From assembly GCF_009914755.1 (NCBI RefSeq), contig NC_060939.1: DNA of 64,000 nt. The stretch is one strand, 5' to 3'. This stretch comes from the human T2T-CHM13v2.0 reference genome, Homo sapiens. The stretch's first letter is position 1. Each line of letters starts with the position of its first letter. Positions 1-64,000 of the stretch are shown here, piece by piece. Position numbers and translations under genes: made by a program. The notes beneath the pieces are model-generated. The model had not been told where the DNA came from, searched no databases, and saw only the letters and a program-made list of their open reading frames with translations.

Positions 1-331
1 TAAAAGAGATACTGATGTCACAGATGTAAAAGCCAGAAGGGAACAAGCAACGTGGATATTTAACCTCCAACATGGCCCTTATTTATGGTATCAAATTGGA
101 AACAGAATCAAATTCTTAGCTCAAGTACAGCACAGTTTTAGAAAAAGGGAGGCTTGCCACAGGCACAAAGCTTACGGAAATTTGAGGAGAGACGTAGAGA
201 AACACAAACATGTAAATTGCTCTCTTTTTATGTCTTCCTTCCTACCAATAACCAGATTTCTACTCTATTTCTGTACTTCATTCAACAAATTAAGATTTAC
301 AAGACCCTACATTGCTCTTTTGAGAACTCAC

Positions 332-453
332 CTAAATTTCATCTCTTGGCAAAATAAGAGGTCATCTCTCCTTGCCATCGTTACTTCAACCAACTGACAC
401 AGTTTCGTTTTATTTGAATTGCATGGACCATATTCCCAAGCATACGAACATAC
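332..453 (-). pseudogene. NF1-like exon 23 (legacy 18), 122 nt (1-nt deletion in A-run)
   Basis: tatag|GTATGTTCGTATGCTTGGGAATATGGTCCATGCAATTCAA...GAAATTTAG|gtgagt. Confidence 0.93.
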
Positions 454-735
454 CTATACAGACACAGAGACAATAAAAAAATTATCAGATATAGACAAAA
501 GAGAAAGCATTCAAAGTACTTTAGTCATCAAATAAAATGAACTAAATGTAAGTCTGAAAACAATATTTATTTTTATGAGAACATACACACCTTCTGGTTA
601 CCTGACTGTCACACCCTAGTTTGTGTGCAGTAAAGAATGGCAAATTATTTTATCAATTACTACCAATATCAATGTGTAAGAGGTTTTTCTGATCTCTTAA
701 AGTATGTTTCTGCTACATTTCAGTAGAACGCTTAC

Positions 736-875
736 CTGACCAGATATAACATCATTGGTTCAATGCTAGCTTGCCCTAGATGTTCAGAGCTGCCTTCAGT
801 ATGATTATCTAGCAAGTTCTTCATTATAGCTATGGTTTGCTCTACAAATTGAGTGTTGGTATCCATCAATAAAAA
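736..875 (-). pseudogene. NF1-like exon 22 (legacy 17), 140 nt
   Basis: tatag|TTTTTATTG..., translates to DTNTQFVEQTIAIMKNLLDNHTEGSSEHLGQASIE, ends GGTCAG|gtaagc. Confidence 0.93.
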
Positions 876-1233
876 CTATAGAAAGAACAAATGTATTAAT
901 CATTTGCCATCAATGCCCAGAAGACAGACCTCTAGAGAGATGCAACCGACTGATCTAAACACACAAACACAGAAGTGCACCCACAGGCACACAGCCAAAC
1001 AAGCATACAGATACATGCAGACACTCATACCCATACACAAGGCAGGTATACCCTCAGGCACACATACACACCAGAGTTCCTAAGAAGCAAGCTGACCCCT
1101 ACATTGAGATGACTCTTCTTTCTGCAATTTTTTGGCAATTTTTAAAAACTGTGAGCACCTAATTTAAATAATTGGAAAGAAAAAGCCTTCCTTATTTCAA
1201 ACAAGGTGAAAAATAAAAAAGAGCACACTTTAC

Positions 1234-1673
1234 CTGTCCTTGGGAGTCAAAAAACTTGCTGATGGCATTCTTCAGTTTGTTAAATAGCATCAGATAAAGA
1301 GCAGGACTCAATTCTAGACCCACCAGGTCCTTAACATTGGCCCGTATTTGAAGTCCCACTTTCTCATGGTTACACACCATTAAGGACAACAGCTGATCCA
1401 TACATTTGCTGACAGGTGTACCTGCGTTTCCCTCTGAGGACATCACTGAAATCATGGAACCCTGACATTCACTGACTGGACCCATGGGTGGGCTATAGGT
1501 TGCCAGGCCAGAATTACTTCTCTGCTGGAGGCACACTCCCCCAAGGGCACAAAGGAAGCCAGTCATGTTGATCCATTCCTGTAGGGAGTCTGTGTCAGAC
1601 AAATCTGCGCGTCCTCCTCCACTCAGATGGGATATTCGACTCCTAACAATGGTCATGTGAAACTTTCAGCAGC
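1234..1673 (-). pseudogene. NF1-like exon 21 (legacy 16), 440 nt (1-nt deletion near 5' end)
   Basis: tttag|GCTGCTGAAAG...GACTCCCAAGGACAG|gtaaag. ORF 1192..1656 gives the NF1-like peptide. Confidence 0.95.
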
Positions 1674-1904
1674 CTAAACACAAAATTTTTGGGCAAAGCA
1701 TGAATTAAACCTAAATTAGTTGAGACTTGACAAATTACTCTTTATCCAACATTTCTTCCATGACAAAAGTACAAAAAATGTAAAAAACACATTAAAATCA
1801 ACCCCAAAAATTACCATATACATTTTTAAAGAGCCACTGATTTATTTTTGTCATACACTAATATAATCGCCCAAGTATCAAATTTCTTTTAAAAAGCTTT
1901 GATT

Positions 1905-2265
1905 TCACATGGATGAACCTTGGAAACGTTATGCTAAGTGAAAGAAGCTAATCACAAAAGCCCACATATTCTAAAATTCCATTTACAGAAAAGATCCAGC
2001 AGAGACAAATCTGCAGAGACAGAAAGTAGATTCAAGGTTGCCTAGGGCTGGAGAAGCCGGGGGAAGAGAGACAAGAAAGTGGCGGGGAGGTGGGGTAGGG
2101 TGTTAGAGGCAGAAATAGCTAAAGGATACAGGGGTTTTTTTTCCTCAATTGATGAAATTGTTCTAAAACGGACTGTGGTAATGGTTGCACAACTCTGGGA
2201 ATATACTAAAAACAGCCACTGAATTGGACACTTTAAATGGGTGAATTGTATGGTATATTAAACAG
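1905..2265 (+). mobile_element. Old L1M (L1MB/ME-type) 3' fragment in NF1-like intron
   Basis: ATGGATGAACCTTGGAAAC.TTATGCTAAGTGAAAGAAGC...GTAATGGTTGCACAACTCTG motifs. Confidence 0.75.
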
Positions 2266-2729
2266 TTATCCCCCCAAAAGCTTTCATTCTAAAGCTACAT
2301 GTCCCCTCCAAATAAAGCTATTAGGTACACAATTTTGCTTCATAAAAACATAACATTTTTCTTATTGTAATTAAGTATGACAGAAAAAAAACATGGGGGA
2401 ATAACCAGTTTTTATAAATCGCCTAATAATGAGAGGAATATGAACATTACAAATCAATTACACACAAACACCAACTCATCAATTTCCAGAGTAACAGATA
2501 ATATAGTCAATAGTAATAGTTGAATGAACTGTCCACATTTTAAAATTTCATTTAATCTATGGGTTCAATCTTTTGCCCAAGACATTCCTTAATTAGAATA
2601 CTTAACAAAATAGCAAAATGAATTGTTTCCGTGTTTTTTTTCTCTACCTCTGTTGCTCCTCTTCTGAAAATTCTGTGAAACACCCTGATGAAGGGATAAA
2701 GAGCAAGAAAAGGTCTCTGCAACAGTCTC

Positions 2730-2925
2730 TAGCAGTGCTGCCCAGTATTTCTGTGATGATGGAAACATTTTCTCTCTCTGCTGTCCAGACTGTCATATGT
2801 GGCTACTGGGTACTTGCAATGTGGCTACTATATGATTGAGGAACTAAATTGTATTTAATTTTCATTATGTTAAAATTTAAATAGTCACACGTAGCTAGTG
2901 GCTACCATATTACGAAGTACAGGTC
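2730..2925. mobile_element. hAT-Charlie MER3/MER33-like DNA transposon remnant
   Basis: TTCTGTGATGATGGAAA..., GTGGCTACTG..., TAGTGGCTACCATATT motifs. Confidence 0.6.
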
Positions 2926-3063
2926 TAGATAAACCACAACTAAATATCAGTCTTCAGACAACTATATGCTTACTTTACTGAGTGACTCGTGAGAGATTAC
3001 CAAAGAGAAGGACATATATTTAGCAGATCAGTTAATAGACAAAAGTCAACTTTACAGACTTAC

Positions 3064-3147
3064 CTGGCTGTCATCCATTTTGGCTTTTGGATAGTTAAAG
3101 ATTAGTTTTGTTGCTTGTTCCCATTTTGCATGTGTATCTTCCCAAGC
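3064..3147 (-). pseudogene. NF1-like exon 20 (legacy 15), 84 nt
   Basis: tttag|GCTTGGGAAGATACACATGCAAAATGGGAACAAGCAACA (AWEDTHAKWEQAT)...CCAG|gtaagt. Confidence 0.93.
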
Positions 3148-3381
3148 CTAAAATGAAGGCAATTATCACTTGAAAGCAACTTTAAGTCTAGAGCTAAACG
3201 TCAATCAGCAATGGCCAAGTTTCAAACTTGATGTATAATAAGTACTCAGATATTACACTTCTAACACGCACATATCTTGGATTTACTTCAAAAGCTATTC
3301 CTGATTACACATATGTGACAATAGGTTTCCAAAATTGAGGGTGGGCGCCTAGGAGGGGTGTTTCTCTTGCTAAGAGCACAC

Positions 3382-3454
3382 CTCAGTGTTTCCTGCAGTG
3401 GGATGCTAAGTGCGCCTCCGCAGTGCCATCACTCTTTCTGAAGTGCTGCTGTTC
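3382..3454 (-). pseudogene. NF1-like exon 19 (legacy 14), 73 nt (1-nt deletion)
   Basis: ttag|GAACAGCAGCACTTCAGAAAGAGTGATGGCACTG...AACACTGAG|gtgtgc. Confidence 0.92.
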
Positions 3455-3989
3455 CTAAGCAAATACAACAGCCAATCAAGTCACTGCACTTAGAGCCCTG
3501 CCTGCCAATGGAGAACCTCATAAGCCCTACCCAAAAGGCAGAGTAGGAGGAGCAGAGCAAATGCCTCAAATGATAAAGCCAAAAACTTCCTTTCACTAAC
3601 CTCACAGGAAAGGTACTTATCTTAGACTCTACAATGTCCACAGCACAAAATAGCTATTCCCACCTATAATTTACTCAAAACATATGCCAATGTGCATAAA
3701 ACTTCACTATCTACAACTTAGGTGGAGTAAATTATATGATCACAACTGATAATAACATATACTGCCAGTTATTTTTAAAACGTATAGCATATTAAAAACT
3801 CAGTGGGAGACTATTTCAAATGCTTTTTCTTTTCATCTTTGTTTCATTTCTTTGTTCAGAAAAGGATTTCAAGTAAGCTACTTGAATTTCCCCTGTAAAC
3901 TTACAAAGTAGTAACCTTAAATACATTCTCACAATTAGATGTCACGTGCTTCAGGCAGGTTGAGTAAAAAAACCACTATTCACATTTAC

Positions 3990-4256
3990 CTGTTGACATC
4001 ACATTGCTGACAGAGGCAAACTCCATGAATGTGCTACAGTTGGGCAAGAGGTGATGCACTGACACTTCATCCACCCCACACCAGGTATCTGCTTCCTCAC
4101 AGAGGTGGCGGAAACAGGACATGGCAACCAGAACAGCTTCACTGTCAGGGTTCCACAGAAACATGTACAGCGCCACACTTCTAGTTTGGTCTGCCCTTGT
4201 TGGCAAATCGGGGAAGGGGGGGCGGGGGCGGTTGCACTTCATCCTGCTGCACTATC
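3990..4256 (-). pseudogene. NF1-like exon 18 (legacy 13), 267 nt versus 250 nt in NF1
   Basis: ctctcag|GATAGTGCAGCAGGATGA...TCAACAG|gtaaat. Stop at codon 6 (TGC>TGA), +15 nt in the C-tract and +2 nt (GTGTG). Confidence 0.93.
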
Positions 4257-4327
4257 CTGAGAGTCAAAGTTGTAAGACATATATTTGCAACTTGGGTAAT
4301 TTTATGTATAAAACCCAACAATGCAAT

Positions 4328-4331
<4 letters not shown>

Positions 4332-4360
<29 letters not shown>
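4332..4360. repeat. (TG)14 microsatellite
   Basis: Direct reading. Confidence 0.95.
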
Positions 4361-4635
4361 CTCAGCATACAATAACTCACAAGAGTTTTCTCCTTTAATC
4401 ATCACAGGAATTTTTCAAACCCTCAAATATCTTGTCCAAATGAGAAATGAGATTATCTGGACCAACATAAAGCTACTCTCTGTCCAATTTCAAATCAAAT
4501 AGGTATTATCCTATTCCAGATTCCAGAAACATAAACTGATTCTAACATAAACAGGTAAAACACTGTAACATAAATCTGCTGCAGTAATGATATAATGTAC
4601 TTACCAGTCAATTAGAAATGACAAAAAAAGAAGTA

Positions 4636-4923
4636 GGCCGGGCATGGTGGCTCATGCCTGTAATCCTAGCACTTTGGGAGGCCGAGGTGGGCGGATCATG
4701 AGGTTGGGAGATCGAGACCATCCTGGGCTAACATGGTGAAACCCCGTCTCTACTAAAAACATAAAAAAAACAATTAGCCGGCCGTGGTGGCGGGCACCTG
4801 TAGTCCCAGTTACTCAGGAGAGGCTGAGTCAGGAGAATGGTGTGAACCTGGGAGGCGGAACTTGCAGTGAGTGGAGATTGCGCCACTGCACTCCAGCCTG
4901 GGCGACAGAGTAAGACTCTGTCT

Positions 4924-4958
<35 letters not shown>
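4636..4958 (+). mobile_element. Alu (AluY-like) with long poly(A)
   Basis: GGCCGGGCATGGTGGCTCA...GAGATCGAGACCATCC...poly(A). Confidence 0.95.
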
Positions 4959-4960
<2 letters not shown>

Positions 4961-5184
4961 AAGCCTAGGTTTTAAAGACCAATAAAATAGTAAACGTGAA
5001 CGAGGAAAAAAAGAAATGAGGAAACAGTTACAAACATAGATACTGAAGGTAATTATATGATAATATAGAAATAAAATACAGCCTTTAATTGTACAAGTAA
5101 AATATATAAATATTATATACAACTCTGCACTGATAAAATTGAAAAACATGTTTTGTAGGAAAGAACAAACCATGAAAAGTGACT

Positions 5185-5810
5185 TTAAAAATAATAGAAA
5201 TTCTTCAAAAAATTAAAAATAGAATAACCATATGATCCAGCAATTCCGCTTCTGGATGTATATTCGGAAGAATGAAAGCAGGGCCTTGAAGTTATTTGTA
5301 CACCCATGTTCACAGTAGCATTATTTATAATAGTCAAAAGGTGGAAACAACCGAAAAATCCATTGGCAGATACATTTAGATCAATAAAATGTTGGTATAT
5401 ACATACGATATCATTCAGCTTTCAAGAGGAAGGAAATCCTGACATGCTACAACAAGATGAATACTATTTCAGCCATAAAGAATGAAATCCTGCCTTTCAA
5501 GGCAACATGAATGGAACTGGAGGACATTATGCTAAGTAAAATAAGCCCATGTCAAAAAGACAAATACTGTATGATTCCACTTATGTGACATAGTGAAATT
5601 CAGAGAGACAGAAAGTAGAAGGATGGTTGCAGGAGTTGCAGGTAGGAAAGAATGGAGAGCAGTTGAATAGACACAGAATTTGTTTTGCACAATGAAAAGG
5701 TTTTGGAGATTGGTTGCACAACAATGTGAAAGATAGTGCTACTAAACTGTGTACTTAAAAATGGCTAAGATGGTAAATTTTATGTTATGTGTATTCTACC
5801 GCATAAAAAA
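5185..5810 (+). mobile_element. L1M 3' end fragment(s)
   Basis: CCATATGATCCAGCAATTCC, GGAGGACATTATGCTAAGT, GGTAAATTTTATGTTATGTG. Confidence 0.8.
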
Positions 5811-6534
5811 TTTTAAAGAGAGACAGAAAAACTACATAGATCCATAAGGCAGCTCAAATAAAAGGTGATTAAAGAGTTATTTTAAATAGACAATAGATAG
5901 GCTAGTTCTAGAAACAGCATAAGAAACCAGTAGCAGTACTTGACTTAGGAAGAAAAGTATAAACTGAAGGTCAAGAGGGAGTAGGAAGCTTACTTTTCCA
6001 CTGAATTCCCTTCCTGATGTATAGTGAAAATTTCCATTATGTCAATTTATTTTTTTCTTTAAAACTAATAAGCAAAAGTCAAAGGAAATCTTAAGAGCTT
6101 CTAAACTTGATGATTTTACAATGAATTTCTATCTAATCAGATAATTTCTATTACTTAAATTATTCCAGACCATAGAAAAGAGTAATAGTTCCCAAATTCA
6201 TATTCTAATTTAGCACAAATAAGTGTTAGAATAACTACTTTCAAAAGTGATAATGCATATTATGTTAAATATACACATGTTCTAAGAATCAGAAAGCTGA
6301 AACACTGGAAGGAAATGTTTTATTAAGTAGCTACCCAGTACATTTGCCAATAGCCAACCAGATTTACCTCACGCACACACACAAATCAACATACTAAAAG
6401 TAAGGATTTCCAAACATATTTCCACTCCAAATTTAAAGTGAAAGTTTAAATAACATATAAACCATCTGACTGGATACAATTCAGCCCTAAAGCTAGAGTT
6501 CAGGGCCCCTTATCTTTTGTTCATTATTAATTTT

Positions 6535-7640
6535 AAAATTTTTGATGTATTTATTAGTATTTATGAATAACATAGTAACATTCCCATAGATTTGCAGAGA
6601 TCAAATCGAGGTAATTAGCATATCCATAATCTCATTTATCATTTCTTTGTGCTGGGAACATTCAACATCCTCCTCCTAACTCTTTGAAACTGTGTAACAT
6701 ATTGTTGTTAATTACAGTCATCTTACAGTGCTATACAACACTAGAACTTGCTCTTCCTATCTAGCTGTAATTTTGAAACCTTTAACAAATTGCTTTCTAC
6801 CATCCCTGCACCCTATGCTTCCCAGCCTGTAGTATTCTGTTCTACTTTTTACCTCTATGAGATCAACATTTTTTTAGCTTCCACAAATGAATGAGAACAC
6901 ACAGTACTTAATGTTCTGTCCCTGGCTTACTTCACTTAATATGATGTCCTCCAGTTCAATCCATGTGCCTCAAACTATAGGATTTCATTCTTGCTTATGG
7001 CTAAATAGTATTCCATTGTGTATGTATACCATATTTTCTTTATGCATTCATCTGTTGTTAGATACTTAGGATGATTCCATATCTTGGCTATTGTGAATAG
7101 TGCTGCAATAAACACGGGGGTGCCGATGTCTCGTCAATATACTGATTTCCTTTTCTTTGGATAAATGTCCAATAATATATTGTTGGACCATATAATAGTT
7201 CTATTTGCAGTTTTTTGAGGAACCTCCACACTGTTCTCCATAGTGGCTGTACTAGTTTACATTTCCACTAGCCACATTTAAGTGTTCACTTTTCTCCACA
7301 TCTTTGCCAGCATTTGCTATTTTTTGTCTTTTTGATAGTAGCCATTCTAAGTGGGGTGAGATGACACCTCATTGTGGTTTTGATTTGCATTTCCCTGATG
7401 ACTAGTGATGTTGAGCTTTTTAGGAAAACATATTTGTTGGTTATGTGTCTGTCATCTTTTAAGAAATATCTATTCAGGTCATTTGCCCATTTTTCAGTTG
7501 GATTCTTTTTTTTTTTTTTTTTGCTATTCAGATGTCAAGAGTTCCTTGTATATTCTGGATATTAATCCTCTGCTGGATACATACTTTGCAAATATTTTCT
7601 CCCATTCTGTAGGTTGTCTTTTCACTCTGCCAATTTCTTC
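6535..7640 (-). mobile_element. L1MA 3' region, antisense
   Basis: GGCTATTGTGAATAGTGCTGCAATAAAC, CATTGTGGTTTTGATTTGCATTTCCCTGATG. Confidence 0.85.
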
Positions 7641-7719
7641 CTTTGAATTAATATTAATTTTTTAAAGAAAAGTAACTTAAACGCTTGACAATATGGAATT
7701 AAAAATACAGTACCTTCAA

Positions 7720-7850
7720 GCTGGGTGCGGTGGTGCATGCTTATAGCTGCAGCTATCTGAAGGCTGAGGCAGAAGAGGATCGCGTAAGTCCAGAAGTTTG
7801 AGACCAGCCTGGGCAACATAACAGCAAGACTCAGTCTCTTTTTAAAAAAT
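7720..7850 (+). mobile_element. Free Alu monomer (FLAM-like)
   Basis: GCTGGGTGCGGTGG...TTTGAGACCAGCCTGGGCAACATA, single arm. Confidence 0.75.
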
Positions 7851-7904
7851 GGTATATTCAATTTGGGGAACATGCTACAAATCCTCAAAAAACGGGTACA
7901 GAAG

Positions 7905-8073
7905 AAACATACTGCAACACAATAAAAACCACATGAGAGACCCCCACAGCTAGAATCATATGGAATGGGGAAAAATGGAAAGCTTTTCCTCTAAGATCTG
8001 GAACATGATAAGGATGCCCACTGTCACCACTGTTATTTAACATAGTACTGGAAACCCTAGCTAAAGCAATCAG
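7905..8073 (+). mobile_element. L1 ORF2 (RT region) fragment abutting the GC-rich island
   Basis: AAAGCTTTTCCTCTAAGATCTGGAAC..AAGGATGCCCACT..TTAACATAGTACTGGAA..CCTAGC. Confidence 0.8.
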
Positions 8074-8492
8074 TGCAGCCCCTGATATGGCCCCCAACCC
8101 ACCCTGCCCCCTGCCACCAGCAGTGTAGCCCCCCCGCAATAGCGCACCCAACACACCCAAACCGCCCCGCCTCCCCGAACCACGGGCATTGCAGCACCCC
8201 ATAGCACCCTCAACCTGAAACCACCACCCCCCCGCAACAGCCGTGCAGTGCAGCCCTGGATAGGACACTTAGCCCACCTCACTGTTGCCAGCAATACAGT
8301 CTGGGATAGTTTCCCCAACAGGCTCCCCGCCGAGGGCAGTGCAGCCCCGGTTAGGGCCCCCAAACCACCCCCCGGTGCAGGCAGCACAGCCCCAGATAGC
8401 ACACCTAACCAGCCACCCAAGGTGGGCAGTGACGCCTGAGATAGGGCCCCCAACCCGTCCCAGGCCAAGGGCAGTGCAGCCCTGGATAGCCA
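8072..8492 (+). repeat. Degenerate ~45-bp GC-rich tandem repeat, left arm (~9 units; GGCAGTGCAGCCCCnGATAGCGCCCCCAACCC)
   Basis: Units visible near 8072, 8120, 8188, 8246, 8290, 8336, 8381, 8426 and 8471. Confidence 0.85.
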
Positions 8493-8497
8493 CTTAC

Positions 8498-8727
8498 CCC
8501 GATGCTTTTCTACACTCTGGCCGGTTGCAGTGTCCATCGCTGCCACCAACCGCAGCGGGCAAGGCAAGCCAGCGAGGCAAGGCGAGGCAAGCCGGCGAGG
8601 TGGTGAGCCAGGGAGGCCAGCCACAGCCCGGTAGGCTGCAGCCTCCAGCATGCAGTGGCTGGCACCTCCTACTCCAAGCTGGCAATGGAGCAGCTATGAA
8701 GTCAGACGCCGACAAGGCTGGACTAGT
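8498..8727 (-). ncRNA. Putative mirror-image first exon pointing toward the NF1 pseudogene
   Basis: Follows the minus-strand TATA box, is homologous to the plus-strand exon, and ends at a consensus donor GGG|GTAAGT (8497-8492). Confidence 0.5.
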
Positions 8728-8749
8728 GCAACTCTATCTCTTAACATGC

Positions 8750-8976
8750 TTTATATACCGAGATTATAAACTACATGTTCTGAGTGGATGAGAGGAAAAC
8801 ACTAGGCCTACTCTGATTGGACTTTATTGTCACGTTCTGATTGGTTAGCCTAAGACTTGTTCTGATCCAATCAGAACATGAAAATAACGTCCAATCAGAG
8901 TAGGCGTAGATGTTTCTTTCATCCAATCAGAACGTGAAGTCCGAGAACCAGGCCTGCACAACCCCCAGTATATAAG
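8750..8976. promoter_or_regulatory. Putative bidirectional TATA/CCAAT promoter
   Basis: TATATAAA on minus (8757-8750) and TATATAAG on plus (8969-8976). ATTGG at 8816 and 8840; CCAAT at 8867, 8891 and 8923, all in CCAATCAG context. Lies within a GC/CpG-rich island. Confidence 0.75.
8815..8896 (+). ncRNA. MIR5701: miR-5701 precursor hairpin (mature TTATTGTCACGTTCTGATT at 8824-8842)
   Basis: 82-nt GATTGGACTTTATTGTCACG...AACGTCCAATC inverted repeat matches the recalled miRBase entry; copy (-1/-2/-3) not resolvable. Confidence 0.85.
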
Positions 8977-8999
8977 GTATGCTAAGGGGGCGTCGCGCT

Positions 9000-9332
9000 G
9001 TTGCAGGCTATCGTGTGTTAGCCTCTACTTCTCCCGCAGAGTTTGGAGAAAGCGGCAGCAGAGTGTGCTGCCGCAGGCTGGAGCCTGGAACCTGGAGCCC
9101 TGGAGCCTTGAATGGTGTGTGGTGGCAATGGAGAGAGGCAGCTGGCAGTGACAGCTGCTCCGTGCTTGGCTACAGGAAGGAAAGAAGGAGAAGGCACCTA
9201 CCATAGGCTGTAGGCTAGAGCCTGCAGGACTGCGGCTGGCCTCGCTGGCTCGCCTCCCTGGCTGGCCTCGCTGTGGTTGGTGGCAGCGACGGATACTGCA
9301 GCTGGCCAGAGTGTAGAAAGGCAATGGGGTAG
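9000..9332 (+). ncRNA. LINC01193: Putative first exon of CT60/LINC01193-type lncRNA
   Basis: Starts ~25-30 nt after the TATA box and ends at donor GGG|GTAGGT (9329) or TAG|GTAAGC (9333). Position next to MIR5701 and the NF1 pseudogene agrees with recalled annotation; the TSS is estimated. Confidence 0.6.
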
Positions 9333-9339
9333 GTAAGCT

Positions 9340-10575
9340 ATCCAGGGCTGCCCGCGGCGGGGGCTGGTTGGGGTATTATTCCGGGTGTCACTACTTTGGG
9401 TGTACTAGAGTGTTATTTTGGGCGTCACTGCTTTTAGGTGTGCTATCCGGGGCTGCACTGCCCTCAGCAGCGGGTGGGGGGGGGGTTGGTGGGGGGCGGG
9501 TTGGGGTCACTATCTTGGGCTGTATTGATGGCAGCAGTAGGGCTGGTTGGGGGCGCTATTGGGTGCTGCACTGCCCGCGACAGGGGCCGGGTTGGGGCTG
9601 CTATTGTGGTTGCACTGCCGGCGGCATGGTGGTGGGAGGGCTGGTTAGGGTGCGGACTGGTGGGGGTGCTTACTGGTCGGGCTTCATTGCTGACAGCGGG
9701 GTGGGGATGCTATCTGGGGCTGCACTGCCCATGGTGGGGGCTTGTTGGGGGCGCTATGTGGGGCTGCAATGTCCATGGCAGGGGAGAGGTTAGAGGCAGT
9801 ATCAGGTGCTACACTGCTGGTGGTGGGGCGGGGCAGCGGTGGGTGCGGGTAGGTGCTTGGAGGGTGCGGTTTCGGGCGCTATCGGGCCAGACTGCCCATG
9901 ATAGAGGGCAGGTTTGGGTGCGCTACTAGGGGATACACTCCTCACAGCAAGGGGCGGTTTGGGGGTGATACCCGGCCGGTGGCAGGCGGGGTGGTGGGGT
10001 GGGTTGTGGGCACCGTTCGGGGGCTGCACTGTGGTCAGTGGCGGTGGGGCGAGTTAGGTGCTCTATCAGCTGCTGCACTGTTTGTGGTGGGGGCTGGGTT
10101 TGGTGTGCTATCGGGGACCATATTTTTGGCAGCGGTATACAGGTTAGGGGTGCTGTCGGAGGCTGCACTGCCCATGGCGGGGTGCGGGTGGGGTGCACTA
10201 TCCAGGGCATCATTCCCCCTGGGTGGGGGATAGTTGGGGGTGCTATCTGCTATGTAGGGCTGCACTGCTCGTCGTGGGGAGGGGGTTGGGGACCTTAAGG
10301 ATCCATGGCTGCACTATTGACGGCATGGAGCAGGTGGCCGTGCTCTCCGGGGCATCACTGCCCACAGCCGGGGGTTAGTTGGAGGTCCTATCCGTGGCTG
10401 CATGGCCGACGGCAGACGGTAGGATGGGGGAGTTATCTGGTGCTGCGACGTCCGAGGCAGGGATGGGTTGGGGGCGCTATTGGGTTTTACATTGCAGCGG
10501 CGAGGGGCGGTGTTGGGGGCGCTATCCCAGAGCCAACATCAGGCAGCGGATTAGGGGCGCCATCAGGGGCTGCCT
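9340..10575 (-). repeat. Same ~45-bp GC-rich tandem repeat in opposite orientation, right arm (>20 units; GGGTTGGGGGCGCTATCnGGGGCTGCACTGCC)
   Basis: GCTAT..GGGGCTGCACTG recurs every ~45 nt; strongly G-skewed. Confidence 0.85.
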
Positions 10576-11163
10576 TGCTGGTGGCGGCAGAGCTTGCAGC
10601 AACAGGGTCTCCAAGGAAGGAGCCTTCTTCCTCTTTCTGGATTTCAGACTCTAAAAGGCGATCTCCTCCTGCTCCTGCTAGAGCGCAGCGAGCGCACGGC
10701 GTTTCCGCAGTAATCCTGAGCACGGCAAGGACCCCTTACCCGCCGTGGTTCCCGGGGCCACGCCCTTTTCGCTCTGTGTTGCGGAGACCACCTGGCACCC
10801 CTAGGCACGCTGGACACGGAGTGGCGGGGACACCACGGGGAGACAGGGCTCTGTGGGTGGAGGCATCAGGATGGGGAACCGGCATTTGGGTGGGAGGGCT
10901 GGCTGTGTCTGAGTTCCTGCTGATTTTGTTCCCCAAGGAGCGCAGTCCTGGTGGGCCCAGCGGTTCCTGTGGATTGGAGCCAGGCAGTGTGATGTTACCA
11001 GTCACCACTCCAGGTCCCAGTTCCTGGCCCGCTTGAGCCAAAAGGAGAGGCTGGACTTTGGAGGGTGGATATGAGTGCCTTCACTGAGACTGGCCCCTGC
11101 CACCCAGTGGCCAGGATGACAAGGTGAGGCTCTAACGCTATCAGTCTCTGCATTCTCCTCTAG

Positions 11164-11648
11164 GCTTTTTTGGCTTTGTGTGTCCAGCTGTTCCATGCCA
11201 GGAGGAGGAGGAGTTACATGCTGGAAGCTTGCAGATAGCCTGGGGCTGCTGCTCGCCTTGCTGCGGTTGGTGGCAGCTACCGAGACTACCTCGCACCAGA
11301 GCGGTAGGAGGACGGCCAGCTGCGGCCATGGCAGGGGCAGGGCTGCGGCGGTGGCCAGGTAGTAGGAGCTTTGTAGGGTGGGCCAGTGCATTGAGGGCAA
11401 CAGCAGCGATGGTTATAGTGACATCTGTGCTAGTTGTGGCAGCAGCCGCAAGTCCAGGGGCCGGGAAGAGGGAGTAGGAGCGCTGCGGGGCCTGCCCGGC
11501 CAGGCCTAGGGTGGGTTAGGAAGCTTCGGGTGCTGTACCACAGGCCTCGGTGGAAGTGGTGGAGGAACAGCCAGGGCAAGGAGGAGTTCTCCCCCTTCTC
11601 CTGCAGTCTCTGGAGGGCGACCTCCTCCTACTGGCGCATGAGCCCGGT
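11164..11648 (+). ncRNA. Candidate internal lncRNA exon
   Basis: Branch-like CTAAC (11132), pyrimidine tract and TAG (11161-11163). Candidate donors CAG|GTAGTA (~11359) and GGT|GTGAGT (11649). Confidence 0.35.
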
Positions 11649-11689
11649 GTGAGTGTCAGCATATTATCTCACTCTTTCTTCCAATATAA

Positions 11690-12560
<871 letters not shown>

Positions 12561-13606
12561 ATTTGTATGCTTATTTTTTGTTCTGAATACTTACCAAGAT
12601 ACAACTTACAGAGAGGAAGCATCGAGGCACCTGAGTGTGTCTTTTTAACGCTGACATTATCATTGAGAAAAAAATTAAAACACAGAAAAAGCTATTTTTC
12701 TTAAGAAAAAGTTTGAGTGTTTTTAACAAATCTATAAATTGATTTGCAATTTCATGGTATCTTTATTGGTAATGTACCTTCAACAATGCAATCATGTGCA
12801 CATACTTTACTGAGGAGGCACTTAACACAGGCTGAATCACCTATAGATATATTCAACTGATTACCTGTGCCTGTGAGAATACACAAGGTAAACTCTAATG
12901 ATGTATCAATAAGTAGAAAGCTATGAAGCAAATTGAGACAATTATCTAAATCATCCTGTCAGAAATTCCCTTTTTATCTGGACTACTAGGCCAATAAAAT
13001 ATCATTAATTTCTGGAACCTGTGAAGTTTGCCTCTGTTCAGTTAATTAGGGAAATGAGTCTCTAAACAAATAAATAATGTAAACCAGCAGATTGTGGTCT
13101 CCACAAGAGTCAAAGGCAAATAACTGCTCTCAACCATTTGTAAATCCAGTCAAGGAAAAATAGTTTTGTCATAATGAAGAATATTTTATTATAAAATTTG
13201 TTATATGATATTGATTATATAAAATATTTTAACATCACATTAAATTAATATGTTAAGGGAAATTAGATTTTGAAATGTTTTATTCTCATTGCTCTATCTT
13301 AACTGTATCTATTTGAATGTTCTAGTAGCATGTAGAATCTAATAAAATATCAACTATATAGGGACCTGAAAATACATTGTAGCTATTACTTATCTTTGCG
13401 TTTTCAATGTCAGAAAGTTCATTGTCATAGGTAATCTAGTAAGCAAAAGTTAATTTTTCTGAATTTAATTAATTTAAATAATTGTATCATGTGCATTAAC
13501 CAGTTCATGTAATCCAAGTTAAATTTTACATGCCCTATGGCAAGAAGTTCTAAATCCCTAATGTACATCTCTAAAAGACATGATTTCTTTCCCCAGACTT
13601 ATCTCA

Positions 13607-13691
13607 TCTTTTTATCTATCCATCTCTTTCTTCCACTAACAAAAAATTCTTTTTATCTATCCATCTCTTTCTTCCACTAACAAAAAATTCT
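13607..13691. repeat. Perfect 41-bp tandem duplication
   Basis: TCTTTTTATCTATCCATCTCTTTCTTCCACTAACAAAAAAT x2. Confidence 0.95.
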
Positions 13692-14284
13692 ATCTCAATA
13701 GTTGTAAATCAGTTGTATCACTAGTCCCATTCCATCTATGAGAAAACTCCAGTTCAGGGATGTTAAGTGACTTCATTAATGCCCCACAGCTAATCAGTAG
13801 GAAATAACCAGGAGTGGAGGCTAGAAACCACTCCAGATCTATAGTCTTAACATTGTGCTATGTTTGCTGTGTACTTTCTGACATACAAGTCATAAAAGTA
13901 TTTCTCAATTCTCTGGGAAATTTCTACACTCCACTCTTGCTCAGCCTGTTCATATACCCAGAGCCCATCACTTATGTCAGCCTTTTGAATTTTACAAATT
14001 TTGTTAAAATAAGATACCATTCCTGGTGCTTTTTCCAATTCTAAATAGAGTGATTTTTATTTTTGTGCAATTCTTAACCATTGGATCTATTCCCTTATTA
14101 TGCCATTTGTCATTATTTACCAGCATTGTTTTTACATTTTTATAGGTATTCTCTTCTCTACTAATTTAGGGGCTCTTTGAAGATAATAATTACCTTGCTG
14201 TACTTTAAATACACCAAAATTTGTTATGATTGCTGAAGAAGTAAAAACAAAGTGAAAGCTACCAATTTTATTCAGTTCAAATAG

Positions 14285-14425
14285 TGGTATACCTCAGATG
14301 TCGTGGATTCAGTTCCAGGCCACTGCAATAAAGCAAGTCAGACGGAAGTGTTTGGTTTCCCAGTGCATCTAAAGTTTATGTTTATACTACACTGTAGTCT
14401 AGTAGGGGTGCAATAGTATTATGTC
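14285..14425 (+). mobile_element. Tigger1-like 5' terminal fragment
   Basis: ATACCTCAGATG..TTCAGTTCCAGGCCACTGCAATAAAGC...TTTGGTTTCCCAGTGCAT. Confidence 0.65.
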
Positions 14426-14436
14426 CATCTTACCAT

Positions 14437-16790
14437 TTCTGTCTATTCAATATATTGGCTATGGGTTTGTCATAAATAGCTCTTATTATTTTGAGGTGTT
14501 TCACCAATACCTAGTTTGAGAGTTTTTAACATAAAGGGACGTTGAATTTTATCAAAGGCCTTTTCTGCATCTATTGAGATAATCATGTGGTTTTTGTCTT
14601 TGGTTTTCGTTATGTGATGTATTGTGTTTATTGATTTGCAAATGTTGAACCAGCCTTGCGTCCTAGAATCCACCTGGTCTTGGGCTTTTTTTGATCAGTA
14701 GGCTATTAATTACTGCCTCAATTTCAGAACTTGTTATTGGTCTATTCTGGAATTCAACTTCTTCCTGAATTAGTCTTGGGAAGGTGTGTGTGTCCAGGAA
14801 TTTGTTCATTTCTTCTAGATTTTCTAGTTTATGTGCATAGAGGTGTTTATAGTATTCTCTGATGGTAGTTTGTATTTCGGTGGAGTTAATCATTTTTTTG
14901 TGTGTCTATTTGATTCTTCCCTCATTTCTTCTTTATTAGTCTAGCTAGTGGTCTATTGATTGTGTATTTTTTTCAAAACACGAGCTCCTGGATTCATTGA
15001 TTTTTTGGAGAGTTTTTATTTCTGCATCTCCTTCAGTTCTGCTCTGATCTTAGTTCTTTTTTTCTGCTAGCTTTTGAATTTGTTCTTGCCTTTCCAGCTC
15101 TTTTAATTGTGATGTTAGAATGTCAGTTTTAGATCTTTCCCACTTTCTGATGTGGGCATTTAGTGCTATAAATTTCGCTCTTAACACTGCTGTAGTTGTG
15201 TCCCAGAGATTCTGGTACATTGTCTCTTTGTTCTCATTGGTTTCAAAGAATTTCTTGACTTCTGCCTTAATTTCGTTATTTTTCCAGGAGTCATTCAGGA
15301 GCAGGTTGTTCAATTTCCATTTAATGGTGTGGCTTTGAGTGAATTTCTCAATCTTGAGTTCTAATTTGGTTGTGCTGCCGTCTAAGAGACTGTTTGTTAT
15401 GATTTTAATTCTTTTGCATTTGCTGAGGAGTGTTTTACTTCTGATTACATGATCAATTTTAAGGTGCCACGTGGTGATGAAAAGAATGTATACTCTGTTG
15501 TTTTGAGCTGGAGAGCTCTGTAGGTATCTATCAGGTCTGCTTGATCCAGAGCTGAGTTCAGGTCCTGAATATCTTTGTTAGTATTCTGTCTCAATGATCT
15601 GTCTAATACTGTCAGTGAGGTATTAAAGTCTTCCACTATTATTGTGTGGGAGTCTAAGTCTCTTTGTGACTCTTTGCTTTATGAATCTGGGTGCTTCTAT
15701 ATTGGGTGCATATGTAGATTAATAGAGTTAGCTCTTTTTGCTTAATTGAACCCTTCACCATTATGTAATGCCCTTGTCTTTTCTGATCTTTTTGGTTTAA
15801 AGTCTGTTTTGTCAGAAACTAGGATTACAACCCCTTCTTTGATTTCTATTTGCTTGGTAAATTTTCCTCCTTCCCTTTATTTTGAGCCTATGTGTGTATT
15901 TGCACGTCAGATGGCTCTTTTCAAGACAGCATAGTGATGGGTCTTGGCCCTTTATCCAGCTTGCCTTTCTGTGTCTTTTAATTGAGGCATTAAGCCCATT
16001 TACATTTAAAGTTAGTATTGTTATGTGTGAATTTGATCCTGTCATCATGATGCTAGCTGGTCATTTTGCAGAATTGTGCATGTGGTTGCTTCACAGTGTC
16101 CCTGGTCTGTGTATTTCAGTGTGTTTTTGTAGTGGCTGGTAACAATTTTTTCTTTCAATTTTCAGTGCTTCTTTCAGGAGCTCTTACAAGGCAGGCCTGA
16201 GGGTGACAAATTCCCTCAGGATTTGCTTGTTTGTAAAGGATCTTATTTATCTTTCACTTATGAAGCTTAGTTTGACCAGATATGAAGCTCTAGGCTGGAA
16301 ATTATTTTCTTCAAGAATGTTGAATATTGGCCCCCAATCTCTTCTGGCTTGGAGGGTTTCCACTGAGAGGTCCACTGTTATTCTTATGGCTTTCCCTTTG
16401 TAGGTGACCTGGACTTTCTCTCTGGCTGCCCTTAACATTCTTTCTTTAATTTCAACCTTGGAGAATCTGATCATTATGTGTCCTGGGATTGATTTTCTCA
16501 TGGAGTGTCCTACTGGAGTTCTCTGAATTTCTTGAAGTTAAATGTTGGCCTGTCTTGCTAGGTTGGGGAAGTTCTCCTGGATGATATCCTAAAGTATGTT
16601 TTCCAACTTGATTCCATTCTCCCCATCTCTTTGAGGTACCCCAATCAGTCGTAGGTTCTGTCTCTTTACATAATCCCATATTTCTTGGAGATTTTGTTTA
16701 GTCTTTTTTATTCTTTTATCTCTATTGTTTCCTGCCTGTTTTATTTCAGAAAGATAGTCTTCAAGCTCTGAGATTCTCTCCCCTACTTGT
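14437..16790 (-). mobile_element. L1P element, degenerate ORF1 3' half and ORF2 endonuclease/Z region
   Basis: Minus ORFs [66 protein letters not shown]. Confidence 0.93.
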
Positions 16791-19660
16791 CTCCATTTTT
16801 CTCGGGAGGTATTTTAACAAAATTTAAAGAAATTACCACACCGTTTACAATTACTGTGTATGTTTGTGTTTATGTGTGCACGTGTGTGTATGATGAACCC
16901 AAGGAAAGAATATTCTAAAATGAGGACCAGTAATGTTATTTTCTATATTTTTTTCTTAGTACTGAACCCAAAAAAGGAATATCGAGAATGTTTCAGACAG
17001 TAGAGTAAGATAGAGATAAATCCTACAATTGCCACTTATAATCTGGGTAACTTTGGGAAAATTACCTTTCTTTTGAACTTATTTTATTAACTTTTAGAAT
17101 GAGAATAATAAAAATACCCTCCTCATAGGACTGTGGTGAAGATTAAGAGAACTAATTAATATAAAACACAGCATGGGGCCAAGCATATGGTAAGACCTTA
17201 AGGAATTTTATTTCGTTAATTATAAAACACACATTTCTCCCTACATTTTAACATCTCAGTAGAGAAAATGTCTTAGAATTTATGTTCTTATAGTTGATGA
17301 AGCAAGGATTCTTACCTAAATACATGATTTATAATTGAAACATAGTTTTTTGTTTAAAAATGTTAGAAATCAACACTATGAAATCAGATACCAATTCTGT
17401 CAGTGGGGATAGTTTGCAGTGAGGGAAATAAAATGGAGAATTTTGCAAATTAGGACAAAATTAATATATGTTCTCTTTATTTTGAGTTTATTCATATTTA
17501 TTCCACAAACATTTGAATGGATATCCATGTGCCAAATTCTGTGTAGGACAAATTTCATAAGATGAATAACATATATTTGTCTTCAAAGATCTAACACATG
17601 TTCATGGAAGACAACAGAACCATATAAGTACAGCATCAGTTATAAATATCTAAGCTAATTGTTTACATAGAAGCAAGACTTAATTCATAGGAGAGGAGAG
17701 GGTGGGGAAAGACAAAATGAAAGATGTGATTTCTGAACTAAGTCTCAACAGACTGGTAACATGAGTCAGGTGAAAGGTGAGAGGAAGTACGCTCTAAAAG
17801 GAGGAAATAAAAAAGGACTTGGGAGAAGAAGAGAGAAGAATCTCTCTTAGGAAACTACATGATATTTAATTTGGATGAAATATTTGCAGAAGGAGTAAAA
17901 ATTCTAAGCTAGAAGTTTAAGAAGGGTCAGCTTACGGAGGACCTTGCCTGGTTATGCTGATGGGCTTAAACTGTGGCAGGAGTTAAATGAAAATACTCTG
18001 AAACAGTTTAAAATGGAGGGGTGATACACTCACAATTTTATTTCCAAACTGTTGTTCAGAATGAATTAAAGTGGATAGGATTGAAGACAAAGAGGATGGT
18101 TAGGAGCTTATTGTGATCATCATTAACAGTGGTATTGCACATGTAGTAAAATGGGCAGATTTGAGAGATTATGAAGGTGATAGAATCTATAGTACTTGAT
18201 GATTAATGGAATGTGAAATAGAGATAGAAGTTAAGTTGTAATAACCACATCTCAGTTCAAATGATAAACAAATGCCATGCAGATCTAGAGCAGGGGCCAT
18301 GTTCCCAAACAATTTGCCTGAGCCATTGTGCCTAACACAGTGCTGAGTCCACAATAAACCAATGCCAAACAGTTGTGCATTGATATATCATCCATTCTTC
18401 TGGAAATTCGAGGATTTCACATACAGATGTCCATATTGAATTAATACATAATTATCAAGAGAAAAATAGCCCTGAGTCAACATTCTAGAAATGTTCAATT
18501 GTCTAGAGTGGATTTTCTCATTGTCCTTTTCCATAACAACATAGTGACTTGGAATATAACGTGGCACTAAAAAATAGAAGAATAAAAAGGGTCTTTGAAG
18601 CAATTCCTTTTTATCTTGCTTTATTCTTAACAGCAGTTCTCTGGTCTTAATTCTTTTATGGTTCCAGGAGAATTACATTTCAAATTCCGTAATTGCACAG
18701 GAGAATTGGAGTCTTGTAAAAATTTAGAATACTTCGTTCAAAGGCAACTTTTATTATGAACTGAACCTATGCTGTGATGCAGCCAAAGAAATTGTTTAGA
18801 GCATCATTAAAATAACCTTTTTAATAAGACCACTTTCTCTTGAAAAAGTGTAGTACCCTCTTATTTAATATTACCATATTACAATTGACTGTATGTTTGC
18901 TGAAAGTCTCATAGTATGGTATTTAGTTTATTGAACTAGCACAAAATATACATGAACTTTATCAGTTTTCATTTTCCCTTTAACAAACCAAGAACAATAT
19001 TAAATGACATTTTATGACATTTGATAGGTATTTAAAATTTGTTATTGCGGCTCTTCAGTGAACCATAAAATAACAAGTGTCACAATATGGCTGTGCTTTC
19101 ATTATGAGAAATGCAAGCAGGAAACATTTAAATCAGCATCATTTTCCATCAGTGTTTTGCTCCTGATTCTCTGCCAAGTTCATTATCTCCTCTGTGCCTA
19201 AATTTGTCCATATGAAAAATTAGGAGAAAAAAGAATAAATTAATACTTGCCTCTAAAATGATCTGAAACCCAGGTATGGAAAATCTTACACAAGTTTAAA
19301 AGACTGGTTTATCCACTACTGTCCTCATTCGTTTGAACAGACCGCAATGTTCTGTGGGAGAGTAGCTGAGAGACTGATGCAATAATAGTCCTTTTCACAC
19401 CTTCCATCCAGAAAGACAATTTTTTTATTTGCAGCTGAAGCTATTATATCCAGAGCCTATGGCTGTTTGCCTCTTTTAACGATGGAAATTTTGAAAGAGA
19501 AACAGCAAGTAAAATGTGAAAATGTCCTCTGGGATATTATTTTATTACTACATGTCCCTTATTTAGCAAACTAGATGCAATATAAAAAATTAAGTCTGGT
19601 GCCTGGTTGGCAAAAAATCAAATAACAGGTACTAAAGAAATAATGATGAGCTAACCTAAG

Positions 19661-19661
<1 letters not shown>

Positions 19662-19703
<42 letters not shown>

Positions 19704-19706
19704 TGA
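19662..19706. repeat. (TG)n microsatellite
   Basis: Direct reading. Confidence 0.95.
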
Positions 19707-20431
19707 GTGCGCGCATGCCATAAAGCCAAGGTGGAGAGGTGAATGAAAAAGTCATTAGAGGAGAGGGAAAAGCCATATCGCTTGAAAAAAGCACCATGGT
19801 ATCATGGTGGAAGAATGGGCTTTAGACGCTGGCAAGCTTGGGTTCCAATTATGGCATTTTGTAGTGCGCTATTTATTTCTGAGCATTAATTTCTACAATG
19901 AAAAAATGCATAATACCATAGGGTTTGAAGGATCAAGTGAGATGATTGAAATAAAGTATGAATCAAGATGTCTGTCATTAATTCTCTCTTTTAATCATGG
20001 GATCTATTGACAATGCAAAAGTGTACCCAGTATAGCAGTAGAATGATAGTGTATCTCTTGAGATAATGTGTCAGGTTGTTCGCTAATGCCTTTTTCATAG
20101 AAATATTGTTGAGCTGCCTTCACATAGATAGAACATCTGGGTTACAACCACTTTGCAGAAAAGCTACCAGGTACAGCTTTTTGAAATTGCCTGCCTGGGT
20201 TTAAATTACAGTCTTGTAGTAACTCTTTGGTGCATTTTAGTAACTGCTGAACCGTGTGATGTTGAGTCAATCACATTGATTGGAAAGGAAATTTAACGCA
20301 TCAGACAATGGAAAGTTACTAAGGTTAGTTGACATAGAATGCTCTTAAGTTAGTTCATGGTAAGTTATGCAAGTAGAGGAGATCATAGATAACTAAATAG
20401 CAGGCAAACTGCAAAAAGACTAGCAGAAGTT

Positions 20432-20742
<311 letters not shown>

Positions 20743-21696
20743 TCAGTTGTTACTATTCTGTAGCAAGTTCAACCAGAATGTATCTCTTTGCTGTTCTCAC
20801 AGCAAAAATTATAAATGTTTGAGGTGATGGATATGCTAATTACCTTCATTTGATCATTACACAATCTATACATGTATTGAAGCATCATATTTTATCCCAT
20901 AAATATGTATAATTAGTATATCAATTAAAATTAAAAAATGATAGCAACAACTATTACTCCTTTATATTACACTACTACAAGCGCTTTGTTTATAGCTTAT
21001 ATCCTTGGGAACCTTTTTTCTATTGCATATAGAATGTATAATACAGTCTGTGCTAAATGTCATAGAGCTTTTACAAGCCAGATAAAATTTGACTGTACAG
21101 TTAAGAGGTCAAAAAGCCATCTGCCACAATGTAGAGCCCATCTCAGGAAATTAGGATATAAAAATTTTCCAGCAAATGATTTGTAAGAAGTCATGAGTTT
21201 TATGGGGAATAACTGGTTAGCCTGGTAACAGATCTAGTGAGTTCTGAAGAATCATATATCCCATCTATGCCCATATTGAAATAGTGGCAGTGCTAGGTTT
21301 GTTCTATAATGAATTGTGGGTAGCTGTTGCAGCCTTCTCCTACTCCATATCTTTATTGTGGTCACTGACCTTATATTATTAAGTGTGTACAATATAGATT
21401 TAAAGGGTAGACATTGGGTCACCTTTGATGAAAGAGTCTTACTTCAAGAATATGTACCGTATTCTCTCAACTGACAGTAATTAATGTCACTGATATGGAC
21501 AGTATTCATATCACCATAATGAAGCCATAAAACATTGTGGCTAAAATAATTTGTGAAGCTCATTTTGAAGAACTTGTGAAAAGCTAGGCCTTGGTGCCAA
21601 GGATAGAGAGAAAAGCAACAGTAATGAGGAAAGCACTGACACCTCTTTGGAGGAAAATGTGGCCATATTGACCAAAATTTAAAGTGTGCACACTTA

Positions 21697-22064
<368 letters not shown>

Positions 22065-25000
22065 CTACATAAATTAATAAGCTTTCAGCATTATTTGTCA
22101 TAGCTGAATCTTGGAAACAAATACGTCTATTAATAGGTGACTGAATCAATAAATCATGTTACATTTAGAGAATGAAAAACTACACAGCCATTAAGAATTA
22201 AGATAGATGTATACATTTTGATAAGAAGCAGTATGTCCAAGAAGTAGTTCTAAGTGAAATAAAGTACAGAAACGTGTGATTAGTACGCTATAATTTATTT
22301 AAAAACGTGCTTACAAAGTAATGATAAATGATTGAGGTGACAGATATCCCAATTACCTTGATTTGGTCACTACATACTATATACCTGTATCAAAATAACA
22401 CGTGTACCTTGTAAATATGTAAAACTATTACCTGTTAATATTATGCATTATGTAAATTAAAAATTAAATGCCCAAAGCCATGTGTTTATACACATATTTG
22501 TAAATGCACTGATTATCTATATGTGACTTAGGAATAGCAGTTTTCTTTTAGAAGAACTGAGGGTCTTGGGTGGGAGAGCTATCTTACTGTCTAAAAATAC
22601 TATTCAATATTTATTTATTTTTTTCTATGTGGCTGGATTACTTAAGTAAAAGAAAGCTTTGAAGGCAAAGCTAGTGTACTGTGTGTTTCACTTAGGACAT
22701 CACTTAAGACAAACCAATAGTTTGACACAGGAAGATTGTTATTGATGATTGGAACATACTAAAGTAAAAAAATCTGTCCTCACATTCTTTTCATTTCTTC
22801 CTATAAACAATAAAAGAGATTCTTACCCTTTTGTTCAAATTGAAATCTCCCCCTTCACATTCTGTATTCCATCCTCTACCACAGTTACAGGGAGCGAGTA
22901 CCTTTGCTTACCACCTTTCTCTCCTTTCCCTGCTCAACCTTACCTTACAAAAACAAAAACATAATTCTTCCTTGATCTAACATCCCCCTTCAGTTTTCAT
23001 CTCTCTCCTCTCCTTTAGCCAAGCCCCATGTCTATACCGGTTCTCTGTATCTCTCATTGTCACTTCACTCCTCAGCCTACAGCAATCTGGTTTCCTTCTC
23101 CACAATGTCTCTGAAATTTTGCCAAAGTCACCAGTGATTTCTATGTACCTAAATCAAATGGTTACTTGTAAGTTCGTGAATTGTTTGACTTTTTAGCAGT
23201 GTTTGACCAGACTGACAACTCTCTAAATGAAAATTCAAAGAAAATCCCATTTTCTTTGCTTATTTTCTTCTGTTTTTTTTTTCCCCCTCTCTATTTACTT
23301 TTCCTGTTTCTTTTTTGGTATTTTGCTTCTCCACCTATCCACTATATATTTATTTGTGCTTATTATGGCATTGCTGGTGGCTTGATGTTAGACTCTCTGC
23401 TCTTTTCTCATACATATTTCTTAGGCAGTATTTCTTAGGAAGTATATACCCACTTCAGGTCCAAATGCCCTTTCTGTGCTAACAGCTTCTAATATCTAAT
23501 ATATCTATTACCCTCTCCTGAGCTTGAGACTTTTCTGTCCAATCGCTGACTGGTTGTCTTTACTTGGATATCTCAGTGACACATAGTTGACCATGTGTAC
23601 AAGTGAACTCATTGTGTTACCTCAAATTTTCCCTTCTGGGGTTTGCTATGTCACAAATTAATTACTTTTTGGAGGCAGATTTCCTTACTGTGATATCAAG
23701 AGTGAGTGAAAAAAGTGTCTGGTGAATAGTAGTTATTTCACAAATATTTATTGACTCAAGGATTGAATCAATTAATGATACCATGTATGATAAATATCAT
23801 CAAATGTATAGTACAGAACATTTTGAAACATTTAAAATATTGAAAGACAAGATACCGAAAGTGCAGATTATCCTAATGTGGTAAAATTATGCTACCTCTC
23901 TAAGGATGACTATGAATAACAAGGAAAAAGAGTTAATCAAGCATTAATTCCCTGTTAAATTTCTTTCTGCTTAAAATTTTGGAGTTGTTTTTCTATCTTG
24001 TACTGAACTCTGATATGTATAGCAATGTATGTGTGAAATGCTGTGATTCAAGGGTAGAAACTAAATTAAAAAAAGGGAAGAATCAAAATTTAACAAAGTA
24101 GCTAATCTTTCTGAGGGCAAGTTGTCAAAATTTTGGCAATGGTGTTGAGTGTATGCAGTGTATGCATGACCAATATCCAGAAAGGGGTATCCTGGAAGAG
24201 GTTGTATATAGTACTCATCTTCACTCAGTGAATTTTTGACTGAAGGAAAATTTTAAAAAAATTTATTAGATACAAAGTAAGAACCCATGGTCCTGAGGGC
24301 TTTCTAAGGTAAAAAGACAAAAGGCAAGAAAAGATCTTTGCATCAAAGAGCTTAAAGTATTATAGTTAATTTAAACATATAGTTGTTTTACATTCTTTTA
24401 ATAAAGGTTTAATCATATGCTTACATGAAGAACAAAGGAAGCTTAAATGTTGTAGTTGTTACTCTGTTCACCAGTATTTTGTTTTTCCTCCTGAGTGCAT
24501 GATAGAATTGTACCTCCCTGACACTTGGAAATTAGATGTGACCAAAAGACTACCCTGATTTGCCTATCGATTTCTGAATAGATGTAATGGCATGCAATTT
24601 TCAGATGGAAGTTTTAAGAGCTAGTGTGTGATTTGCCTAAGAAGGATGGTGACATTTTACTGCAGAGATAGAAAGTGAGGGCATATGGGCAGAAAGACCA
24701 GCATTAGCAAACCCATGGAAAACAGGGATTGAATTTATAGACATAGAGATACCTGAAACAGGGCAGCAAAATAATATTTTCAAGAACATGTTTTCTATCA
24801 ATATTTCTAATTTAATTTTATAGCATCTAAGAAAGTGATATACCACTCACATAAAGTCTTAAACACTCTACATTTTAATTAAACTTTAATTATATCTTTT
24901 AATTTCCATGGCTGGCTTTAAATTAAATTTAATTCTACTTACCAGGATTTTAAGAGCTTCTGAATTTGTCCTATCCTCAACTTTCTGCAACTGGGTTTAC

Positions 25001-25552
25001 AGCTGTATTTTCTCACTACTGTTAATTGAATGCTGATGGTAGGGATAGTTCTTACTATTTTTTCCCCCTGTAACTATGTTCACTTAATTCAAGGTCCTCA
25101 GGTCTCTGTAAACCTTTGCATTCAAAAAACTAAAAAACTCCACACTGCTTCCTACTGCTTAAGATTTTTCTTATTTCTGCCCCACAGGTTTTGGCTCAAG
25201 CTAAAGGAAGGATTGTGCTTGCCGTGATTGTAGATAGGCACAAGATCATATATTTCAAAGGAAATCATATTCAAATTCAAATACAACCTAATGGTGATCT
25301 TGTGGTAAATGTATCCACTAACACTCACTTTCTATTCCTTCCTAGTAATTGTTCAGTCTCCAGAAATTATTTCCGTAATTTATTCCTGTTATTTCAGAAT
25401 TGAATCTTTGAAGGGAATAAGCCCACTGAATTATATGTTGATACAGCCATTCACAAATTGCTTCTTTAATACATTCTTCAAAATGTAAAAATGTTGGTTT
25501 CAATTGGTCACTTTCTTCTCCAAACAATTTTTTTAAAGTGGATCAAACATGA

Positions 25553-25861
<309 letters not shown>

Positions 25862-27698
25862 GAAAGAAGTTTATTGCTCACTTAAAATCTGAATGGGTGC
25901 TCCTGATTGGCAGGTTCTTCAAGTGCTGATTCTGGAATTCAGGACTTCTCTTTGACTTCATCATCTTCATAAATGTCTTTCAATGTCATTGTGCTCAATG
26001 GTATCAAAAATCATCAAGGCCCTTGTATGGGTAGGGCCTGAAGTGTTGCACAGCAGTTTTAATTGTTTTCTCTGAACTAGAACTCGGTCACATGACCACA
26101 CCTAACTCCAAAGGGGACCCAGAAATGTGATCTACACTTGAAAAAGAGGAAATGGATTTGTCTTTTTCACACAATTGATAACTTCTGGGTTGACTAACAT
26201 CTACCTTGTTTGATCTATATGTGGAGAAAAAGAGTTTATAAGAAATAAAGATGGGTAGCTCTGTGGATTTCTGGGCATAAGATCCTTCTGGATTTAGTGG
26301 GCAAGATCTTCAAACTGCCAACTGGGCAACATGGATGAAAAATTTTGGGTCTTGTGAATAATTTAAAAAGCAAAGAAAAAGAAACTTGACATTTTGGAGA
26401 CAAACCTGTGTGAGTGTTTTATTGGTACAAACGTATTTAACACTAGGGGTTTTGTACAATTTTTTGCCTTTTCTACTAGAAAACAATGTAAAGTGATTTC
26501 ACAATGTGAAGAGAAAAAAAAATTGCCGCTGTGACCAAACGCACAGTCTGTTGTGCAGCAACAATGGGCTTCGATCAACTCAGTCGTGATTCAGCTGTAG
26601 AAATGCTTTTCCTTCACCTTGTTTGAGCTTTTCCTTTCTTTCCTGTTTTGATTTGCAAAAGAAAATGTCTTTTTTGTGTAAACTTGTGTTGTACTCTGTA
26701 GAAAATTACGGGTTTTACTTTAATGGTTTAAGAAAAAAAGCAAGAAGAGCCCTCGTCGCTTTTCTTACTTCATCACAGAGTTTGTGTAGTGAATTTAAAA
26801 AGAGAAAAAAAATTGTTAAAATTTGGAGCAAGGGAGTATGTTTTTCAAAAGAACCTCCTTCCTTTTTTTGTGTGTTTTTCCTTTTGTCCCAATGGGGAAT
26901 CTAAATCTGTTTTAATTGCACAGACACATGGACAAAAAGTCATTTTTTATCTGCCAAGTGTGGTACCGTTCTTTGTTTGTTATTAAACTGTTTAGACCCA
27001 GAATTTTTTTTTCTTCTCAGTTTCTGAGATTAACAAAATTTGAAGGTAATGGTGCCTCTCATGGCAGAAAAAGTTTGTTAGCGCAAAGATAATTTATTAA
27101 GATTAGAAGAGGAAACTCTGGAAGGAATACTGCTATGTTAACAGCCTGATCTGTGTGTGTGTAAGTGTGTGTGTGACTGCACATGAGCGTGTATGCATAT
27201 TATGTAGTTTTTGTCTCCAATATGATTATCTCTGAAGATGAAACATACTCAAGCCTGCATAATGCACGTTAATTGCCCCCACTGGTCCCAGGATTGAGAT
27301 CACCAGAGACAGAGCCTCAGACTCTGGAAGGGATAAGTAATGAGGAATGGGGAGATTTGTGGCATGTTCTACATCTGAGTAAAGCCTGAAAGGGGCCTTT
27401 GTAAAGAAAAGAATCAAAAGGTGCCTTACTTAGAGGCTATTTGACTCCTGGGCAACATTTAGGATACGGAATTATGGGCAGGTGGAGCAGTAACTTTTCT
27501 GTATCTCGAAGTCCACTTTGTTTCAGATGTTGGTATAAAAAGGAGCATAAATTTTCATGACTATTTTCCTTCACAAACAGCTTTATTATTAGGCTTATTA
27601 GACACAGAATTAAGAATTTTTTTGTCAAATAGTAATTTTGTCCTTGCAGATTATCTTCAAAAGGATTATATTCTTAGAAGACAGGAAAATGGGAGTCA

Positions 27699-28449
27699 TT
27701 GCTGCCTGTCTAACTAGTTCAGGCTTAATTTGCTAGTCAATGAAAAACAAGATGTACTAGAAGAATGAAATGTTCAAAGCTTTATGGAAACAGCATTTTG
27801 CAAGACCATTTGGTGCAGGTTTGGGCAATAATTTGGACTAACTCTCTTGTTTATTGTTCTCTTTCACACAGATACAGCCTAGCACATATTCACTCATTGT
27901 GTGTGACTTGGAGAGAAAACTTTGTAGGTGGTAGCTAATTTATTTCATGAAATTTAACATTCTGATTCAAAAGAGTCAAAAGAAAAAAGGACTGGGGAAT
28001 CTAAGAGATATCCAACATGACCCTTCAGTAGGCTAATCTTTTGGTACAGAAAGGTCCTCAATGCACAATTACTGTGCTGAAAGTGGATCTCGCCTGTGAG
28101 ATACCCCATGCAGAGGACTATCTGTGGCAAATGGAAGTGAAACCTTGCTTTTTTTTTTTTTTTTTTTTTTTTCCTTGTTCTCGTCCTCTGCCTCTTGGGC
28201 AGAATTTAATTACCTCTGTCCCTTCCCTGGTATTTGTTTGTATGTAATTGCCCCAGGTCAAGCTTTTTACACTTTTTCCTTGGGCTATTGAAATAATTTC
28301 CAAATTTTTTTGCTAATTTTATTAACCTGCACCAAATGGTCTTGAAAAATGCTGTTTTCATAAAGCTTCAATTATTTCATTCTTCTACTAATACATCTTG
28401 TTTTTCCTTGACTAGCAAATTAAGCTTGAACTAGTTAGACTGGCAGCAA
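27699..28449. repeat. Inverted repeat, ~125-bp arms (27699-27821 and 28324-28449) around a ~500-bp spacer
   Basis: TTGCTGCCTGTCTAACTAGTTCAGGCTTAATTTGCTAGTCAA... pairs with ...TTGACTAGCAAATTAAGCTTGAACTAGTTAGACTGGCAGCAA. Confidence 0.9.
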
Positions 28450-29259
28450 GTCCTCTGCCATGTGATTACCATATATTTATACCTTATGTCTCACAACTTT
28501 TTGCAAGCACACTTGTACTATTTTAGACTCTTCTCTGGGTATAATTTTTTGTATCCAAATCTTTCTACATTTTTATTATATGCAAATAATATTTTCCCGC
28601 CATCGTTATGGAAAATTCTATATTTTGTCAACGTTCATTTTCTTCTCAAAAGCCTTTTGTTATTATTTCCAAATGAATATTATGTGTGTCTCAGACAACC
28701 ACAGAAAGTTTTGTTTTTGTCACATTCTACTGCTACTGTGTCAATGGCAGCATTTTGATATAGGTGGAGGGACGCTCACATCAACCCCATAATTTGTGTC
28801 AGCTTCTCCTGAAGTTATCAGAAGCATACAATTTAAGTAAAAACAGTATCTTCGCTATCCAAATGATGTTCCAAGGTAAATCTCCTCAGATCCCTTCCAG
28901 TACATGTATGCTCCAAGGCCTGCTCTATGTAGAACTTTTGGAGCCATCAACGTACTGCTTGAGGTTGCTTTGAACAAAAGGTATTTGACATAAGCTCTAT
29001 AAGATCAGGGACTCTTTTTTATTTTATTCATTGTTCTTTATCTTCTAGAGCAATAATTTGCAAAATGACTATTTATTGAATAAACTAGGACGGAGGTGAA
29101 AAGGAAAGAACAGCTCATCCTTCCAAGGGGAAGAGAGCAGTATCCCAAACCCAAATTGAAGAAAATAAACATATATCTATTCACCAGAAGAGATAGAAGG
29201 GAGACAGGGCAGAATTTCTGTGGTTCTTACTATCTCTGTCACCTCTACAGGCAAAACCA

Positions 29260-30205
29260 GTGAGGACCTTGGAGACTACTAATATCACTGGATTTGTGAA
29301 TGAGTTCATCCTCTTGGGCTTCCCCTGCCGCAGGGAGATCCAGATCCTCCTTTTTGTGGTCTTCTCTCTCATCTACCTTCTGACCCTCCTGGGTAACACA
29401 TCCATCATCTGTGCTGTGTGGTCAAGCCAGAAACTCCACACACCTATGTACATCCTACTGGCCAATTTCTCCTTCCTGGAGATCTGCTGTGTCAGTTCTG
29501 ACGTGCCCATAATGGCAGCCAATCTCATCTCCCAGACACAGAGCATCTCCTGTGCTGGCTGCCTGCTCCGATTCTACTTCTTCTCCATGTGTGCTGCAGA
29601 GTGCTTATTTCTGTCAGTGATGTCTTTTGATAGGTTTCTTGCCATTTGTAGACCTTTGCACTATCCCACCTTAATGACCCATCACGTTTGTGCTCATTTT
29701 GTGATCTTCTGCTGGGTGGGTGGCTGTCTCTGGTTATTGACCCCTTTGACACTAATATCTCAGGTGCTCTTTTGTGGTCCAAACACTATCGACCATTTTT
29801 TCTGTGATCTGGCACCTTTGCTGGCACTGTCTTGTGCTCCAATACCTGGAATTACTCTGACTTGTGGTATCATTAGCGCTCATCATCTTTCTTACCTTCT
29901 TGTATATCCTTGGGACTTATTTCTGTGTTCTAAGCACAGTGCTACAGGTGCCTTCAGGCTTAGGAAGGCATAAGGCTTTCTCAACTTGTGGCTGTCACCT
30001 TGCTGTAGTGTCTCTCTTCTATGGTTCTCTTGTGGTGATGTATGTTAGCCCAGGTTCTGGGGACTATCATGGGATAAAGAAATTTGTGACCTTGTTCTAT
30101 ACTTTGTCAACTCCATTCTTTAATCCTCTGATCTACAGTTTCCGGAACAAGGGTATGAAAGAGGCACTAAAGAAATTTCTGAGGAATCGCCACACTGTCG
30201 ATTGA
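29260..30205 (+). pseudogene. OR11J2P: Olfactory receptor family 11 (OR11J-type) pseudogene
   Basis: OR motifs LHTPMY, MSFDRFLAICRPLHY, KAFSTC.CHL, PFFNPLIYSFRN. Start codon is GTG; frameshift at ~29880; acceptor ctacag at 29250. The symbol rests on recalled synteny and the copy is uncertain. Confidence 0.92.
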
Positions 30206-30654
30206 ACCAGTGTGGCGATTCCTCAGGGATCTAGAACTAGAAATACCATTTGACCCAGCCATCCCATTACTGGGTATATAACCAAAAAATTATAAATCAT
30301 GTTGCTATAAAGACATATGCACATGCATGTTTATTGAGGCACTATTCACAACAGCAAAGACCTGGAACCAACCCAAATGTCCAACAATGATAGACTGGAT
30401 TAAGAAAATGTGGCACATATACACCATGGAATAGTATGCAGCCATAAAAAATGATGAGTTCATATCCTTTGTAGGGACATGGATGAAGCTGTAAACCATC
30501 ATTCTCAGCAAACTATCGCAAGGACAAAAACCAAACATCGCATGTTCTCACTCATAGGTGGGAATTGAATAATGAGAACACTTGGACACAGGAAGGGGGA
30601 CTTCACACACTGGGGCCTGTTGTGGGTTGGTGGGGGGAGGGATAGCAAAAAAAA
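30179..30654 (+). mobile_element. Truncated L1PA 3' fragment with short 5' inversion, inserted in the OR C-terminus
   Basis: CAGTGTGGCGATTCCTCAGGGATCTAGAACTAGAAATACC...GGGATAGCA8; flanks AAAGAAATTT / AAAAAAATTT. Confidence 0.92.
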
Positions 30655-32883
30655 TTTATGTATGTGTTATAGTAGGAAATTTCTAAAGGATCCAAGAGGC
30701 AAATTTAATATAATTCATCATTAATGTTTAGAAGGATGAAAGATCATGAGACCAATGAGATCATGCTTTTTTCCATTTTATTCTACTTTTATATATTGGG
30801 AAGATAATTTGAAAGAATTAATTGGACCCATGGTTTCAGTCTTAGGAAGTTATTACTATTATGGTCCAGATATGTTTGTACCTTAAATAGATTTTTTTAT
30901 TTTTGCAATTCTACTTAATATTTTCATCTATTTCTCTAAAACTGAGCTTCTGCTTACTCTTTTGGTTTTCAGTACATACTGTTTGGTATGTTTCAACATC
31001 CTCAGATTCTGCCTTCATTGAAGCAAGTTGTTTCATTTTTTTGAGAGCATAGCAATGGTTGAATGTATTGCAACTAAAAATAGTTTTCCACTGATCCTTC
31101 AAATTACCAGATTAAAACACACACACACATACACACCTCCAAAACTCAACAATTCAGGGACAATTTTAAGCTCTGCTTTTTTATTCTTTATAATTTGAAG
31201 TATAACTTCTGGGGCTAACAAGGGCCTTCAATAATATTATGTTGACTTGATTGACACCTCACATTTTGCCAATGCTAACACTTTGGCATATGTAGACACA
31301 AGAAGGTCAGGTGATGCCCAGTGCAAACCAAAGAGCCATAGAATCTGTGAGATCGCTGACAATCTAGGCCTACTAAGCACTTTTTTTGTGTGTGTAGTTC
31401 TTCATTAAACTCTGGAAAAGTGTTCCTTGGGTAATTTCTACCCTCTAATTTATTTTTTTGAGTAGCAATTTATTAATAATTTGCAGTACTGCACTCCATG
31501 AGGAAATCTTGTGCTAAATCTTGATTCTGGGGTAACTCCAGCACTGACTTTACTACCAAAGTGTAGTTAAATATTTGCAGCATTCTGCTGGATATTTTTA
31601 CATGAAGATCTATTTCAAATTCAAATGTCTAATCCTAAATTTGTTAATCTCCTTTTAAATTAGCTCTAGCCATCCTTATTTTCTCATGGATCTATTGATT
31701 TATAGCATGAACTTGAAATCTTGAGAGTAGAATTCCTTACCATCTCATTCCCACTTCTAATCTGTCATTAAACAGATTAGGCATCTTCCCTGGGATCATT
31801 TGTCATCTTTACGCTCGTCTTTTTTGTGCAGGTTCCTAGCACTCCATATCTGTGATGGCATAATCACTTCATAAATGGTCTGTCTCTGTTATCTCCCATG
31901 TCAAATTCCAGAATTATGTTCTTGAACCTCCATCACTTATTTTCTCTCTACCTAAACACAGGAAAAAACCCCAAATTCTTTAGCTTGTAAATGTTTTTAG
32001 GTTCTTCTGAATTTCTTCTTAAACTTTATTTTTACCTTAATATATGTCTCATCACTCCCATTTGACTCACTCTCTCTAATTCACAGAGTATAATCTTAGT
32101 TTTACAACCTGAGCTTAAAATTGTTCTATTCATACCTTGCCCATGTTTAGATGCCTCATACAAAACTTTCCTTGCCCACTACAGTATATCATAATGTTAT
32201 TTTCTAAGTTCATTGCCTTTTGAGTTTTGCCAAATATTTACTCAAAATTGGTCTGCCTTTTGGGTATCTATTACAGCATTGTTTGTGCTATTTTTTACTT
32301 TCCTACCAGTTAGAATATAAGTTTCTTTAGGGCAGGAAATACGATCTTTTTACTGCTCCTGAATGGCTTCTGCAATAGTAATAGCTCAATTATTGAGTTA
32401 ACAAGGTTATTTGACAAACATTTATTGAGCTCCTATTATGTATTAGGCATTATCTGAGCACTGAAGCTATAGCAGTGATACCTATTCCCATGCAGTTTAT
32501 ATTACAGTATGGGAAGACAGGGATCAATAAATAGAGAAATAAATATGTAGGATACAATATTTCCTGTGGTGATACATTCTTTGAAGAAGGGCAAAGCAGA
32601 TGATGGGAATAGATACTAGTGAGAGTGGGGATGCTCTTTTAAATAGAATAGTGTGGGATGGCTTCATTTAAGCTAAATTTTGAGGAGACCTATAGGAAGT
32701 GAGGGAGTTCTGTCCTTCCTATTTCAAGTTTACGGTGAGCAAGAAAGCAAGGCAATCATCAAAATGAGTGTGGAAATGCTCTAACAAGTACACTTAGAGA
32801 TCCAAATCCAAATGGTGGCTATTAAGAAAGGCAAGAAGTTTGGTTTAAAAATGTGCCTGAAGATGCACCATTGAAAAATGGCA

Positions 32884-33006
32884 GCAGTGTGCAGGGACAA
32901 TGCCACCTAACCCGCGTTCAGAGCGAAGCCACCTGGTCGGCCACCGGCAGCTTGGGGAAGAAGGGCATGTGGCGCGCCCACTCCACCTTGCTGAAGAGCA
33001 GCCGTG
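32884..33006 (-). pseudogene. NR2F6 (EAR-2)-like ligand-binding-domain coding fragment
   Basis: Minus strand reads [26 protein letters not shown] then FALNAG*VALSLHTA; recalled NR2F6 is [41 protein letters not shown]. Confidence 0.85.
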
Positions 33007-33230
33007 AAATTTTTAATAATATTTTTATTTAACCCAACTCACCCAAAATAGTATTTCAACATGGAATTAGTATAAACACTATTAATGAGATGTTTACATT
33101 CTTTCATCCCACCAAGTGTTCAAAACTGGTATTTGATTTTATACTTGGAGCACATCTTAATTAGGACTAGTCACTTTGCAGGTGCTCAGTAACCACATGT
33201 GGGTCGTGGCTATTGTATTGGACAGTACAG
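33007..33230. mobile_element. MER33-like hAT-Charlie remnant (one end missing)
   Basis: GCACATCTTAATTAGGACTAG..GTGCTCAGTAACCACATGTGG..TTGGACAGTACAG. Confidence 0.7.
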
Positions 33231-34466
33231 GTTAAAGAGAGGTCTAAGGACTAAATACAGACCTCAAATAATATTGAGGTTAAACAAATATTAAATTGAC
33301 TTTATTTTTCAGAATGAAGTTTCTTTGCCTGGAGAGAACAAGCATGCTCTTATTTCACGTATTTTCCTAATTGAAATCCTGATTTTGGAAGGGGAAAGAA
33401 CCCACTGAGTGTGCTACATGTTGGAACTAGTGACCTTACACATCCATGCTCCATCTCCTGGGAAAGTCTTTCCTGAAGAATTGTATCTTCAGTCTGTTTG
33501 TCCTGATTTGTCCCAAACTGACAGAAGTACCTGCAGAGCTGGCTAAAATTTCCCTTTCAGACATTGCTGTTTAGGTGAGAGTACAGAGTGGTTGGGAGGG
33601 TCAATCAGTTGTAGAACAATACTTAGGTATAATCCAATTTATATACCCACTCAAAACCCAGAGATTTTGCTTCTATATGTACAGAAAGAGGACTTAGAAA
33701 TACATCCACCAAACTAAACACGCTGCTGAGGAGGCATGTGTGTGTGTAGAGGTGTGGAGATGTGAAAATTTTCACTATTTTGTAGTTTTTTTCTTTACAA
33801 CGACTATTCACTATAAAATATATGATTTATTTGTATAATTAAAAAGTAGACAAAATGGAATACAATTCATTTCAGTGTAGCTAAGCAAGCCCCAGTTAGT
33901 AAAACTTTTATGTTTTTATGTACACATTTAGACTAAAAACATACTTTAAAATATTTCAATTTTATATATGAACATCTTTTTCAAGCACAATGAGAGCTTA
34001 GATACAAGTGAGGATTTTAGTTATTCAGTTAATTATGGTTCGTTGGCCCCCTCCCCCAAGTCTAAGAATTTTTGGCTTAAAGAGAAAGAGTAAGTGAAGA
34101 ATCCTCTATATCCATTCTTCACTAGTTCTAAGAAGGATGAAAGGCAAGTGCACAACACTAAATCTCACTGCAGCTTACAGAGATTTTCCAGATGATAATT
34201 TATTTACCTTTAGTTTAACTTTTTCTCTCAGAACTCCAGATAATGCAGTAGTAACTTATAAGCAGCACAGTATCTTCTAACATCATTCATCATGAGATAG
34301 ACAAGTCCTCAACTACCCGAGACACTGTTTTACCCCTTACTCATCCTGCTCCCCTTTCACTGCTGTTGCATAGGTGGATAATTTGATTTCCACCCTGTGT
34401 AATCTCTAGAGGAAACATAGCTCAGAGATATGGAATAGTCAAAATGAATGGGTTGTTTGAGTTATT

Positions 34467-34489
34467 TCTCTCTCTCTCTCGCTCTCTCT

Positions 34490-34530
<41 letters not shown>
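34467..34530. repeat. (TC)n(TG)n compound microsatellite
   Basis: Direct reading. Confidence 0.95.
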
Positions 34531-34536
<6 letters not shown>

Positions 34537-34779
34537 GTCCAGTATCTCCATCCCTTTTTATGTTTGAGGTAATCCCAATATTATCAGGCTTGGAGCTTCT
34601 ATTTATGTAATTGTTGTTTATATTGCCAGATATTAGCTCTCCTAGCTTCCCTTGCACTTAAAGTTGTAGGAATGTACTCTTGCCTTTACCAGATACAGCT
34701 ATACCAGGCTTTGAATCAAGAAGCAGAAGTAGGAAGAGCAACAATGTTGAAATATTGGCATAAGAAATGACAATGAACA

Positions 34780-35078
34780 GGCTGGGCGCAGTGGCTCGCG
34801 CCTGTAATCCCAGCACTTTGGGAGGCCAAGGTGGGCGGATCACGAAGTCAAGAGACCAAGACCATCCTGGCTAACACGGCGAAACCCCGTCTCTAGTAAA
34901 AATACAAAAAAATTAGCCGGGCGTGGTGGCTGGCACCTGTAGTCCCAGCTACTCAGGAGGCTGAGGCAGGAGAAAGGTGTGAACTGGGAGGCGGAGCTTG
35001 CAGTGAGGCGAGATCGCACCGCTGCACTCCAGCCTGAGACGGAGCAAGACTCCGTCTCAATTAAAAAAAAAAAAAAAA
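34780..35078 (+). mobile_element. Alu (AluSc/Y-like)
   Basis: Dimer and poly(A). Confidence 0.95.
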
Positions 35079-35574
35079 AGACAAGAAGGTAGCACACTTA
35101 TTGCAGAAAAGACAAGTTCCTAGAACAGAATGACAGTGGTGCTCATGTAGCATCTTGGTGGCCTATAGCACAGCCATGACTGCAGTCATGATTTTTCATC
35201 ATCAGTTCTGCATGGTGGTTTGCATATGTATCTTTGAATTTGAGCCTCAACTCTGGCTCTTCAGCTTTCATTGGTTCTGTGAGATTCCTGCTACTCCATC
35301 AATAAATCCTTTTTCATTTACATAATCAGCTAGAGTCAGCTTTTATTGGATGTAAGTGAGAACACTGGCAGAATTATACTCTAATAGAGTTATCTCAGGT
35401 GGGTATAGTCTCTACAATCTGCAGAGGGCAAGAAGAACTAACGCTTTGGCATTGCAGGTTGCTCTGAATTCTCCCTTAGCTCCACAGTGGTCTATGAAGC
35501 TTTATCCCTTAACGTATTTTATTGAAGAAAATATTCCAAAAGTCAAAATAACTTGGAAGAGGATTTGAAGATGT

Positions 35575-36400
35575 CTGTGTGTGTCTGGATTTTTTTCACT
35601 TAGCATAATGTTCTACAGGTTCATCCACATCGTCACTAATGGAAGAATTTCTCTATTTTTTAAGGGCCAAATAGTATTCCACTGTGTGTATATATCACAT
35701 TTTGTGTATCTACTCATCTGATGACAAATACCTAGGTTGCTTCCGTGTCTTGGTTATTGTGAATAATGCTGCAATGAATTTGGAAGTACAGATATCTCTT
35801 TGACATATTGATTTCAATTTCTTTGGATATATGCCCAGAAGGGAAATTGCTTAATCATATGGTAATTCTATTTTAAGTGTTTTGTGGAACTTCTATACTG
35901 TTTTCCACGGTTATATTAATTTACATTTCCACCAACAGTGCACAAATGTTTACTTTTCTCTGCACCCTCAGCAATACTTATCTTTCATCTTTTTGGTGAT
36001 AGCCATTCTAACAGATATGAGGTGATACTTCATTCAGTTGAACTCTTAAAAGTAGAGAGTAGAATGGTGGTTAACTAAGGCTGGAGGGAAGAGGCGGCTG
36101 AGGGGAGGAGAGATGTTGATCAAAGGATACAACAATTCAGTTTGATGGAAGGAATAAGATTTAGTGATCTGTTTCATAGAATGGTGACTATAATAAATAA
36201 TAATGCACCACATATTTAGAAACTACTAAAAGCGTGGATTTCAAATGTTTTAACCACAAAAAATAAGTATAGGAGATGATGAATTTATTAATTAGCTTGA
36301 TTTAATCATTTCACAATGTAAATGATTATCAAAACATCACATTGTATCCCATAAATATATAATTATCATGTGTTCATTAGAAATAAAATTTAACAAATAA
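35575..36400. mobile_element. L1MA fragment with internal inversion (minus 35575-36035, plus 36036-36400)
   Basis: Antisense TATTGTGAATAATGCTGCAATGAA followed by sense AGTAGAGAGTAGAATGGTGGTT...AATAAA. Confidence 0.75.
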
Positions 36401-36624
36401 TAAAAGAGGTATATGTTCACAGAAAAAACTTGAATATGAAGTCTAATGTAGACTGGATGTTTTTAGTCAAATCATTAACTTTCTCTTCAACATATTGGAG
36501 ACAACATCACAAACACCTCTCTTTCCTATCCCCCTAATTTTTGTGCCTTAGTTAAAAATATGAAAATTTCAGAGTGTTGGCAGGTGATCAGGTTAAGTAA
36601 AGAAGTTTATGTTAAGTGGTGACT

Positions 36625-37045
36625 TTTTTTAATTTTTTATTTATTTTTTATTTATATGTATTTTTTATTATACTTTAAGTTCTAGGGCACATGTGCACAA
36701 TGTGCAGGTTTGTTACATATGTATGCATGTGCCATGTTGGTGTGCTGCACCCATTAACTCGTCATTTACATTAGGTATATATCCTAAAGTTATCCCTCCC
36801 TCCTCTCCCCACCCCACAACAGGCCCCGGTGTGTGATGTTCCCCTTCCTGTGTCCAAGTGTTCTCATTGTTCAATTCCCACCTATGAGTGAGAACATGCG
36901 GTGTTTGTTTTTTTGTCCTTGAGATAGTTTGCTGAGAATGATGGTTTCCAGCTTCATCCATGTCCCTACAAAGGACATGAACTCAAACATTTTTTGTGGC
37001 TGCATAGTATTCCATGGTGTATATGCACCACATTTTCTTAATCCA
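36625..37045 (-). mobile_element. L1PA 3' end, antisense, TSD GTGGTGACT
   Basis: T-rich tail, TATACTTTAAGTTCTAGGG, 3'UTR. Confidence 0.93.
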
Positions 37046-37844
37046 GGTGGTGACTGCTTTAAGGTAGCTTATATTTTGGTTGATAGAGTTGATTCCCTGG
37101 TATCCTATGTTTATTTTCTGTAACGGTAGATGTTTCTTCACTATAAGCTCAGAAAGCATAGAAGCCCAGGTTTGAGTAAGAAATATTTAATTATTTGGCA
37201 TATTTGAATGTATGCATGCCCTTCTATGCATTCTCTTCAGAGCTGGAACAGGAATTTCCCTTAAGAATCTATACCATTTCTAGTTTTTATTTGCTGCGCA
37301 CCATGAACACCTTACCAAGACTTAGTAATAAGGAAAATACAAATTAAAAAACATTCTTGTTTCAGTGACGGATTCTCGTTCTTTGATATTATAGATAAAG
37401 CAATTTAATTTTTGTGAGTACAGTGAGTAGATGCTGTTTTTCATTATAGAAAAACCTATAGTTGGCAAGGAAAAAACAGTTGATAAATTTAAAACACATT
37501 TAAGATACATAAAGTTGCATTAGGATAAAGCCAAAATACAAATTAGAAACATGGGTCTTAGCTTTGTACATACCAACTGAATTACATATAGTTTTAGGAC
37601 TTAAAAAATCTCCAAAATGGAAAAATGATACATAGATGAATAAAAATTGTACAGATCTTACCTACGATGAAACTTAGGACTTTGTATACTTTTTGCTTTG
37701 AGATAGGATCAGGGCTCTTTGTGTGTAATGAGTCACGCTTTTATGAGTAAGAAGCCAAGTGCTCAGACATCACCAGAAAATAGTTTTTTTTTTAAATGAG
37801 AGAAATTTTGCATTTCTTATGGAATAATTGTAGAAGAATGTATA

Positions 37845-38810
37845 TCATTTCAGTGTGTTCCAAGATATTTCTTTTGATGGCACTCCCAGCACTTTTTTAA
37901 GGGCATCTGTCATATCTTTGTTCCAGAGACTGTAGGTCAGGGGATTAAAGAATGGGGTTGCTGTGCAGTAAAACAATGTCACAAATTTCTGTGTCCCAGG
38001 GTGGCTCCTGGAGCCTGGACTCACATACATCACCATGACTGAGCCATAGAAGAAAGAAACAACCAAGAAATGGGAAGCACATGTAGAGAAAGCTTTGTTC
38101 CTGCCTGAGCCAGCTGGGACCCACAGAACAGCTCGCAAAACTAAGATATGGGACCCAAGAATGTAGAGGAAGGTGATGAAGATGATGAGAGAGCTTACTG
38201 TAGCACAAGTCAGAGTAGTTTTGGGAACTGGGGCACAGGACAGTGCCAGCAATGGTCCCAGGTTACAGAAAAAATGGTCAGTGATGTTAGGGCCACAGAA
38301 AGGCACTCGGGACATAAGCACTGCAGGCATCAGTATGGATAGAAAACCACCTGCCCTGAAGGCCACTAATCGGACACACAGGTGGTGAGTCATGACTGTG
38401 GGATAATGCAAAGGTCGACAGATGGTAAGGAACCGATCAAAGGACATCACAGACAGAAAGTAGCCCTCTGCAGCACACATGGAGAAGTAGAAGAACTGGA
38501 GCAGGCAGCCAGCATAGGAGATGCTCTTGATATGGGAGATGAGATTGGCCAACATTTTGGGACATCAGAACTAATGCAGCAGATCTCCAGGAAAGAGAAA
38601 TTAGCCAAGAGGATGTACATAGGTGTGTGGAGTTTCTGGCTTGACCACACAGCGCAGATGATGGATGTGTTACCCATGAGGGTCAGAAGGTAGATGAGGG
38701 AGAAGACCACAAAGAGGAGGATCTTGGTCTCCCTGCAGCAGGCAGGGGAAGCCCAGGAGGATAAATTCACTCACAGGCCCAGAAATGTTATTGGCTTCTA
38801 CGACACTCAT
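37845..38810 (-). pseudogene. OR11J5P: Olfactory receptor family 11 (OR11J-type) pseudogene
   Basis: ATG at 38810 (MSVVEANNISGPVSEFILLGFPC). A 4-nt duplication (~38740) and a 1-nt deletion (~38556) break the frame. OR motifs LHTPMY, MSFDRF, KAFSTCASH, PFFNP. The symbol rests on recalled synteny and the copy is uncertain. Confidence 0.92.
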
Positions 38811-40519
38811 TCTTCTAATCTATGAAGGAAATGAACGATAGGGACCACTACAATAGCCATTTTCTCTCTCTTAAAGTGTTATATTTATTTCTTTTGACTC
38901 CAAGACAATCTTTTAATGCACTTTTGTGAAAAGTTCCATATAGTTCTCAATTCAATAACTCACCTCCCATCTTTGTCTTAGTTCAATGAAATCAGGGTTA
39001 TGGGAGAATGTGGCTCAACATGTTACTACGTGATCCCACAGCCTCCACTATATCATATCTCTGTTTTTCAGAGTGTAAGTTTCATTGACATCACATAACA
39101 TAGGGTCCAAACGACTTTCTCTATTTGCATTTAAATTAATTCTGCTTTGATGTAATGTTTTGTAATACACATATTCAAATATTTATACATATAATTTCTC
39201 CCTATTAGAAAATTTTGTATTGTATTTTGAAAAATTCTAAGAAAAATCAGTTTAAACATAATCTAAAATTGAATTAGGTGAGTACAAAAAGAGAACCTCA
39301 TTATGTTGTCAATAAATTATGTTTTTAGGAGATCTGTCCTGGATAGTTCTGTTGACTGAAGTAGGGTACTGAGGATGCTGCCACAGATTTCATGCTAGCA
39401 CGTGTTTGTTTGTTCCGTATAGTGGCATTTAACTTCTATTTGCTGAGCAACAGCTAATTTGACACAGAAAAGTTGCCTTCAACCCTTTACTAGGAAGATC
39501 TTGCTCTATGATAGAAAAACAGCAAGAGGCAGATGGAAAAACATCTATTTCCTTAGCTCAGATGCCTTCTCATCTTGTTACTATACTGGTGATGAATTAT
39601 CTTATATTAAAAAATAAACCATAAATTTAACTGTAAAAATGTGAGAGGAATACACCAGTGTAGAATGTTAGTGTCAGAAAGGACCTCTAGTCTTATTAAG
39701 CTCAATTTCCTCGTATCACAGAAACTGAGACCAGAGAGGTTAGAATGATCCAAAGTTATGTTGGCTGTTAGAAGAAAGAGGCCTAAAACTTAGGTGTTCA
39801 TATATTCAGTTCAGACTTTTTCTCATAAGCCTCTGCTATTGTGGGACCCTGCTTTTTTTGTCAGCTCAGATGGTTGCAAAAGTATATTGTGTATGTATTA
39901 TACTGTTCCTTCCTTTGAATTAGATCCCTATTTATAATAAAGGAGGACATTAACCAGGTTACTAACCAAAGCTGACAATTGCTACATCATATCCCCTATT
40001 CACCTTTGACCTGCCCTTTGCCCTAATTCTTGGCACCATTTATGGCATCAATCTACTTTTGGACACTTTCTTTAAAGAACATTTGACTTCTAAGATAGTA
40101 AGCATAACAACAACCACTGTCATGTATTAAATGTTTATTGTGACAGTTACATAATGTTCATTATCTCATTAAATCCTCCTCCCCTCTCCTCTCCAGTTTT
40201 AGAGTAGAAAAACACTCTCACATGTTTAAATGTACCATTTAAATTCTATTGTGCTTCTAAATACATTGAATCTAAAATTAAAGTTTTTATTCTGTCCAGC
40301 TTTCAGCTATGTATATAATGTGCTAGCTGTTTTCTCTCATTGCATCTGATTCCATTTGTTCACATGTAACTTGCTTCTATCTAATTTTTGCTTGTGAATT
40401 TGAAAGATTTGCCTCTGGACATCTGTGTTAGGAACTGAGGTTATATATCATAGGAAAATATTATTTACATATTTCTTATAGATTATGTAGTTTACATTAG
40501 ATACATCACCTGAGGCCAG

Positions 40520-42352
<1,833 letters not shown>

Positions 42353-42354
42353 CC

Positions 42355-45300
42355 AAATGCTTTTTCTGAATCTATGGAGATTATATGTTTTTAGTATTTT
42401 TGTTAATGTGGTGTACTACATTTATTGATTTGCATATGTTGAATCATCCCTGCATCTCAAGGATAAATCTCTCTTGATCATGAGGTGTGATACTTTTAAT
42501 GTGCTGTTGAATTCTGTTTGTGAGTATTTAAGTTTGTTGAGAATTTTTGCATCTTTATTCATCAAGAATATTGACCTGTAATTTTCTTATCTTATAAAGT
42601 CTTTGGCTTTGATATCACAGAAATACTAGCCTCATTTAATGAGTTTGGAAATGTGGTTTTTCTTCAATAATTTGGAAGAGTATATAAAGAACTGGTATTT
42701 TAAAAAAATGTTTGGTGGCATTTATTAACAAAGCCATCTCTTCCTGAGCTTCTTTGCTGAGAGGTTTTTAATCAGTTTTTTATTGCTGATTCAATCTTCT
42801 TATTCATTATTGGTCTGTTTAAATTTTCGGTTTCTTCATGATTCAGTCATAGGAGGGTGTACATTTCCAGAAATTTATCATTTCTTCTTGGCCTTCCAAT
42901 TTATTGTCAAATAATTGTTTATAGTAATCCCTTATGATCATTTGTATTTTTATGGCATGAGTTGTATTGTTTCTTCTTTCATTTCTGATTTTATTTATTT
43001 GAGTCTTCTCTATTTTTTCTTGGTTAGTCTAGCTAAGATTTGCCAACATTATTTTACATTTCATCGATTATTTCTATTGTTTTCCTATTCTGTATTTGAT
43101 TTATTTAATTTCTGTTCTAATCTCTGTTATTTAATTCCTTTGGTAAATTTGGGCTTAATTTGTTCCTTTTTACTTCCTTGAAGTTTAAAGTAAGGTGGGT
43201 TTGTTTTTGGACATTTTTCTTATGTTTAGAGTAGATGTTTATTGCTATACTGCCTCAATACCACTTTAGCTGCATCCATAAGTTTTGTTATTTTGCGTTT
43301 TTGGTCTTTTTTTATATGTAGATACATTCTAATTTCCCTCGATATCTTTTTGACATAATGGTTTTTCAAGAGTGTATTGATTTCCACATATTTGTGAATT
43401 TTCTAGTTTTGCTTGTTATTGATTTTAGTTTTATATCATTATAGATAGAAAAGATACTTTTCCTACTTACATAATTTCTATATTCTTAAATTTACTTGTG
43501 CTTGTTATGTGGCCTAACAGATGACCTATCCTTAAAAATGTTATATAGTCACTTGAGAAGAATGTGTATTCTGCTGTCACTGGATAGTTCTGTACATGTC
43601 TATGAGGTCCTTTTGTTTTATAGGATGTTTAAGATTGCTGTTTCCCTACTGGTTTTCTGCTAGAGATTCATTCCCATTATTGAAAGTGGCGTAATGTTGT
43701 GTCTCATTGTTATTTTATTGCTGTCTATTTCTCCCTTCAAATCTGTCAATGTTTGCCTTATATATAGTTAGGTACTCTGATCTTGGGTGCCTATACATTT
43801 ATAGTTGTTCTAACATCCTGATAATTGACCTTTTTATCATTATATAATGACCTTTTTTATTTCATGTGACAGTTTTTAACCTAAAGTCTATTTGGCCTGG
43901 TATAAATTTAGCCACTCCTGCTGTCTTTTCGTTATGATTTGCATGGAATATTTTTTTCCCTCCCTTCACTTTCAGCCTTTGGGCATCCTTGAATCTATAG
44001 TCTCTTGTTGACAGCCTATAGTTTGATTTTATTTTTTAATGCATTTGGACGTTCTTTGTCTTTTGACTGGGGAATTTTTAATCCATTTACAGTCAGCTGG
44101 ATGTAGGTTCCACATCCACAGAGTCAACCAACCATGCATAAAAAAAATCACACACCCCCATAAAAATAACAATGATAAAAAATGGAATAATAAAAGTAAT
44201 GCAAACTAGATGGTGTAACAGGTATTTATATACTGTTTACATTCTATTAGATATGATAAGTAATCTAGAGATGGTTTAAAGTATAGGGGATGGTGTGCAT
44301 GGGTTATATGCAAATACTATATCACTTAATATAAAGGACTTTAGCATCCATAAATTTTGGTATCCACAGGCGATCTTGAAACCCATCTTTCATGGATACT
44401 GTGGGACAACTGTATTTACAAAGTTGTATTAATAAGTAAGGACTTGCTATGGCACTTCATTTTATTTTTTCTGTCTGTGTTATAATTCTTCTTTCTTTTT
44501 TCTCTTGCTGTTTTCTTCTGTGTTCATTGATATTTTTGTATTGATATGTATTTATTTCCTTTTCTTTTTCTTTTGTATATTTTCTGTAGTATTTTATTTT
44601 TTTGGTTACCTTGGGGCTTATGTAAAACATCATATATATGGAGGCAAAGTTTATTCTAAGCTAATAACAACTCATCTTTAATCACATAAAAAATTCTGCA
44701 CTTCTCCCACTTTGTTATTGATGTCACAATTACATCTTTTATATGTGTATATCTACTATTATACTTCTGTAGTTATAGTAATTTCTACTTTGTTGTCTTT
44801 TGACTTTCATATTAGAAAAAGGTGCACCACCATTACAATGTTGCACAATTTTGTATTTGTTTAAAAAATTAGCTTTTTCAGTAAGTTTTATATTTTAATA
44901 TGCTTAGTTATGCTTAGTTTTGCTATTTAGTATTATTTTGTTTGAGTTAAAGAGCTCACCTGTCATTTATTTTATGACAAATCTAGTGGTGATGAAGTTG
45001 TCTCTCTCAGCTTTTGCTTGAGAAAGTCTTTATCTATTCTTCATTTTTGAAGAAAATTTTTTTCCAGAAATTGCATTCTTGGTTGAGAATTTCTCTCTTT
45101 CAGCATTGTCTTGCTTCTTCAAAATTCACTCTTTTTGACTTTTGACATATAATTATAATATGTCTTTGTGTGGACTTCCCTTGAATTTGTTTTATTTCAG
45201 TTGCATTTGGCCTCATGTATCTGTATGTCCTTTTTCTTCTACAGATTTGGCAAGCTTTTAGCCAGCACTGTACTTTCCTTCTTATTTTTCTCTTCTCCAT

Positions 45301-45640
45301 CTGGAACTTTTGTGATCAGTATATTATTTCACTTTATGATGTCCCTTAAGTCCGTAGGTTCATTGGCTCTTTTTTATTCTTTTTTCTTTTGCTCCTTTGT
45401 CTATGTAATTTGAAATGACTGGTGTCTGGATTAGCTGATTCCTTCTTCTGTTTGATCAAGTCTACTTGTGAACACCCCCTAGTGATTTTTTTTATTTCCG
45501 TCATAGAATTCTTAGCTCCAGAATTTCTAATTGTTTCTTCTTGTAAAATTTCTATATCTTTACTTCAATATTTTTATCTTGCTCATCTATCATTGTTGTG
45601 ATTTCATTTAATTGTGTCTCAGTGTTCTCTTGTGGCATGC
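42355..45640 (-). mobile_element. Old L1M ORF2/ORF1 body, antisense, interrupted by MER2
   Basis: ATTGATTTGCATATGTTGAATCATCCCTGCATC, CTTGAGAAGAATGTGTATTCTGCT, T-rich skew. Confidence 0.8.
44090..44412. mobile_element. MER2 (TcMar-Tigger)
   Basis: AAGTAATCTAGAGATGGTTTAAAGTATA...GGATACTGTGGGACAACTG. Confidence 0.8.
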
Positions 45641-46166
45641 TGAATTATCATGGAGCCCCAGAGCTCTCCTTTCCTCATGTGTGCTTCTTCTTTCATATGT
45701 GATAACTATAATGAACTTTAACAAATCTCAAATTCGAGTACATTCCCAATCACCTTCTAAAAGTAACCTCCTAACCTCCACTGATTCCTCAGATGTGGTA
45801 GTTTGAAAGTTGTTCCCATAGATTTCAACTACAGGCCAACCAGAGGGGACCCATGGCCACTAGAATGGTCCAGTGACCTTTATACTTCAGTGTGTGTAAG
45901 AATCACCTGGGATCCTATTTAACATTCAAGTTTCTGAGCCTTCCCCTAGCCAGTAGATTTTATATACAAAATGTGAGGGAACCATTACCCTTTTCAAGTG
46001 ATTAAAAAAAAATCAGAGGTGAAGCAATTAGATTTGGCTACATTTAATTTGATGTTTTATCTTTCAAGAGATTGGGATGGTTCTAGTGAAAATTATAGCT
46101 AATCTGAATACGGCTTCTAACTGTTACTGGGTGTTTATGTCATTTCTTTACTCTGATCAACAATAT

Positions 46167-46480
46167 TGGGCAGGTGTAGTGGCTCACGCCCATAATCTCA
46201 GCACTTTGAGAAGCCAAGGCGGGAGGTTCACTTGAGCCCAGGAGTTTGAGACCAGCCTGGACAACCTGGGGAGACCTCCATCTCTGCAAAATAAAACAAA
46301 CAAACAGACAGACATAAAAACACCTAGCTGGGCGTGTTGGTATACACCTTTGGTCCCAGCTACTTGGGAAGCTGAGGTAGGAGGATTGCTTGAGCCACAA
46401 GGTCAATGCTCCAGTGAGCCGTGATTGTGTCACTGCACTCTAGCCTGGAAAACAGAGCAAGACCCTGTCTCAAAAAACAA
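46167..46480 (+). mobile_element. AluJ
   Basis: CTTGAGCCCAGGAGTTTGAGACCAGCCTGG, GGAGGATTGCTTGAGCC. Confidence 0.9.
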
Positions 46481-49279
46481 ACAGCATACGTCTTATTGTT
46501 TTGTTCGCTTATTTCTGAAATAATCTCTTTAGTAAAGCACTATACTTGATAAACAGTCTGATTTAATGAATAAGGATTTAAACTTTAGATTTTGGAGAGA
46601 CAAGATTAACTAACCGTTGATCACAAGGAGCACACTGTGCAACAAGCTACTCTGATAGGACAAAAGTCCTAGGAGGGCTATATAAGCAAAATCTCACTCA
46701 AGGACTGAACTTTAAGCCCTATTCACTTTTAGCTAATCAAGTGATGGGCAAGTTGACATCTATAGGGAAGAGAGAAGAGGATGTGTTTCTGAGCTTTCCT
46801 TCTTCAGTCAGGCAACTCTGTGATTCATTAATTTCCTCCCTTCCTCCTCCACACCCTGGCATGTTGGCCCATAGCCACAAGGTGGCAGGATAACCAGTAA
46901 CATTTTATTTAAGCCAACTGAAGCCCTGCAGGGGCTTTGAAGTTCACACACACTGTCCACCTTCCACATACTGATGCTGGGAGCAATTTAGAGCAAACAT
47001 CATCCAGAGTCATATTACTAGATGACTGGATTGCTTCTTTTGTCCCTCAATCCTGCTCTCCTTTCAGTGCTAACTCAAGGAAACACTAAGTTTACACTTT
47101 GCAGGAGCCCCTGGAATAGTTAAAGCTTTAAACCATTTCACATCCAACTCAATGATCTGTTACAAAAAATACCTGTTGATTTTCTGTCATTTTAATGGAT
47201 ACCTAGCTTCCTTTTATAAATTGGCATTACAATAGTCTGGTATTAGTATTGATCTGGAATCTATGTGCTTCCAGATCAGTCCCATTCCTTTTACTTTTAG
47301 AATAAGACAAAATGTAGCTCAGACACCATTCTTCCATGAAACCACATCTCTCTAAGAAGATGCTGGAAAGTCAGTCTTTCTCAAAAAGTTTTCCCCTCAA
47401 GTTTCAACACATTACTCCACTGTAAGTTTAGACAGTATAAATATGTATAAAATATATATATATAATATATATATATTTTAGTATAATATTATGCTTCAGC
47501 TTTTCCTGCATGTTTTTCTTTCTTTTCTCTTACACCCTTCTCTGTGATCTCATCTGACAATCACTACCATGGCAACCAAGCCTCTGTGACGTTCCAGCAA
47601 GCTCATTGTCTTCTCTTCACTAAACTTTAGTTAGTAGTTGGTCCCAGTCAGTAACACTCTGGGAGGGCTCAGGCCACATCATGAAATGTGACAGGATAGC
47701 CTTGAACTCATCAATTGCTGGGTAAGAAAGAATTTTAATGCAATGGCAAACAACCAATCAAACAAGCAAACAAAAACAATAAACCCTTCCTTGAGGACCA
47801 AGAAGACATTGATTAGCTAACCTAAGAGCTCCAGGTGGAGACCTAGGTCCTGATTGGGTTTCTGAATTTGACCACTAGGCAGAAAACTAGCACCCAAAAC
47901 CAGTTGGAATAAAATTACCCACCTACAGTGGAGCCAAGGCCCCCAGATCCTTTTTGTCAGGTAAGAATAGGTTGAAATAACCTGGCTGGTTGTGGGACAG
48001 GCCCCCTCTGTGAGTGGTGCAGTTAAGGACACCCAGACTGCCCTTTCACTCTGCTTTCCCTGGGGTAATGTGTATGGCTCCTAGTCTTTCACGTTCTCTT
48101 CTGTAATTCGGGAGGAGGAAGAGAAGATACTCACTGCACATATTGTGTCAGTTAATACTAATCTGAGAGCAATAATTTACGATCTTTTGAGGTGAGGTTT
48201 GATTTTTACCACTGTGCTGTTCCTGTCTCCTAATATGTTGTATCAGATTGTAACTAAGTTGAGGTGAGAATTAATTGAGGACTATATATTTGAGCCTCCT
48301 TAGAATCTCACCCACCTTTGAGATAACTTCATGTTTTAGGTTTTCTCAAGTCAGAGTGTTGAGTCCTTAAATCAGTATATGCTGGGCAGTGAAAAAACAC
48401 TGGTACACTTTGATTGCCTAAGCTTAGTGAACAGCAGGGGCGGTGGGAGGCAGGCCTTTTTAACACCTGTCTTTGCTGAGTTTCATGCTGAAAAAGCCTT
48501 GAGGCTCAGACTCAGCCCACAGGTCTCTGCACTCCCTCCATCTCCCTTCTGCCCTTTCCATGCATAGCCTTCACAGCAGTTTTTTGTGAATTATTTATTT
48601 TTTGAGCTCTCTCTTAAGGTTAATTTTTCTTAAGAAATATTTACTCTCAATATTATAAAGGTGTAGAAGTTTATTGTAGAGAAATGTGGGAAAACATATT
48701 GGCAAAAAGAATATAAGGATAAAACCATTTAAGGTTTCCCCTTCCATCTATACTTATATTTATAGTTGGGCTCTAATGGCATTTAAATGCAAAATGTAAT
48801 ATACATGTTTATTTATATTTTTAAAATATTAATAATTGATTAGTTAATTCAACAATAATAATTGTTAACATTCCAGACACTACTATAAATACTCATGAAT
48901 ACAGCAGTGAACAAAATGGATAAAAATTCCTGACTTGTGGAAGTTATATTGTAATGGGGGAAGACGGGGTAAATAAACTATGTGGCATGCTTGGGGGGCG
49001 ATGAGTAAAGATGGAGAAAAATTAGAAGGTTCAGGTCAATAGGAAGTGTGTGTTGGAGGTGACAGGTGGCAGGTGTACATTTTTCCCTCAGCTTAATTAA
49101 GGTTTAATTTGAAAACATTGTATATATTTATGGTATACAAGGTGATATTTTGATATATGTGTACATTGCAAAATGATTAAATCAAACTGATTAACATATC
49201 TGTCACCTCACATGCTTGTCATTTTATTGTTGTGAGAACATTTAAGATCAACTCTCTTAGCAATTTTCAAGTATTCTTT

Positions 49280-49590
49280 TGGCCCTTAGTATCTGTGGTT
49301 CTGCATCTGCAGATTCAATCAATCACAGATGGAAAATATTTAGAAAAAAATAAAAATAACAATATGACAAAAAATAATTCAAATATATAGTATAACAACT
49401 ATTTACATAGCATTTACATTGTCTTAGCTACTATAAGAAATGTAGACATTATTTAAACTACATGGAAGGATGTGTGTAAGTTATATGCAAATACTGCACC
49501 ATTTTATATGAGGCGGTTGAGCATCTGCTGATTTTGTTGTCTCCAGGGTGAGCTGGAACTAGTCTTCCCTAGATATAAAGAGACAACTGA
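49280..49590. mobile_element. MER2 nested in an antisense L1MA 3' fragment (49090-49705)
   Basis: CTGCAGATTCAATCAATCACAGATGGAAAATATTT...ACAACTATTTACATAGCATTTACATT. Confidence 0.78.
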
Positions 49591-52333
49591 ACAATATGTT
49601 ATTATTAATTACAGTCACCATGCTATACAGTACATCTCCAGATCTTATTGATCTTGTTTAGCTGAGACTTTGAACTCTTTAACCAATATCTCCCCATCCC
49701 CACTGGGTGTAATTTTCAATAGCTAGTCAGGGAAGGCCTCACTGAGAAGGTGATATTTGAGAAAAGACTTGAAGTGTTGGGGCAAGAAATATAAATATCT
49801 AGCAAAAGAGCATTACAGGCAGAGGAGATGGTATGTATAGGCGCCACAAGGCAGGGGGATGGCTGGCATGCTTAACACACAGCAAGAAAGCCTCATCTCT
49901 TCTTCATGCCTGCCTCACATTCAATATATTTAAATATGGTTCCCTCCCCATCGTAACCCTGCAATGGCCATTGCAGAAATCACCAATAACATTCATGTGT
50001 CTAAGTCTTATGGACATTTTTTTTTCAAGATGTATCTCTTCTCAGCAGAATTCAGCACTGCTGTTCCAACACATTTTTTCCTTTGGCTTCAGTGTCAACT
50101 CTATTCTACTTTGCCTCCTGATTGCCCAGAAAACTCCCACATTTCTGGCTACAACTCCTCTATTTGATTTGTGGGCTTCTTTTCCTTTATTTGGCCATTA
50201 AATTCTGAAGCTCTGTGAGGCTGAGTTCCAGGCCTTCACATCTTTCAATGCTATACTATTGTCTAGGTCATTTTCTTCTCCAAAGCTTTGGTTATTACTT
50301 ATTTGCCAATGAGTATATCAAATTGTTAATACAAATTGCATCCTCAGAGTTCCAGATGACAACTGCTACATGGTATTAATATTTGACTGCTGGATGATAG
50401 TTTTACTTGAATGTTTCAGGGGCACCTCAAACTCAACTCCAAAATTGATCTAATGAACTTTCCCAAACCACATTCCCTTCTTGCATTTCTGAGAGAATGG
50501 ATTCCCATTCATCTGACTACAGTGCTACCCTGAAAGCAGATCCAGAGACTAAGATTCACCTGCAGGTGATTCATTTGGTAGGTATCAGAATCTCTGGTAG
50601 GAGAACTGGGAAGTGGGGCAAAGACCCTTATAAAGAGTGAACTATGAAGCAGTTACCAGAATGGATAACTGTGGATTAAACTTGGAATAACTCTGAGATC
50701 CAGTGTAGATAACTCATCTCAGAAACATGCTGAGAGATAAAGGGTATTCGTACAACAGTTTCTGATAGTCATTAGTTATGGACTGTCTCCTAGCGGCATT
50801 GATTCCTCAGCATGCCCAACCTGCAGCAGGGACAGCAAAAGCGGCTTCTGTGATCAGAGAAAGCCCTCAGGTAAGGAAATGCAGGGGTGAATGCTGGAAG
50901 TCAGGCTGGCATGCACTGAAGTATTAGGGTGAGGCGCCATGGCAAGGTATCTGACCATCTTTCTAACCGTTCACCTCCATTTCCAATCTTTAAATACATT
51001 TTACTTCCCAAATATGTAATAATATGCATTTCCTTCAATTTCTACCACCACCTCTACTGACTGCCTCCATCTTTTTCAAATATACTTGCCTCATTCAGCA
51101 CATTCACATTGTGCAACCACCACCTCTTTTGAGCTCCAAAACACTGCCATCACCCCATAGAAAACCCCAGTCCTCTTCCCCTCCATCCATGGCCGCCACC
51201 TGGAGTGTGTTTGGCCCATGGAGGACACTGCACATTGTTGGTGGGCATGATTAAATAGTTGCTGCTTTTCTGCAGTTATCACTGTATTTTGAGTGAAAGT
51301 TTCATAATTTTCAGTGTTTTATCTGGGTTGATAGGATCCAATTTTAGTTTTTGAGTTTCTTTTTTGAGCAACTATAACAATTTTAAGGATTAACATGTCA
51401 TGACATTTATTCTTTACTAGAGGTCTTCCAAAGAACAAAGATAAATTTACTTATTTTAAAAACAGAATAAAATTCATCCTGTCTTGCAAAAATACACAAA
51501 AAAACAAAAACAAATATACTTGCCTCATAATTAGTTTCACATTTACCCTTGTCCTTCTCTAAACTCTTCACTACCGTGGCCACAGTTACTGTTTCAAAAA
51601 GGGAGATGAAATCATGTCATATTCTATTCTCTGTGCCTGAAATCCACTTTTCACCCTCATCTCCCTTTATTTAAAGTATGTTATTCATTTTTCTAGGGTC
51701 TCAACTCAAGCATTCCTTTCTCAAGAAGCCTTTTATGGTATGAAGAGTGAGACAGAGTTCCCTGCGCCACCTCCATTGAATCATGTTAGGCCTTAATGTA
51801 CCTTTCCTTTATAACACTTACTGAATGATTAATTTGGCATTTATTTACCTGGCTATTTTATTCAGTGTTTAGGATTTATACTAGACTGTAAGCTCCTCAA
51901 GAGTGTTCCAGGTCTAGTTTAGGTCAACATGTATCCCTGATTAGTACCACACATCCCAGTGCACCATGGTTCTCAACAAATAACATGTTATATAAATCAA
52001 TAAATGACAGGAACAAAGATGTTTTTCAATTTGTATTACAATGTTTTCTACTATCTGGCAGAATCTTAGTAGGATTTAATAGAAATCAGGCAATGTCTAC
52101 TCCTTAACCTGACTTTGAGAGAGAAACACTGATTTTTAAGAATCACTCCCAATTCTGACTTTTTCTCATCATTATGTGGGTGAGGTAGAGATATTTCTGA
52201 GGCTTTTTTGTTCAGGAACTTGTCTCCTTGGACATTTTAACTAGGTCATCACTAGATCATTGCTACATGAAGTATGGTCTATTGACCGGCAACATCAGTG
52301 TCAGCTGGAGACTTTTAGAAATGCAGAATCTCC

Positions 52334-53549
52334 ATTCTGACTGGTGTGAGATGATAGCTCATTGTGGTTTTGATTTGCATTTCTCTAATGACCAGTGACG
52401 ATGAGCTTTTTTTTCATGTTTGTTGGCTGCATAAATGTCTTCTTTGAGAAGTGTCCATTCGCATCCTTTGCCCACTTTTTGATGGGGTTGTTTGTTTTTT
52501 TCTTGTAAATCTGTTTAAGTTTTTTGTAGATTCTGGATATTAGTCCTTTGTCAGATGGATAGATTGCAAAAATTTTCTCCCATTCTGTAGGTTGCCTGTT
52601 CACTCTGATGATAGTTTCTTTTGCTGTGCAGAAGCTCTTTAGTTTAATAAGATCCCATTTGTCTATTTTGACTTCTGTTGCCATTGCTTTTGGTGTTTTA
52701 GTCATGAAGTCTTTGCCCATGCCAATGTCCTGAATGGCATCGCCTAGGTTTTCTTTTAGGGTTTGTATGGGCTTAGGCCTTACACTTAAGTTTTTAATCT
52801 ATCTTGAGTTAATTTTTGTGTAAGATGTAAGGAAGGGATCCAGTTTCAGCTTTCTGCATATGTGATCACTAAAAAGTCAGAAAACAACAGATGCTGGAGA
52901 GGATGTGGAGAAATAGGAATGCTTTTACACTGTTGGTGGGAGTGTAAATTAGTTCCACCATTGTGGAAGACAGTGTGGTGATTCCTCAAGGATCTAGAAC
53001 TAGAAATACCATTTGACCCAGTGATCCCATTACTGGGTATACACCCAAAGGATTATACATCATTCTACTATAAAGACACATGCACAAGTATGTTTATTGC
53101 AGCACTGTTCAAAATAGCAAAGACTTGGAACTAAACCAAATGCCCATCAATGATAGACTGAATACAGAAAATGTGGCACATATACACCATGGAATACTAT
53201 GCAGCCATAAAAAAGGATGAGTTCATGTCCTTTTCAGGGACATAGATGAGGCTGGAAACCATCATTCTCGGCAAACTAACACAAGAACAAAAAACCAAAC
53301 ACCGCATGTTGGCTCACTCATCAGTGGGAGTTGAACAATGAGAACACATGGACACATGGAGGGCAACATTGCACACTGGGGGCTTTTCAGGGGTGGGGGG
53401 CTAGGGGAGGGATAGCATTGGGAGAAATACCTAATGTAGATGATTGGTTGATGGGTGCAGCAAATCACCATGGCACGTGTATACCTATGTAACAAACCTG
53501 CACGTTCTGCACATGTATCCCAGAACCTAAAGTATATATATCTATAAAA
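52334..53549. mobile_element. 5'-inverted (twin-primed) L1PA: antisense ~52334-52862, sense ~52863-53549; TSD AGAAATGCAGAATCTC; inserted in a MER5-like element
   Basis: ORF2 C-terminal peptide [15 protein letters not shown] on minus; the two segments are contiguous in L1; 16-bp TSD. Confidence 0.92.
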
Positions 53550-53861
53550 AGAAATGCAGAATCTCATGCCCCTCTGACTCAATAAGCATTTTAAAAAGTC
53601 TATCAGTATTTTGCATCACTTTGTTCCTCCAAGCCTTGGCCCAACACCTAGCACATAAGATGAAGTTTTGGGTGATGAATGAATATGCTAAAAAATAAGA
53701 GTGAAGGAATATATGAAAGGAGGGAAAGAACACCATGGGAAAGTGAAAATATATCATACTATGATATTTGAGTATTAGATCCTGACAATTTAGTTTCAAC
53801 ACTTTTGGTTTTGTATGATATGAGGAAATAGTGTTCACTTTGTCGGTATTAAGCTCATAGG

Positions 53862-54269
53862 TGTTAAAGCAAACTAAATATGGCCTGAGAAGGACTTGTA
53901 CTTCCATATTTGAATCCTTGTGGATGAACTGTAACCTAGCTTAATAGGCAGACAAAATTGAAAACCTAACTTACGAGTATGCACCTGCAACAAATAGCTA
54001 AGTCTTAGCCAATCTCAGTGGCCATACTTCAATCATTAATACACTGATGAGGCAAATGCCAATCTGTAACCAATGCAGCTGTTCCTGTAACTCACTGCTG
54101 ATTTCTGTATGTCATTTCCCTTTTGTTTGTCTATAAATTTACCACCACATGGCTGTGCTGGAGCCTCTGTGAATCTGCTGTGATTCTGGGGGCTGCCTGA
54201 TTTGTGAATCATTCATTGCTCAATTCAACTCCTTTAAATTTAATTCAGCTGAAGTTTTTTCTTTTATCA
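53862..54269 (+). mobile_element. Solo LTR, MER57-type (ERV1)
   Basis: TGTTAAAGCAAACTAAATATGGCCTGAGAAGGAC...CCAAT boxes, TATAAA...TTTTATCA; TG..CA ends. Confidence 0.8.
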
Positions 54270-55909
54270 TATGTCTGGAAAAATCCTATAAGAGTAATGT
54301 AAACAGCATTTGGTTTCCAGGGTGGGATGCAGTTCCAGGAGAAAGGATACCATTCATTTCTTCTGAACGCCTTCAAGAGACATGTGAATGATAAATGTGC
54401 CTGATAACATCTCAGGCACGTTTGTGTTATGAGAGGAAACTAAGGAAAATCTGAAAGTTTCTTGGGTGTATAAATAGAGATGGCTGGAAGAAGATGGGGG
54501 AAAGTGAAAGCCATAACTGTTGAGAAAATTAAGCTTGTTGAAATATGCAAATTGGGTCTCGGCTCCATACACGGTTCTGATAGTTAGGACACTGAGACTG
54601 TCTCAAGAAGACAACCTTAAAGGCCTGAGAATCCAGTCTGTTTCCCTCTTCTAGGGCACCTCCTTCCCAGAAATGACACCATTAACACTTTTTAGCACTT
54701 ATGTAAAGGACTGGATCATTTGAAGTTACATGCCACTGTAGGACATTTTCTCTCTGAGTTGTTGGTAGACATTTATACTGTAGAGAAAATTTTGCACAAT
54801 TTAAGTAACTATTTAGAAAATGAAACAAAAAATGGACAAATATGAAAAATATAGAAAAATTATTAATGGCACAGTTCATTTACATCAAATTGTTACTAAT
54901 ACTTTGCTGCATTACTCCTATTTTTTCTACTTCGAATCATATTATGACTAATTTTGAATTCTACTTTTTATTCTATTTTTATCACTTTAATAGCCTATCT
55001 TAAGTCTTTACCCATATTTTGGGATAATCTTTAAAAATATTTACTTTAATACGGGGAAGCATTCTATCATGTACACATACTACAGTTCTTAACAATAATC
55101 TACTGGTGGATGTTTCATTTATTTACATATTCCATTCATTCTCCAGGGCTTATTTTTCAATGAGGAAGCTTGAAGAATTGAGATAGATAAGAGGAAATGT
55201 AAACGTACAAAGTAGAGTATGTCTGAGGGAGGAGTACGAAACCAAGAAGCTGAAACTCTTGTCACACTTTATTTATGTGATGATTTTAGAGCATTGGTCC
55301 TATTGGAAGGACACTGGCAGGGTTCCTAAAACAGCACATGCTGCACTGAAGAGAACCTTGTTTCTTAAATGAGCTCTAGGCAACAAGTACATTTCCTTAG
55401 AACATTTATAGAAAATATGAGATACAACGAATGTCTTCGTGTACCTATGTATTGTTTTTATCTTTAACGATTAGGTGTGCCTATCACGCAATGTTTTTTA
55501 CAGATTTTGCTGTCAAAGGCTCCTCAGTGGCTGCTTCAGCCAGCAGCTAGGACTTCAGGTCAAAGTCCTGTTATGCTGATGCAGCTTCATTTCCTGAAGC
55601 AAGATCACTCCCACTTCACTCTGATGGGAGAGTCTTCTTTCTTTACAACTATTAAGCTAAGATTTTTGAGTTAACATTTTAAAAATATATTTTTCCTTTT
55701 ATTTTTAGTTGACATGTAATAATTATATTTATGAGATATAGAGTACTAGTCCAATACACATAGACAATATGGGGTGATCAAATCAAGGTAATTAGCACAT
55801 CGCCTCATGCATTTAGCACTTCTTTGTCTTGTGAACATTCAAAATCCTCTCTTCTAGCTTTGTAAAAATACACAATAAATTATAGTTAACTATATTCACC
55901 TTACAGTAC

Positions 55910-56478
55910 TACAGAAACATTTAAAACATTATTTCTTGAGATCTTGGTTCTTTAGGTGACTGTTGTGGTGGTGATTAATCAGTATCATGAAAATACTTAT
56001 GTTGTCTATCATAGTATTTCAGAAGACTACAGTTATAGAGCTGGGTGCATACAATTACCAACCACAATGATATGCATTTACATATTTCACCTTTTGACCT
56101 ATTTCTTCATGAATATAGTTCATCTGTTTATAACTCTTATACTTGTGTGACTGTTGATAGAAGGCCTGAATGTTTATGCTTGCAAAAATGTATGTTATTG
56201 CTTATTTTATTGTGTAAGGTGATCTTTGAAGTGTTCTGCTGTGTTTTTATTTTTGTGTTTTTATATGTTACTCAAATAAATACCTTTTAAAAATGTAAAT
56301 AAATATATCTTAAAGAATTTTTAAAATTATTTTTTCCAGAATTAAATTTTCAGGATTTCAGTCTTTTGGGATGGCGATTTTTGGAATTTTAGACTTTAAA
56401 GATTTTGTTCTTTTGATTTTCAACATTCGATTATGGTGTTTGGAACTGTGTCTTTCAAGATTGTGATTGATTCCAAAT
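55910..56478. mobile_element. Ricksha-like (MULE-MuDR) DNA transposon end
   Basis: Repetitive subterminal GGATTTT/GGGAT array ending TTCAACATTCGATTATGGTGTTTGGAACTGTGTCTTTC..GATTGTGAT. Confidence 0.55.
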
Positions 56479-59400
56479 GCAACACAGGGTTAAAGGAAAG
56501 TGGAAAAGACATGAAAAAAATCTGAGCTGTGCCTTATCTGAAGCTGTTGTGTGAGAATTATAGAAACATGTAGAGAGTAGACATCTAAAGTTAGGTTTCT
56601 GTCTGCTGGAATACATGAGTCAACCTCATCTTCCTTGGTCTCCCATTTGAGAAAGTGTTCAGCAAAGAGGAACACAGTGGCGCTCACATCCAAAATTTCT
56701 TAGAAGGCCTTTAAAAGGGTCAGTGTTGGAAGGTAACATTATCAAGTATAGCAGTTATTTGGAGCCCACCCAATAACCATATTGTGGTTACAAGCAGATG
56801 TAAAGGGCACTGCAGTCTTTCCTGATTTAGGAAGCAACGATTACACCTGACTCTTTAGGAGAGTATGTAGCAGACACATTTTGAGCCGTGGCTATCATAC
56901 CCTGGACAGCTCCTCTTGGAGGAGTGGTGACTAAGAGCACGCTGTGTGTACACTCAGTCTTCACTGCTGACCTCCAGTCTCCACCTGCTTCATTTTTAAA
57001 TAAATGTGCCAAGGTTTATTTTTGACCCTTCTGGATCATCCAACATTTCCAAGTGGACTCATCTAGGGATAACAGTGAGAAAGTTTTGGGAAGATCTCAA
57101 AAAGTGTTTCTTAACTGAGATCTTAATTGGTTCAGCCTTTAGGGAAAAAGGGAAAGATGATGAGGCCTGGGTCTAATCTGAATAATCAGTTGACCTTAAG
57201 CCTGAATCAGAATATCAAATATAATTGGAAGCCTTGATATATGTTTTTATACTAACATAGCTATGTTTTCCCACAAAATAGATGATACTGGATTTAGGAC
57301 TGAAAATGTAAGAACAAGGGGTTCTATGAAGTCCAAGGATATAAAGACAGAAGTCAGTTATGGCAAAGAATTTACAAAACGCTTCAAAGGCTTATCTATC
57401 TCTTCCCTTCTTTCTACAATTCTGCACATGTGCCAGCCCCAAGGGTTCTGTACTTATGTTGAGATTTTTGGATCAATATCTGTTTTAGTGGTACTTAACT
57501 TTAAACTATTTGCCCACTTGTTTCATGAATTTGTCATTTTAGTTTCACTTAAGAAGTACATTGTCAAACTATAGTGAATTTGGCGAAGAACAACTAGAGG
57601 GGACTTAGAAGTACGGAAAATGAGTAACAGTAGAAGGAATTGGGATATTTAAATTGGAGAACAAAAAGTTTTATTGAAACAAATGAAGGGTAATTATTTA
57701 ATAAAGAAATTGAATTTGTCCCATTTAATCTCTAAAGTACAGAATTACTATAATTCTATAGGGTGACACATTTTAATTCATCATGGAGACTTACTTTTTA
57801 ACAGAGAAATATATGCAATGATGGAACGAGCTGAAGAACAATACTTTCTATCAGTTGCTTTTGTCAGATATAGGTTGGGAAAGTGGGAGAGGGTATCTAA
57901 GCATCAGATGCAAATTTCTTTCAATCTTGAAATTCCATGATACGATCTAAGATATTTCAAGAAAAAAACCATTCAGGTTGATTTCAACAACATAAAAAAC
58001 TGTAATGGAAAATATTAAGGCTAATTAGAACGTGAAGTTTTATTAACATTGATAACAATAATAATATTTTCTAAGGAACACTAGTTGACAGCAGACAAAG
58101 GGAGGGGGGATGAAATACTGGACTTGTGGTCAGCAAAGTCCCAGGGTTATGCCACAGGACTACAAGTACTCCAACTCTATTAAGGAATAAATTGCTAATT
58201 TTTTTTTTTTCCCTGAAGCAATGTGTGTGGAAGTCTTTCACTTTCTGAGCCAAAACTTGAGGAGCTGACCCTGAGGTGGCAGTTTTCCTGGGGGAGCTGC
58301 TTAGATAGCTTTTCATGCAGGGATAGTCCCTCAATGCATTACCTTTCAGAGGCTATGGCATCAGGCCTCTATCCAGAAGGGGAGGAGGACTAGAGAGCGC
58401 TCAGGGGAGAGGGCGATAAGAGAGAGATTTGCTTGTCTAGGTGATGTTGCTGAGTAGCCCAGTGTGGACTCTGTGTCAGAGAGCTCCAAAGTACAGCAGC
58501 AACTTGGGGTCTTTACAGCCCCAGAATTTATCTTATCTATGGCATTTGAGTTAACAGGATTCAGCTTACTGTAAAGAAGTAAACACCCTAGGGGGGCTAT
58601 ATAAAGAAGCCCTCTTTGGCCCATTTGTCTAACAGATGGTCTCTGAAATTGTTTGCAGTGACTTTTTACCTTTTTTTTTTTTTGCTGTGTTTTTCCAGAT
58701 TTAGACATTTATACTTTCTCTCAAGCTCATGTCATGCCAACAAAAAGTAGAGAATTAAACTAATTAGTCTACACTAAGGTTTCCATTTACAAAAGAGAAT
58801 TTATTTTAATATTATGAAAACAACATGTGCTTATTTTAGAAAAAAATAATAACACAGGAAAGTATAGGAAGTTTAAATCATCCACAATACCATTTCTAAG
58901 ACCATTTCTAGCCTCCTCTGTTTCTCTGTATTTCGTATATTAGATATCTATGTAATTATTTTCAAAATTGGAATCGTAGTGCATGCAGTTTTGTTAATAC
59001 TTTTGTTTAATATATCATGTGTCTTTCCCCATAGCACTACGTGTTCTTTGAAACATGATTCTTAATGAGAACATTATAGTCCATTTTTATCAATGTACTT
59101 TATCCTTCTGTTTGGGGGCACTTATAATTTTATGCAAAATCTCTGTAAATTTGTGAAAATATTCTCAGAAATAGATAACGTGTGTGTATTTTTAAGATGT
59201 TTACCTCGTTTTTGCCCATTTAACTCCGTAGCAAGGTAAGCTGTCATCAGTTGGAGGTAAGCGGAAGACAGTAGAGAGTACAGAGCCCTGGACTGTGACT
59301 CAGAGGATGAGCACCAGATCCAGTTTGCTGTGCCACAGTGGTAAGTCACCTAATCTTTATGTGCTTGGATTCCTCATATGTAATACAGGATCACAACTAT

Positions 59401-61929
59401 TGTTCTCACTCATGCAATACTACTATTGTGAGAACCTCATGAATTAGAGAAACTCTGAATTTGCAATTTAGCTTTAGAACACTGACAAGTAGCTCATTGA
59501 TTCTTGCCTCATTCCTCTGGAATAAAGTAGCTTTTTATCAAACAAGTGAACACATTGCTTTCAGTGGAGGCAGAAGGAATTCATTTTGAAAAATGCACAT
59601 AGCATTCTCCAACCCATTTTTGCATATTCTTTTTTAAGGGAATGCCTTGTGTGAGAGGACTAGCAGGGTATCAGAACTGTTTTTTGAAAGAACTTTGTTT
59701 GCAGGTGCTTTCAAATATGTTGTCTTCAACTATCATTTTCAGTGTAAAAAGCGGGCTTGGAGTAAGCACTGCCTGCAGACCACTTTTGTGAGCCCTCCCT
59801 TCAGTGATGTGATGGCAATCCAGGCCCCTGCTGGGAGAGATTTCTGCCTGGTTAAACCTCTCACAGCTTCTAATCCTCTCTTTCTCATCTGGCTTTCCTT
59901 AGCCTTCTCCAAAGTCACTCACAGAAGGCATCCCACTCAACCTCACCTTGGGGTAAATCAAAATAGTCCTCCTTCTGAAGCTACCGGGTAAAGCGGTGGT
60001 AGCTGTGCAGCTGCTGCTGATCAACAGGCTCCAGAAACAGCAGCAGGAGGTGAGCAGTCCCTGCGTTGGCCACCAAGTGGTAGGTGGCCAGCCCTACCTC
60101 CAAGTTGCACTGTTTACTTATTCATCTTTCATGGTAAAGCCTCCAGTTGCCTATTATGAAATCAGCAATAATCATGTGTCCCCTATCTGGGTCCCTGAAA
60201 AGATGGAAAGAGGCAGATCAGGCTGGTGCTCTGAGAATGACAGACATCAAACAAGAATGAAAAGTGTCACCCTCCTTGGACTTATTCAGTAACTCATGCC
60301 CTTGAGCAAAGGAGGATTTTCTATCAAAGGACATGGATTTCTGTGTCTTTCTCTTGAGATAACATTGCTGGGTGACCACAGAAAGCTGGCTCTGGAAGCA
60401 CAGAAGCTGCCTTTCATTGAGTAATAATGTCTCTTCAAAGGGAGCTGGAGCATGAGTAGTGTACATGCCTCAGATTTCAGTGAAAAGTTCAGAGGAGGCC
60501 TGAGAAGGTCCTGGGAATGAATCATCTAGATGACTCAACCTTGCAAAGCCATCCACCTCATTGTGGATATCATTCAATACATTTGGTGCTCCATCATCCT
60601 ATTTCCATGGCTATTTCCTCACATTTTTCAAAGTCTGTTTCTTGAGCCCTGACTGTGTCAAATAGCATGCCCTGTTATTCTTGGGCTTCCCTCTCTATTC
60701 TAGCATTCAGGGAGATTTCAGAGGCTGGGGTAAATCTCAGACCAAGAAGACGCAATGGTTTTGAGGTAGAGATCCTAGGAATATAGAATTCTGAGCTATG
60801 CAGTGGTCCTTTGCTTTCAGGAAATCAAGTTTGATAGTATCACCTGAAGCATACTTACATTATCCACAAATGACAGCTCCTTACTTGAGCAGTTAAATTG
60901 TGGCAAGTCTTAACACACAGATTCCTCTTAAATGCCACCTAATCCCTGCCTGGCTTCAAGCCTCTGGCTTCCCTTGGAGAGGGGCAGAGTCTCTCTGTGT
61001 GAGAGATTCTTCATTTCTGCTTTCTGCCCTGTCAGTTTCTACTTACTTGCTCTTCCACCTTGTCCACAAGGCTTATCTAGCGGCTGTTTACCTCTGAGCA
61101 GAGAAAATGGAAGTCAGCAGAGACAAGGTTGAAATTTCTCAGGAAGGATTTTTTTTTCCACTTTATCGTGCAGCAAGAGTAAAGCCTTTTTTTCGGTGAT
61201 TCTTTCCTCCACAATGGCCATTGGCTGCCCTCTGTCACACACAGGTGTGACTCCCTTGTTATTAACTGTCAGGTGGGAATTTCTAGGGAAGAAGGAGAGT
61301 GCTTTGTTAACCTCTTAACATCTCCCCAAATTGCATCATATTCTCTCCCTTTTCCCTCCCAGCTACCTTTTCTATTTTTGATTTCCTCTTTTTCAGCCTG
61401 ATTTGGGGATTTCAGTTCCCACTAACTTTGTATAATATCCTCCTATCTCTGAAAGAACAAGTTCCATCTCCATTTTCCAGGAGAGTTTTTTTCCTTGCAG
61501 TAAGAGCACCCCATCATCTCTCCATTTCTACCTCCCCATCCTAGTGCTCCCTTTATGGCAGTACAATTGAAGAGGGACCCACAGTCTTGCTGAAGGAACA
61601 TGACCTTCCTACTGAAGTTGGGATTACGGAATAGAGGGAGAAGAGGAAAGATGGATGTTTATCTGAATGGTCGGATCTTGTTTTCCAGAGGACACAGGCC
61701 AATGGGAAACTTTTGGGAAGGAAGTCAAAAAATCAAAGCCAGAACTGGGTTTTGGTAATTTAATCTCCCAAAGAGAGAAAAGTCCCCATACTCTAATTCA
61801 TATTTTGTTTGACTTGACTGAAGCCCTTTTGAATATTTTTTCTGCTTCTGTTCTGTTCTTGCAATAACAATGACATAAGTTTGCCTTTGGAGACATTAAA
61901 ATAGTTTTCTCATCTCTTGTTCCAAGCAT

Positions 61930-62842
61930 TTATTTTATTTTATTTTTTTGGCGTATTTATTTATTTATTTATTTATTATTACAGTACTTTTAAGTTTTAG
62001 GGTACATGTGCACAATGTGCAGGTTAGTTACATATGTATACATGTGCCATGCTGGTGCGCTGCACCCACTAACTCGTCATCTAGCATTAGGTATATCTCC
62101 CAATGCTATCCCTCCCCGCTCCCCCAACCCACAACAGTCCCCCGAGTGTGATGTTCCCCTTCCTGTGTCCATTTGTTCTCATTGTTCTCACCTATGAGTG
62201 AAAATATGTGGTGTTTGGTTTTTTATTCTTGCAATAGTTTACTGAGAATGATGATTTCCAATTTCATCCATGTCCCTACAAAGGACATCAAGTCATCATT
62301 TTTTATGGCTGCATAGTATTCCATGGTGTATATGTGCCATATTTTCTTAATCCAGTCTATCATTGTTGGACATTTGGGTTGGTTCCAAGTCTTTGCTATT
62401 GTGAATAATGCCGCAATAAACATACGTGTGTGTGTGTCTTTATAGCAGCATGATTTATAGTCCTTTGGGTATATACCCGGTAATGGGATGGCGGGTCAAA
62501 TGGTATTTCTAGTTCTAGATCCCTGAGGAATCGCCACACTGACTTCCACAATGGTTGAACTAGTTTACAGTCCCACCAACAGTGTAAAAGTGTTCCTATT
62601 TCTCCATATCCTCTCCAGCACCTGTTGTTTCCTGACTTTTTAATGATCGCCATTCTAACTGGTGTGAGATGGTATCTCATTGTGGTTTTGATTTGCATTT
62701 CTCTGATGGCCAGTGATGATGAGCATGTTTTCATGTTTCTTTTGGCTGCATAAATGTCTTCTTTTGAGAAGTGTCTGTTCATATCCTTTGCCCACTTTTT
62801 GATGGGGTTGTTAGTTTTTTTCTTGTAAATTTGTTTGAGTTC
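61930..62842 (-). mobile_element. L1PA 3' end (ORF2 C-terminus, 3'UTR, tail), antisense
   Basis: Minus ORF ...[20 protein letters not shown]...[23 protein letters not shown]; T-rich tail at left. Confidence 0.95.
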
Positions 62843-63217
62843 ATGTGGCACATATACACCATGGAATACTATGCAGCCATAAAAAATGATGAGTTCATGT
62901 CCTTTGTAGAGACATGGATGAAGCTGGAAACCATCATTCTCAGCAAACTATCGCAAGGACAAAAAACCAAACACCGCATGTTCTCACTCATAGGTGGGAA
63001 TTGAACAATGAGAACACATGGACACAGGAAGGGGAACATCACACACCGGGGCCTGTTGTGGGGTGGGGGGAGGGGGGAGGGATAGCATTAGGAGATATAC
63101 CTAATGCTAAATGACAAGTTAATGGGTGCAGCACACCAACATGGCACATGTATACATATGGAACACACCTGCAGGTTGTGCACATGTACCCTAAAACAAA
63201 GTATAATAAAAAAAAAG
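62843..63217 (+). mobile_element. L1PA 3' end, sense, directly abutting the antisense copy
   Basis: ATGTGGCACATATACACCATGG...AAGTATAATAAAAAAAAA. Confidence 0.95.
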
Positions 63218-64000
63218 GTAGGTATCAAAAACATAACAATTCAAACCCTCTTTTAATTAAAGTTGGTTCTTGTATTAGTAGTAAGCAGGGAGCTTGGGGG
63301 GAGAGATGTGTACAAGTGTAGATGGGAGGTTCCCAGCTAAAGTTCTTGATTGGGAAGGTTCATTTGATTGTATGACATGTTCCTCCATTCTCTCTGTCTC
63401 TGTCTCTGTCTTTTGTTTTTGTTGTTGTTGTTGCTCTAAGCATCTAGAATGAAAACCACAAGGCCAGGGTTTGCTATCAAGGACCACTCTTTCCTTTGCA
63501 GAAAAAGCTGGTTCTGAGTGAAATAGAAGGACTAGGGTGCCAAATTAACTCCTCTCCACAAAGTGACCCCACATGGAAAAGTACTTGAGAAGCTCTGTAA
63601 AGGCATGGTAAAAGCTTACCAAAGACAGTAGCATTATCCTTTCCCTTACACACAAAGTGGAGGGGAAGTGTGGGTAAGTGGTGTGTCTAAAAGCATTGCT
63701 TTAAATTATGCATCCATTTGTAAACACTAATTTTTTGTTAACTCCATGTTGTTTGTAAATTGAACAAAAAATGCATATTTGTCATGGAAAAATTAGGAAA
63801 TAAAGATATTAGCATAAAAGAGGAAACAACGAATCTTAATTACCCATAATCCCATGACTTCATGTTTGTGTAAGATTATATAATACTATTGTTTCATGAT
63901 CTGCCATTTTCACTCAGTGACATATTTTGCACGTGAAATACGTTTTACATAAATATTTGTATAATTTGACTAGTTATTACCTTAAAACTACTGGAAAGAA

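What the first reader, a model, noticed from the sequence alone, without database searches (positions are those of the whole stretch)
8072..10575. Mirror-image promoter cassette: a head-to-head inverted duplication with two TATA boxes, two homologous first exons and two repeat arrays
Seen: the island is symmetric about ~8856. Read outward, the left side is CGGTATATAAAGCATGTTAAGAG and the right side is CAGTATATAAGGTATGCTAAGGG. CCAAT boxes pair across the axis (8840/8867, 8816/8891, and a degenerate CATCCACTCAGAAC at ~8780 with CATCCAATCAGAAC at ~8920). Each side then carries the same exon end, CGCTGyGGTTGGTGGCAGCGAyGGAyACTGCArCyGGCCAGAGTGTAGAAArGCA..GGG|GTArGT, followed at once by the same ~45-bp GC-rich tandem array in opposite orientation. 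Inference: one promoter + first exon + donor unit was fold-back duplicated into a self-contained bidirectional exon-trap module. Such a module could start transcripts in whatever duplicons lie on either side. It has no LTR, TIR or poly(A) hallmarks.
Basis: partly seen in the sequence, partly recalled or inferred. Interest (0 to 1): 0.8.

Follow-up and report, generated by a model that had tools for sequence, protein, structure and literature searches.

The report
Truncated REP522 palindromic promoter repeat
The mirror-image island is real, but it is one copy of REP522, a known, largely palindromic human repeat already reported to act as a cancer-activated promoter, so it is an ordinary member of a known family rather than a new local invention.

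Summary
Window 8072-10575 is mirror-symmetric. It has a 171-nt core palindrome (axis 8855), three CCAATCAGA boxes per arm, an outward TATA box per arm, a shared exon-like block ending in a GT donor, and 45-bp arrays that are G-rich on the outward strand.

It is not a local fold-back. The same layout recurs at 42 or more places on 12 chromosomes of this assembly. In a tree of half-cores from 23 copies, left halves and right halves form two clades (support 99/98), so the inversion is older than all of those copies.

The centre is the annotated MIR5701-2 hairpin. A preprint states that hsa-miR-5701 lies in a Rep522 repeat. A FANTOM5 meeting abstract describes REP522 as a [quoted passage not shown] strongly enriched among the most cancer-activated CAGE promoters.

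This copy spans about 8072-11680. Its left arm is cut inside the array, one CCAAT box is mutated, and CpG is depleted (observed/expected 0.45), so it is probably silent.

One point I did not find in the searched papers: the six-box core is the slowest-evolving part of the family, with 0.044 transversions per site against 0.165 in its flanks.

The parts
7871..8068 (.). L1 ORF2-like fragment that abuts the truncated left arm. It travels with this subfamily of copies.
   Evidence: Found next to the element in L001/L002/L031 (100%), L004-L006 (92.5-94%) and L003/L032 (91.5% over 199). The junction with the array is shared with chr18:12.22 Mb. The L1 identity is my own recognition and comes from no tool.
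8072..8475 (-). Left 45-bp minisatellite, G-rich on the minus (outward) strand. It is cut short, at 404 bp against 1224 bp on the right.
   Evidence: Lag 45/90/135 are the top self-identities. GC skew is -0.39 to -0.46. It matches the right array in inverted orientation.
8476..8594 (-). Left exon-like conserved block ending in GGG|GTAAGT (GT at 8497-8496).
   Evidence: 82% over 123 to 9233-9351 in inverted orientation. Family alignment.
8595..8737 (-). Left spacer. It would be the body of the leftward first exon if transcription starts near 8727.
   Evidence: Position relative to the TATA box (inference). Poorly conserved between copies, with pairwise identity 0.41 at 8700-8737.
8738..8760 (-). 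Left TATA box string (TATATAAAG reads 8757 to 8749 on the minus strand).
   Evidence: TTTATATAC is the commonest state (6 of 19 copies), with near variants in others.
8770..8945 (.). Core imperfect palindrome (axis 8855) with six NF-Y-type CCAAT boxes, three per arm. The outer left box is mutated in this copy.
   Evidence: RNA fold -98 kcal/mol, z = -15.
8815..8896 (+). Annotated MIR5701-2 hairpin, which is the centre of the palindrome.
   Evidence: Hub annotation. The preprint 10.1101/2021.12.09.471935 says hsa-miR-5701 overlaps a Rep522 repeat (passage). No Rfam family reaches its gathering score here.
8966..8988 (+). Right TATA box string (TATATAAG at 8969-8976).
   Evidence: GTATATAA[A/G/T] in 8 of 19 copies, with near variants in others.
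8989..9232 (+). Right spacer. It would be the body of the rightward first exon if transcription starts near 9000.
   Evidence: Position relative to the TATA box (inference). It includes a 13-bp x 3.1 repeat at 9234-9273 at its end.
9233..9351 (+). Right exon-like conserved block ending in GGG|GTAGGT (GT at 9329-9330).
   Evidence: GT is kept in 15 of 18 type-A ends.
9352..10575 (+). Right 45-bp minisatellite, G-rich on the plus (outward) strand.
   Evidence: Lag 45 is top at 0.384, above all 200 shuffles. GC skew +0.40 to +0.45. Four G-quadruplex-type motifs.
10576..11680 (+). Distal segment of the arm (called 'post' in this report). It carries a third exon-like block at about 11251-11301. Family homology ends near 11680.
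   Evidence: 318 candidates, 40 scored, 41 matches, with many ending at query 1087-1105.. Inverted repeat I18.

Best explanation
Window 8072-11680 is one copy of REP522, a known human repeat. RepeatMasker labels it Satellite/telo. It has been described in print as an unclassified interspersed repeat of about 1.8 kb that is largely palindromic.

**Layout.** The full family layout, read outward from the centre on each side, is:
1. three CCAATCAGA boxes;
2. a TATA box;
3. a GC-rich stretch of 230-330 nt ending in a conserved block and a GT donor;
4. a 45-bp minisatellite that is G-rich on the outward strand;
5. a distal segment of about 1.1 kb.

The inversion that made the two arms is ancient. 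It is shared by every copy examined and did not happen at this locus. This copy belongs to a subfamily (two copies on chr15, one at chr18:12.22 Mb) whose left arm was cut inside the array next to an L1 fragment.

**How it most likely works (inferred).** The CCAAT palindrome recruits NF-Y. With the two TATA boxes it drives divergent RNA polymerase II initiation near 8727 (minus strand) and 9000 (plus strand). Transcripts can splice from the GT donors into whatever lies outside. DNA methylation and H3K9me3 keep the family off in normal somatic tissue. It fires at the 8-cell stage, in tumours and after loss of silencing.

**What is shown and what is inferred.**
- Shown here: the anatomy, the family membership by layout, the age of the inversion, and the slow evolution of the core.
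- Taken from papers: the REP522 name for the MIR5701 site, the palindromic description, CAGE promoter activity in cancer, and the 8-cell peak.
- Inferred: NF-Y binding, the start sites, use of the donors, and the silence of this copy.

The MIR5701-2 hairpin is simply the centre of the palindrome.
For: **Spread.**
- The core was found at 40 of 40 scored places out of 60 candidates, each on both strands, at 81-87% identity.
- Two more chr5 places appear. That makes 12 chromosomes: 2, 5, 7, 9, 10, 13, 14, 15, 17, 18, 21 and 22.

**Layout in 20 other 7-kb loci.**
- The distal segment lies on both sides in 2 loci (L045, L050), on one side in 15, and on neither side in 3.
- It always points outward.
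- In 18 of 18 loci with array hits, the G-rich strand points outward.

**Age of the inversion.** Left and right half-cores of 23 copies form two clades with congruent inner topology, support 99/98.

**Conservation among 19 non-twin copies.**
- Core pairwise identity is 0.87, against 0.41-0.66 in the flanks.
- The boxes are at 0.92, against 0.83 for the rest of the core.
- Transversions per site are 0.044 in the core and 0.165 in the flanks.

**Name and activity, from passages read.**
- miR-5701 lies in a Rep522 repeat.
- REP522 is largely palindromic and enriched among the most cancer-activated CAGE promoters.
- REP522 is enriched in lncRNA exons.
- The REP522-rich BAGE locus carries H3K9me3 in human liver and is active in Tc1 mouse liver.
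- REP522 RNA peaks at the 8-cell stage.
- A paper citing Horie 2017 says REP522 leads to cancer-specific lncRNA expression.

**Geometry.** The box starts lie about 76, 108 and 132 nt upstream of a start near 9000. On the other side they lie about 60, 93 and 117 nt upstream of a start near 8727. These figures are computed. As I recall, NF-Y sites typically lie in roughly this range upstream of the start site.
Against: - No tool here can align the window to the Repbase or Dfam REP522 consensus. The name rests on the MIR5701 overlap stated in one preprint and on the match to a one-line description.
- The hub's list of NCBI-masked stretches does not include 8072-11680.
- No transcript is annotated as starting in this copy.
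- CpG observed/expected is 0.36-0.58 across the element and 0.45 overall. That is what long-term germline methylation would leave.
- The outer left box is CCACT in this copy, whereas 14 of the 19 copies compared carry the intact consensus box there.
- NF-Y binding is not shown anywhere in what I could read.
- Between this copy and chr18:12.22 Mb, the co-duplicated L1 flank is 91.5% identical but the core is only 88% and the other parts 75-86%. So the element as a whole evolves fast. The core being 'slow' is relative to the element and is not proof of selection.
- Alignment error in the indel-rich flanks inflates their divergence.
Confidence: 0.85

Rival explanations
1. This copy is an inert, methylated relic. 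The family may hold promoters, but here the element does nothing beyond being a GC-rich palindromic repeat in pericentromeric duplicated DNA.
For: - CpG observed/expected is 0.45 over 8072-11680.
- The outer left CCAAT box is mutated.
- The left arm is truncated.
- No transcript starts here in the hub annotation.
- The REP522-rich BAGE locus carries H3K9me3 in normal liver.
Against: - Five of the six boxes, both TATA boxes and both GT donors are intact.
- Annotation in multi-copy regions is poor.
- The family is activated in tumours, and this copy is 96-99% identical to its chr15 twin.
Confidence: 0.35
2. The functional product is the microRNA. The palindrome is kept because it encodes the MIR5701 precursor hairpin.
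For: - RefSeq annotates MIR5701-2 at 8815-8896 (hub).
- The core folds at -98 kcal/mol, z = -15.
- 122 papers mention miR-5701 (listing only).
Against: - The preprint read lists hsa-miR-5701 among putative miRNAs that overlap known repeats.
- No Rfam family reaches its gathering score. The best hits are plant hairpin families scoring equally on both strands, which is what any long palindrome gives.
- Conservation is highest in the CCAATCAGA boxes (0.92) rather than spread evenly along the stem.
- It extends over the whole 176-nt core, beyond the 82-nt annotated precursor.
Confidence: 0.07
3. One reading: one promoter-exon-donor unit was duplicated head-to-head at this locus, creating a new module here.
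For: The two arms are 81-82% identical to each other.
Against: - Left and right halves of 23 copies fall into two clades (99/98). The window's left half groups with the left halves of other copies, not with its own right half.
- The unequal distances from outer box to TATA box on the two arms are shared across copies.
Confidence: 0.03
4. REP522 is the relic of a foldback-type mobile element, or a recombination-prone boundary repeat, that spread as a discrete unit. Promoter-like motifs are incidental.
For: - It has long inverted arms built of tandem subrepeats around a central domain.
- Homology between the chr15 and chr18:12.22 Mb copies is confined to 7871-11680. Both sides beyond that are unrelated.
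- More than 10 copies end at the same point, query 1101-1105 of the distal segment.
Against: - No terminal inverted repeat ends, target-site duplications or transposase were seen. ORFs of 90 aa or more in 8000-11800 had 0 Pfam families in the 4 of 7 tested.
- In the asymmetric copies, homology runs more than 3.4 kb beyond the core into shared flanks on different chromosomes. That is the pattern of segmental duplication.
- Published CAGE data show promoter use.
Confidence: 0.05

Closest known systems
REP522 (RepeatMasker Satellite/telo; 'unclassified interspersed repeat')
   Same: - Palindromic layout.
- Multi-copy distribution on pericentromeric and acrocentric short-arm regions.
- Overlap with MIR5701.
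- GC-rich body.
- Published promoter use in cancer and an 8-cell expression peak.
   Different: - The full two-armed copies found here span about 4.9-5.2 kb (L045, L050), against the quoted consensus of about 1.8 kb.
- This copy lacks most of its left arm.
- Many copies are asymmetric, with a different second arm.
LTR12/ERV9 LTR promoters (NF-Y-bound, germline- and cancer-active repeat promoters; recalled, not from a call)
   Same: A repeat-borne promoter with multiple CCAAT boxes. It is silenced epigenetically in somatic cells and can drive neighbouring genes.
   Different: REP522 has no LTR structure and no retroviral context. It is palindromic and therefore two-way. It carries TATA boxes on both sides and spreads with segmental duplications rather than by retrotransposition.
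Cellular bidirectional CpG-island promoters with NF-Y sites (established knowledge, recalled)
   Same: Divergent arrangement, CCAAT boxes between the two start regions, and GC skew pointing away from the centre on both sides.
   Different: Typical bidirectional promoters lack TATA boxes and are not sequence palindromes. Here the two sides are ancient inverted copies of each other, and CpG is depleted.
MADE1/miR-548-type repeat-derived hairpin 'miRNAs'
   Same: An annotated miRNA precursor that is simply the fold of a palindromic repeat. It is listed beside miR-548 in the preprint read.
   Different: MADE1 is a DNA-transposon MITE. Here the hairpin is the CCAAT-box centre of a promoter-like repeat.

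Membership tests
REP522 repeat family | Largely palindromic sequence | tested here: met
   (81-82% between arms). Family-wide. The description is quoted from PMC4896275.
REP522 repeat family | Interspersed, multi-copy in the human genome | tested here: met
   40 of 40 scored places (60 candidates), plus 2 more. 12 chromosomes.
REP522 repeat family | Carries the hsa-mir-5701 hairpin | tested here: met
   The hub annotation places MIR5701-2 at 8815-8896, inside the core. The preprint passage links miR-5701 to Rep522.
REP522 repeat family | Significant alignment to the Repbase/Dfam REP522 consensus | not testable with these tools
The hub's masked list does not include this stretch.
REP522 repeat family | CAGE-defined promoter activity | not testable with these tools
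   Family-level statement only. The primary papers (Kaczkowski 2016, Horie 2017) are not held.
NF-Y-dependent RNA polymerase II promoter | CCAAT pentamers with favourable flanks, upstream of the start site | tested here: met
   Five exact CCAATCAGA and one CCACTCAGA within 8779-8931. By TATA-based prediction they sit 60-132 nt upstream of the starts. The preferred flank and position are recalled knowledge.
NF-Y-dependent RNA polymerase II promoter | NF-Y occupancy and box-dependent transcription | not testable with these tools
   This needs ChIP and reporter data. None was found in the papers containing 'REP522' or in the search.
Bona fide microRNA gene | Stable hairpin precursor | tested here: met
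   -98 kcal/mol, z = -15.
Bona fide microRNA gene | Match to a curated miRNA family model | tested here: not met
   No family reaches its gathering score. The best is plant MIR6288 at 40.5 bits against a threshold of 74, on both strands.
Bona fide microRNA gene | Precise Drosha/Dicer processing and Argonaute loading | not testable with these tools
   No small-RNA data are available here. The preprint groups it with repeat-derived putative miRNAs.
Foldback-type transposon | Defined termini with target-site duplications, or a transposase | tested here: inconclusive
   A common outer end exists at about 11676-11680. Target-site duplications were not examined. 0 Pfam families in the 4 ORFs tested.

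The most novel reading that the evidence does not exclude
The six-box CCAAT palindrome of REP522 is kept by selection as a two-way NF-Y promoter. Duplication scatters this promoter through pericentromeric and acrocentric DNA, where it seeds new 8-cell-stage and cancer-testis transcripts (lncRNAs, possibly BAGE-type genes) on both sides. The outward G-rich 45-bp arrays help by forming R-loops or G-quadruplexes downstream of each start.
Probability: 0.3. Interest if true: 0.5.

Novelty: already known. Interest (0 to 1): 0.25.

Why it matters
The finding does not reveal a new kind of element. It shows what an under-described repeat is made of.

REP522 is counted in many expression surveys as a 'satellite'. 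Its anatomy reads instead like a compact two-way promoter whose CCAAT core is the best-kept part.

If that reading holds, it would:
- explain why REP522 RNA rises at embryonic genome activation and in tumours;
- offer a source of promoters for young pericentromeric genes;
- mean that MIR5701 annotations and the many miR-5701 expression papers may be reading promoter-palindrome transcripts rather than a true microRNA.

Tried and rejected
- **BAGE link by sequence.** I fetched chr21:7.879-7.884 Mb (L051) and listed its ORFs. I saw nothing I could recognise as a BAGE start, so the link rests only on the text of PMC3560060.
- **DUX4-type site.** I searched a recalled short consensus to explain the 8-cell peak. 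The core has no exact site and two one-mismatch sites. The window total of 21 is below the 24.9 expected. Dropped.
- **Coding potential.** There are 7 ORFs of 90 aa or more in 8000-11800. The 4 tested gave 0 Pfam families.
- **Bacterial-type promoter and terminator scan.** It found nothing and is not relevant to a human sequence.
- **Tandem Repeats Finder.** It misses the 45-bp arrays. I replaced it with lag analysis.
- **CTCF-like reading of the conserved block.** Considered by eye only. Only half of the recalled motif fits, so I did not pursue it.
- **Primary REP522 papers.** Kaczkowski 2016 and Horie 2017 are not held.
- **Second batch of 19 genomic regions.** The family statistics therefore rest on 23 copies, not all 42 or more.
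Full report

Reading 7800-10800 and aligning 7000-12500 to its reverse complement gives two strong inverted matches:
- 8770-8940 onto itself: 81% over 175, axis 8855.
- 8476-8594 onto 9233-9351: 82% over 123, axis 8913.5.

The spacers between core and exon-like block differ, at 175 nt on the left and 292 nt on the right. The island is therefore mirror-like but not strictly symmetric.

Both quoted TATA strings are present, at 8738-8760 on the minus strand and 8966-8988 on the plus strand. Exact CCAATCAGA occurs five times in the 64-kb window. All five lie within 8812-8931, two on the minus strand and three on the plus. A sixth box, CCACTCAGA, lies at 8779-8787.

The arrays are too diverged for Tandem Repeats Finder. 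Even so, lag 45 is the top self-identity in both arrays and exceeds all 200 shuffles. GC skew is mirrored, about -0.4 on the left and +0.4 on the right, so the outward strand is G-rich on both sides. As RNA the core folds at -98 kcal/mol, z = -15. That fold is the annotated MIR5701-2 hairpin (hub table).

**2. What is it?** It is a member of a dispersed family, not a local invention.

*Spread.*
- A search of the window's own assembly with 8470-9360 returned 104 matches from 40 scored candidates out of 92.
- A search with the core alone gave 40 of 40 scored places out of 60 candidates. Each matched on both strands at 81-87% identity.
- With two further chr5 places, that makes at least 42 places on chromosomes 2, 5, 7, 9, 10, 13, 14, 15, 17, 18, 21 and 22.
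- Three more copies have a truncated core: chr21:12.33, chr21:12.41 and chr18:14.34 Mb.
- The segment beyond the right array (10576-11680, called 'post' here) also belongs to the family and is more abundant. It gave 318 candidates, of which 40 were scored, with 41 matches. Family homology ends near 11680.

*Layout.* I fetched 7 kb around 20 other copies and mapped the window's parts onto them. The order is always the same: post(-), array that is G-rich on the minus strand, exon-like block(-), core, exon-like block(+), array that is G-rich on the plus strand, post(+).
- The 'post' segment lies on both sides in 2 of 20 loci (chr22:32.59 and 32.67 Mb, about 4.9-5.2 kb end to end), on one side in 15, and on neither side in 3.
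- In 18 of 18 loci with array hits, the G-rich strand points outward.

*The window's subfamily.* The window's copy, its chr15:19.73 Mb twin (96-99% identical) and chr18:12.22 Mb share a short left array. That array abuts the same L1-like fragment. The truncation at about 8068-8072 was therefore inherited.

**3. When did the inversion happen?** Before all copies examined.

I aligned 8700-9010 from 23 copies. I then split each at the axis and built a tree of the 46 halves. Left halves and right halves form two clades with 99/98 support and congruent inner branching. The window's left half groups with other left halves, not with its own right half.

One caveat applies. Each copy was oriented by its better match to the window. 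That choice fixes the labels, but it cannot create two well-supported congruent clades. The local fold-back reading is therefore rejected. An ancient fold-back remains a fair account of the family's origin.

**4. The name.**
- A preprint on miRNAs in T2T sequence states that hsa-miR-5701 overlaps a Rep522 repeat (10.1101/2021.12.09.471935, passage).
- RepeatMasker's label is Satellite/telo (PMC4240582, passage).

I could not align the window to the consensus itself, because no repeat library is on hand. The hub's list of masked stretches omits this region. For these reasons I put the identification at about 0.85-0.9 rather than certain.

**5. How it most likely works.**

*Published, from passages only.*
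- CAGE promoters in REP522 are activated in cancer.
- According to a paper citing Horie 2017, REP522 leads to cancer-specific lncRNA expression (PMC6925957).
- REP522 is more than 2-fold enriched in lncRNA exons over introns (PMC6360812).
- A REP522-rich BAGE locus is H3K9me3-marked in human liver, but carries H3K4me3 and Pol II in Tc1 mouse liver (PMC3560060).
- REP522 RNA peaks at the 8-cell stage (PMC6545021).

*Shown here.* The core is the best-kept part of the family. The figures below come from 19 copies, after dropping the four near-identical twins L031, L035, L048 and L030.
- Pairwise identity is 0.87 in 8770-8945 against 0.41-0.66 in the adjoining stretches.
- The six 11-nt boxes are at 0.92, against 0.83 for the rest of the core.
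- Transversions, which CpG decay cannot explain, run at 0.044 per site in the core against 0.165 in the flanks.
- TATA strings are kept in many copies but not all.
- Among 18 type-A exon ends, the GT at the window's donor column is kept in 15. I chose these rows by eye, dropping the twins and one truncated row.

*Inferred.* NF-Y binds the boxes. The two TATA boxes set starts near 8727 (minus strand) and 9000 (plus strand). The boxes then lie 60-132 nt upstream. The donors splice outward, and the G-rich arrays favour R-loops or G-quadruplexes downstream.

**6. Evidence that cuts the other way.**
Its conserved block of about 60 nt occurs in three contexts per arm (53 instances in 27 sources). 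One context is followed by the donor and the 45-bp array. A second, in asymmetric copies, is followed by a different sequence and a different array. The third lies inside 'post' (window about 11251-11301).
- This copy looks decayed. CpG observed/expected is 0.45 overall, and the outer left box is mutated, whereas 14 of the 19 copies compared carry the intact consensus box there.
- Between the window and chr18:12.22 Mb, homology is confined to 7871-11680. Within it the L1-like flank is 91.5% identical, the core 88% and the other parts 75-86%. The whole element therefore evolves fast, and the core's slowness is relative.
- No transcript is annotated as starting in this copy (hub).

**7. Rivals.**
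- *True miRNA gene.* This is unlikely. No Rfam family reaches threshold, and the best hits are plant hairpins scoring equally on both strands. Conservation also peaks in the boxes and covers the whole 176-nt core.
- *Foldback transposon or boundary repeat.* I cannot exclude this as an origin. However, no coding capacity was found. In asymmetric copies, homology runs more than 3.4 kb past the core into shared flanks on other chromosomes, which fits segmental duplication.

**8. Novelty.** The element, its palindromic nature and its promoter use are in print, so the finding is already known.

I did not find the six-box CCAAT palindrome, its preferential conservation or the age of the inversion described. 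The searches were 'REP522' (14 papers), phrase variants, and NF-Y/CCAAT/bidirectional promoter/segmental duplication/palindrome (1 unrelated paper). Of the 14 REP522 papers, I read the REP522 passages of eight. The two primary papers and all supplements were out of reach and may already cover these points.

Noticed in passing
L036, L039, L042, L046-L049 and others (for example L039:1-3414): Many REP522 copies are asymmetric. One arm is the G-rich 45-bp array type. The other arm has the exon-like block followed by a different sequence, a different purine-rich array, and a stretch with CpG observed/expected of 0.61-0.78. This second arm is homologous over more than 3 kb between copies on chr2, 5, 10, 13, 17 and 22.
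   Followed up: partly
L004, L005, L006 (chr21:12.33, chr21:12.41, chr18:14.34 Mb): These three copies join left-array position 248 directly to core position 130. They have thus lost the left exon-like block, the left spacer and most of the palindrome, while keeping the same L1-like flank as the window copy (92.5-94%).
   Followed up: partly
chr22:32.58-32.82 Mb (L045, L050, L037): Three REP522 copies lie within about 235 kb of a chromosome arm, away from the centromere. Two of them (L045, L050) carry both arms out to the distal segment, and L037 carries one. What genes they flank could not be checked here.
   Followed up: no
window 7871-11680 versus L032: In the chr15/chr18 pair the co-duplicated L1-like flank is 91.5% identical, but the REP522 body is only 75-88%. 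This suggests a raised mutation rate or conversion from other copies inside the element.
   Followed up: partly
window 7871-8068 and distal parts of L034, L036, L039, L041-L043, L046, L049: The L1-like fragment next to the window's left arm also matches, at 69-80%, sequence about 3 kb out on the second arm of asymmetric copies. I cannot tell whether this is a chance overlap of old L1 pieces or a trace of a shared ancestral flank.
   Followed up: no
window 12039-12090 and 11907-12188: A mir-1268-like hit (46 bits, below the gathering score of 83) and SRP-RNA-like hits lie inside an Alu just beyond the end of the element. These are Alu-derived look-alikes.
   Followed up: no
window 5459-5547 and 6924-7013: An unrelated inverted pair (80% over 92) lies upstream of the element. 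It is probably two copies of a common repeat.
   Followed up: no
window 9234-9273: A 13-bp unit (GGCTGGCCTCGCT) is repeated 3.1 times just before the right conserved block. The left arm has the related GCGAGGCAAG-type repeats at about 8560-8600.
   Followed up: no
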